Assembly: GCA_965285935.1 (NCBI GenBank)
Contig: OZ260664.1
Coordinates: 50,654,001 to 50,718,000 of the forward strand
Length of the DNA stretch: 64,000 bases
Source of the DNA: Ophelia neglecta
Taxonomy: Eukaryota
Direction: 5' to 3'
Shown here: in pieces, positions 1 to 64,000 of the stretch
Position numbering within the stretch: position 1 is the first letter of the stretch
How the letters are laid out: the number at the start of each line of letters is the position of its first letter
The notes under the pieces: generated by a model
Seen by the model: the letters and a program-made list of their open reading frames with translations, nothing else
What the model was told of the DNA's origin: nothing
Databases searched by the model: none
Translations under genes and position numbers: made by a program

Positions 1-3000
1 TGAGAGCACCAGTAAATAGTCAATACGAAGCCACTTCTCCGTCTGTAGTTGTAATGTATTTATAGAATATAGACTGGATTTAAGGATTTAAATCAGACGT
101 TTAAACACTCTCTGTTTACTGAACTTAAATGTGATTAAAGAAAGTTGAGGCCGTTTTATTACTGCTATAATCGATAATTACGAAAGCTGTTCATTTTGTT
201 ACGTATTCGAATACCGGTATGTAGTTTTGTATCAATACACTACAGTAGTTATATTGAGCAAAGAATTAGTACTCCTTTTGGCCCATCTTTCCGTAGTATT
301 ACAATGGGTCCGGAAGATGGGTTAAGTAATAGCCTATTCTCCAATAGGTCGCATGTCTATCTAAGATGGTATGCAGATATTGAGGCGCCAGGGCCCAGGT
401 TAGGCCGCCACACTCAGCTATACAGCAATAGAAATTGTTATAAAAGAGAGTAAATGGCATTAGGTTTTGCTAGTTCTGGGTTGGTATGCGGCCAGAACAA
501 TATAGATGTACCGGCACATAGCTATATGTGGATAAAATAATATACTCAAATGACTTAAACAGATTAATGCAACCAAGGTTTTGTGGTCCCACTGCTTTCT
601 GCGACTATATTTAAGAGTGGCATATATACCCTTTGTTGTGCACAGAAAACTGTAGGAGATTCTGCAGATTGAGTAAAGGATGGATGGCTAGTCCAATCTG
701 TATTTTAAAGTGTTCTTCCTTCTCCTCCAGAATTGAATTCGCTTCATGATTCTGGAATTTTCTGATATTCAGCCTTGTTGAAGACTGGAATGTGTATTAG
801 ATATTTTCTGACATTAGCAAATTTTAATGCATATGTTTGAATCTGAGTGATTTCTCCAATTTTCTGATATGGCAAATATCTTGTAGATTTTTTAGAATTT
901 TTTCAATTATTCTTATTTTTTTCTGATATTGGAAGACAATTCTAATATATACTAATAATAGTTATGCATTGTTCGGATTTTTACTGATCACCTGTCAAAA
1001 TTAAATATTGATAACATAATAGTTTAATAAATTTTGGTTTATTCTTGTGTTTTCTGATACGTATTTATAATGTGCATTTGGATATCAAGGGGATCGGTGT
1101 GTGTGTCTTTTGGAGGGTGTAAGGGGGGGGGGGGTATACGTAATGTATGGAATCGAATTGAACTGAAAAACAATGTTTTATAATTGACGCCAGATTATGG
1201 CCAATGTCGGCTCGTCTGGCCGCACATGAGGCAGTGCAATACAGTTGATTATTATTCAAAATAGTCTGTACAAAGTTTACATGCTGTGAAACGATTCCAC
1301 GTATTTAGTTTTCACAGTATTGCTGATTAGATTCTAACTAAAAGTATAAATATGAACCATTAAGGATTTACCAGGGAAAATTACACGGATTACAGGCCGC
1401 AGCGTAACAAGTGTCACCGTATCTGCACAAGAGAATTTTCTTGAAGTTGGTGCGATTAAGAAGGGTCTGTTTCAGATCCTATAGATATATGTGTAACTGG
1501 AAAAAGCTTATACCAAAGATATTGCTTAAAAATGTGACTTCTCATATATTTGTGTTCTATCACATTAAAACATCTAGTATGATACGCAGGAAGATTGTCT
1601 ATTGTTAGCTTAACAGATTGTTTATTAAAAGAAAGGCAATTGTTTTCGGTAAAGAAAAGTACATTTTTTAAACAATGTAGAGTTAACATATCATCGAGTA
1701 TGAGAACATGCATAAAGTTAGCTGAAGGCTCGTCATGTGACAAACAGCTTGAGTTTGTTTTTGAATCATAAACTACATATTAAAATTATGTTAGTGGCAT
1801 TGTACCAAGCTTTTTTTCCACATATTAAGTGGTGTTCGATGAGCAAAGAAAATATTCACTTAAGGGTTTTTATGGGCAGTATTTGCTGTAAGTTGTTCAA
1901 AGTTCCAATAATTTGTAGAATCTTTTTCGTTTATAATCACCTAACAGTTAAAGTAATTGTCAAAATGAGTGCCAAGAAATTTTTAGTTGTTTAACAGGTT
2001 GTCTGAAGTTTACATTTTGTATCATTTGGCCCAGAGGGAGTTTATTTTGTGCATTTCAAACATTATATACTTAATTAATTCACATTTAATGCCAATTTTT
2101 TGATTGTATGCAAACGTTGACATGATTATGTTCCTTTTTGGAATAGAGAATAATGTGTGCATTTAAGACATTTGACCCATAGTATCAAAAGTGTACTTTG
2201 TCCATAAATCGGAAATATGGTACTTTTTATACTCGATCTACAAACCTTCAGTGCAATGCTAAAGGACTGCGCGCCTGTCTATATCCACAATTCACTATTA
2301 CAAAACGCACACTCAATTTGCATGTATTGTTGTTGATGACTGTTTTTTGGATCGTTTTTATGGTTTATTGTGGATAAATCATTTATTTGTCTGGCGGATA
2401 TCCACTCAATTTTTCTCTCTTAAGATAATGTAGAAGCAAATGTCACGTTGATAAATATCTGCATATTCTATAATCATCTTTTCAAAATTGGATAAAAAAT
2501 TGGTACATGTATAGACTGACATGCAGATGTACGTCTGGTAATGTGAAACTGTATGGAACGCAATGGAAAATAAGGCGGCCAATTTTTGTATTGTACTTAT
2601 AGTTATTGGTACAAATATTATAAATGTAACTGAAGTATTTGAATAAATGTCACATTTTCTCGCATTCAGTGACTCCAATAATCTGTGTTCAAACTGCCAC
2701 TGCTTTATGAATGAATTAAACCAAATGAACATGAATGAAAACATGAACGCTGAATATGTAACTTAACATGCATCCCTGCTGAGATATTCGGTTTTAACCT
2801 TTTCCTTTAAAAGTCAGTGAGTCATATTCATGAATCTTTCAATAACCAATTCAATAACTATTGCACACCAAAGGAAAATATATATTTCGATATGTCAGGG
2901 AATTACCATTCTCTGTTTCTAAGATGACTTAATTAACTATTTGCAAATCTTTCGATACAATGAAGGTTTCAAGTAAACTGGTATATTTTGCACATTCTTA

Positions 3001-5558
3001 TACGAGGGTTTGATAATCAAGTATAATTTGATCTTCTTAGCTAAGTTACGTCATGTATGTTCATTTCCATTTACTCCCGTTCCTTTTGTTGTACAGATGT
3101 ATGTCTCATGTCAACATTCATGAACGTTCATATGATTTACATACCATAACGAGGTAATTATGAAGCATTATATTAAATGTATTATTTCACTCGTATAACC
3201 TCTTTACATATAAACTGTAGCAGTTTTGAATATTAATTGAACTTGTACCAATATTTGAGAGGCCTATTGCACACTTTTAGCTTTCAGTTTCGTTTTTTCC
3301 GTCATGTATTCACAATTTGTTACCTTCTGTACTTTTTATATACATATGATGGTTTTAGTTACAATCCCAACCTCCTTGGGGTTATAATTGTTTAACACAG
3401 GAATCTATTAATATTTACCTGGTAATTCTTGTTCTTTTATCAACAAACCATTGGGATTAGGGTTTTAAAATAACCACCTGTCTGAAAGAAATGTTTAATA
3501 AGGATATTCTTAGAATTAAATGCTCATTCGGACACCTTGCCTCTCTGAAGGTCTCAAGTCTCCCATCAATTCGAAATGTATGCTTTATGCTAAATGTCAT
3601 AATATGTTGTTTTATGAACAACCTGGTTCAGGTTTTGTTACAAATAAATTATTATTTGCTCAAAAGCAAAATTTAAAGTTATGTCTAACCTTTGGACTTT
3701 TAAGTAAGCTGAATTTAAAGTATTTTTGATGTTTGATATTTATATAGGACACATGAGTTGAATTTTATGATGTCATACGAACCAAAAATGTCATAGCCCA
3801 ATTAAACGGAACTTGAGTGTTAGTGTATGCGCCGTTTGTCCAACAAGAAAATTGACAGAATGCAAAAATAAAAATAAACCAAGAAGCGTAAGTATGTATA
3901 GCTCTCTTTGTGGTTGTACCTTTTCTGACGCAAATTGCGATGTTATGATGTGCCAAACTGAGCTATGTCCATCAAGCCATTTCTGCTTCGTTGCATTTCT
4001 TGTCGAAACATATTGTTTTGTCATTATGTTTACCAAATAGCCAAATGAAAATAGGTCTTGTCCATTGTGGCCATTGAAGGCCGCCATCTCGTTCTGCTTA
4101 ACGCTATTCTGATAAATTTTGTTTTGACCAAAGATGACGCATGCAGTCATGTGCATCTAACAACTTTGAATCACTATCTTAAGAAACAAGAACACAACTT
4201 TTATCCAATATGTGTAATTACAGAAATAGCAGGAAAATATCAAGTCCGAGGAATCGATTTAAACTTATTTAGCTGCATCACATGCCAAATCGAGATAAAA
4301 CCTATTATTCTCCCATCTCCATTTTAATGGTTACCCTTCTCCCAATAAGAGAAGTGTTAATCACCCTTACCCCCTTGCGAATTACGAGGGTAATTCCTCT
4401 TTTTTCTTAGCCTGCAGGTTGCTTAGCCAGCGGATTACTTCCTTGTTGTTATCCCTTCTCGTTATCTATCGTTAATGGCTCAGGGGACTGTTTGAACGGG
4501 CAGTAATGACATACCCTTTTTAGCCGGTCAGTAACCACTAGAAAATCCAGAGTAACTTATTGATTAAAGTATTTTTCGCGCCTATGCTGGCAACATTGTC
4601 TTATTCAAACAAGTTCCTTCCATTTTATCACATTTCAGGTTTTCTGTAACTTGGGTTTATAAACTCGGCAGGTTTAAACTAGCGTTTTCTACATTTACAG
4701 ATAAATATAACACCAATTTATCTGATTACACGCGGCTTCAATACTTGTGGAATCGTTTAAAGGATACCATTAGACTTTATAAAATACTTATAAAGTCGAT
4801 GATGCTCTTATAGAGTGCTCCTGAATGTGTTCTAGTTGTCTTTATTTGAACCCATTCGCATTAAAAGACTACAATGGCTTTGAGTGGCATTTGCACCTGG
4901 TTCTTACTCATGTAAAATAGTAAGCTTGGATATTCATGTGTTCACACGCAATACACCCGAAAGCTTTACGTTTCCAGATATGTTTAATTTGTAAATCTAG
5001 TTGTTTAGGTCCACGATCAATAGTAACAGATTCCCAACTTTGTCCACGAATCGTTCAACGTTTTAATTTTTTATCTATATTGATTTTCATGAATTAAATG
5101 AACACTCGGCAGAGAAATGTGTTGCATTACCCATACTGCAAAGTAAGAGCAATATTCATAATCAAACAGTTTAAGGGTTTGCTTAGTTAAATAGTCTACC
5201 TATGGCCATCTCTATATATGATCGGTAGTAAACCCAAAAATGTTCAGAACGGTTCTATGTTGGAAATGCTATATACAGGTCCTGAGGATGCAGAGACTGC
5301 CGGATTTTAATTTTCATATGTTGAGCACTTTTTATATTTGACCTAATCAGCATATTAATTAGCTAATCACTTAATCAAGAATTCTTCCTTTAGTAAGTAA
5401 ACCATATAGAGATTTTATGTTTGATGCATAGATCCAAGGTTTAGATCCATAAGGAATCATAAAATGTCAGATGCTAATTTGCATATATTTAACATTTTGC
5501 ACAATTCACCTAATTACCATAATATTATCACCTACCAAAAAAGTGTGAAAATTATATT

Positions 5559-5735
5559 CAGTTAAACCTGTGAATTAAGACCATTTAAGGGACTGGTACA
5601 TACTGGTCTGATTACCGAGGAGTAATGTTTACACAGGTAATTTTATATTGAAAGAGTGTACTATGACCTTTTTATTAGTTGCCCGAATTTGCAGGTGGTC
5701 TTAATATAGAGGTGGTTTTAAGGCAGGTTTCACTG
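5559..5735. mobile_element. Degenerate Tc1/mariner-pogo-type MITE
   Basis: Imperfect TIRs CAGTTAAACCTG...CAGGTTTCACTG, followed by TA on the right (the left flank reads TT). Subterminal GACCA/TGGTC motifs are present. Confidence 0.5.
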
Positions 5736-6526
5736 TATATACATTCAATCGTTATTTAAAACAAGTTTTGTGACATAGACTGCCCCACAAGGCATGTCAT
5801 TCAGGCCTAGGTGTTTCGAGACTTTCTGTTCGTTTCTTTAATTGTAGTTTTTTAAATAAAGCTAGTGCAATTTGATATTCTATTGTTTTCAGACATATTT
5901 CCCTTTTGACAATGCTAAATCCATTTTAGTCCGATGAAATTGGAAGAATATGTCCTTCTTTTAACTTTTGAAATTTAATGGAATTAGTAGGCTGGGTATC
6001 TAAATTAATCACTTATAGTCCTGGATGTCCCTATTTCTTTTACAAGAAAAACAAATTCAAAAAAATTGAGTTTTTTTAATTCATTCACACATGATACACA
6101 GTCTCTCGTTGGGTTTCCATATAAACATAAGTTGCTCGGTACTTTGGATGGATTAAAAACACCCTTCGATCTTTAATTTCACTTTTTCACGGTTTACAGG
6201 TGTAAGATAGCGCATCTAAAATGCGATTTCGCTTACAACCCTCATACAAAGGACTTGTTCTGATTTCTACTCTGGGCATTAATATTGGTGATGGACAATT
6301 AATAGTACCCCAGTTAGTTACAATACCGATTTTATTTTTGTGTCGTTCGGCAAGTGTAATTTATTTTTCATACAAAAATTGGCAGGCTGAACCTTCTGTA
6401 TATATAATATAGCATATAATAACTATATAAGGAATTGTTATGATCTATGATCCGAACTACTGAGAAATGTAATTCAACTTAATGTAATCTATCGGTTCTT
6501 TTGGAGGAGATTTTGTCCATTCAGCT

Positions 6527-9090
6527 TTAAGTTAAACTCTGCATCAGTATGCGGATGTGCGACCGGATCTGAATAAAAAGTAGAAATAAACTTATTATGT
6601 TTACTCAAACCGCCGGAAGTCGAGAATCCTCAACTTCCCCACCACTATTTCCTATCAAGCAGAGCTTTTACAACTCGCTTATTTACCCCCATTCCACTGT
6701 TAAATTTATAAATACACTCTATATCCAAAACAGTAAAATATCATTTGAGACCCTCGGGAACCCACTTTGCCTCGCTTGCCCAATAAGAAGAACACTTTAA
6801 AAACGAAAAAAAGAACTAGGTTTACATGGTATATGAAATTCTTGTCATACTACATTTCCTTGTATAAGTATGAGGGAAATTACCGTCCTTAAGAGCGTAG
6901 ATAGCATATGGAAATAAACCTTTTTGTGGAACACATGCTACAAGAAAAACATTATTACTATTAAATAATTTGTCTATAGTCAAGTTAAATCTTACCACGT
7001 TAAAAAACAAACACATGACGGGATCCTCATCTTCACTGCCTGGGCACTCTCGGCGGCCATTACAAATCTGATGATCATCAACGCACAGGTCACGTGCTGG
7101 GGATGTGGGACACAGGAATTTCACATGACCATCCTCGGCGGTTGGACAAACTGAAGAAAATGTATTACTATTATTTGATTACAATACTGTTTTGCGTCAT
7201 TGATTAAGGGAAAAATGTTTCGCTATTGCCTATGAGATACAGATCTCACTCTTTTTTTAGGCATAGGTAATTGTAGGTGTAAAAACCCAAATAAATTAAT
7301 ATATATGTCGTTCCCTTCTCCTTACTACAATTATATTGATTTCAACAAAAAAGTGAAATAATGCTCACACACATATACACAGTACTACCACCAATACCGG
7401 CCGCTTTAATGAGTAGTGCATGAGTGCATGATTGTAACGTTAAAGTATTACAGCGTCAATGTTATGCTTAAACATGCTATTCACTTTTTTTTCGCTTTTG
7501 CATTTGATATAGAATAATGCTGTATTTAAATTTGAAATCTAGGTGTCACCAATTGAGTTGGAAACAACCAATTAGAACTGAACTCAGAATTTCGTAACTG
7601 TCCATGGGGAAAAGAAGTTGTTAACCAAAGCTGAAGTATACTTGGCTCACGGAAGTCGTTTCACTATTCCTACTTTTTTTGAAATAATCACGAATGAAGT
7701 AGATGTTAAGTTTCTTCATATTACTCATTTAACCATTCAGCTATTTTACTTGAATCATGAAATATAAATGTCAAATTAGTTCACAGTTCGCATTTCACTT
7801 TTCCTTTTTAATATTTTAAAAATAAATGGTCTTTTAAATGAAACCAGCCGACGTCAAATGACCCTCAGACCAACCTTCATCTTAGTGTACATCATCTTAG
7901 CGTACGTCTCATCTCAACCAAGGTTCACATCACAGGGTCAAATTCGAAAGACCAAAATTATTACTAGGCTACATAGGAGGGCAAATAAGGGTCCATGAAT
8001 TGAGCCAAGCAGCACACGACTGGGAATATACTTGTCCAGCCGGACACCGCTGACAAGGACAGATAAAGCCTCGTTGAATATCTAAATTGCTGATACTATG
8101 ATTGCTGTGATTTGTTCAGTTCTATTTGGTCTACCAAATGTTTGTGGCTTCTTGAACCATTAAAAATTCGTTTTCCTCATATTTAACTGTTGGTTGTACA
8201 CTCCATAAATATATTTAACCCCCATTTTTAAATGAAAACTTTGGTCTGACGTGATAGAATGATCTGGTTTGACAAACTTTGTTTTCTTCAATACGCATTC
8301 CCTTTTAACTATCTTTATCGAGGTCCTAACTAATGGTCCCTAAAAGGAATATAGTGGGACGTTTATATTCGTTTAACCTTCACTGTATGCACTTTTATAC
8401 TCATAGGCCTACACATTTGGTATCAAACCACAATAACAACTAGGGCCGGCTGGGTTTTTAAGCTTTTTGATTGATTCGAAAGACGATATCTTCAGATCAC
8501 GCGCACTTGAATTTTTCCTAGACAGGGGGAAAACAACATAGTATATGACAACATGGTATGTTATATACCGGTAACAACAAACCTGTTACTCCACTGAATC
8601 AGAGACTCAATACAACATGTACATGCAGAATCATATACTCGACTGAATATTTTAGTGATTGAGGGTACAACTGCTTTAATTCATTTGAAACAACACGAAA
8701 AACATTAACAAACAGACCACCACTACCCCTACCGTAGCCCTCATCTCGGGGAGGAACAGTCTGGCCGCTTTTTTTCTCTTGCGATAAGAAGCCAGAAAGA
8801 CGCGTGCCTTCCGGTTTGTGCGTTTCTGCTTTCAGTTTTGAATTTTCTTTCAAATGCAACTTTCCTCCGATTTCAGGACCTGGCATGTTTAGGAAAACAC
8901 TAGCACTATGTTTCCAGTTTCCAAGTAAGGGTGTCTTCGGTGGTTTATTGTCTTTCCGCTGGTCTTCTTCCTCGAAAGTCGTTATATTAGGTCGGAATTG
9001 GAAGGGTGAGACGCTAATTGCCAGCGTGTCTTGTAAGAGCCACACGCTAGCCATCATAAAGAGGCAAACTTTGTACATTTCTGAATGCAT
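6527..9090 (-). CDS. jeb: Secreted LDL-A domain protein, Jelly belly (Jeb)/HEN-1-like candidate ALK ligand; 3 exons, 184 aa
   Basis: Exons are 9090-8733, 7150-6996 and 6568-6527 (358+155+42=555 nt). Phases match: TAC G|gtaggg...ttttcttcag|TT TGT, then AAC GTG|gtaaga...tttttattcag|ATC. The start is ACC-ATG, followed by a signal peptide (MHSEMYKVCLFMMASVWLLQDTLA). The C-terminus CPTAEDGHVKFLCPTSPARDLCVDDHQICNGRRECPGSEDEDPVMCLFFNVIRSHIRILMQSLT* fits the recalled Jeb pattern CPxxEDG..F.CPT....C(I/V)DDH..C.G...CP.GEDED...C(M/L)F....H(L/I)..L. An alternative same-phase donor would end exon 1 at 8727. Confidence 0.8.
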
Positions 9091-9151
9091 GGTAGATCTT
9101 ACCAAAATCGGTGTGAGTCTATAGTGTGCATCGTCCAGGAGAGTCGGAGAC

Positions 9152-9168
9152 TTTTATAGGTTGACGCA
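9152..9168 (-). promoter_or_regulatory. TATA box and adjacent CRE/ATF half-site of the jeb-like gene
   Basis: The minus strand reads TGCGTCAA-CC-TATAAAAG about 62 bp upstream of the ATG at 9090. Confidence 0.6.
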
Positions 9169-9914
9169 CATTCTTAGTCCCAAGCGGCGTAAATTTGATA
9201 TGTAAAATTGTGGGCGTAAATATGAATAAATCCAAAAATCAAGCTAAGCATTAAAACCGCTCAGATTACAACTGGTTACTTGATACTTAGAAACGTATAG
9301 CCCACCGAAAGCAAAGTGATGATGCCGGTATTAGTTCAGACATTTGACTAATATCATATATCAAATAATTGGAAAACAAGACAGAACAACCATCTTAACA
9401 TCATTATTTTCCTCACGCAACATGCGCGGGGTTTATGAATTGAGTCTGAAAATTATTGTAACATTAACAAGTTTGATTGACTGGTAGAACGACCAATAGA
9501 ATGTAATGTAACAGATGGACATGATTAAGCATAACACTTTTCTCCATAATCATGCCTTCCTACGCATGACATGAGCAGTATGTAAATTGAAACAAGATAA
9601 GTCATTGGTAATACGTGTAGGCCTATAATTTTTTTTTTGATTCAGGCAAAAATTTATTAAAATGTTCAGTTGACCGTATAGTTGTAGGCAAAATTCCAAT
9701 TTATACAGCGTGAGATTTCCTTTAAGCTCCCCATACTTCATCCAGTGTTGCCTGTTTGCTACTTAGTAAAAAGCTTTAAAAATTCAGCATATTATGAACT
9801 TGACCTCCAGTAACACTATTTGAAGTAACACACAGGTGTATATAGCATTGATATGGCTTCAAACTTTAGCCGATTCTCACATCAAGTTTAGTATGCACAC
9901 ATACATGCATTTTA

Positions 9915-10630
9915 AGGCCGGATCACACTGCCCAAAAGTCGCGTAAACGAATGAATCACGCACAAATTTCGAGTCTTACGCGATACATCCGCGATTTGCG
10001 CATTTCATCAGTTTTTCTGATGTGGAGCCTCCGTAGTTGTCCGTCAATGTTTGCCGGATCGGTGCTTTACGCGATTCCAGGTTTTGAACAGCTCAAAACT
10101 CGGCTTTGCGTAAGACTTTACGCAATATTGCGCTGTTTAACGTTATTGTTGCGTATAGTTTGCGTAGCTCTTACGCGGACAATGCGCGAAATATGCGTGG
10201 AATAACAGTGATCGTTCGCAAAAATGTTGCCGCAATCGCGTTCATCGACAACTTTCCACTGACGATTAGCAGACATATCACGCATGTTTCGCGCTTGTAA
10301 CACGTACGTATCACTGAAAATCACTGAACAAAAAAATTCATACGCAGTTCAGTAGTGATAGTGCGCAGATAATACGTGGTTTTCCGTGGAGCTTTCGTCG
10401 CGCATAACCACGTATTCGCCCTGTTTGGGGCCTTTGTGCCTATGCGCTGACGTGCATGGTTTGTTAGTCATTTGTGCGTGATCTTTCCGTAGTTCTGGCG
10501 CAATTCATCGGTGATATTTCATCGCGTACATCAGCGAAAATGGTCAAATTCTCCACGGACAAGCACGCACAACCAATTTTTTATGCGTGATTCATGCGTT
10601 TACACGACTTTTGGCAGTGTGATCCGGCCT
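9915..10630. mobile_element. PIF/Harbinger-like MITE, 716 bp
   Basis: About 50-bp TIRs (AGGCCGGATCACACTGCCCAAAAGTCGCGTAAACG... and ...CGTTTACACGACTTTTGGCAGTGTGATCCGGCCT), with 3-bp TTA TSDs at 9912-9914 and 10631-10633. The interior is CpG-rich and has no transposase ORF. Confidence 0.88.
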
Positions 10631-13600
10631 TTAGTCACAACATGCATATTCACTTTTATTATGGTGGTAGCAAGATTTGATGCCTTCTTAGTTGGCGGCC
10701 ATTGCAATGGATTTGAAACAAAATCCCCTAGAACATACTTACTATAAATGTCAAGCATCAAACGGATCACAGCTTCGGGTAAACAGGTAAAACCACTAGT
10801 ATTTAAGTCCGCCGGTCTAGAAATCTTATTACGCCAAAAATCCGGTATTAATTTTTAAAATTCTGGTTTATTATATCGTTTCCGCGTTGAAAAACTCTAG
10901 TTAGTTATTAATGGCCCTAGTGTTTGAGTTTGGGGACCTTTTAACCAGGGGATCTAATCATCTTATACAACGTTACCGGACGAATTCCAATGATATAAAT
11001 GTTTGCCTAAAGCTGGAATTTGTTTAAAGTTCAGGCTACGAAGCCTGATACAATAACCCACCCTTTCCTATTCCTCGAAAAGTTACAGACTGAAATACGG
11101 CTAAAAAGGGGAAGAAATAACGCACTAGTCTAATTTCTGCTGTTGTTTTGTCAAAGTCTAGTCTAGATATTAATTCGTCTCATATTGGCCTATCAGGTTA
11201 TTTCTCAACATGACGCTCTTTGGCTCGCTTGATCAAAGCTGTGTTCGTGCTCTTTCTGCGGTCGTAATATCGTCGGGTGCACACGTACCAGCTAGTACAT
11301 GCACGTACAGTGAGTATGCCCCAATGTTTGCACGACTCCTATGTTTAATAACCTATTGAGACACTATTGGGGAGAGATACGTGATGTTTGGTATCATTTG
11401 TTGAGAACTAATTTTCCGTCATATAAACAACTCTTTAGTGTTTTATGTGTTTTGCCATTATGGACAGTTGCTTTAACGTGCGTTGCTTTTATAATAAGCA
11501 ACCCATGTATATATTTTTGTATATCGTAAAGGAAAAACGGTGCCTCGGATAAGGGTGTTCAAAAAGGGTGCTCTAAAAATAACTTAACATCTTTGATACG
11601 AGTTGGTCTCAAAATTGTGTGGCATTTGATTATAAATCAATATAAACTTCTGCAGTAAGTTTAACATGATCCAGGGAAGAGGTAGCATAGCTTTCCTTTA
11701 GTCTCGAGATTGCCACAGGTCTCGAGGTATGCATTTCGTATGCTGGCCGGTGACATCTGAATTGTACTATCAAGGAATAAAACATTTAATATCGCTTCTT
11801 TCGACAGAAAGACGTTAACTTGAATTAAATTCCTTCCTTTAAACTAAACTACAAACATGTAGGCTATCCAAATAACAGCCACCTTCCTTTGATATTTGTC
11901 AGTAATCGATATTATATAAATGGAAGGCCAGCCGGCGACATTCAATCGTCTTAGGTGTGGCAGACACGAATTAATTTAACATTAAGAACAGGCCACTTTT
12001 GATATTAGACCTATTTTTAAATGGCTAGACTAGTATCGGCTTGCAAACACTGATTGGACTCTTAGAATATTATATGATTTCGCCACAGCATTATCAGTCG
12101 GATTATCGGAAGCATTTTCCGCAATTTATATAGTAGGGTCCATTGTATTGCTGAGCGTCTGAAGGGGGGGGGGGGTGAAATGCAAACTAAATGGGAAGAA
12201 AACGCCAACAGCACCCGCTGCCTTTGGGGTTTGGTCAACGGGCTGCAACATGAATCGTAATCCCAAGATTACGAAAAAGATTTAATTCTAATCTCCCCGG
12301 CTGAGCTGCGAATTAGCAGAGAACTTTCCTGTCACTGAGCGGCGCCTGTGATAAGAATGGTCGTTTGGTCAAATATGCATGGTTGGTAGGAAGGCACAAC
12401 ACGCGGCCTATCAGCTTTGGGGCGGCCGACTGGCAGGACGTACAATTTAAAAGGTAAAATCAAAGAAAAAGAACGTAGGCCTATAGGTATTTAGTAACTT
12501 GTGTGTATTTCTATCAAAATGCAGTTATAGAGAACACTACATTAAGATGAAGTATATTGACCATGCGCAATTCCAAGATTTATTGACAATCTATACTGAT
12601 AGATTCATCTAGACGTTTCGCAAACATATAAAATAGTTTTATTTTATTTTATTCTAGACCAATCACAATACAAACGCACCAAAATGTCATGCTGTAGCTT
12701 ATAGTTGAGTTTAAATTGATTAGAGACAAAAAAGTGAAATAATATCATTAAGGATATGGAATGAACTTCGATCGAAGTTACTATAGAGTGGGACAAGCAC
12801 AACAACAGGAATAACGCGGCAGAGGTGGGCAACATAATGTCAACCTCACAATAATCTTAGTTTTCTTCCGTTAATGAGGTAATCCTTTATCAATGAATAC
12901 ACGTACATAATGTAAGGAAGCCAATTCCATAAATGGGAGGGGGGGGGGGGGGTTACTGCGTGCCGTTCGTGACCAGTTAATTTGAGGAGTTTCGCTTACA
13001 ATCCATATATATATAGCAAGTTAGGTGCCTCTAGGCCTATATAAACTTCAAAGGACAATACCATATAGTCTCAAATTTCCGGCTTTAGTCACTGTGGTGT
13101 TGTTAGCATGTATGTCTATATGGTTACTTGCTTGTAAGGGGCCCCCGCAGGGACTAGAGTTGAATGTACCCTATATAGATGCACTCTGTATTATGGGGCT
13201 GAATTTTTACTCAAATGCAATGTCTATGCTTAACCATAGATATGTATAATCCATATGTAATCCGTGTCTTCTCTATATCTATGGCTAAACAAAGGACAGG
13301 GACACACAATCAAAGGCTTAATTTATATTTGTTATCTTCTGATAATACCCACTACTAGGAGAAAGCCGGTAAGAATTTATTGATATATTAAGTTATTACT
13401 TCATCTCTTTTCGCCCCACACTTGCAATTAGTTCTGATACATGTAACGTTGAAGTTGAACTTGTGAGAGGGTACATACTGCTGTTGGTGTCCAAGTCTCA
13501 TAGTCAGGTTACACTTTGTATTGCACATCTTATGGTGTACCATAAACCTTGTCTACATGAAAATAAATACTATTTAAATTTGAATTTGAATTTTGTTAAG

Positions 13601-15591
13601 GGCACAACAGTAAGTGTGTGTGTGTGTTTGTGGGGGGGGGGGGGGTCACAAATGCAATATGGAATAATAGATTATGTGCCTTATTAATTTAACATCGGTT
13701 CCAATCGTTCGTTCAACACGAGTCATGTTTACTAAAGCACGGAGGAGATATTTACTTTGGATGACTGATTTCCCCATGGCGGCTGGAAATGATATGGGCG
13801 GTCGGCGGTCAGTGAAATTAATCATGCTATGGGGGTTTATGATGAAAGATACTCTCAATATCATGGTATTAATGATGACGGAAAAATCATAACAAAGGAC
13901 GGGAAATGTTCAATTTCAATCTTCAGAACAAGCCAGAATACATACTGGCAGCAGACAGACAAGCCTGTGCTTTTAAGTCTATCGTTGTAAAATGAGTTTA
14001 AAACCGGCATTTTTTGTCTGGAAGCTATAAATAACATAAGGATACATGGACACAGACTATGATATGAGAACTGCCCTTTATTTTTTGTATAAAGGTATAT
14101 AGTCCAACACCCTGATGGAGAGGCCTGGAGAACGGAAAGACACGTAAACATACGAGGTTATGAAGTCTTAAACGCCTAGCAACTTCTATAGGGGATGGCA
14201 GCATCAACTTCAAATGTGTTCCCGTCTCAAAAAGAAAAAGGCTTCAGCTTTTTTATGAGCTGTGGTATATTATTAAGCCCATGGCAAATAGAAATGTTGT
14301 CTACGTCCAGAATTTTTGAAAAAAAGCTACAGGAGGGAGAAGGAAAGCTATGGGACACACAACACCCGAAAGACAATTTTAATGGTTAAATCAACGACGG
14401 CGCGAAATAGTCCAAAGAAAAACAAACTGACAAAAGTCCTTCCTTGATGAATAAAACGTCAAAATAAATATTACATAATACAAAAGGCTACTTACGAATG
14501 AAAAAACTAAATATCCTTGGATGCATTCAAGAACATAAAAACCCCATTATTCACGAATAAACTTGCCAGTGTCAAGGGAAACATTTAGCAAGAGTTATAG
14601 GCGCGGTCGGATGTAAACCACATTTTCCATTATATCCCAGTTGTTGCTTATAACATGCACAAGTATCCAATGTGTCTCTGTGGCATGTGAGAGTTGTATT
14701 TCATGACCAAGAATTAAAGCTTAATGTTTTGGGGTGGAGCGGAAAGGGGGGGGGGTTCTACTCACAAGGGATAGTAAAGGGATACTAAACAAATATTTTA
14801 TCACAGTATATAAAAAATTATCATATACATGTGCGCGTACCCCATACAGAAATAGTACCACGGACACTAATTATTATTGCATACGTATATGCCCATATAT
14901 AATTAGTATATTAATGCAGGTCCTTAATACAGCATACGTATGAGACACGTCACACACGAGTTCATTTGATCTTGTATTACACAGATCTCAGTAGGCATAA
15001 GCTCTTTTTGCATGACGCTTTGAAACGAAGAAAATCCACTGAGAGAACAATTTGGTGACCCCTCCAACCCCCTCCCTACCCACCAGTCTTCCACCACATC
15101 AAACCCTTCTCCCTCCCCCAGTTCACCAGAATTACCAATTATAACTGACTGTCAGAGGAGAATGTATCGGTAGCTGGTGCCTCCCTGTAAATGTTTTATG
15201 TATTTTTCAGACAGCCGCATTATCTTATATGCATATAGAAAACAATACGCTTATTGTCTGCGTCACAGTTAATGTCAAGATTGTTAAATTTTGATAGGGG
15301 ACTCACTTACTTGACGTTATTTATCAACCGTACGTTAAGTTGGACAAAAGTTCCTATACTAACACGACAGCGATCAATATGAATAACATGTTGCCTATAG
15401 GCACAGTACCACAGAAGGGATATTGTTTTCAGTCATAAATATCCGTGTTAAGGATATCTATAGGCAGCTCCCATCGTAGGAGGTGTTAAAAGTTCTCATT
15501 CCACTATTATGTCCTGCGATATGCTTCTTGTCCAGTCTTTCCATTATTAATTGAAAGACATCTGCTATTGGTCTGCAGGCACGGGACCAGA

Positions 15592-16713
15592 ATGAATGAG
15601 ACGGGAACCTCGACCCAGCCACCGGAGTTCACTGGCCGTGATCATGAACATTTCTACTTCGTTTTCGATATAGTTTGCACCGTTCTCCGTTTCATGCTCA
15701 TCGTGCCTATATGTTATGGAAATGCATTAGTTCTAATAACCGTTTGCCAATTTCGCAAACTCCGGACTCCCACAAATGTTTTCATCACCAGCTTGGCCAT
15801 ATCCGACTTGATGATTGGTGTGATAACTATACCAGCCTTCACTCTGGTTCACCATTGTCATTTTGGACTCGAAAAACAAAAGTACGCCTGTCTTGTAAGT
15901 TATGTTTTAAGTCATGGTCCAACATCTGTATCCATGGTGACGCTGTTTTTCATTGCGTGGGAGCGGTACTTTTCCATTCATCAACCATTTTGGTATGAAC
16001 GTAATTTTACGATGAGAATCGCGGCGATCAGCTGTATAGGAATTTGGATTTATGTTTGGACAATAATTCCAGCACTGGCATTTTCTACTGATCAATGGGT
16101 TAACGGCATGGACGATTGCAACTTTTCCAGCGTGCTATCAACTGGGTATATTGGAACGATTTTGGTTCACATGTTGACAATATTAGTAACAACTACAGTG
16201 ATTTATATACTTATCGCTCGCACTGCCTGGAAACACCAAAAAGCTATCGCCAGACAAAGGATGCCCTCACTTGCATCAATAGGAAGTGGAATATCATCTG
16301 GTGTCAACCAGGATTCGAAATTCGTCGAAAACGCTAAAATCTCCAGAATGCTGTCATGTGTACTTGGAATATTCTATTTGTGTTGGGTGCCATATTTGTT
16401 AAGTGTCCCTTTCGCTTTAACGAAAAGCGAGGGGGGCGCAGATCCGATTTGGTTACATGTTTGGGAGCAAATATCCGGAATTGTAGTTTTATGCAACTCC
16501 TTTATGAACCCTCTTGTATACGCTCGCAAAAATGAGGACTTCCGTATCGCCTTTAGGAGAGTGCTGAAAAAAAAGCCTGAAAAAAGCTTGTGGTATGCAA
16601 GTTCAAGGAGTCTGGATACTAATTTAATCGCTATGAACACCCTAGGAAGGTCGATCTCCTATTCAACAAATTCTCTTCAAACGAATCGTGTAACCACAGA
16701 GGTGAAATTATGA
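15592..16713 (+). CDS. Intronless rhodopsin-like (class A) GPCR, 373 aa, orphan, adenosine/amine-receptor-like
   Basis: Seven hydrophobic segments with GN (TM1), LAxSD (TM2), C3.25 and ERY (TM3), W4.50, CWVPY (TM6) and NPLVY plus helix 8 (FRIAFRRVL). N-glycosylation site NET near the start. First ATG at 15592; AATAAA at 16955-16960. Confidence 0.95.
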   Translation: MNETGTSTQPPEFTGRDHEHFYFVFDIVCTVLRFMLIVPICYGNALVLITVCQFRKLRTPTNVFITSLAISDLMIGVITIPAFTLVHHCHFGLEKQKYACLVSYVLSHGPTSVSMVTLFFIAWERYFSIHQPFWYERNFTMRIAAISCIGIWIYVWTIIPALAFSTDQWVNGMDDCNFSSVLSTGYIGTILVHMLTILVTTTVIYILIARTAWKHQKAIARQRMPSLASIGSGISSGVNQDSKFVENAKISRMLSCVLGIFYLCWVPYLLSVPFALTKSEGGADPIWLHVWEQISGIVVLCNSFMNPLVYARKNEDFRIAFRRVLKKKPEKSLWYASSRSLDTNLIAMNTLGRSISYSTNSLQTNRVTTEVKL

Positions 16714-19700
16714 AGAAACCAACAATTTAGTTGGCCTATACCACATTCATAAGGCGTCTCCTGAGAGGGCTGATGCGGAGATAGTGTGTAAGGGTAGGGT
16801 CAGGCATGAGACCGCCAAGGAAAGGAGGTGACCCACGAAATATTAGCTCCCAAATGCGCAAACTATTTTTCTGATTTACTGATGGAATCGGCCATTCATA
16901 TAAGGTGATATTATATTGCTGGACTCAAACAGTGATAAGATGTGGTTCTTGTAAAATAAAACACCAAAACAACTTAAAAATATAAGCATCCGCTTATGTA
17001 TGTGACAAATAGACATGCCATTATTGAAGTGTTGGGCCCGCGAGCAGGAAGGTCCCGTATCATGATGACAGTAATGTTGTTAGAGAGCTGGACATGGTCA
17101 CTACATCTAAACTAGGGAAATCTGAGTGGTTGAAATATAAACCATAGAAATTATAAACCAGTTTTTGGATATGTTATTTATTTAATTATTTAAACTTGTA
17201 AATTATAACTCATAAAGAGGGTTCAAGGTCTAAGGATATGCACAAAGTTGTTTATATAGGCACTGCGTATATAGTTGTATTACAGTAATAAGCGAAAATG
17301 GCGTAGGCCTATAAATGTTTTGCCTACAGCTTTTGAAACATGTTGTTTGTAGTGCTCTTAAGAAATTGATATCCAGGAAAAAGTAGTCAATTTTTTAGTT
17401 GGAGCACCTCTAAATCCCCTGGTGAAATTAAACCTTTCGCCTAAATCGTGAGAAAATTTGTCCAGCCGGCACCACCAAACAAAATGCAATTTTCACCGCA
17501 CAACTGCTCATAAAGACCTACTGATAAACCTACTTATAAATGTATGCATAACATGGGGAAAGGTCCATTTTTACCCGACAGGAAACAATCTCTCTGGCTA
17601 AAACTGTTGCTATGCCTTAAATGAGGCCCTCCCTTTGTAGATTTAAAAGTTTGCCATGAATGACGACTGGCCACCAAAACACATTTCAAACGTAAGTGAT
17701 TCACGTGTCACGAGTGATGCGAGTCACTGGAAATAGCTACGAGCTTAATAGGTACTTATTTGCCAACTATTATTTCAAGCGAGATGCCAACTCAAATTTC
17801 ATTTTTTATATCAAATTTGAAGAGCCCTCGTAAATGCAGTTTATAAAACAGTTCAAAAAAAGGATTTTGTTAATAACTTGGACATAATAGTATGTCTATG
17901 TCTAGGCCTATAGGTTTTTTTAAAAGTAATCTTCTCGCCCCCCTCCCCCCCCCCCCCCAACCTTATTTATCTATCTGGTGCATACCTGATTAATACAAAT
18001 ACCTGCACAACATATTCACAATGCATAGACTCAATTACCATGCAGGCTGAATGTTGTTGCCTACTAATTTCAGCTACTAAAACTAACTTCGCCCATTCAT
18101 TTAGGGAATGGCTAATGGAGTGTCCAAAGTACCTACCTTAATCGCTAACACCATCTGGGAGTTCATTATCACGAAAATGTCACCATATTTTTTACGACAC
18201 CCTTTATTCTGTTTTTATTTATACGTTTTTTCCAGGCAATAGATTCGTATACACGAATCCAGTGGTGTCAGTAGGCCTATTCGAATCTACTGTCATAAGC
18301 AGATTTATATTGCGTCAATTCTGAGATTCGTTCATACGAATATACTACGAATCTACTGCATAAACAACGTCATGTCACAACAATATTTTAATTTGATTGA
18401 ACAAGTGTGTATATGAAAGGACAGAGCAATAAGCCATATTGATATGGAAATAAGGAAATAATCCGAAAAGATGTTCAAGTGTTATTAAAAAGTGTCTGAC
18501 AGTAATAAGTTGGCAAGAAAATGGACATAATGGTAATTAAAAACAACTGCAGATGTGTTTAATCAAAGCAAGCAGTCTAATATTTTTTTTAAGACAAAAA
18601 AGCAATGTATCACATTATTACGGCAAAGCATGCAAGTGAATTTCCAGTTTTCTCTCAACCTACGTGCGTTGTTGCTCAGGCGCTTGAATTTCTTACAAAT
18701 TAACGGTACATTCCTTCATCTTTACATGTAATATTTTACATATAACACGGTTCATACTATACGTAGTAAACTAATTATTACAGCTAGAAGAGAATACTGA
18801 CAGTTGTTCGCAAAATTTGTATTTTCGTTTATGTGTGAGCGGGTTTTTATGAAAATAGAACGAATCTGTAGGGAAATATTCCTACCAAGAGTGCCTTAGC
18901 GAAACGTCGCTAGCTTTATTAGTCCCCCCCCCCCCCCCCAGAAGGCCGCATAGTAAGGTGGGGTCCGATTTCTTTTGACAAGCCTTAATAACTTTGATTT
19001 TATTAGGAAGTGTACTATATATAATATGTACTGTGATACATTTGAATATTACATTTAAAGGAATATAGTGATAATTTGGAGAAAGTCTAGCGCCTGTGCA
19101 TGGGTATATTTAGATAGGATTTATTCCATATAAAACTAATTTCGTTTCAAATATTTACAGTAACCAACACTTGTACGTGGATGTTTACATGAAGGACCAA
19201 CTTTAATTAAATAATATTCATTTAACAAAATTATTAACCTTTTTGTTGTCATGGCAGCATTGAATTACACATATGATCGTGAATACTGAAGTGGGGATAT
19301 CACCATACATCAGTGTTGATTGTATAAATGTAATGTGAATCTGTTTGTGGTTTAATATTCTGCACTCTGCAAGAACAATGTGAAGTAATAACGTTTAACC
19401 TATTAAAGGTTGTTTATCAGAATGTGATAGCTTATAATTTCAAGTTACTAGAGAAATTTGTAAAAGCAGCACAATGCAAGACTGTAGGCCTACGATCATA
19501 GTTTATCGATTATATCGCAGTAGCTTATGATGACACCGATGAAGCACTCTTGCAGACGATATGGTCTCAAAAGCACGAGGAGTAATGACTGGAGGAATGA
19601 TCCGCAATAGACTTAGCGAGTTGTCTGTCTTCAGGGTGTAAGATATTCATTCCATCTCCAGTGGTTTCAATAGTAGCCGGTAATTGGAAAATTTCACCGC

Positions 19701-20741
19701 CTACTTCACAACATTCTTCGGTTACTTTTCCATCAATAATTATCGCAGCATATGGCGTTTATTTACTGGGTCGGGGACATCTCCCCTTACTTTATGAATT
19801 CTCCTGCAACTTGAAACTACTGCCATCTCAATGAAAGACAATTTGAGGCCTAAGGGAATTAGCTACAGAAAGCGGAAGTTGGCAACAAAGTTAGTCGCGC
19901 TTACAAGCCCGCAAATCATAAAACGGTAAGCGTGATTAATCTGCCAGGGAAGATTTGATGAAAATAGTGGACCCTGAGAAGTACATGCAACAAGTGAATT
20001 AATCGACTTAATGGAGGTATATAGTTGAGTTGACATTTGTAGAATTCGCAATCCAACATTTCCCGTATACTAAAAACAGATATGTTATAATGAACTAGGC
20101 CAGAGTAGGTTTTACTATGTCTGAGAATATTTCATTTTTGGCTCAGACTACGTCCTAGTCTCCGACCATGTCTCCATATCTGCTTAACGGTCTTTTCGAA
20201 ACAATTACCGAAACGTAACTGCCTCCACATCTAAGGTAAAAAGAGACGCACGTACGTGAGCATGCCAAAATATACAGTGAATTTAAAACGACCTCAAACC
20301 GGCTGTTTACAGAATGATATATATATGAACATGTATGCTTTTATTCGCTAGATAACAGTGAAAGCTTTTCATAAATGAAAATTATAAAGGCGTTGAAATG
20401 TTGCCTATGGATAAGGTTGCTCCAGGAGCCATACATGGAAGCTATGGTTAGCTAGAGAATAATGCAGTTATAATAATAATAATAATAATAATAGTAATAA
20501 AAATTTTGCTGAAAATGCCAATTTTTGCAGTTTGTCGTTCCGTGGATGATATGTCGGGTTGGCGTGTCTTGCTTTGAAATGTGTTAAGTCGGTTGATAGA
20601 AGCCAACTCATCATATAGCTGATATGTAATTAAATTTATACTTTGTTCGATTCACAAGTGAATACCGGCAGAGTTAAATATACCCATACATATATACCGG
20701 GGTAACCAGCATTTTTTGTATGTCTTATTTCTCTTGACCTT

Positions 20742-20935
20742 ACATCGAGGTGCCGAGGCTGAGCGGAGGCATAGGTCATGGGTAATTCTGAATAGCATAA
20801 AGAAAATATCGTCAGCATGGCTAGGGCTTAGGCTTAGGGTTAATTTAAGGGTCAGGGTGAGGGTAAGAGACGGGTTTATAGGAGTTTAGTGTTGTGACCT
20901 TAAATCGGAATTCACCTCCGCAAGCCTCCGTGGAT
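20742..20935. mobile_element. Possible degenerate MITE with internal TTAGGG-like repeats
   Basis: Weak inverted ends (GAGGCTGAGCGGAGG vs CCTCCGCAAGCCTC) surround the tract CTAGGGCTTAGGCTTAGGGTT...GGGTCAGGGTGAGGGT. Confidence 0.3.
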
Positions 20936-23900
20936 AATCAAAAACCTATATTATATGAATGATTTTTGAACCGTCTTAAATAAGTAGCAGACATTACAAA
21001 AGCTTATTTTTCTTCATTTTGTGGAGAAAGCACTCTTCATTGAAATACTCACGTCAATTCTACTGTTTGGAACAGATGTCGGCTAAAGAACCATGATTTT
21101 ACATGTGATTATCTAGTCATGGAGTAGGATTTAAGGGGAATTCATAATTTATATGTGGGCGAGGGGGTAGTGATTTTGAGCTATTTACTTTACAAATAAG
21201 ATGCCCTCGACCCAAATTTCAGGTATAAATTGTGTGGCCTGCCCCCTCAAACTTTGCGCACATATTTGAATACAAAGCGCCCCTCTACTCCTAATTGGCT
21301 ATTTTTTTATTATCAAAATGAGCTGTATATTTCGTAAACAAGACATTTAGAATTTGGGCAAGCTGCCCGCTAGCAAACATACTATTATGGTAAATAATAG
21401 GCCTATAATGAAATTGTTCATTTGTCGAATTGTGACGCATGAATATTTAAAGCCACCCTTAGGTATAACGCAAGATTTGCAATTCAAATGTATTGAATGC
21501 TATTGAGTCCAACATGCAGATTATCATGTACTTTATAGCAAAGCATCTACTGGTGACTCTGGATTTGACATTGATTTGATAAACCTATGTACGGCTGGCT
21601 CTATGTAGTACCAATATCATTTAATAGCTATTTAATTATGTGGGTTGTAGTTTAACGTAATCACCATTCACAGGACTTATGTGCCCATTGAAAAATGGTT
21701 TAGTTTTTAACCTACTGTTAAAAAACAAATTTTGGCCGACGATTCAATCAAGCTGTCAAGGCACATAATCCATATACAGCCCCGAATACAGAGACCCCAT
21801 TTTTGCCATTACAGGAAGTGTTTTGATATATACCAGATGGAAAGATATTTGAAAATTAAAATGCTAGACCTAAATTTAAACACTGAGAAAGGTAATATGA
21901 CCATGAAGTAGAATGTCAAGGTCTAACCTTACATCATCATCTAGAGCGAAATCGCAATGACTTGATTACAAATTGAAAAACCTGACTGAATGAAGCTGAC
22001 CAAGAAATACTGATTAAAAACATGTCACTCGGAACAAGTGCAAGACATCTATTGCATGCACCTTTGAACTCTCTGGAAAATAAAAAGTTTGGGATCCGTT
22101 TAAAGGAAAAAAAATCTGATTAGGGTGTAATGCAACCCCCCCCCCCCCACCCCCGAAATATTATATCTAGGAAACAAAACTTTTATTTACAAAATAATAT
22201 TTAAAAGGAACGAAATAATGTCTAACCCCAATTGTTTTCTGACCATGTCCCTTTAGGGACACAGTAATGTGAAGTGCTTCTATAGGTAACTGCGAGAATG
22301 TTAAACTAACATATTTTTCTTCTTCAGCAGGTTGTATATAATCAGTTACAGAAAACATTTAATCAGCAAATTTATTGCGAATCACCTGATGTTTCAGAAA
22401 TGTCAGCGGAAGACAAAATTGTTGATGATGCGTCATCTAGGAATTACCTTGATCTAATTTTCTTGTCTGCTTACAAAATTCGGTAGTATTTGGGTATATA
22501 GAGATTAATGAAATCCAAGAGCAAGCTCATGATTGGTGCACTATTTCAGGAAAGATATAGGTCGACAGACATCACTGTTGCTTAATGCCTGATGTATATA
22601 TAATATAATACCTATCTATATAGGATTGTGTGAAAAGTACATGTATATACCTTCAAAACTTGTAACCCCCAAAATTGTGTTTTAAGGAGATAATAAAAGA
22701 AAACTTTGGCGTTGAATGACTTTATTTGCGGGCTATGTTGATAATGAAGCACCAGGTTGAGCCCAAAACATTCAATGTACTAAAAATTAAAAACTGGTTT
22801 TCTTCCAATAGGATTTTATAGCAAACGAAAATAAATTAATCAATCAATTTCCTAATCTCTCTTCAATATAATGTAAAACAAAATACATGTCAAAATCTAC
22901 CAATCACTTTCCATTATATATCATGAGAACAATAATAAAATATTCATTCTATTCCCAATAGTCATAAACAAACATGATTAACCTTTTCTTAAATCAATAA
23001 TAACCTTAGGCAGGCAGATATCAGTGGTGTTACCTACACATTGATGTTCCCATGAGCTCTAGACTGGATTGGTACATTTATTGGGTTGAATTGATGATTA
23101 AACTGGACAGGGTAACCCTGTAAAATCCCCCCCCCCCCCTGCTGCCCTCATATGTTATGTCCCAAGTCCACAGGCCAAGCTATTAACCTTACACTACAAC
23201 AAGCATTTTTAATTTCTCTTTGATAACTATAGATCCAGATGCAGAAGATAATTTCTGCCTAATACTAACAGCCAATACTTTGTTGTACATATAAGCATAG
23301 GGTATAAAAGATTCACAAACAAGCTTATGCATAGCAGGACCAACATTCAGTTGACAGTTAACTGATGATCATCATAAATATATACATTAGCAAATAGTTG
23401 GAAACTTTTGATCTTAAACACCTTAAAACCAAGTTACATATTAAAGTAGCAGTCACCCGAGAGGGTTGGTAGCAGACTAATATATGGAATGGATATTCTT
23501 AATTTTAGTGTGTAAAGGAAAACTGCTCCTTAAAACATAACATTGCCATTCCTATAACTCTACTTAAATACTTTTCATCACCGGAGCTTGTCGTTTGATC
23601 GGGTGATTGCGACCAGACATTAAGTAAAATAGCTGGCTCCTGTGTTTCTCATATTAATCATAGTTTTAGGATTACAATTACAGTAGACTATATAATGTAA
23701 AAATGTATCCAATGTAATACAATACAATGTTATATAATATAACGATAAAAATGTTAGTGGGCATGTTTAAATACACCTTATTTGTAAAAGATGACACTTT
23801 GCGGGTTTTTAATTTTGAACTGAAAGGTATTTAGGACCTATGTGTACATTCTAGTACAATATTCACTGGTTTCCTGACAAAGTACTTTTCCCACACTTTG

Positions 23901-24298
23901 CATACATAAAACCATGCAAACATTTTTACCGTTGCATTAAATTACAACTGGTAATCATTTTTTCTGGCTTTACTGTTCAGGATAGGACATTCAAAGGGTT
24001 GGGCAGCACCCTTACAAGTATATGATTTCCCATGCCATGGCCATGTTCACTGAAAGGTCCAGGGCAAGGCTGATGGCAATTAATAACTTTCAAGCCTGCT
24101 GCCCAACCCAGAATGAGAGTGGATGGGGGGAGGGGGAGGGGGAGGGGGGATACTGACAAGTTGCCTGACAAATCAGTCACAATTTGCAGCGCACATTACT
24201 ATTTTGATAAGTAAATAAGCCCCACCCACTTAACTGATTGTGCGCTAATTGACACTTCAAGCAATTTTTAAGCCTCATCTCGGAATGGCATATATATA

Positions 24299-33058
<8,760 letters not shown>

Positions 33059-34310
33059 TACTGCTTCTGTTGACAGAGGACTATGTCAGTTTGTGTTTGC
33101 GGCTTTGATTGGATGACCACGATCCCGAATGAGATGGTCTGAGGGTGGCGCGATCTACACTGAATGAGATTTACAATTTTAAAAGGATTTTGAAAACAGG
33201 CCCAACAGATTTAACAAAAAAACACTCTCATTTGAAATATATTTTTGAAATATATATAAAGTTTGAAGAAAAAGCACCGGCAAAACAAGAGACAGTTGGG
33301 TCCACTACAAAGTTTCCCCAGGCACAAGTCGCTCTCCTTTTGTGGCGCTGCATCCCCGACTCCCGGCCGATGAAAGTTGCCGCTACTATGTAGCTTGCCT
33401 GACAGCTACTAAAGCTACTAGTTAGGGTATATATATTCAGTATGCATGTACCTCTACTTTCCAGAGGGTTGTAAATCATCCACATATATTTATACAGTTA
33501 ACGCACACATTTTCAACGAGCCAAAATATCATGGTCCCACAGCCCTGGCCATGCCCTATACCCCTCTCCTTCAAAGTTGTGCCTTTTGGAGTGGACTCGC
33601 CCCCCCCCCCACACACACACACATCAACGACCCCCCCCTCCCCCATCAATCCAACCACACACCCAGGCATAACCCCGGCCCCCCTCTCCCAGGGTTGGGA
33701 GGGGGGGCTGCATGCGCGTTCACGATTTCTCGGTAAAAAAGGGGTGCATTTTCGTTTGTTTCTCCCGAGAAATTGAAAAAAAGGGGTCTTTTTTTATCAG
33801 CCTCCGGAGAAATTAAAAAAAAGGGGGTATTTTTACAAGCATGTGCCGAGAAAAGGGTTGGAAAGTTACCCGAGAACATTTTACCTCATAATGATGCCCC
33901 CTATAAAAGGGGATTAGGTGCTTCCTGGAGCCTGAGAAAAGGGGTATGACATTTCATCAAGCCCACGTTAGGGGGGTAAAAAACCTGAAAAAAAAACCCG
34001 CGATAGACTGAGATAAGGGGGTGAAAAATTCAATGCCTTCCCTGAGATAGGGGTCAGTTTTCAAAAGTAGTGAATAAGCATGGGTACCCCCTTAAATGGC
34101 AGGGGGGGGGGCATAACTTCCAAAAAGTAAAAGATCTAGCGCTAACTAAAGGAGAACTACTAATGCCCTTGGGAAACTTTGTAGCGGACCTAATTGTCCC
34201 TTTTCTAAGTAGACTACCGCCATCTCGACGTAGCAGACGAATCGTTCCCAATTCAAACAATGTGTTGACGTAGATCTTAATTCTGCCAAAATCGAAATCA
34301 TTTTTAAGAC
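33059..34310. promoter_or_regulatory. Head-to-head (bidirectional) ACAT2/PPIL4 promoter region
   Basis: The divergent ATGs at 33058 and 34311 are about 1.25 kb apart, with locally high CpG. CCAAT lies on the minus strand at 33108-33112, a YY1-like CCGCCATCT at 34217-34225 and TGACGT near 34266. Confidence 0.7.
33674..34109. mobile_element. Non-autonomous DNA element with C-rich/G-rich termini
   Basis: An 8-bp direct repeat GGCATAAC flanks it (33666-33673 and 34110-34117). It starts CCCGGCCCCCC, ends in a G-run, and carries reiterated AAAAAGGGGT internal motifs. Confidence 0.6.
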
Positions 34311-37300
34311 ATGTCAGTAATATTGGAAACGTCGGTAGGGGATATTACTATCGATTTGTATACTGATGAAAGACCAAGATGTAAGTTATTATTGCATGTA
34401 CACTGTAAGTCTGCCCAGTTAACACATTATCGCTCGGGTTAATGTATTAACACTGCATCCAGGTCAACAGCCCAAACCAAGGGACATCTAAATTAATTTT
34501 TTGAGTTGGGAGGTCGTGACAGAGGATTACTCGCAGTGCCTCTAGTTCCTTGCATATATAGGCGAACATTGGTTTTTATATGGGGAAAAACTTGAAATTA
34601 TCCATTGAATTTCCAAGCAAAACAGCTTCTTAGAACATTATTTCCAGGGAAAAACAACTAATAAACTGATAATATAACAGGCAAATAAACATTATAAACA
34701 TGCTGATAGCAGCAGAAAATTATACAAGAAAAACCCAGCTGCCTAGCCCTTGGCGTCTTTAGTTATTAATAAAGTTATTTGGTCGTGCCTCACAAACACA
34801 GGTACCAGTACCCTATACAGTGTATATACATGTGTATATACCGGCGAGAGATAATATCAGATATAGGCCCATGCACATATGTACCAAGTTGCCTACATAG
34901 GATAGTGTGACAAGTAACAGTGCTCACAAGGACAGAAGCCTTCTTTCCTGCTTTCCAGTCTACTCTTTTTAGTACTCTCTCCTAATATATCGCCGTATAA
35001 GCACCTAGCTTTAATACACTGCCAGGTTCATGAAAACCTCCACTGCTTCTTAGCAGCTTAGTTTTACCCCATCCGAATCACCAAAAAACATGAGATATGC
35101 TAGCTAAGCTTCATAGCTTTGGATCCAATTCTAATATCATATGGGTTGGCTCAACTTTATTGGGACCACATAACTATGGAGCAAGACATTTACTCACAGT
35201 GGTGAAAGCTGAACTTTTTCCACTAACCAAAAGGCACTATTTTTCCAGTGCGATATGAAGGTCATTCGCTACCTAGGACAAATAAACAAATCGTTTCCTC
35301 ATTGTCGATTCAGTTTACAAGAATTATGTCCAAATGAAAATAGAAGGTTTGAAATACTGTCTGCTGTGGCAATAATTGCCGGTAAGGACTAAAGGCAGCA
35401 GCCAAAGGCCAAACCTCTGTCACTTTCTTGTAAATTGCCGCTATATTCATATGGTCTGTTTATGAACACTTTCACCATGTCACCATTTACGGTGGGAATT
35501 ATGAATGATTTTTTGGAAATTCAAATAGTAATCCTAGCTATGCCCAGGGAGATCCCTGCAATACAGTAGCCCCCTTACTAGTGACTCCTCCATTTAAGGA
35601 AGGCTAGTAAAAGTATAAGAATACATAACTTATCTGGGTATCTGTCAATGTACTTACTTAGGGCATGCTCATTATTGACAAAGAGTGTGATTGTAATTGC
35701 TTAAGAGGGAGAGATGGGAGGAGTATCAAGAAATTGTACCACCCATCAAACGGAGACAGACAGCACTCCAACTTATATTATCATTTATATTATCATTTTC
35801 AGGTTGTCTTAACTTCTTGAAGCTCTGCAAAATGAAATATTACAATTTTTGTTTGTTTCACAATGTACAGGTAAGTTAGATTTTGCAAGTTTAAACATCA
35901 GTAAATTTAGCTACTCATTATATATCTCTTATTATATTAATTTAAGTCTTAACATTAACTTTTACACTTGTTGAATCAGTGATTTTTTTAATTTATAACA
36001 GTTTGTGAAGTTATGATATATGGAGCTTTTTTTATAATTTAGGTACTACATATAAAACTTAAATGTAATTCACATTTATATTATTTTATTTTAAGAGCAA
36101 TCTTGTGGCCCAAACCGGTGACCCAGCAGGCACTGGTAAAGGTGGCGAGTCTATGTTTAGGTAAATATTACTAGTATAAGCAGTTCATTCTCTTGATGTC
36201 CACCCATTTAAGTTTGTGTTAAGCTAATGCTCACAGACTGTTTTCTGTTAGATAGAATCCACCTACCTTTTGGCCCCCTACTTTTGTATGCAAAATACAT
36301 TATAAAAACAAAAAATTTGATACTAAAAACGGTGATAATTTGCAAACTGTCATATTTCTTTTCAGTAAATTGTATGGTGAACAAGCAAAATATTTTGATT
36401 GGGAGGTGAAGCCAAAAATTAAACACCAAAAACGTGGCACAGTGTCTATGGTAAATAACGGCGACAACATGCATGGATCACAGGTATGGCACATTTATAT
36501 CATAGGCCCTCATTAAACAATGCTATCATTCCATATATGAGAATTGGACAATTACCAGTTTAACAGCTGACGTTCAGGGCATCGCACCTCTGCTGGGTCT
36601 ACGCATAAACAGGCCTTGTTTTATCCAGTGTTTGAAATCAAAAAGTTTAAAGATTCACATTCTGAACAGAAACTAGTTCGGAAGTTGGGCCAGTCTAGTA
36701 AACCACTAGAGGGCCCACACTGACTATGTGAACATAATAATAAACCAAAGAGATGCTGGCGAAGCCATGTTACTTGGCCACCTTTCACCCTATATCGATT
36801 CCAACAAAATACATTTAAAATACTGATAACTAAGTAATATGAATGATTTCTTTTCATTATTTAGTTCTTTATCACTCTTGGTGAAGACATAGATTACCTG
36901 AATAATGTCCACACTGTGTTTGGAGAAGTCGCTGAAGGCTTTGAAACCCTGGACAAACTCAATGAAGCCTATGTTGATAAAGATGGAATGCCTTATAAGG
37001 ATATCAGGTATGTTGCTTTAATAGCCTCCTGTTGCACATATCTTTTGTTATCACACTTTAACTAAAGTCAGGCATCTTCAACCATTTATAAATTCAAGGT
37101 ACATGAGAGAATATTTATTGTAGAACCCTTAATTTTTTCAAGCCCTTTAGTTCCAAACAATGGTCAAAACTGCTACACATGAGGGCTCTGGATAGGTTAT
37201 TATAGGAAGCTCAAAAAGGCAAAAAGGAAAGGACAGCAAAATAAGTTGGACGTCAAAACCGCAATTATAAAGGGCCTTGAAATATAAGGGTTCTGCAGTG

Positions 37301-40300
37301 ATATTTAAATTCTGTCTAAATATTTTACAAGTTATTGTTTATGTTTTTATAGAATATTTCACACTGTGGTTTTGGATGACCCGTATGATGACCCTGAGGG
37401 ACTTGGCGCCCACATCCCTGACCGTTCTCCGGAGCCTACACAGGAACAACTGGATGTTAGTATCTATAACAACAACTGGTGGGGACTGGTCCAAATTCAC
37501 CCTGCTACACAACTGACAATAGTGTGCCCTTCCTTACCTCCCAGTAAACTTAATTAACTATTTTCTCAAAATTGATTGCACATATATTTTTCTTTTAATG
37601 TTTTACAGACAGGTCGAATTGGTGTCAATGAAGAAATTGATAAAACCAAAGGAAAATCAGCTGAAGAGATTCAAGAAATGATGGCCCAAAAAGAAGAGAG
37701 AGCAAATGCTCAAATATTAACAATGGTATGTCCATGGTACATGTAATCAGGTTCATTGATAAGATACATGTCAACATTCAGGTATATAATGTGTATAATA
37801 TAGCTGGTCTCTTATATACCACATGGATTGTTGAACCACCCAATTCTAGATTCATATACATCTGATTCAGTATTTGGTGTCAAATGGGAGGCAGCAGCTG
37901 AATGTCCTGATATGGATCAGTAATTAAGTTTATGCCCCCAATAATATCTGTCAAACACATCACCTTGTAAATTATAAACTTGAACCTTTGAAACTAACGT
38001 ACGACTGCATGACTGAAACCCATGAAACTGGACCAAGTCTTGTGAAATAGCAAATCACAACGACCACTTCTGCTTGCTCAGTCACACTCATATCTACTGG
38101 TCATCTAGACTACATACCAATGGCTATACCACTGAAATTCACCATGTGGTTTTATTGATATTAATATTCAAAGCAAAGTCTTAAACATTGTTGAGTGCAA
38201 GTGTTAATCTTGCGGTTGTTGTAGATTGGGGACCTGCCAGCTGAAGATGTAGCCGCCCCAGACAATGTGCTCTTTGTCTGTAAACTAAATCCTGTGACTA
38301 CAGAAGAAGACTTGGAAATCATCTTCTCCAGATTTGGGGCCATAAAAAGGTATTGATTCAATGTATATATGAGAATGGCTTTAAAACTGATGAAAAGTTT
38401 TAAATGATAATTTTATATATTGTAGTGCTCATTTAGGCATGCATTATTGTCAATGAAGTGTAAAATTCGTTGCAGGTGGGAGTTCCATATGGTTACTCAG
38501 CCTTTTATATACAAACCTCTACGATGTGAAGACTATTTGTTCTTTATGATATTAAAAATGGAAAGAAATGCATAATTAGCTAAGTGAATACCACTCAAAC
38601 ATTGTAAGAAAAAGTCTAACTGAAAATTTTAGCTGATAACATGAGACAAGTATTACCCACCATGTCTTGACCTACATGATACAAGTATTTTCTTCCAAGA
38701 CTTGATATACATAATACAACCTGAAGACAAAATGGTCGCCAGGAAGGTAAGGGATATAATAAAGTGCCAGTTACAGGTTTTAAAGGGGAGGGGCAAGGCA
38801 TTTAGGAAAATATACATTATGATTGTACAATAAAGAGTTCTTGAAGATAACTAAAGTTATTGTTGTTTCCATAGTTGTGAGGTGATCAAAGACCAGAAGT
38901 CAGGAGAATCTTTACAATATGCTTTCATTGAGTTTGAAACTGTGAGTTATTTTAATAGTTAATAACTACTCTTGCAAAGTTACTGTTGACATTAAATTTA
39001 GTGCAACTTTTAATTATTATGGCTATTTAAGGGCTGGGGGGGGGGAGGTCAGGTCTAAAATTAGTAATCAGTTTTTTAAAGGTCAATGTCAGTTACCCAT
39101 GCCTATTATCATAGATGCTATGTTAATTACCCTTTAACAACTGGTATAACTATTACCCTTTAATAACTGGTATAACTATTACCCTTTAATAACTGGTATA
39201 ACTATTACCCTTTAATAACTGGTATAACTATTACCCTTTAATAACTGGTATAACTATTACCCTTTCATAACTGGTATACCAATTACTCTTACCTGGTATA
39301 CCCATTACCCTTAAACCTTATCCCTCAATGCCTTTAACACTAATATCATGTTGGTTTCAGCCAAAGGAGTGTGAGAATGCCTATTTTAAAATGGACAATG
39401 TTCTTATTGACGACAGACGAATACATGTTGACTTCAGTCAGTCAGTCTCAAAACTCAAATGGAAAGGAAAAGGTAAACTCTATCACACTGTCACAAATAA
39501 CCAACTCCTCTGAATCTCAACAACGTTATAAGTAAGTCAACAGATATGTGAGATAAATGGATCCTCTTCTTGTTAAGATCAAGTCCTAACCAAACAAACT
39601 ACAACAGTTTAATTAGCTAGGAACATTCTACGCTTCCTTGCTGTGAAAACATATATGTAGTCAAAATGGCTAAACTGAGTCAAACAAGTGCTGATATGTA
39701 TGGTGATATATGCTGATTTATAGCTGTACATGTGAGTATGCTAGCTTTGCTCCTCAACTAACATTGCTAGATAGACCCCATTTAGCCACAGTTGAAAGGC
39801 ATAATTGAAGTGGCTGATATTTTCTCTGGCACAGGTAAAGGAATTGAACATCAGAAAAAAGAAGAACCAGATGATGAGAGGCCAACCTATGCCATAAAAG
39901 ACAGGTCCAGGAAAGAGTATCCTTTTAACCATACTCAGTGTGGATATACATGTACCCGTACTTACTTTACCTAAAAAACTTAAATGTATTGATATCTAGA
40001 CAGAAAAAACTGGGGAATGTGTAACCAAGCAATTTTAACAGAGCCATTTTCAAAGAAAATGTCTGAGCATGTCTGAATTTGAATAGGACAAAGATGGTTT
40101 TGCAAGTTCCATGTAGTGTTCCTTGGTGTATTCAGCTTTAATAAGTTCATATTTCGGTGTGTATGGATTTGTATTTTCCTAGTCACAAGATACAAAGTAC
40201 TGTTGCAGTATGGTGGCGTTAGTAACTGATGGTGTCCAAAATAAGACATAGATCTAGTTCTTTTATTATGAACTTGATGAGGCATAACCCTCATTGATCA

Positions 40301-41483
40301 CTCCACAACTATATGTATTTCCATAACATTCCATCGATTGGTTAAACATAGATTAGGGTTATATGTTTAGGATGCAGTCCATACTTTTAGCAAATTTAAG
40401 ATGGCGTGCCTTTAACTTGATCACATCCACTGGCACAAAGAGAGCATAGCCACTGCTAGCACTAGTTCTTCAAATATTCAAGTACACATGGGTAAATAAT
40501 TGACGATTAGTGCAGTTTTAAAGTATGGTATGAACATTTATATAGCCATCATTATTGATAGTGACTTTAGAGCTCTTTGGTGGTCAAACTGTTCAGTGGG
40601 GCGAGATAATAGGAATCCAAATGGAAGGAGTCTAGTAGTGACTGTGACTTTGATAGTTAGCTGCAAGCAAAATCAAAAGGGTGCTATAAGACTATGTTAG
40701 TTTATTTGCTTCAGTGTATATGAACAACATGTCATTTTTAATAATGGTGATAAGATATTTTTCCTTAAATCAAAATAGTAATTATGATTTTGTTTTTGAC
40801 GAAGATGAGAGTAAGGGTAACAGCAATAAAAAGCACAAGAAAAAGAAACACAAACACAAACATAACAGAAGTGATTCAGATGAAAAATACAGCAGCAAAC
40901 AGGTGGGTTTTATTTAAGTCAATACTTAACACACAGCATGTAATCCTTTTTAACAATAAATATTATCATATAATCCTTTAATCAATTATCAGGTGTAAGG
41001 TAGTCCTTTTATCATTTAGGAAACTAGAGTCCATAGAGTTTAGAACTATATTGCATTAAGAGTCTATAGAAAAAAAGTACATTGTTCTCCTACTCCTACT
41101 GTGATACCACTATACTAAAATTGCATTATAACTTGGGGACTAAAATTGCATTATAACTTGGGGCTTTTCACAGAGTTGCCCCATTTATCGCTGCTACAAA
41201 ATACCTTTTTTTTTCAGTAAATTCTACAGTTGATGAGTAACCATATAATAAATTATTCCAATATTGCTTTCAGTCGTCCAGAGACAGAAGATCGAGATCT
41301 AGAAGTCCTAGACAAAGTATCAGCAAAGTCAAAGAAAGGGAACATAATAAATCTGAAAAGAGATCCCGAGAAAGCAAGAGTAATTCTCAGCGGGATCCCA
41401 GAGATAGGAGTAGAGGCGATAGCCGGGATAGATATTATAACAGAGATCAAAAGCAGGACAGATACCAAAGTAGTCGCAGATAA
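34311..41483 (+). CDS. PPIL4: Peptidyl-prolyl cis-trans isomerase-like 4 (cyclophilin + RRM + K/R/S/D-rich tail); 13 exons, 467 aa
   Basis: Exons are 34311-34380, 35803-35870, 36096-36160, 36366-36483, 36865-37007, 37353-37455, 37609-37725, 38225-38349, 38875-38941, 39361-39472, 39835-39916, 40779-40902 and 41274-41483 (total 1404 nt, phases consistent). Motifs: [82 protein letters not shown] and an RS-rich end. Confidence 0.95.
39126..39312. repeat. 26-bp minisatellite, about 7 copies, in PPIL4 intron 9
   Basis: Unit AACTGGTATAACTATTACCCTTTAAT. Confidence 0.9.
39917..40778 (+). other. U12-type (minor spliceosome) GT-AG intron, PPIL4 intron 11
   Basis: Donor GTATCCTTTT. The branch-site-like TTCCTTAAAT at 40761-40770 lies just before the AG with no polypyrimidine tract. 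Splicing gives in-frame GA|T AAT TAT GAT (D-N-Y-D). Confidence 0.85.
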
Positions 41484-42299
41484 GTTTAATATAAAAAATA
41501 CTAGCTTCCATCTTGGATCTGTTGCAAAAAGCCCTATATGTTCATGTAAATATTACTGTTGTATAAACTTACACATACTAGAGACGCTAAATGAAATAAA
41601 TACATGAACAAACATCTTAGTGTTTATTCTGATCATGGATAGCGTTTATAAATACATATCTATAGCTGAATTGCTTTAAACTTATTACTTTGTGTGATGT
41701 AAGCAATGTAGTTTATCAATGCCAGAAACTTGCATATTGAAATACCTCTTCATTTTGATAATATTAATATGCAGTAATAAAGTTAAATGAAATGACATTG
41801 TTTGTGTTTCTTCTAACAATATCCAGAAAAGACGTGGCTATGCATCTTTTCCTCTGTTTGATAAAAAGCTTTCATTGGATCAATTGTACCTGATGGGCAC
41901 ATGTATAGTATTAAAAACTTGTAGGAAGCCCTGTACCAGGAATCTATGAAATAACCTTGTAATTTTTACTAACAGTGAGAGAAAACACTCTACCAAATGC
42001 ATTAAGAAATATAACCCTCTCAGATGGTCAATTAAAGGTTTGCAAGAAGTTGGTAGCCAAGGCAATGTGCTGATCCACTGCAGGGTTGTTAAAAGTAAAG
42101 TTTCTACCCGTAAACCTGGTATAAATAAAGTAGTATACCTGCAATCATGGCTACTGCTCCAAATATTCAATGAAGGTGGTTGTGCGGCAGGTGTTGCCAT
42201 CTGTCGAATAACCGTGTAAATTGTGGTATGTACTTAATTGTAGTTTAGTACGTACCGTAAATTCTTTATTGTAGTAGTATCATTTGGATTGTTCCAACG

Positions 42300-42939
42300 C
42301 GGTTCGTCCAAATACCGCACCTGGTCTCACCTGACCGCACCTAACCAAAGTATTTACAGCACCTCGCCAGATTATTTAATACTGAACTCGATAAAAGTCC
42401 ACCTCCACCTAATAATTAGCAAACAAACAAATTCTGGTTGTACGATTACCCATACCGCCACTGGTTTACGACATGCATGGATCCATTACGCGAATACAAG
42501 TGGTCAAAGGCACTAGATGTTAAGGACACTTGTTTCTGTCTACAGTGTACAGACTAATAAACTTAATACCATTAATTATATATAGTAAAATGATGGGCTT
42601 AAATATATACTGTTGGCAATAACAAATGTTATTGTACATGCATGGTAGTACACAGGGGCTTGTGTCAACATACCTAGGCTTTGACACAAGCCCCTGTGTG
42701 GTAGTATGGTCTGGAGTGCTAGTGCCTGCTCGTGTCTGTGCCTACTAGTAGAGGGGTAATAGTGATATTCGTACCACCACACTTTGCTTGGATCTTTAAC
42801 AGTTTAACTCTATCAGGCGTTTGATATTGGATATATTGGCCAGGTGTGGTAAATATTTTGGTCAGGTGAGGCCAGTCGCTGACAGATGAGGTCAGGTGCG
42901 GTAAGGTGAGGCTAGGTGCGGTATTTGGACTATTAAACC
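42300..42939. mobile_element. Mutator-like (MULE) non-autonomous element immediately upstream of SAP18
   Basis: Long imperfect TIRs (GTCCAAATACCGCACCTGGTCTCACCTGACCGCACCT... and ...AGGTGCGGTAAGGTGAGGCTAGGTGCGGTATTTGGAC). A 10-bp direct repeat TGTTCCAACG lies at 42290-42299 and 42940-42949. Confidence 0.75.
42651..42698. mobile_element. 48-bp micro-MITE nested in the MULE-like element
   Basis: Perfect 18-bp TIR CACAGGGGCTTGTGTCAA around a 12-bp spacer, with an 8-bp TSD TGGTAGTA at 42643-42650 and 42699-42706. Confidence 0.8.
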
Positions 42940-42974
42940 TGTTCCAACGGAAGTTGATATAGAAGAGCGTGAAA

Positions 42975-45230
42975 ATGGAGTCAGTCGTGGAAGACAACAG
43001 AACCCCCGAAACACCAATTGACAGGGAAAAGGTGCCTTTTATTCCGCAATAGCTTTGTCTAAAAGCAACATTAGCTGTTCAACAAAGTGTTCCATCGCAT
43101 TAACCATAATTTGTTTTCTTACTTATTAGTTTCATATATAACAGATATAAAGCCTAGGCTATACAGGCTATGTACACTGCAGCTGTGCATGTGTGACGAT
43201 CGCCTGTAGATAGTTGCATGGGTGGAGGCCATGGGCCAAAGGTGCAAATTAACAATTACTATTGGTCCTTCATACGCCATATGGTCGGACATTTTCGGAC
43301 TGGCCGAAGGAATATAAGGGTTTAAATTGGTCTGCTAAAAGCACATTTTCCATTTGAGTCTGGATAGCGGCAGGGATCGCAGGTTTTGGACACCTATCGG
43401 TAAAAACCGGTTTAAACCATGGTTTAAACCGTCCTGTCCAAAACAGGTTTTGGACATCCAAAGTGTCCAAAACTGTCCAAAACCTAGGAATCTAAAAAAT
43501 TTATTGGTGAACTATATATTTACAAAAAAATAAGAATAATAATGATAAAACACTTAATTCAATTAAACACATTTTAATAAACATTTCATTATACACGAGT
43601 ATCAGGTATCAATCATTAGTTATCACACCTGGCTGCTATTAGTTATCACAGGCTGGCCAGTTAGCATGTTATGACAATAAATAAGTTGGCTAATTCATTC
43701 CCATATTGGTGTTTACTTGCTTGACTAAATGAGTCATTACAGAATTCAGGGAGATCAGGGAGACTGACTTTCCCAATCATGGTGTTGACCAGACTGTTTA
43801 TTCAAGAACATGCTATTCACAATGCAGTCCTGTAAGCCTTGATATGTTTGTTTTGTTGGCTATGAGTCTGTTACCCAATCCATCTAGAAGACTTCACAAT
43901 TGCATTAATCAATGAGACCCCACTTTCCACCTTTCCACCATGATTTCAATAATGATTGAAATCATGATTGAAATCATGCCGGCCCTGTGAATAACAAATG
44001 ATATTACCTCAGAAAACTTGTGAATTGTTTGGATAGGTGTGAAGAGCTTCAAAGGGATTAATAAATACCCCTGTCTTTTAAGTATGAAGAATGCATTATT
44101 AGTGATATCACCTCAGAAAACTAGTACATGTACTTGTATTAAATGTGTAGTGTTGTTTTGGACAGTTTTGGACGTTTCGGACAGCCCAAAACTGTCCAAA
44201 ACCTAGTTTTGGACGTTTTGGACGTCCAAAATGTCCAAAACAGGTTTTGGACGTCCAAAACCGAACCCTGGATAGCGGATATAGGGATGTTTAGGTGTAT
44301 TTAAAAGGGGCAACCACGGTAAATCAAGGGCAACCAAGGGCAACCACGGCTAAACCACTGGATATTAACCCAAAACAGCAAGGTTTTAGGGTGAAATGCT
44401 TCAGGATTGTTCAGGAAGTTATTTTTGAATAACTTGCTGAGCAATCGGGCCATTTAGTAGCAAAAAATCGAGCTAACTTGTTCTCCGTTGTTTACCGTTG
44501 ATCGCGGCCATAACACCTAAACACTGGAGAACGGGCGAACAAGTTAGCTCTTTTTTTTGCAACTAAATGACCAGCAAGTTATTCAAAAGTAACTTTAGCT
44601 ATTGCCCGGGGTTGCCCTTTTAAATACACCGGGGATGTTAAGCTTCGCAGTTTGTAGCGCGATATTTGGAAAAAATCACTACAATTTCAACATTCCCACT
44701 TTGCAGCTATCTAATCAATATCTTCATTTTAGACTTGTCCCCTTCTGCTCAGAGTGTTCTGCAGCACAGGGCGTCATCATCCCCTTAATGATTATGCCAG
44801 AGGCAACACACCAGCTAACGAACTGCAGATATACACTTGGCAAGTATTAATTATATGTAATGGATAAATGATTATTTAATTCAACGAGTATTGATTCCGT
44901 TCCTAATGATAATAAAAGGCATGATTTTTTTTTATTGACAGGCCTGATGCATCTCTAAAGGAGCTAACCAGTCTTGTGAAGGAGGTCAATGGTGACGCCA
45001 GAAAAAAGGGAACCTTTTTTGATTTTGCTGTGGTCTTTCCAGACTCACGCTCACCCACCTACAGGATGCGTGAAATTGGATCGACCTGTGCTGGACGAAA
45101 GGGAGCTGATGACGCCATGACTTTAGCCACCAAACGATTTCAGACTGGAGACTATTTGGACATAGCGATCACCCCTCCTCGTTTAGGAGGGGCCGGTCCC
45201 CCGAACCGGAATAGACCAAGGCCATACTAG
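42975..45230 (+). CDS. SAP18: Sin3-associated protein 18 (ASAP/PSAP and Sin3-HDAC subunit); 3 exons, 150 aa
   Basis: Exons are 42975-43031, 44733-44839 and 44942-45230 (57+107+289=453 nt). The protein reads PIDREK|TCPLLLRVF...ELQIYTW PDASLKELTSLVKEV...FQTGDYLDIAITPP...RPY*. Intron 2 needs a GC donor. Confidence 0.95.
43371..44270. mobile_element. hAT-like MITE, 900 bp, in SAP18 intron 1
   Basis: Ends CAGGGATCG...CGAACCCTG with an exact 8-bp TSD GATAGCGG (43363-43370 and 44271-44278). Both ends carry clusters of TTTTGGAC/GTCCAAAA subterminal motifs. Confidence 0.88.
44292..44631. mobile_element. Fold-back MITE in SAP18 intron 1
   Basis: TIR GGTGTATTTAAAAGGG(G)CAACC plus long internal inverted arms (about 44416-44490 vs 44530-44594). 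The 8-bp repeat GGGATGTT flanks it at 44284-44291 and 44632-44639. Confidence 0.7.
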
Positions 45231-47528
45231 CATACTACTTTCAACTAAATATGACTTCTCATAAAATCAACTAAATACTACTAGGAGAGGTAACCACACG
45301 CATCATGTTCGTGAAGTTATCATGTACAGTAATCATGGAAGTCTAAATCTCATTTTTAGATAAACATACTTTTATGGAAGTGCCAGCAGCTATGACAGCA
45401 CAGAAGATTGCATATTTTAACACATTATATGATAGTTTAAAATTATTTCATTCTCATTTCATAAAATATGTCATGGCAAAAATCTATGAGAAACATTTCA
45501 TTTGTTTTACTATATATGCTACAAATAAAACAAAAAGAAATGTGATAAAATTCTTTTTATTTCTTGTCACCAACTTTGATACAAGATGAATACATTTACC
45601 TGTCAATAGCTTAATAACAATAAATTCACTTAGAGAAGAAATATTAGATTACCAGTATTAAAGAATATAAAGGAACAATATAACTCTACATTTTAAACAA
45701 TAAATAAATAATTTAGCTCCGCTTCACCAATGCGTTAAAATATAACATTTATACACTCTGCACAAGGATAACTATTTCAATGCATAGCAACCTTTTTTTT
45801 CGATTCATTAAAACACTTTAGTAATATTGTTTGACATTTATTTCCTTTCAATGTAATATGTCTAAAACCAGCGACCTCACACTTCACAATTAATTTTTAA
45901 ATAGCAGCAGATCTTTAAACCAATAAAGCACTTCAATACAATGTACATATCAAAGGCATATATCATATCAAAACCAGTTTCATTGGTTACCTTTTTATCT
46001 CCAATATGTAGGCCATTCAGATAATTCTACATCTCCCACAAACTTATTTACAAATTCGATGCCAATTGAAAATGTGAATTTTTTATCTGAAATCAGACCC
46101 AAGTATGAGCAGATTTTAAAAGTTTTCCCACAAACATGAAAAACTATGAATCACCAATTAACAAATTATTTTAATTGTTAAAAGTACAACATTACAAATC
46201 TTATACAACAAACCCCCGCCGACAAAAATTAGCTAAATAGCATAAAAGCCCTATTTGTTAAGAATACCAGGGTGAACTAGGATGTTTTAAGGGGCCAATT
46301 AAATGTTTCCTACTTCGAAGCAAGGCCTCAAAAAGGTTAGTTTCTGGTAATTCATCACATTTAAGCATGTGCATCAATTCATTTACCCATGTATTTTTCT
46401 CCACGCTGATTTCCAAAGAATCTGAATGCTTTTTATTGTTTAATTATTTTTCAACATATCTACCATAAATGTTCAGATACAAAATTAATGAAGTTTGGAT
46501 GTGCAATTTTCTAATCATATGTAAAATATACACAAGAGTTATAATTACTTAAATCACAAAAAGAAGTATAGGCTTGCATCACTTCTAACAAAACCAAACT
46601 ACCAGAAACTTGTACCTTTTTTGAAACCTAAGAGCTGGTTTGACGGGCCCTTCCCACAGCCTGTGAAGAGTTTACTACAGTACACAGAGATAGGGTATGC
46701 CAAGTGCTAGCGAGCCCACAGGTATTGTGGTACACCAGTCATAGAATTGGGAAGCACAAGTATCAATGAGACACTTGTCCTTTAATTTTGTAAACTTGAA
46801 TTAAGACTTTAGTTAATAAGCACTCATTTTTCACCCACAACTTCAGACATTTTTAATTATAATTCCATAATTTTAATATTTATCATTATATAGCTAATTA
46901 AAGCTATTATATGACAATTTAAAAAATCACATACAATCATTAAACTAGTGTCATGGATATTATTCTTTTTATTTAGGTACATGTATTCAAAAGAACACCA
47001 TTTCTTTGTACCCATACAATGCCTGCTCCTTACCAAAACATATATACCAATTATGATGTGTTGGGTCAAATCAGCAATAACAGAATTCAAAATTAACATA
47101 AGAGAGCCTCAAGTACAAGGAACATACACACTGGTCATATATGTATGTAGAATTTCCCATGCATACTCAGTTTGTCTGTCATCAGGCTGAAAGTGGAAAT
47201 ACACTACCAGTACACTGTAGTGCTGAGACAAGATTATGGGCTGCTTCTTCAAACGCACCTGCATGCTTCTTTATCTCTGATATTAGTAGCTATTATTCAA
47301 GTTTTTATATATTTTGCCTATGAGCGCAATTGCATGATGTGAAAAAATAGAAAAAAACAAAACAGTATATCCTAATATGATCTCTTTAAAAGTTTAACCT
47401 AAGTATATGCATTTAAAGTGTATGTATTGAAAAGTTTAACTTGTGGTTTCACATTTGGAACAAAGATGCAATAGATGTATATATACATGTATATATCTAT
47501 ATATCCACAACACCTCAAATGTATTTGA

Positions 47529-49615
47529 TTATTTCGTTTTTACTCTGGATCTAATGCATCTCCTTTTTCCATAAATTCCTTCTCGCGGGGAGTTACCATA
47601 ATAAACCCTTTTCTCTCCAGGAGAAGGGCTACGATTTTTATCACGTGCTACACTTGGGGCATCTAAAATTAAACTTCTTCTGGCTGAGTTTCTGGGATCT
47701 GCAGCTACAGGAACGAGGGCAAGAGGGTTAAAACTTATGATGGCGTCATTTTCATTGGACAATGGTGAGGCTGAGGGAGGCATGGAATTTCTATTATGAT
47801 CCACATCAGACAGGGGACTGGACAAACTTTGGGGGTGCTTCAGAGAATCTTTTGACAGGTCTATCACATCATTCTGTAGGTCTGCATCAGGTGTGACTAG
47901 AATGGGGTTGCCGTTGGGTATTCTTGCTAAGTGAGATTCTGGTTTATACAAAGAGGCACTATCAGAGTGACTTGCTGTTACACTGCCACAATCACTACTT
48001 GAGCGAGAGACGGAGCGTATATTTTCGGTCGTTGAGGTTTGCTGGCAACAAGCACAAGCAATTTTTCCAGCAGGTCTGTTTTCACACATCTGTTCGTTGT
48101 TTTTGACACCGGAGTCTCTACTGGATTCACACTTATTGCGCTTTTCATGAAAGGCAGTTTTGTGTTCTGGTTTTGTACTGGCTGACTTCTGTTCCTGCTT
48201 AGGTCTAGAAATAAGGGGAGCTTCATGAACTTGTGGAGAGCTCACCTTGGTAGTAGTGGTCAGAGGTTCAGGTTTGATGTTGATGGGTGGTATAACAGAA
48301 CCTTTAATAGGAATGGGTATTGGGATGGGGATGGGCACAGGCAGTGGGACAATGAATGGATAAGGTACCATCAGAGTGTTTGGGGGCATCATTGCTGAGA
48401 GCTGGTTGGGATGTGCTGATAAATAGCTTCCTGGATAAGGTGAATAAGGGTTATAAGATGGCACCCCCCCTGCCAAAGAGCTCCAAAGAGAGTTTAATAA
48501 ATGAGGCGGAGGGGGTAGCAAAGGTGGGGCTGAAGGGTGATTCTGCTCTGCAGAGGGTTGGGAAGCTAAACCTGCCTTTACATTCTCTGAACAACTACTT
48601 ACCTTAGTGGTAGCTGAGGAGGAGCCCTGATTGTTTGGCTGGGCAGTTGGCAGGACAAAGTGGGGAATAGAGCCTGGAGGACCTACACCAGGTAAGGAAC
48701 TTCCTAAGCTGGCAGCTAACATAGGGTGATATAATATAGGGGGCGCCCCATGACTAAATGAACTCAGGCCACTTCCTACAGGGGGTCCGGTAGTAGTTGT
48801 CAGGTTGGCGGTAGGTCGCGAATTATAACTTGACTGAAAGTGAGTGGCATTTTCACTATTCGCTGAGCTGCGCGGTGGAGACAACAGTGAAGAATCAGAG
48901 CTAGCAGCTAGGGAAATGGGCGTTGACGATGTGGAATCTCTAGACTTGAGCCTTCGTAGTCTTTCTCGTTCACTTGTGTATGATTTTTCAAACATTTGAG
49001 CAGATTTCGTTGTGCTTGTGCTTGAAGAAGCTAACTCTGCAGTCCTTATTCGTTGTGTTGTGTCTTCTTTTTTTGCTGGGGACCTATCACGAACAGTACT
49101 ATGGCGAGGAGAAGAATGAACAGTCTTTACCACATGTACCTCTGGGCTTCTGGAGCTTTCCTTCTGTTTTGTATCTAAGTCTAAAGGTTTGTCAGAGGAA
49201 TTTGCTTTAGGATTTTCCTCGTTTGGTCCTCCATCCTCCCACAAATCTGGAGTGATCAGTATTCGCTGACTAGATACAGCAACTGGTAATTTACGAGCGT
49301 CAACTTGGGATTGAATCTGCTGCAAATGTACTTGTGTCTCTTTGCAGAAAATGTTCATTTTATATTGATTCAAACACTTATCACTGCAGAACTGTAACTG
49401 TTGGTCTCCATCTTGAAAATCAACAAAACTCACTGTGTGCCTGACATGCTTACACCAATCACAAAGTTTGTTCTTCTTGAAAGATGCACGTCGACACAAC
49501 GTGAAACACAGCTCACTACAGAATCCCTTAGCGCCATCAGCCGTTTTCAGCGTGAACAGCTTGACTCCTTGTTTCTGACACCACTGACAGACAATTGCTT
49601 CCCTCTCTCCGGTAA
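47529..49615 (-). CDS. SOBP: Sine oculis-binding protein homolog, large terminal coding exon (5'-partial)
   Basis: Acceptor ctcttttgcag|TT at 49615. The frame reads VCQWCQKQG...GFCSELCFTLCRRASFKKNKLCDWCKHVRH...QLQFCSDKCLNQYKMNIFCKETQ (two FCS zinc fingers), then PPNTLMVPYPFIVPLPVPIPIPIP, VIDLS and a basic C-terminus. Stop at 47529. Upstream exons were not found before 64000. Confidence 0.93.
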
Positions 49616-52600
49616 CTGCAAAAGAGAATAGGGATGATAAATAAATGAACTCAAACTACTCTCATTTACTTTATGAATACTACTATCACTAGTTGGCAAT
49701 TTCATTATGTGAAAGCCCTATTCCTGACTAGTAGTAATAAGGCATACACTTGTTCAGTACAAAAACATTAAATTATAGTGATCATAACAGCACAAAGTCT
49801 AGCCTTTTTGCTTTGTACAGATCTTCTTCTGATTAAATATTACTTATAAAAAATATTATCATGCAACATAATAAATAAAAGTATTTGTTCCTGATAATTT
49901 CTTTGAATTTAACATGCATATGCACACGACTAAACATCCCAATTGTGTAAAGTATTGGTGTACGTGACTTTATAGTCCCTGTGTTTATCAACAATCTCAA
50001 GTATATTAGCACTTTATCAAATTGCAAAATTTCCAATGTCAAACACTGGTATCTCAATCAGCCAAGGAGGTCGGACAATGCCAATAGTGGGTGGCTTAAG
50101 ATGTGAACAGTAACTCTACAGTATAAGGTGGCCTCAAGTGGAGAAAGCTGATCTTTACACAGGAGAGGGGCATCAAATTTCCACCTAATCTAAGTTCTCT
50201 TCTAAACAGACACACCCAAGTCTTGTGAGAGTGGGAGACAAGCAAGTGCTGCTGATACCCCACTTCTTGGACCTTTTTGGATAAAGCTCCCACAGAACTA
50301 CACACACCATGCATTTTTTCACTGTTGATATATCTTAAGAAATGTTTAGAGTTGTCTAAACTGGGATCTGCCAAAATTGAGTAATGGGGCCTTCAAACTA
50401 AACCTAAGAACTGCACATGATCTGCCAGAGTAGGAGGCCCTTCTCTTTCCTTCAACTGAATACCAGTGTTATGTACCTGTAGGTATATTACTTTTAACCT
50501 TGAACCAAAAGTTTAAACCAATTATTAATACATATTTTACAACACCAGGGAAAATATGCACCACTAACAAATAGGAGTTAGATAGCTTGTGTGGTACCTA
50601 CTTTCATATTTATTCCAGCTATTGCTGGTTTAAAACTAACCATGCATGTGGTATTCCTAGCGCATTCACCTGATTTTTGAACTATGATAGAATATGTCAT
50701 GAATCTTCAATGAAACATTGTAACCTTCAAACAAAGGAATAAATAAACAAGAGAACATCGATAAGCTGGGTGTACAGGGGTTAATTCGCCAGCTAGACAA
50801 GAAGGTTTGGTTTCTTTATTGGACCCTTGTATACCCACAATAATACACGAGCTTGTCACATGTTCATGGTTCTCAATTGAGTTCTTGCTATAGCCATACA
50901 TGGCATTTCACTCTATTAAGATGTGCTTTATATTTCATGCAAATATAATGTTAATGAAAAAATTGCTGAAATTCAGTAACCTGATCATTTTACTACCGGT
51001 ACCAAGATACCCAAGGAGATGATACCCAGGGCATTCATAAATGATATGTGAATTGCTACATTTGATTATGTTACAAACATCTGTACTGAGAATTGATGTA
51101 GGCAACATAAACAGGATTTATACTCATCATGCTCATGTGCAAAAGTATCAGGTTTATTGACAAAATAAACCCAATTATTTGTGAAATACATGCATGTTGA
51201 GATTGCACTAAGAAGTGATGGGACCAGTTAAGTCATGAGGTTAGATTGTGACATCATATTTGTCATGTCATTTTCAAAATATTTATGACATCACTTTCTA
51301 GACTCCATGACATGAGAGTTATTATCACTTTTCAGTGAATACTAGGAGATATGTACTTGCATTTTTTTTCACACATCATAATGAAAAAATCATCAACACA
51401 TTCAGATCATAATCCCTAATTTTGCCTCAGGGCTATATAAGTGCCTTACTTACACACACACACACCTGCCCTTTCTGACCCCATCTGAACTGCAGTAAAA
51501 TCTGACCCCAAGTTAACTGCAGCAAAATCAGCATTAATTTGTTATATAACCAGAACAGATTATAAGGTCCAATTTGTCAAGCTACATTATAATGTTTAGA
51601 AGTGGAATTGTTTACCCTCCCTCACCCTCCTCTCAGGCCTGCCCCTAGGGTGAGAACCAAATTTGAAGATTTTGTGCACACCCCTGATAATAGCTAGGCC
51701 TATAGTACCCAAAATTTTCATGTTTGTATCTTAAATAATATAGGAGAATACAGATAACATTATGTCTGCACACACCGGCAAGACAACATGATCCATGCCT
51801 TCTATGAAATGCAGTGTAATTATATACAAGCATGCTTATATATGCTTTCACCCCATGATATATTATCAAAAAAAGGGTAATCTTATCTTAAACACTACTG
51901 CGGTTGCAATTTCCGGGGTGGATTGACATAATTTTTTTTAAATATTTGCCCAGATGTACTCATATTACAAGAGCCAAGTTAGTGAGGATGATATGCACAT
52001 ACCCTAGTGTTAAATGCATTTCATTAAAAAGGATTCAAATTGGGAAACCATCACACAGCTCTAACACTGATCATGGCGTTGGTTCTTTTTGTGCTCACTC
52101 AAGATGTCAGAAACAAACTTGGGCCACACTTGAGGCCCTATCTTGCATTTCCAGATGTTCCCAAACTTTACCGGCTTGGCGGTTCTAAGCACCATCTCAT
52201 GTATAAGAAAACACTTCAATTCATTGGAAACCCAGAGGTATTCCCTCAAAATAGAGCATAATTGTAAAATGATCCTGCACTATAGGATTACCTCAGTAGC
52301 AGCATACCATCATTAAAATGTAATGCAAACTCACATAGGCACAAGATAGCAAAGCAATGTTTTCAACATCTGTCTGCTGTTTGTATATGGCTCTTGCAGA
52401 GTCTAGAAATAATTGAATATGTTTGTGTGCTATTTCAGTTCATGGAATGAGAAAAGAAACCAATCATGGAATTAACAAAGTACAAGTGGCTATAGAGACA
52501 CTCTTTCAGACAAAGATGCTAAATCTAATTATTAACAATTATATTGTATCGCCCCTGACGTTAAATTGTTATCAAATGAATTCAGTTATAGCATGCAAAC

Positions 52601-53199
52601 ATTATTTATTTATTATTCATTAAAATATATTGATACTGGAATAGGCTATCATCACATCTATTTTTCATAGAGGTCCACATTTGTACATGACTGAAGTGTC
52701 ACAACAATCATCATAGACAAATAAGTAAAACACTGAGATAATCATGACGAGAGACAACAGTCTCCAGAAATAAGTTAACCAATAAGGTATGTGGGTGTCA
52801 TGTAACAGTACAGTCTGTTATAGGATACCTAGCTGGTACTTCTTTTGCCCTCACCCTTTTTTGAAAAAAAATGGGGGCTATGTATTTTGGCTACAGCTTG
52901 GCAACTGTTAGGCTCACAGTGACTATATTCCACAGGTATTGTATATAGGCAAAAGGAAAGTTGTTTGAGATAGGTGGCACTGCCACAGTGCCTATACTAC
53001 AACAATATGGTGACAAAAAATCATTAACAAGATTGTCCAAAAAGTATAAGAGCTCTGTGGCTGAAACTGACAGGGGGGAAGTTTTATAGGCTTAACTGAT
53101 TGACTTTCGGCAGGAATCTGAATATAATAAGTTGTCATAGCAATGCAAAATAAAAAATGAGATCGGCAAAGAAATGTTGATTCTTCTTTTGTTTTTTTG

Positions 53200-53801
53200 C
53201 CATTTCATACGATTTCCAGTGTTTAGAGCAAAAGCAAATTTGGGGGGTCTTTGGGGGGCAGGGGTCTGGGTTAATTTTTTTTGGAAAATGTCTGAAATAT
53301 TTATTTTTGCTTTTCTTGCCATTTCATGAGATTGAACAAAAATAAAGTATATTGGAGTTCTTTGGGGGGGGGGGGGGGGGGAGGAGGTCAGGGACCATTT
53401 CGCCATTTCATGTGATTTCCAGTGTTTAGAGCAAAAACAAATTTGGGGGGTCTTTGGGGGGGGGGGGGGTCTGGGTCAGTTTTTTTGGAAAATGTCTGAA
53501 ATTTTTATTTTTGCTTTTCTTGCCATTTCTTGAGATTGAACAAATAAAATATATTGGAGTTCTTTGGGGGGTGGGGGGGTGGGGTGGGGTGGGGAGGGGG
53601 TCTGGGACCATTTCGCCATTTCATGCGATTTCCAGTGTTTAGAGCAAAAACAAATTTGGGGGGTCTTTGGGGGGGGGGTCTGGGTCAGTTTTTTTGGAAA
53701 ATGTCTGAAATTTTTATTTTTGCTTTTCTTGCCATTTCTTGAGATTGAACAAATAAAGTATATTGGAGTTCTTTGGGGGGGTGGGGAGGGGGTCTGGGAC
53801 C
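53200..53801. repeat. About 205-bp tandem repeat x3 with variable poly-G tracts
   Basis: Units begin CCATTTCATRYGATTTCCAGTGTTTAGAGCAAAA at about 53200, 53403 and 53616. Confidence 0.9.
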
Positions 53802-54049
53802 TACTTTTGACTTTATATTATTGATTTTGCAAAAGATATGCTTTCTATTCCTTTTAATTGGTGGGGGGTTTGCGTTTCTAAATTCCTTGTTAATCCTCTG
53901 CTCTGGGTGGAATATTTAGACCCACCAGCCTTTAAATACAGCTAATGACATAACCTTGCCATGAATTTTTTAACATTTTAACAATTGTAAACAATTATTG
54001 GACTTCACATATTCTTTATCAGTATTGAAGATATGCCTACATAGATAAT

Positions 54050-54232
54050 GCATCTAATGTACATCTACCACACACATCCCATTGATATGTATCTAATGTA
54101 TTTATACCACACACATCACATTAATATAAGTCTAATACACATACCACACACATCCCATTGATATACATCTAATATACTTACCACACACTGCTTTGATATA
54201 GATCTAATGTTCATCTACCACACACATCACAG
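54050..54232. repeat. Diverged tandem repeat of about 39 bp, 4-5 copies
   Basis: TCTAATGTACATCTACCACACACATCCCATTGATAT-like units. Confidence 0.75.
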
Positions 54233-55796
54233 TGTTTGTTTTAAAATATAACGGTTGCATGAAAGAGTTCACACGACCAATTCGAAAATAATATTTGCAA
54301 GCAGGATTTTCTATAAGCAGTAGACATGCAAAAGTACGCCATGATGTTTGTTGAATTTTGACTTTTTGCATTTCCTTTTAATCAGAAAGTTAACCATCCT
54401 GTCATAAGATAGGCTCATATTCTAATTAATAAGTTGATGTTGTCTGGTAGCAGGACAGAGTTTCAGAAAGAGAGGCACTGGAGACAGCCCACACTGTTAT
54501 ACTGGAGCCCCTGAGAGTTGCTTGACATCGCAAAATGTAATAGGATGCCGATTATTCAATAATAGAAATGGAGACTTTGGAGGCTTAGCCATATCACATA
54601 CCTTCATCCATCACTCTTATACACCCGAAATAAACTTGGGTAAAGCTTGGAAACCTAATGCTCAGTGTAAATTTACTTTTTTGCTCCGGCCTCTCAAGTG
54701 TCAGAACTAGTGACAGAGTGAGTCTGGACCAGAGGTAATGGCAAGTACAAACTCAATGCTCACTATACACACAACTACACTGCTGGCTATATATACAGAG
54801 AGCTATCGAAATTAAATCCAAAGTGAATAGATGATTTTTCTCCCTCAAATATACCAGTTACATGTACAGGCAAGAATTTAAGATTTGTACTAAATATTGG
54901 TGTCTTAACACAACACTTTTGAAATCTGCGCAGTTATATGAACTACTCGTTTTTTTATTTCTAGATAAAATACAACTAGAGCTAGGTAATCAAAACCATG
55001 TCTGCTTATTATCTCAGTCTGAGCTTTTTATAAGGCAAAACATTGTAAACATTAAACTGTTCATTTCCTCCCACCCTTCCAGGTACGTAAATGCTAGCTA
55101 TAGAAAACACAATTAAGATAGCAACAGCTACAAATTTTAATCTTATCTGACAAGTTTAATAAGGAATACAATTGCACCATTTTACACTTTAAACTGGCTA
55201 TACCAGCAAAATAGAGATAAGCAGATACGGCAGAACCATTTCTGAAATCCTGATGTTGATATCTAGTATTGGGAGGGAGCCATAATCAATGCTATCCCAT
55301 AGTGATTTCTTTCACAAAGGTGCATGTCTTTCTGTCTTGCTCAACGGATTTTTTACACAAGTGCATGATATGGAAATGGCTGAGCTGGAGATGGTGAGCA
55401 AATATTATTCCAGGAGAAACATAAATCTACAGAGGACACTAAATACTGATTTCTATTACCTAGGCTGCTTCACTGCTTCACTTGATACAGGGATGTCATT
55501 AAGAGGAGTAATCCAATACCCAGGTCACTGGGGAGTTTATTAATATTTTTACATTTAATCAATACCACATCTATTGCAGCTTTGATTAGAGAGGGGAATT
55601 ATGCCAGACTATCAGAGTATATGCTTTTCTATTTGTTTGTTTGCAATGAACATTATTTCCGATGTTAAACTGTTATTTCAACTGAGTTGTGGCAGGTGGG
55701 GGTGGCGGTGGGGCTGGGGTGGGGGTTACTTAAATTAATCAGCAAAATTCTCCACTAAATTTCAGAGGTAGAACATGATAATATCTTATTTCTCAA

Positions 55797-55847
55797 ATTC
55801 ATATTTACCACTGTCATATAGATTCATATTTACCACTGTCATATAGA
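55797..55847. repeat. 25-bp tandem duplication
   Basis: ATTCATATTTACCACTGTCATATAG occurs twice. Confidence 0.8.
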
Positions 55848-57985
55848 TATGTCTACATTCAGTTTGATCATTAAACCGGTCAAAGTATATAAAGATGCAA
55901 AACAACAAAGTTAGTCTGGCAGAATCAGATACTCTCTATAGACAAGTGTTCATAGCTAAACCTTGGTACCATAAACAGTGATAATTGTCATAATGTGCCT
56001 TCTAGGAAGCTTAAACAATGGCTTTATACATTTATATAATGTACTACTATGGTGATTCTGTCGAGGTCATCAACTGAATGTTAGAAACTGTCATTAACAA
56101 ACAACTAATTTACTAACAGATGCAGATATCTGCAAGGGATCATCTGTGATTACAAAAGAAATATGTATTCTCATTAATGGATCATATTGCTATCAAAATG
56201 CCTATGACATTTAGCACGGAACCAATTCTATAATCATCGTTGAAAGACAAAACCAAGCAGAGAAAGAGAAGATTGCAATTCCAAGGATCCTAGTTCTTCA
56301 CAAAGAAAGAAAACTAAATACAAAATGGCTGACAAGATGAAATCATAGATGTATTATATAATTAAGCCATTTGGTTCTCATTAACATACCCTTCCTATGG
56401 AACAGCTACAATTTCATGACCATTCTCATCATTTTTGCCAGATATTGTGGAATATTATGGTCTTATTACAGTGCATGTCACTTTAACAATTGGTAACAAA
56501 TATTGAAATTTATTTCAGCAGGCACTCTGTGTATATGCTCAGATTTATAAGAATGTTTTATGGATGAAAACACATTTGCTTGTGCATGTTTAATAATTAA
56601 CAAAAACAACATTCAAGACAGAAACTATTTATCAATCCATTATCTTTTCAGTCTCATAAAATGGGTTCTTCAAACTAAAAAAATACAAAAGCTACTACAA
56701 CCTATGGGTGTTTAACATGGTGCTCGTGTTTAGTGCAAAATTATGGAGAATCATTATTTTTAGAGGAAACACAAAAGAAGATTCTACATTACACTTCAAA
56801 GTTTTTCCTGTTTTGCAGAATACGTATTGATAGCTGTATAGATTTCACTCACTTTGCACATTATGCCAGCGCTTTGGTTGGGATGCGACTATGCAAACTT
56901 GAGCTTAATGGAGAGTTATTCCATTTCCTTTATCCTAGCATTGTCAACAAAGTAGCAGTGAAACGTAAGGAAAAGCTCAATTAATAGATGTTTGCTGATC
57001 AAAAAAGTCGAGATTGTCACTTGGAGATGACGGTAACATGACCAATGTTAGGTATCACAAGTCAGGGACAGCACCTCGGCAGAGATACACACAACAGACG
57101 TAGAGTAAAACAGCCAGGTAGAAATCAAAATTTCACATCAGCTAGCCTTACACCTTTGTCGTATTTTTACTGAGGTAAATGTGATCAAAGATTTTGAAAA
57201 CTGTCACTTCAAAAGAAATGTTATATTTGTCAATCTGACTGGAAAAGAAATACATGTCAATGCCGGTAAACTGTGGTTTGATATTTTGGCAAAATGATAT
57301 CCTAACTTCCTTACTTCATATGGCAAGATTGTACCCACAATGAGACAAAAAATCTGGCCTTTCATATAAACTTATAAACAGTAAGGTTAACTTATGAAAT
57401 CATTATATTTTAGGTTGGAAATTAAACAAAATGATGTAATGACCTCTTCCAAAGTGTGAAATCAACAGAATGCAACATCACTTTCACATCAATTTTTTCT
57501 CAGAGCAAATAAATATATAAATAAATTATTTAAGAAACATGTCAAGACACTGGGTGTGTTAGAATGCAACCACATGACTCATTCTATCAAATGTTGTTTT
57601 AAAAAACTATTTAAATGAATTGCAATATAACCTGAAGCATTTTTCATTGTCAGCCCTTTCAATCAAGTGTTGAAAAAATTGCCCACTTTCTGTTTAATGA
57701 TAAGTACACTAGTTCTTGATTTATACACTATGTGGGTCTCTTCTAAACCAAGAAATCTAGAAAGAAATACACTAGAAAAATCTTGACAAGGCCAGTTGAT
57801 GTGGACATGTGAGTCAAAGGCTTGTTTCAGGAGAAAAAGCCCATGAGAATATTACTTATCAAAACTGCTAGACCATTTTCCAAAAGCCTGAACATGGCTA
57901 AAATTCCTTTAAATAATTAGGCATAATTTATACAGCTTGAAGTTATATGCAGGATTTAACCCAGGTTGTTTCAACCAAGGTAGTT

Positions 57986-60404
57986 AGGACAGTGGCTGAC
58001 AGACCAGACATGACGACAGACCAAGGGGGTGAGGGACAGGGGCTGACAGTCCAGGGGGTGGGGACAGGAGCAGACAGACCAGGTGTGCAAAAAGAGACTA
58101 ACAGACCTCAAGGTGAGAACAGGGGCTGACAGACCAGGGGGTGAGGGACAGAGGCAGACAGACCAGGGGGTGAGGACAGGGGCTGACAGACCAGGGGGGT
58201 GAGGACAGGGGCTGACAGACCAGGGTGGTGAGGACAGGGGCAGACAGACCAGGGGGTGAAGACAGGGGCTGACAGACCAGGGGGTGAGGGACAGGGGCAG
58301 ACAGACCAGGGGGTGAGGACAGGGGCTGACAGACCAGGGGGTGAGGGACAGAGGCAGACAGACCAGGGGGTGTGGACAGGAGCTGACAGACCAGGGGGTG
58401 AGGGACAGAGGCAGACAGACCGGGGGGTGAGGACAGGGGCTGACAGACCAGGGGGGTGAGGACAGGGGCTGACAGACCAGGGTGGTGAGGACAGGGGCTG
58501 ACAGACCAGGGGGGGTGAGGACAGGGGCTGACAGACCAGGGGGTGGGGACAGGGGCTGACAGACCAGGGGGGTGAGGACAGGAGCAGACAGACCAGGTGT
58601 GCAAAAAGAGACTAACAGACCTCAAGGTGAGAACAGGAGCTGACAGACCAGGATGTGTGGGACAGGGGCAGACAGACCAGGGGATGAGGGACAGGAGCTG
58701 ACAGACCAGGGGATGAGGGACAGGGGCAGACAGACCAGGGGTGAGGACAGAGGCTAATAAACCACAGGTAGAGGACAGGGGCTGACAAACCAGACACGAG
58801 GGCAGACCAGTGGGTGTGGACAGGAGCTGACAGACCAGGGGGTGAGGGACAGAGGCAGACAGACCAGGGGTTGAGGGACAGGGGCAGACAGACCAGGGGG
58901 GTGAGGACAGGGGCTGACAGACCAGGGGGTGAGGGACAGGGGCAGACAGACCAGGGGATGAGGGACAGGAGCTGACAAACCAGGGGGGTGAGGACAGGGG
59001 CTGACAGACCAGGGGTGAGGACAGGGGCAGACAGACCAGGGGATGAGGGCAGGGGCAGACAGACCAGGGGGGTGAGGACAGGGGCTGACAGACCAGGGGG
59101 TGAGGACAGGGGCAGACAGACCAGGGGATGAGGGACAGGAGCTGACAAACCAGGGGGGTGAGGACAGGGGCTGACAGACCAGGGGGTGAGGACAGGGGCA
59201 GACAGACCAGGGGATGAGGGGAGGGGCAGACAGACCAGGGGGGTGAGGACAGGGGCTGACAGACCAGGGGGGTGAGGACAGGGGCTGACAGACCAGGGGG
59301 TGAGGGACAGGGGCAGACAGACCAGGGGATGAGGGACAGGAGCTGACAAACCAGGGGGGTGAGGACAGGGGCTGACAGACCAGGGGGTGAGGACAGGCGC
59401 TGACAGACCAGGGGGTGAGGGACAGGGGCAGACAGACCAGGGGATGAGGGACAGGAGCTGACAAACCAGGGGGTGAGGACAGGGGCTGAAAGACCAGGGG
59501 GGTGAGGACAGGGGCTGACAGACCAGGGGGTGAGGGACAGGGGCAGACAGACCAGGGGATGAGGGACAGGAGCTGACAAACCAGGGGGGTGAGGACAGGG
59601 GCTGACAGACCAGGGGGTGAGGACAGGGGCTGACAGACCAGGGTGGTGAGGACAGGGGCTGACAGACCAGGGGATGAGGGACAGGAGCTGACAGACCAGG
59701 AGGTGGGGACAGGGGCTGACAGACCAGGGGGTGAGGGACAGGAGCTGACAGACCAGGGGGTGGGGACAGGAGCTGACAGACCAGGTGTGCAAAAAGAGAC
59801 TAACAGACCTCAAGGTGAGAACAGGGGCTGACAGACCAGGATGTGTGGGACAGGGGCAGACAGACCAGGGGATGAGGGACAGGAGCTGACAGACCAGGGG
59901 ATGAGGGATAGGGGCTGACAGACCAGGGGATGAGGGACAGGGGCAGACAGACCAGGGGATGAGGGACAGGAGCTGACAGACCAGGGGGTGAGGACAGGGG
60001 CTGACAGACCAGGGTGGTGAGGACAGGGGCTGACAGACCAGGGTGGTGAGGACAGGGGCTGACAGACCAGGGTGGTGAGGACAGGGGCTGACAGACCAGG
60101 GTGGTGAGGACAGGGGCTGGCAGACCAGGGGGTGAGGACAGGGGCAGACAGACCAGTGGGGTGAGGACAGGGGCTGACAGACCAGGGGTCAAGGACATGG
60201 GGCAGACAGACCAGGGGTGAGGACAGGGTCTGACAGACCAGGGGTCAAGGACATGGGGCAGACAGACCAGGTGGTGAGGACAGGGGCAGACAGACCAGGG
60301 GGTGAGGACAGGGGCAGACAGACCAGTGGGGTGAGGACAGGGGCTGACAGACGAGGGGTCAAGGACATGTGAAGACAGACCAGGGGGGTGAGGACAGGGG
60401 CTGA
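57986..60404. repeat. G-rich minisatellite, 27-30-bp unit, about 85 copies, presumably inside a SOBP intron
   Basis: Consensus GAGGACAGGGGCTGACAGACCAGGGGGT, with variable G-run length and recurrent variant units. Confidence 0.97.
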
Positions 60405-63400
60405 TCTCTAAAAATGCTACCAGCGGATGCTACCAAGGAAAACTGGTAACTTAAATGAATTGATACTGTGATCAACCTAAAGTTTGTGAGTTTGCAATTT
60501 GCATGTTTATGTTCTTCTTGTCAATAGATAAATTGGCTTTGTTTCAACTAATACAGATAGTGTTCCTTTTCTAAATCAAAAGAAAAAATGCATAAGAATG
60601 ATGAGTAACATTTGATAAAATTTGAAATATGATAAAGATTGAAAGTTCCAACATTACCATGTCATGCTTTCCATATCTTACTGATAATCTTGATTAGATT
60701 TATGATATTATGATTAATGATGAAAACTAAATATGTTCCAGCAAAGTGAAGTTGAACAAATGACGTTTGGAAAGTAATTTACTTGTAAAACAGTTTTATC
60801 AGATTGCATTCTATTATGTTACAATTTGAAAAAAAAATCATGTTAAAATTCAACATACTTTACACAATGGTAGGTATATGTATCAAAGGGTTTGCCTAAA
60901 GTTTGGCACATTTAGATCTTTGATAACTTATGATTTACTGGCAAAGTTCCAGGTAGTCGATATACCTGTAATGTGAGTACCCAGGTGGCTACATGTCACC
61001 ATACATGTAACTGAGAAAAAAAAGGTAAGTATCAGTACCTGTGCAATATGACACAGTCTGAATCACTCTTTTTACATTTACTTGGCTATCAATGCCACTG
61101 CTGATGGATCAGAGTGTAGTAAAGTCCACCGTGCTCATTAGGACTTATATATTGTATTTACACCCTTGCTCGCAGATTAATAGCCTACCAATCCAATATG
61201 CTCCATTGATACTGGCTTCACTAAGTGGTAGCATCTGACCTATTCCATTCCAAGTATAATTTCCACTAAGGTAGTAGCCATTGCGGTTAATGTGATGACT
61301 TCCAAGAATATAGTTATTGGCATACCAGTGATGATTTCATCAAAAATGGTCTTCACAGATGCAGATGAGACATGAAATACAAGCTGTACCACTACTGCCC
61401 AGTGAACATTTCAGGTTTTACAGTACACCTGAGTATTTCTGTTTTAGCTGTACCGTATTAGCTGTATTATTTCTTCAAGACTTTTAAATTTAAAGGATAT
61501 AAATAACAGTGTAGTCATGTTTTGCACTCCCTAAATGAGCTTTAATCTGCTTGTCATTTGCTGCTCAGCCATGGGCAGTAAAGGAGATGCACTGTCATTC
61601 ATAAAAAAAATTAAGAGGAAATGTCAACAGTAGATATCCTAGCTATAAAGCTTTGATAGCAGGTTAAGAAGCATACAGTAAGGGTATCTCATAGCAGGAC
61701 TGTTTTCTGTTTTCTTTTTAAGATCAAAATTATCAATGTCAAACATTTCATATTTTAAAGATTGGAATGGTATAAATCAATTTTTTTTTAACATGACAAA
61801 TATATGAGCTGGCACGAAGCATTATATTAAGTGTTGGAGCAACTAAAATAGTTAGAGGAGAGATCAGTATACAGTCGAGGTGCAGTATGTATCCAGGAAA
61901 GTCTGCTCTTACAACTTTATAATTAATGACCTACCCAGTTGTTGGCCTTTTTAACTCCCTGAATGAGTTTTCAGGCAGCTGCCACATGAAGCTGCAACAA
62001 GCAGCTGCACAGAGACTAACAATCTGTCAGATCTACTGCATTGCACAGTCAGAATAGTGGAATGCAAAAAAAAAGTAATCATAAGGGTGTTCAAAAACCT
62101 TTACTTTGGCACACAAAGCGAACATTTAAACATGTCGCTACAGAGGGGTCACAGTAATATACAGACAAGTTCTACAATATTCTTTATGCACAGTTCCAAT
62201 TACATATGATTCAAATTACATAATCTTTTGCACATAGTGATATTCTGCATGTCAAAAGTACTATTTAGGTCGGCAGTCTTATTCAAGGAATCTGAAGGGA
62301 TTACAGACCTGTCATCCTCCCCTAGCTGTGACAACCATACATATTACCTATCAAGAGTGCCCTTCTATGACCGGTCACCACCCCGCACTACATTCTTTGA
62401 GGTGATCATTAATGACCAGCTCCCCCAAGATGCTCGACATATATACATTTGTAGAAAAAAATTGGTATACGATGTCATGTCATAACACAAAAAAATAAGC
62501 AAACTGATTTGTGAAGAGTGGAAAATTATTTATAACAAAGTTTTGGTAAGGAAAACCATGAAACCTCTTATAACTTATCTCTTTAATAAAAAATCTTTCA
62601 AACTAGGATTTTGAAATTTAAAGCTCTGAATATGTAGCTCAAGTGAAATGTATACTGGTAGTAAACTTATTGGTAGTGGACACTGCATAGTGATTTGAAT
62701 TGAAACCTGTGATTTCTCGCTTTTGATATTTACCTAAATGAAGTTTACACTTTGATACTCTAAATTAATAAGCATCGAGACTTTTTATGCTTTGTCATTG
62801 TTGTATTTTCATCCAAAATATGAATGGATTGGTTTCATTCATGTAATTAATGAGAAATATTTATGTCCCTTATAATCCAGTATGCACAGATAGACTTTCA
62901 CAAGTGTGATGCCTGCTCAGAGACATACTGTACATGAACATTCCATCTGAAGACTCTTTTAGCAATGGTCTGTTTACCTCACACAGTACATACATGTACA
63001 TGTACCTGCGGCTTGATTTTACATTTACAAGTGTACCCAGAAGACATCAACAGTCAAGAAGACTAATATTTGACAACATAGAGACATGCCTTCCATGACT
63101 ACATGCACAGAGTATTTGGGGACTTTTTTTTTCTAAAGCATGCAAAACATCTCCGTTCACTTAGAGCCAGTCTCTTATACATCTTTTGGTCTGTAACCAA
63201 TATGTCCTGGTTTTGTGAGTATTTTTAATATTTGCGCTTTATGACCTTCATGACTTCTTTTCAATGACAAGAAAAACATTGGATGGGATTCGTCCCTAGT
63301 CCTTCAGATATCATATATCAAATGGTAGACTAATGGCAGGTGATCTGCCAAGGAGAGACAAAGAGGTTTCTATGATATCTACTGGAGAAACATCCTGTAA

Positions 63401-64000
63401 TATTAGATTACAAAGCTTTCTCATTTTGTGTTTGTGACTAGTTTAACTTTGAAAGCCCAGATCACCGAGTGGGAATGATTCAAAGGAAGCTGTTTGTAAT
63501 GGTATCATATATTTACCAGATATCAATATATGTCTACTGCCAAAATTACGGAGCTAAATACAAGACTTCCCTGTCTTCATGTCTAAGTGCTCCCCTTTCA
63601 TACCTGTCTGTTTTCTAACTTTAAAGAATGTGCTGGGCTTCCTTACAGTCTTTTGTTACAAAAGAAAGTGTTATCACGCACATCTCTGGTTTCTGGCTCT
63701 CCCGAGGTCCACTTACATTCAAGCTAACACAGGCCAAAATTATCCAAAGAGAGGACAGAAACCTAATAAGCCAGTGGGCTCCAAAGAAAACATCTTTGTC
63801 TCTTACTGAAAATATTAGGTTTCTTTAAGTGGTACCTGCCATAAAGATATATGCCAAATTTGCACAAGGAAAATGAGATCCTTGTTAAAAGCCTTTGTTT
63901 ATTTGGTATGGGTTTACCACCAAGTTTGCCAAAAACTGGTCTCGAATAAAGAAACCTCCATTGTCATCCTATTAAGTAGTCACATTACAGCTTTTATGCT

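What the first reader, a model, noticed from the sequence alone, without database searches (positions are those of the whole stretch)
6527..9090. Compact Jelly belly/HEN-1-like gene: candidate ALK ligand split across three exons
Seen: three exons join in phase into a signal peptide, a low-complexity spacer, a six-cysteine LDL-A module and a short amphipathic tail. The third exon (IRSHIRILMQSLT*) is absent from the ORF track. Established: Drosophila Jeb and C. elegans HEN-1 are secreted single-LDL-A ligands of ALK/SCD-2, while vertebrates use the unrelated ALKAL1/2 proteins. Inference: the EDG..F.CPT, DDH, EDED..C.F and H-hydrophobic tail pattern makes this a Jeb orthologue in what looks like a non-ecdysozoan animal. 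At 184 aa it is much shorter than fly Jeb. This would point to a little-studied Jeb-ALK signalling system in this lineage.
Basis: partly seen in the sequence, partly recalled or inferred. Interest (0 to 1): 0.8.

Follow-up and report, generated by a model that had tools for sequence, protein, structure and literature searches.

The report
Second Jelly-belly-like secreted ligand gene
The small three-exon gene for a secreted Jelly belly/HEN-1-type protein appears real, but a sister gene on the same chromosome matches insect Jelly belly better, and such genes were already known outside insects and nematodes.

Summary
On the minus strand, exons 9090-8733, 7150-6996 and 6568-6527 join in phase through GT/AG sites. 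They give a signal peptide, a spacer, one six-cysteine LDL-A module and a 13-residue tail. Homology supports exon 2, exon 3 and both intron positions.

An unbiased search places exon 2 in the Jeb/HEN-1 family. The best full-domain hit is an Owenia (annelid) protein at 63% identity, and arthropod Jeb matches at about 48%. It does not fit LDLR/LRP repeats, and its cysteine spacing and architecture differ from prohormone-4. The genome also has an ALK orthologue on C1.

The "Jeb orthologue" claim is only partly supported. Searching this genome with wasp Jeb hits a paralogue at C7:29.59 Mb first (85 bits, 58% identity). The window gene comes second (52 bits, 43%). A third, divergent member lies 46 kb away. 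Trees put the window gene in its own subfamily with Owenia, but the deep branching is unresolved.

Jeb-like genes were already reported in Aplysia, octopus, sea urchin and lancelet. I read this as a new member of a known ligand family. ALK binding is inferred, not shown.

The parts
9151..9158 (-). TATAAAAG, a TATA-box-like element 61-68 nt upstream of the ATG
   Evidence: Read directly from the sequence. Its function is inferred.
8733..9090 (-). Exon 1 coding part: start codon, signal peptide, 95-residue low-complexity spacer; ends in phase 1
   Evidence: There is no Pfam hit and no relative by word search. The link to exon 2 rests on a phase that fits the conserved phase-1 intron. An alternative donor at 8727 is possible.
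7151..8732 (-). Intron 1 (GT...AG), phase 1, one codon before the first cysteine
   Evidence: Paralogues B and C have an intron at the same position and phase.
6996..7150 (-). Exon 2: Jeb-type LDL-A module with six cysteines, ending CLFFNV
   Evidence: The AlphaFold model has pLDDT 85.5, and all top PDB fold matches are LDL-A modules.
6569..6995 (-). Intron 2 (GT...AG), phase 0, five codons after the last cysteine
   Evidence: Arthropod Jeb has it at the same position (read-through fragments ending ...MFYKT then VS), and so does paralogue B.
6527..6568 (-). Exon 3 coding part: 13-residue tail IRSHIRILMQSLT plus the TAA stop
   Evidence: It is the top hit of a family tail profile among 1018 downstream peptides. 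It aligns with the Owenia tail and with Jeb TKAHLDVL.
6331..6365 (-). Two AATAAA motifs, 161 and 190 nt past the stop; candidate polyadenylation signals
   Evidence: Their function is inferred.

Best explanation
This is an intact three-exon gene for a small secreted protein of the Jelly belly/HEN-1 family. It has a signal peptide, a disordered spacer and one Jeb-type LDL-A module. The last helix of that module probably runs on into a short C-terminal helix.

It is one of at least three family members on chromosome C7. It belongs to a divergent subfamily (C4-NGRR-E/D-C5 and CLF[YF]xV) shared with the annelid Owenia. The paralogue at C7:29.59 Mb is the closest counterpart of arthropod Jeb.

By analogy with Jeb-Alk and HEN-1-SCD-2, the most likely mechanism is that the secreted protein binds the ectodomain of the single ALK-type receptor kinase encoded on C1, through its LDL-A module, and activates or modulates it. 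The gene model and the family membership are shown here. Secretion, expression and ALK binding are inferred.
For: - Gene model.
- Family placement: 285 hits at E <= 1e-3. Among the 150 best that are listed, every single-domain match spanning residues 1-50 has the pattern CPxxEDG..F.CP...C[IV]DDH.[LI]C....CP..EDE....C[ML]F[YF]. These include Owenia CAH1799656.1 (63% identity), 'uncharacterized protein jeb' of Venturia and a 561-aa Lucilia protein.
- Both intron positions are conserved in arthropod Jeb and in paralogues B and C.
- Tail: first of 1018 candidates with a profile that excludes the window.
- Fold: the model has pLDDT 85.5. All top PDB matches are LDL-A modules, for example VLDLR LA2 at rmsd 1.4 A over 37 residues.
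- The Owenia orthologue models as signal helix, low-confidence spacer, LDL-A, then one continuous helix over residues 115-139 at pLDDT about 89.
- Subfamily: the window gene pairs with Owenia (94/88) inside a 10-member clade (86/75).
- Receptor: a glycine-rich-domain exon scores above the Pfam cut-off and hits only ALK/LTK ectodomains in the PDB. Kinase exons 24-36 kb downstream on the same strand match ALK far better than ROS (55.9 against 36.5 bits, and 47.3 against 33.3).
Against:
- Exon 1 has no detectable homologue, so its link to exon 2 is by phase and signal peptide only.
- The tail match is weak (E = 0.16).
- Pfam Ldl_recept_a scores below its cut-off (18.5 against 24.1 bits). A named arthropod Jeb does the same (20.5 bits), so this looks like a family trait.
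- The module reads N and E where canonical LDL-A and Jeb have two calcium-cage aspartates (C4-NGRRE-C5 against C4-DGxxD-C5).
- No binding test with ALK was possible.
Confidence: 0.7

Rival explanations
1. The window gene is the one-to-one orthologue of Drosophila Jeb.
For: It has all the family motifs. Its tail keeps the basic-small-H-aliphatic start seen in Jeb (RSHI against KAHL). An AU test does not reject a clade of arthropod Jeb plus the window gene's subfamily (lnL 8.3 lower, p = 0.29).
Against: The reciprocal search with the wasp Jeb C-terminus hits paralogue B first (85.1 bits, 58% identity, E = 2.3e-21) and the window gene second (52.4 bits, 43%). B reaches 70% identity to an arthropod Jeb-type module. 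B's clade joins arthropod Jeb in the larger tree (SH-aLRT 81). Holding arthropod Jeb and B's clade together gives the best likelihood found. With three paralogues present, a one-to-one relation cannot hold.
Confidence: 0.12
2. It is a Jeb-family paralogue that has moved away from ALK. It might act on another receptor, as an antagonist, or as a secreted peptide with an unrelated role, as in venom-recruited relatives.
For: It sits in a divergent subfamily with altered calcium-cage positions. A closer Jeb counterpart exists in the same genome. A family member is deposited as a venom polypeptide precursor in the caterpillar Doratifera, so the scaffold has been reused elsewhere.
Against: The acidic EDED cluster, all six cysteines, the CP..EDG motif and the tail are retained. 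No alternative receptor is indicated by any result.
Confidence: 0.15
3. It is a prohormone-4 / IDLSRF-like neuropeptide precursor.
For: Both are small secreted proteins with one LDL-A module. The residues just after the predicted signal cleavage (ISVSPF) loosely recall IDLSRF. That is a low-information resemblance.
Against: Prohormone-4 has a short peptide and a dibasic site directly before the LDL-A, then a long cysteine-free C-terminal domain (PMC8398477). The Aphidius precursor in the supplement of PMC8397052 has cysteine spacing 7/5/6/5/10, no CP..EDG and no C[ML]F[YF] motif, and about 130 residues after the module. The window gene has spacing 11/8/6/5/10, about 95 residues of spacer between the predicted signal-peptide cleavage and the module, and 18 residues after the last cysteine. 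None of the listed hits in the big search showed the prohormone-4 architecture.
Confidence: 0.02
4. The exon-2 module is real, but the model is wrong or the gene is silent. Exon 1 might belong to another transcript, extra exons might exist, or the locus might be a recent unexpressed duplicate.
For: There is no RNA data. Exon 1 has no homologues. A near-equivalent alternative donor exists. The gene is absent from the protein collections searched.
Against: All three exons are open and in phase. A TATA-like box, a good start context, a signal peptide and AATAAA motifs lie where expected. The intron phases match the family. The Owenia orthologue is annotated with the same simple layout.
Confidence: 0.1

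Closest known systems
Drosophila Jelly belly (Jeb) and its arthropod orthologues (e.g. Venturia canescens 'jeb' XP_043280189.1; Lucilia cuprina KNC25227.1)
   Same: Secreted. Has a poorly conserved N-terminal region and one LDL-A module near the C-terminus with the CP..EDG / C[IV]DDH / EDED / C[ML]F[YF] pattern. Has a short helical tail starting basic-small-H-aliphatic. Intron positions around the module are identical.
   Different: Only about 43-48% identity in the module. Reads C4-NGRRE-C5 instead of C4-DGF[IL]D-C5, with two fewer residues in the C2-C3 loop. The tail is 13 residues rather than 19 and lacks the ...LLRWARGR end. The protein is much shorter than fly Jeb (184 against 561 aa). 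A different gene in this genome is the better match.
Owenia fusiformis uncharacterized protein CAH1799656.1 / A0A8J1TB44 (140 aa)
   Same: Nearest named relative: 63% identity over the module, the same CNGRR[DE]CP and CLF[YF]xV motifs, a similar tail and the same overall layout. It is the sister of the window gene in the tree (94/88).
   Different: Shorter spacer (about 45 against about 95 residues), and a tail four residues longer. It is uncharacterised, so it adds no functional information.
C. elegans HEN-1 (ligand of SCD-2/ALK) and nematode relatives (e.g. Steinernema glaseri A0A1I7ZRZ5)
   Same: Small secreted single-LDL-A protein of similar size. The nematode module and tail fall in the same family alignment.
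   Different: The nematode proteins form their own clade. The Steinernema module matches the window gene and paralogue B about equally (48.9 and 50.0 bits). The C. elegans HEN-1 sequence itself was not available to the tools.
Prohormone-4 / IDLSRF-like peptide precursor
   Same: Signal peptide plus one six-cysteine LDL-A module. Known in molluscs and annelids (PMC8398477, PMC6425005).
   Different: Different cysteine spacing, none of the Jeb motifs, the module sits near the N-terminus, and there is a long conserved C-terminal domain.
Vertebrate ALKAL1/2 (Augmentor, FAM150)
   Same: Small secreted ligands of ALK-family receptors.
   Different: Unrelated sequence and fold, with no LDL-A module. 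Reported as vertebrate-only (PMC7851593).

Membership tests
Jeb/HEN-1 family of secreted single-LDL-A proteins | N-terminal signal peptide | tested here: met
   Hydrophobic core with KD mean 2.29 over residues 8-18, a basic residue before it and TLA|IS after it. This is a hydropathy check only; no dedicated predictor was available.
Jeb/HEN-1 family of secreted single-LDL-A proteins | One LDL-A module with Jeb-type spacing (C-11-C-8/10-C-6-C-5-C-10-C) and the CP..EDG, C[IV]DDH, EDE(D), C[ML]F[YF] motifs | tested here: met
   All seven invariant columns of the 47-sequence family alignment are present.
Jeb/HEN-1 family of secreted single-LDL-A proteins | Nearest relatives in an unbiased search are Jeb-type proteins, not LDLR/LRP repeats | tested here: met
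   Every listed single-stretch match over residues 1-50 is Jeb-type. Multi-repeat receptors rank high only through summed partial matches.
Jeb/HEN-1 family of secreted single-LDL-A proteins | Short helical C-terminal tail following the module | tested here: met
   Exon 3 is the top-scoring candidate with a tail profile that excludes the window (8.6 bits, E = 0.16). The model of the Owenia orthologue shows one continuous helix over 115-139. The score is weak.
Jeb/HEN-1 family of secreted single-LDL-A proteins | Family intron positions (phase 1 one codon before the first Cys; phase 0 five codons after the last Cys) | tested here: met
   (paralogue B: both positions). Paralogue C shares the upstream phase-1 position, but its downstream donor is ambiguous.
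Jeb/HEN-1 family of secreted single-LDL-A proteins | LDL-A fold | tested here: met
   Model pLDDT is 85.5. The top 50 Foldseek PDB rows are essentially all LDL-A modules, at rmsd 0.8-1.5 A over 32-38 residues. E-values are weak because the domain is tiny.
One-to-one orthologue of Drosophila Jeb | Reciprocal best hit with arthropod Jeb | tested here: not met
   paralogue B scores 85.1 bits at 58% identity, the window gene 52.4 bits at 43%.
One-to-one orthologue of Drosophila Jeb | Groups with arthropod Jeb in a tree, to the exclusion of paralogues | tested here: inconclusive
   The window gene falls in a separate clade. With 53 columns, the AU tests reject none of the three groupings tried (p = 0.60, 0.29, 0.42).
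ALK ligand (functional class) | Cognate ALK-type receptor present in the genome | tested here: met
   C1, about 95.606-95.642 Mb, minus strand. A GRD exon scores above the Pfam cut-off and hits only ALK/LTK in the PDB. Two kinase exons match ALK best by 14-19 bits over ROS. A second weak GRD candidate has no PDB match.
ALK ligand (functional class) | Binds and activates the ALK ectodomain | not testable with these tools
   The ALK ectodomain is split over many exons that may not be joined here, so no co-fold was attempted. No Jeb or HEN-1 structure exists in the PDB copy.
Expressed, spliced gene | Reads across junctions 8733/7150 and 6996/6568 | not testable with these tools
Prohormone-4 / IDLSRF-like precursor | Short peptide plus dibasic site directly before an LDL-A with spacing 7/5/6/5/10, then a long conserved Cys-free C-terminal domain | tested here: not met
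   Searches compared. The spacing is different, about 95 residues of spacer separate the signal peptide from the module, and only 18 residues follow the last Cys.
LDLR/LRP-type receptor | Tandem LDL-A repeats with EGF/YWTD modules and a membrane anchor | tested here: not met
   There is a single module. The flanking exons encode a signal peptide and spacer, then a 13-residue tail and a stop. Pfam gives only one sub-threshold LDL-A hit.

The most novel reading that the evidence does not exclude
Spiralians may carry a conserved and so far undescribed second Jeb-like ligand subfamily, marked by C4-NGRR-[DE]-C5 and CLF[YF]xV. It would be separate from Jeb proper and largely missed by gene annotation. 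This genome would then pair one ALK receptor with three Jeb-family ligands (A, B and the divergent C, all on one chromosome). That would resemble the way vertebrates pair ALK/LTK with two ALKALs.
Probability: 0.3. Interest if true: 0.45.

Novelty: new member of a known kind. Interest (0 to 1): 0.3.

Why it matters
Jeb-Alk and HEN-1-SCD-2 signalling controls visceral muscle specification, synapse and circuit development, growth and learning in flies and worms. Its ligand side has hardly been studied in other invertebrates. The presence of a Jeb-like gene outside Ecdysozoa is not new: it has been reported in Aplysia, octopus, sea urchin and lancelet. The modest new point is that this genome holds three Jeb-family genes and one detectable ALK. 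The window gene represents a divergent subfamily shared with an annelid that is almost absent from annotated proteomes. Anyone studying ALK signalling in this lineage should test paralogue B first as the Jeb counterpart. This gene should be treated as a possible additional or modulatory ligand.

Tried and rejected
- Word-index protein searches with exon 2 (read on into the intron only to set the length range) and with exon 1 found nothing. A third search with a subfamily alignment added no named clade-A relatives beyond Owenia; its only other species-named hit was a barnacle protein (Amphibalanus) that was not placed.
- The first PF12810 search at the default threshold looked blank. The exon hit appeared once the E-value limit was relaxed.
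- Three look-ups of the contigs that encode unnamed relatives gave no organism names.
- A regex scan for tails downstream of paralogue B and of one relative found nothing useful. The profile search did better.
- The other LDL-A hits in this genome are ordinary multi-repeat receptors and not relatives, for example C7:54.14 Mb.
- The oyster paper's prohormone-4 alignment is held only as an image. I used an insect precursor from another paper's supplement instead, by eye only.
- A MAM-domain search could not be tied to the ALK locus because the family is hugely expanded. One hit lies 116 kb upstream on the same strand, and I did not pursue it.
- The organism could not be identified with the tools.
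- No co-fold with ALK was attempted, because its ectodomain would have to be joined from many exons.
All searches, folds and trees used single exons by reference.
Full report
**What is in the sequence.**
- An ATG at 9090 has A at -3. It lies 61-68 nt downstream of a TATAAAAG (9158-9151).
- It opens a frame that runs to a donor at 8733 (ACG|GTAGGG, phase 1).
- An acceptor (ttcttcag|) precedes 7150. That exon ends at 6996 (GTG|GTAAGA, phase 0).
- A third acceptor (ttattcag|) precedes 6568. Thirteen codons later there is a TAA at 6529-6527.

I translated each exon on its own. They give 119 residues, 51 residues and 13 residues plus the stop. With the split codon G|TT (valine) the product has 184 residues.
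- Exon 1 starts with a basic residue, a 12-residue hydrophobic core (Kyte-Doolittle mean 2.29) and TLA|IS. This looks like a signal peptide. A charged, low-complexity spacer follows.
- Two AATAAA motifs lie 161 and 190 nt past the stop.
- The exon-3 frame has no start codon, which is why it is missing from the ORF list.
- A second phase-1 donor 6 nt downstream (exon end 8727) would add two residues and cannot be excluded.

**Is it more than chance?** Pfam sees only a sub-threshold LDL-A match in exon 2 (18.5 bits against a 24.1 cut-off) and nothing in exon 1. The word-index searches were blank. That justified the exhaustive search.

Exon 2 alone gave 285 proteins at E <= 1e-3 among 1.8 billion. 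A few multi-repeat receptors rank high through summed partial matches. Every listed match that covers residues 1-50 in one stretch is a small or C-terminal single-module protein with the same pattern: CP..EDG, F.CP, C[IV]DDH.[LI]C, CP..EDE and C[ML]F[YF].

Named members include the following:
- 'uncharacterized protein jeb' of the wasp Venturia
- a 561-aa Lucilia protein
- proteins from Artemia, Daphnia, a springtail, krill and a tardigrade
- a nematode protein (Steinernema)
- a caterpillar venom precursor
- the best full-domain hit, an uncharacterised 140-aa protein of the annelid Owenia fusiformis (63% identity)

A control shows that the low Pfam score is a family trait. The Venturia Jeb module, the Owenia protein and this genome's paralogues all score 19.7-23.7 bits, also below the cut-off.

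**Support for the exon structure.** Many database entries are prokaryote-style ORF calls that read through the donor ('...MFYKT' followed by 'VS...'). They place the arthropod intron five codons after the last cysteine in phase 0. The window's exon 2 ends at exactly that point. The upstream intron is phase 1, one codon before the first cysteine. Both paralogues in this genome share it.

For exon 3, I built a 20-column profile from the tails of 24 family members, without the window sequence. I searched it against all 1018 stop-to-stop peptides downstream of the module in four loci. The top hit was the window segment that contains exon 3 (8.6 bits, E = 0.16). This is weak but objective.

The tail aligns with the Owenia tail and with Jeb's TKAHLDVL... 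start. Its hydrophobic moment is high (0.60 against 0.34 for shuffles), although 7% of shuffles reach that value.

**Fold.** An AlphaFold model of exon 2 with a 47-sequence family alignment has mean pLDDT 85.5. A helix starts at residue 43. All the best Foldseek matches in the PDB are LDL-A modules. VLDLR LA2 fits at rmsd 1.4 A over 37 residues, and others include CD320, ApoER2, megalin and TMPRSS2. The E-values are weak, as expected for a 51-residue query.

The Owenia orthologue models as a signal helix, a low-confidence spacer, the module, and one continuous helix from just before the last cysteine to the C-terminus (residues 115-139, pLDDT about 89). In the window gene, the exon 2/3 junction would therefore fall inside this helix. 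The PDB holds no Jeb or HEN-1 structure.

- Searching the whole genome with exon 2 found a paralogue ('B') at C7:29590620-29590778, about 21 Mb away on the same chromosome. It has the same intron positions and a candidate tail exon about 4 kb downstream.
- The reciprocal test with the C-terminus of wasp Jeb hits B first (85.1 bits, 58% identity, E = 2.3e-21). The window gene is second (52.4 bits, 43%).
- The Owenia protein does the reverse: 78 bits for the window gene against 61 for B.
- The nematode protein matches both about equally.
- These searches also exposed a third, very divergent member ('C') at C7:50614818-50614979. It lies 46 kb from the window gene on the same strand and has a plausible signal-peptide exon 6 kb upstream.

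Trees of the module put the window gene with Owenia (94/88) inside a 10-member clade (86/75). B sits in a separate 7-member clade (80/88). In the larger tree that clade joins arthropod Jeb (SH-aLRT 81).

With only 53 columns the deep branching is unresolved. AU tests reject none of the three groupings:
- arthropod Jeb + B clade: best likelihood, p = 0.60
- arthropod Jeb + A clade: lnL 8.3 lower, p = 0.29
- A + B: lnL 3.8 lower, p = 0.42

So the window gene is a genuine family member and at most a co-orthologue. B is the better Jeb counterpart.

**The prohormone-4 rival.** The literature describes prohormone-4 as a signal peptide, one or two short peptides, an LDL-A module and then a long cysteine-free C-terminal peptide (PMC8398477). 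An insect precursor printed in the supplement of PMC8397052 has cysteine spacing 7/5/6/5/10, none of the Jeb motifs and about 130 residues after the module. The window gene has spacing 11/8/6/5/10, about 95 residues of spacer between the signal peptide and the module, and 18 residues after the last cysteine. I reject this reading.

**The receptor.** A six-frame search with the ALK/LTK glycine-rich-domain family found one exon above the Pfam cut-off, at C1:95642152-95642304 on the minus strand (25.9 bits). That exon matches only ALK and LTK ectodomains in the PDB.

On the same strand, 24-36 kb downstream, lie kinase exons with ALK-type motifs. Two of them match human ALK far better than the next kinase, ROS (55.9 against 36.5 bits, and 47.3 against 33.3). 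A second, weak candidate for the glycine-rich domain has no PDB match. The genome therefore has an ALK orthologue, and apparently only one.

**What is already known.** Dornburg et al. (PMC7851593) reported Jeb-like proteins in Aplysia, Strongylocentrotus and lancelets. The same paper found HEN-1 only in nematodes and ALKALs only in vertebrates. jeb is used as a marker of dopaminergic optic-lobe neurons in octopus (PMC9712504). A Jeb-ALK system outside Ecdysozoa is therefore not new.

I found no description of a separate CNGRR-type subfamily, but I did not search for one exhaustively.

**Mechanism and verdict.** The gene model and its Jeb/HEN-1 family membership are well supported. By analogy, the protein is most likely secreted and engages the ALK ectodomain through its LDL-A module, either as an activating or as a modulatory ligand. 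That step is inference only.

The module carries N and E where Jeb and canonical LDL-A modules have two calcium-cage aspartates, and a closer Jeb counterpart exists. A diverged function therefore remains a real possibility.

The organism was not identified. The nearest named relative is an annelid, so a spiralian is likely.

I score this as a new member of a known kind, of modest interest.

Noticed in passing
G000:C7:29590620-29590778 (L002:1498-1656, minus strand): Paralogue B is a Jeb-type LDL-A exon with the same intron positions. It is the best match in this genome to arthropod Jeb (58% identity, 85 bits). A candidate tail exon (VMNSIKVMM...) lies near C7:29586636. No signal-peptide exon was found within 9 kb upstream.
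   Followed up: partly
G000:C7:50614818-50614979 (L031:4818-4979, minus strand), 39 kb before the window start: Paralogue C is a very divergent third family member, 46 kb from the window gene on the same strand. Its closest match is a nematode protein (42% identity). A candidate signal-peptide exon with a phase-1 donor starts at C7:50621205. This suggests a local duplication. Its donor site is ambiguous.
   Followed up: partly
G000:C1 about 95,606,000-95,642,300, minus strand (L009, L012, L018): ALK orthologue: a glycine-rich-domain exon plus kinase exons that match ALK best in the PDB. A MAM-domain exon 116 kb further upstream on the same strand (C1:95758721-95758963) may or may not belong to it.
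   Followed up: partly
window 15568-16713 (+): An intronless 381-aa ORF encodes a rhodopsin-family GPCR (Pfam 7tm_1, 134 bits, E = 7e-39). It lies 6.5 kb from the Jeb-like gene on the other strand.
   Followed up: partly
G000:C9 about 19.56-20.16 Mb and 38.50-38.60 Mb: There are very large tandem clusters of MAM-domain exons. More than 150 matches score above the Pfam cut-off genome-wide, most of them in these two blocks.
   Followed up: no
Protein hits P0017/P0165 (Doratifera vulnerans): A Jeb-type LDL-A-plus-tail protein is deposited as a 'venom polypeptide precursor' of a limacodid caterpillar. This suggests the Jeb scaffold has been recruited into venom.
   Followed up: no
Protein hits P0016, P0026, P0035, P0069, P0101 (Daphnia, springtail, krill and unnamed): Pancrustaceans appear to have a second Jeb-like lineage (CLFY.., tail ..SQ[IV]..) alongside Jeb proper. 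The family may have old paralogues in arthropods too.
   Followed up: no
window 8804-9124 (+): A 106-aa ORF lies antisense to exon 1. It was not searched against any database and is probably a by-product of the coding strand's composition.
   Followed up: no
window 8727 (minus strand): An alternative phase-1 donor (GGG|GTAGTG) lies 6 nt downstream of the proposed one. Using it would insert two residues (GR) before the LDL-A module.
   Followed up: no
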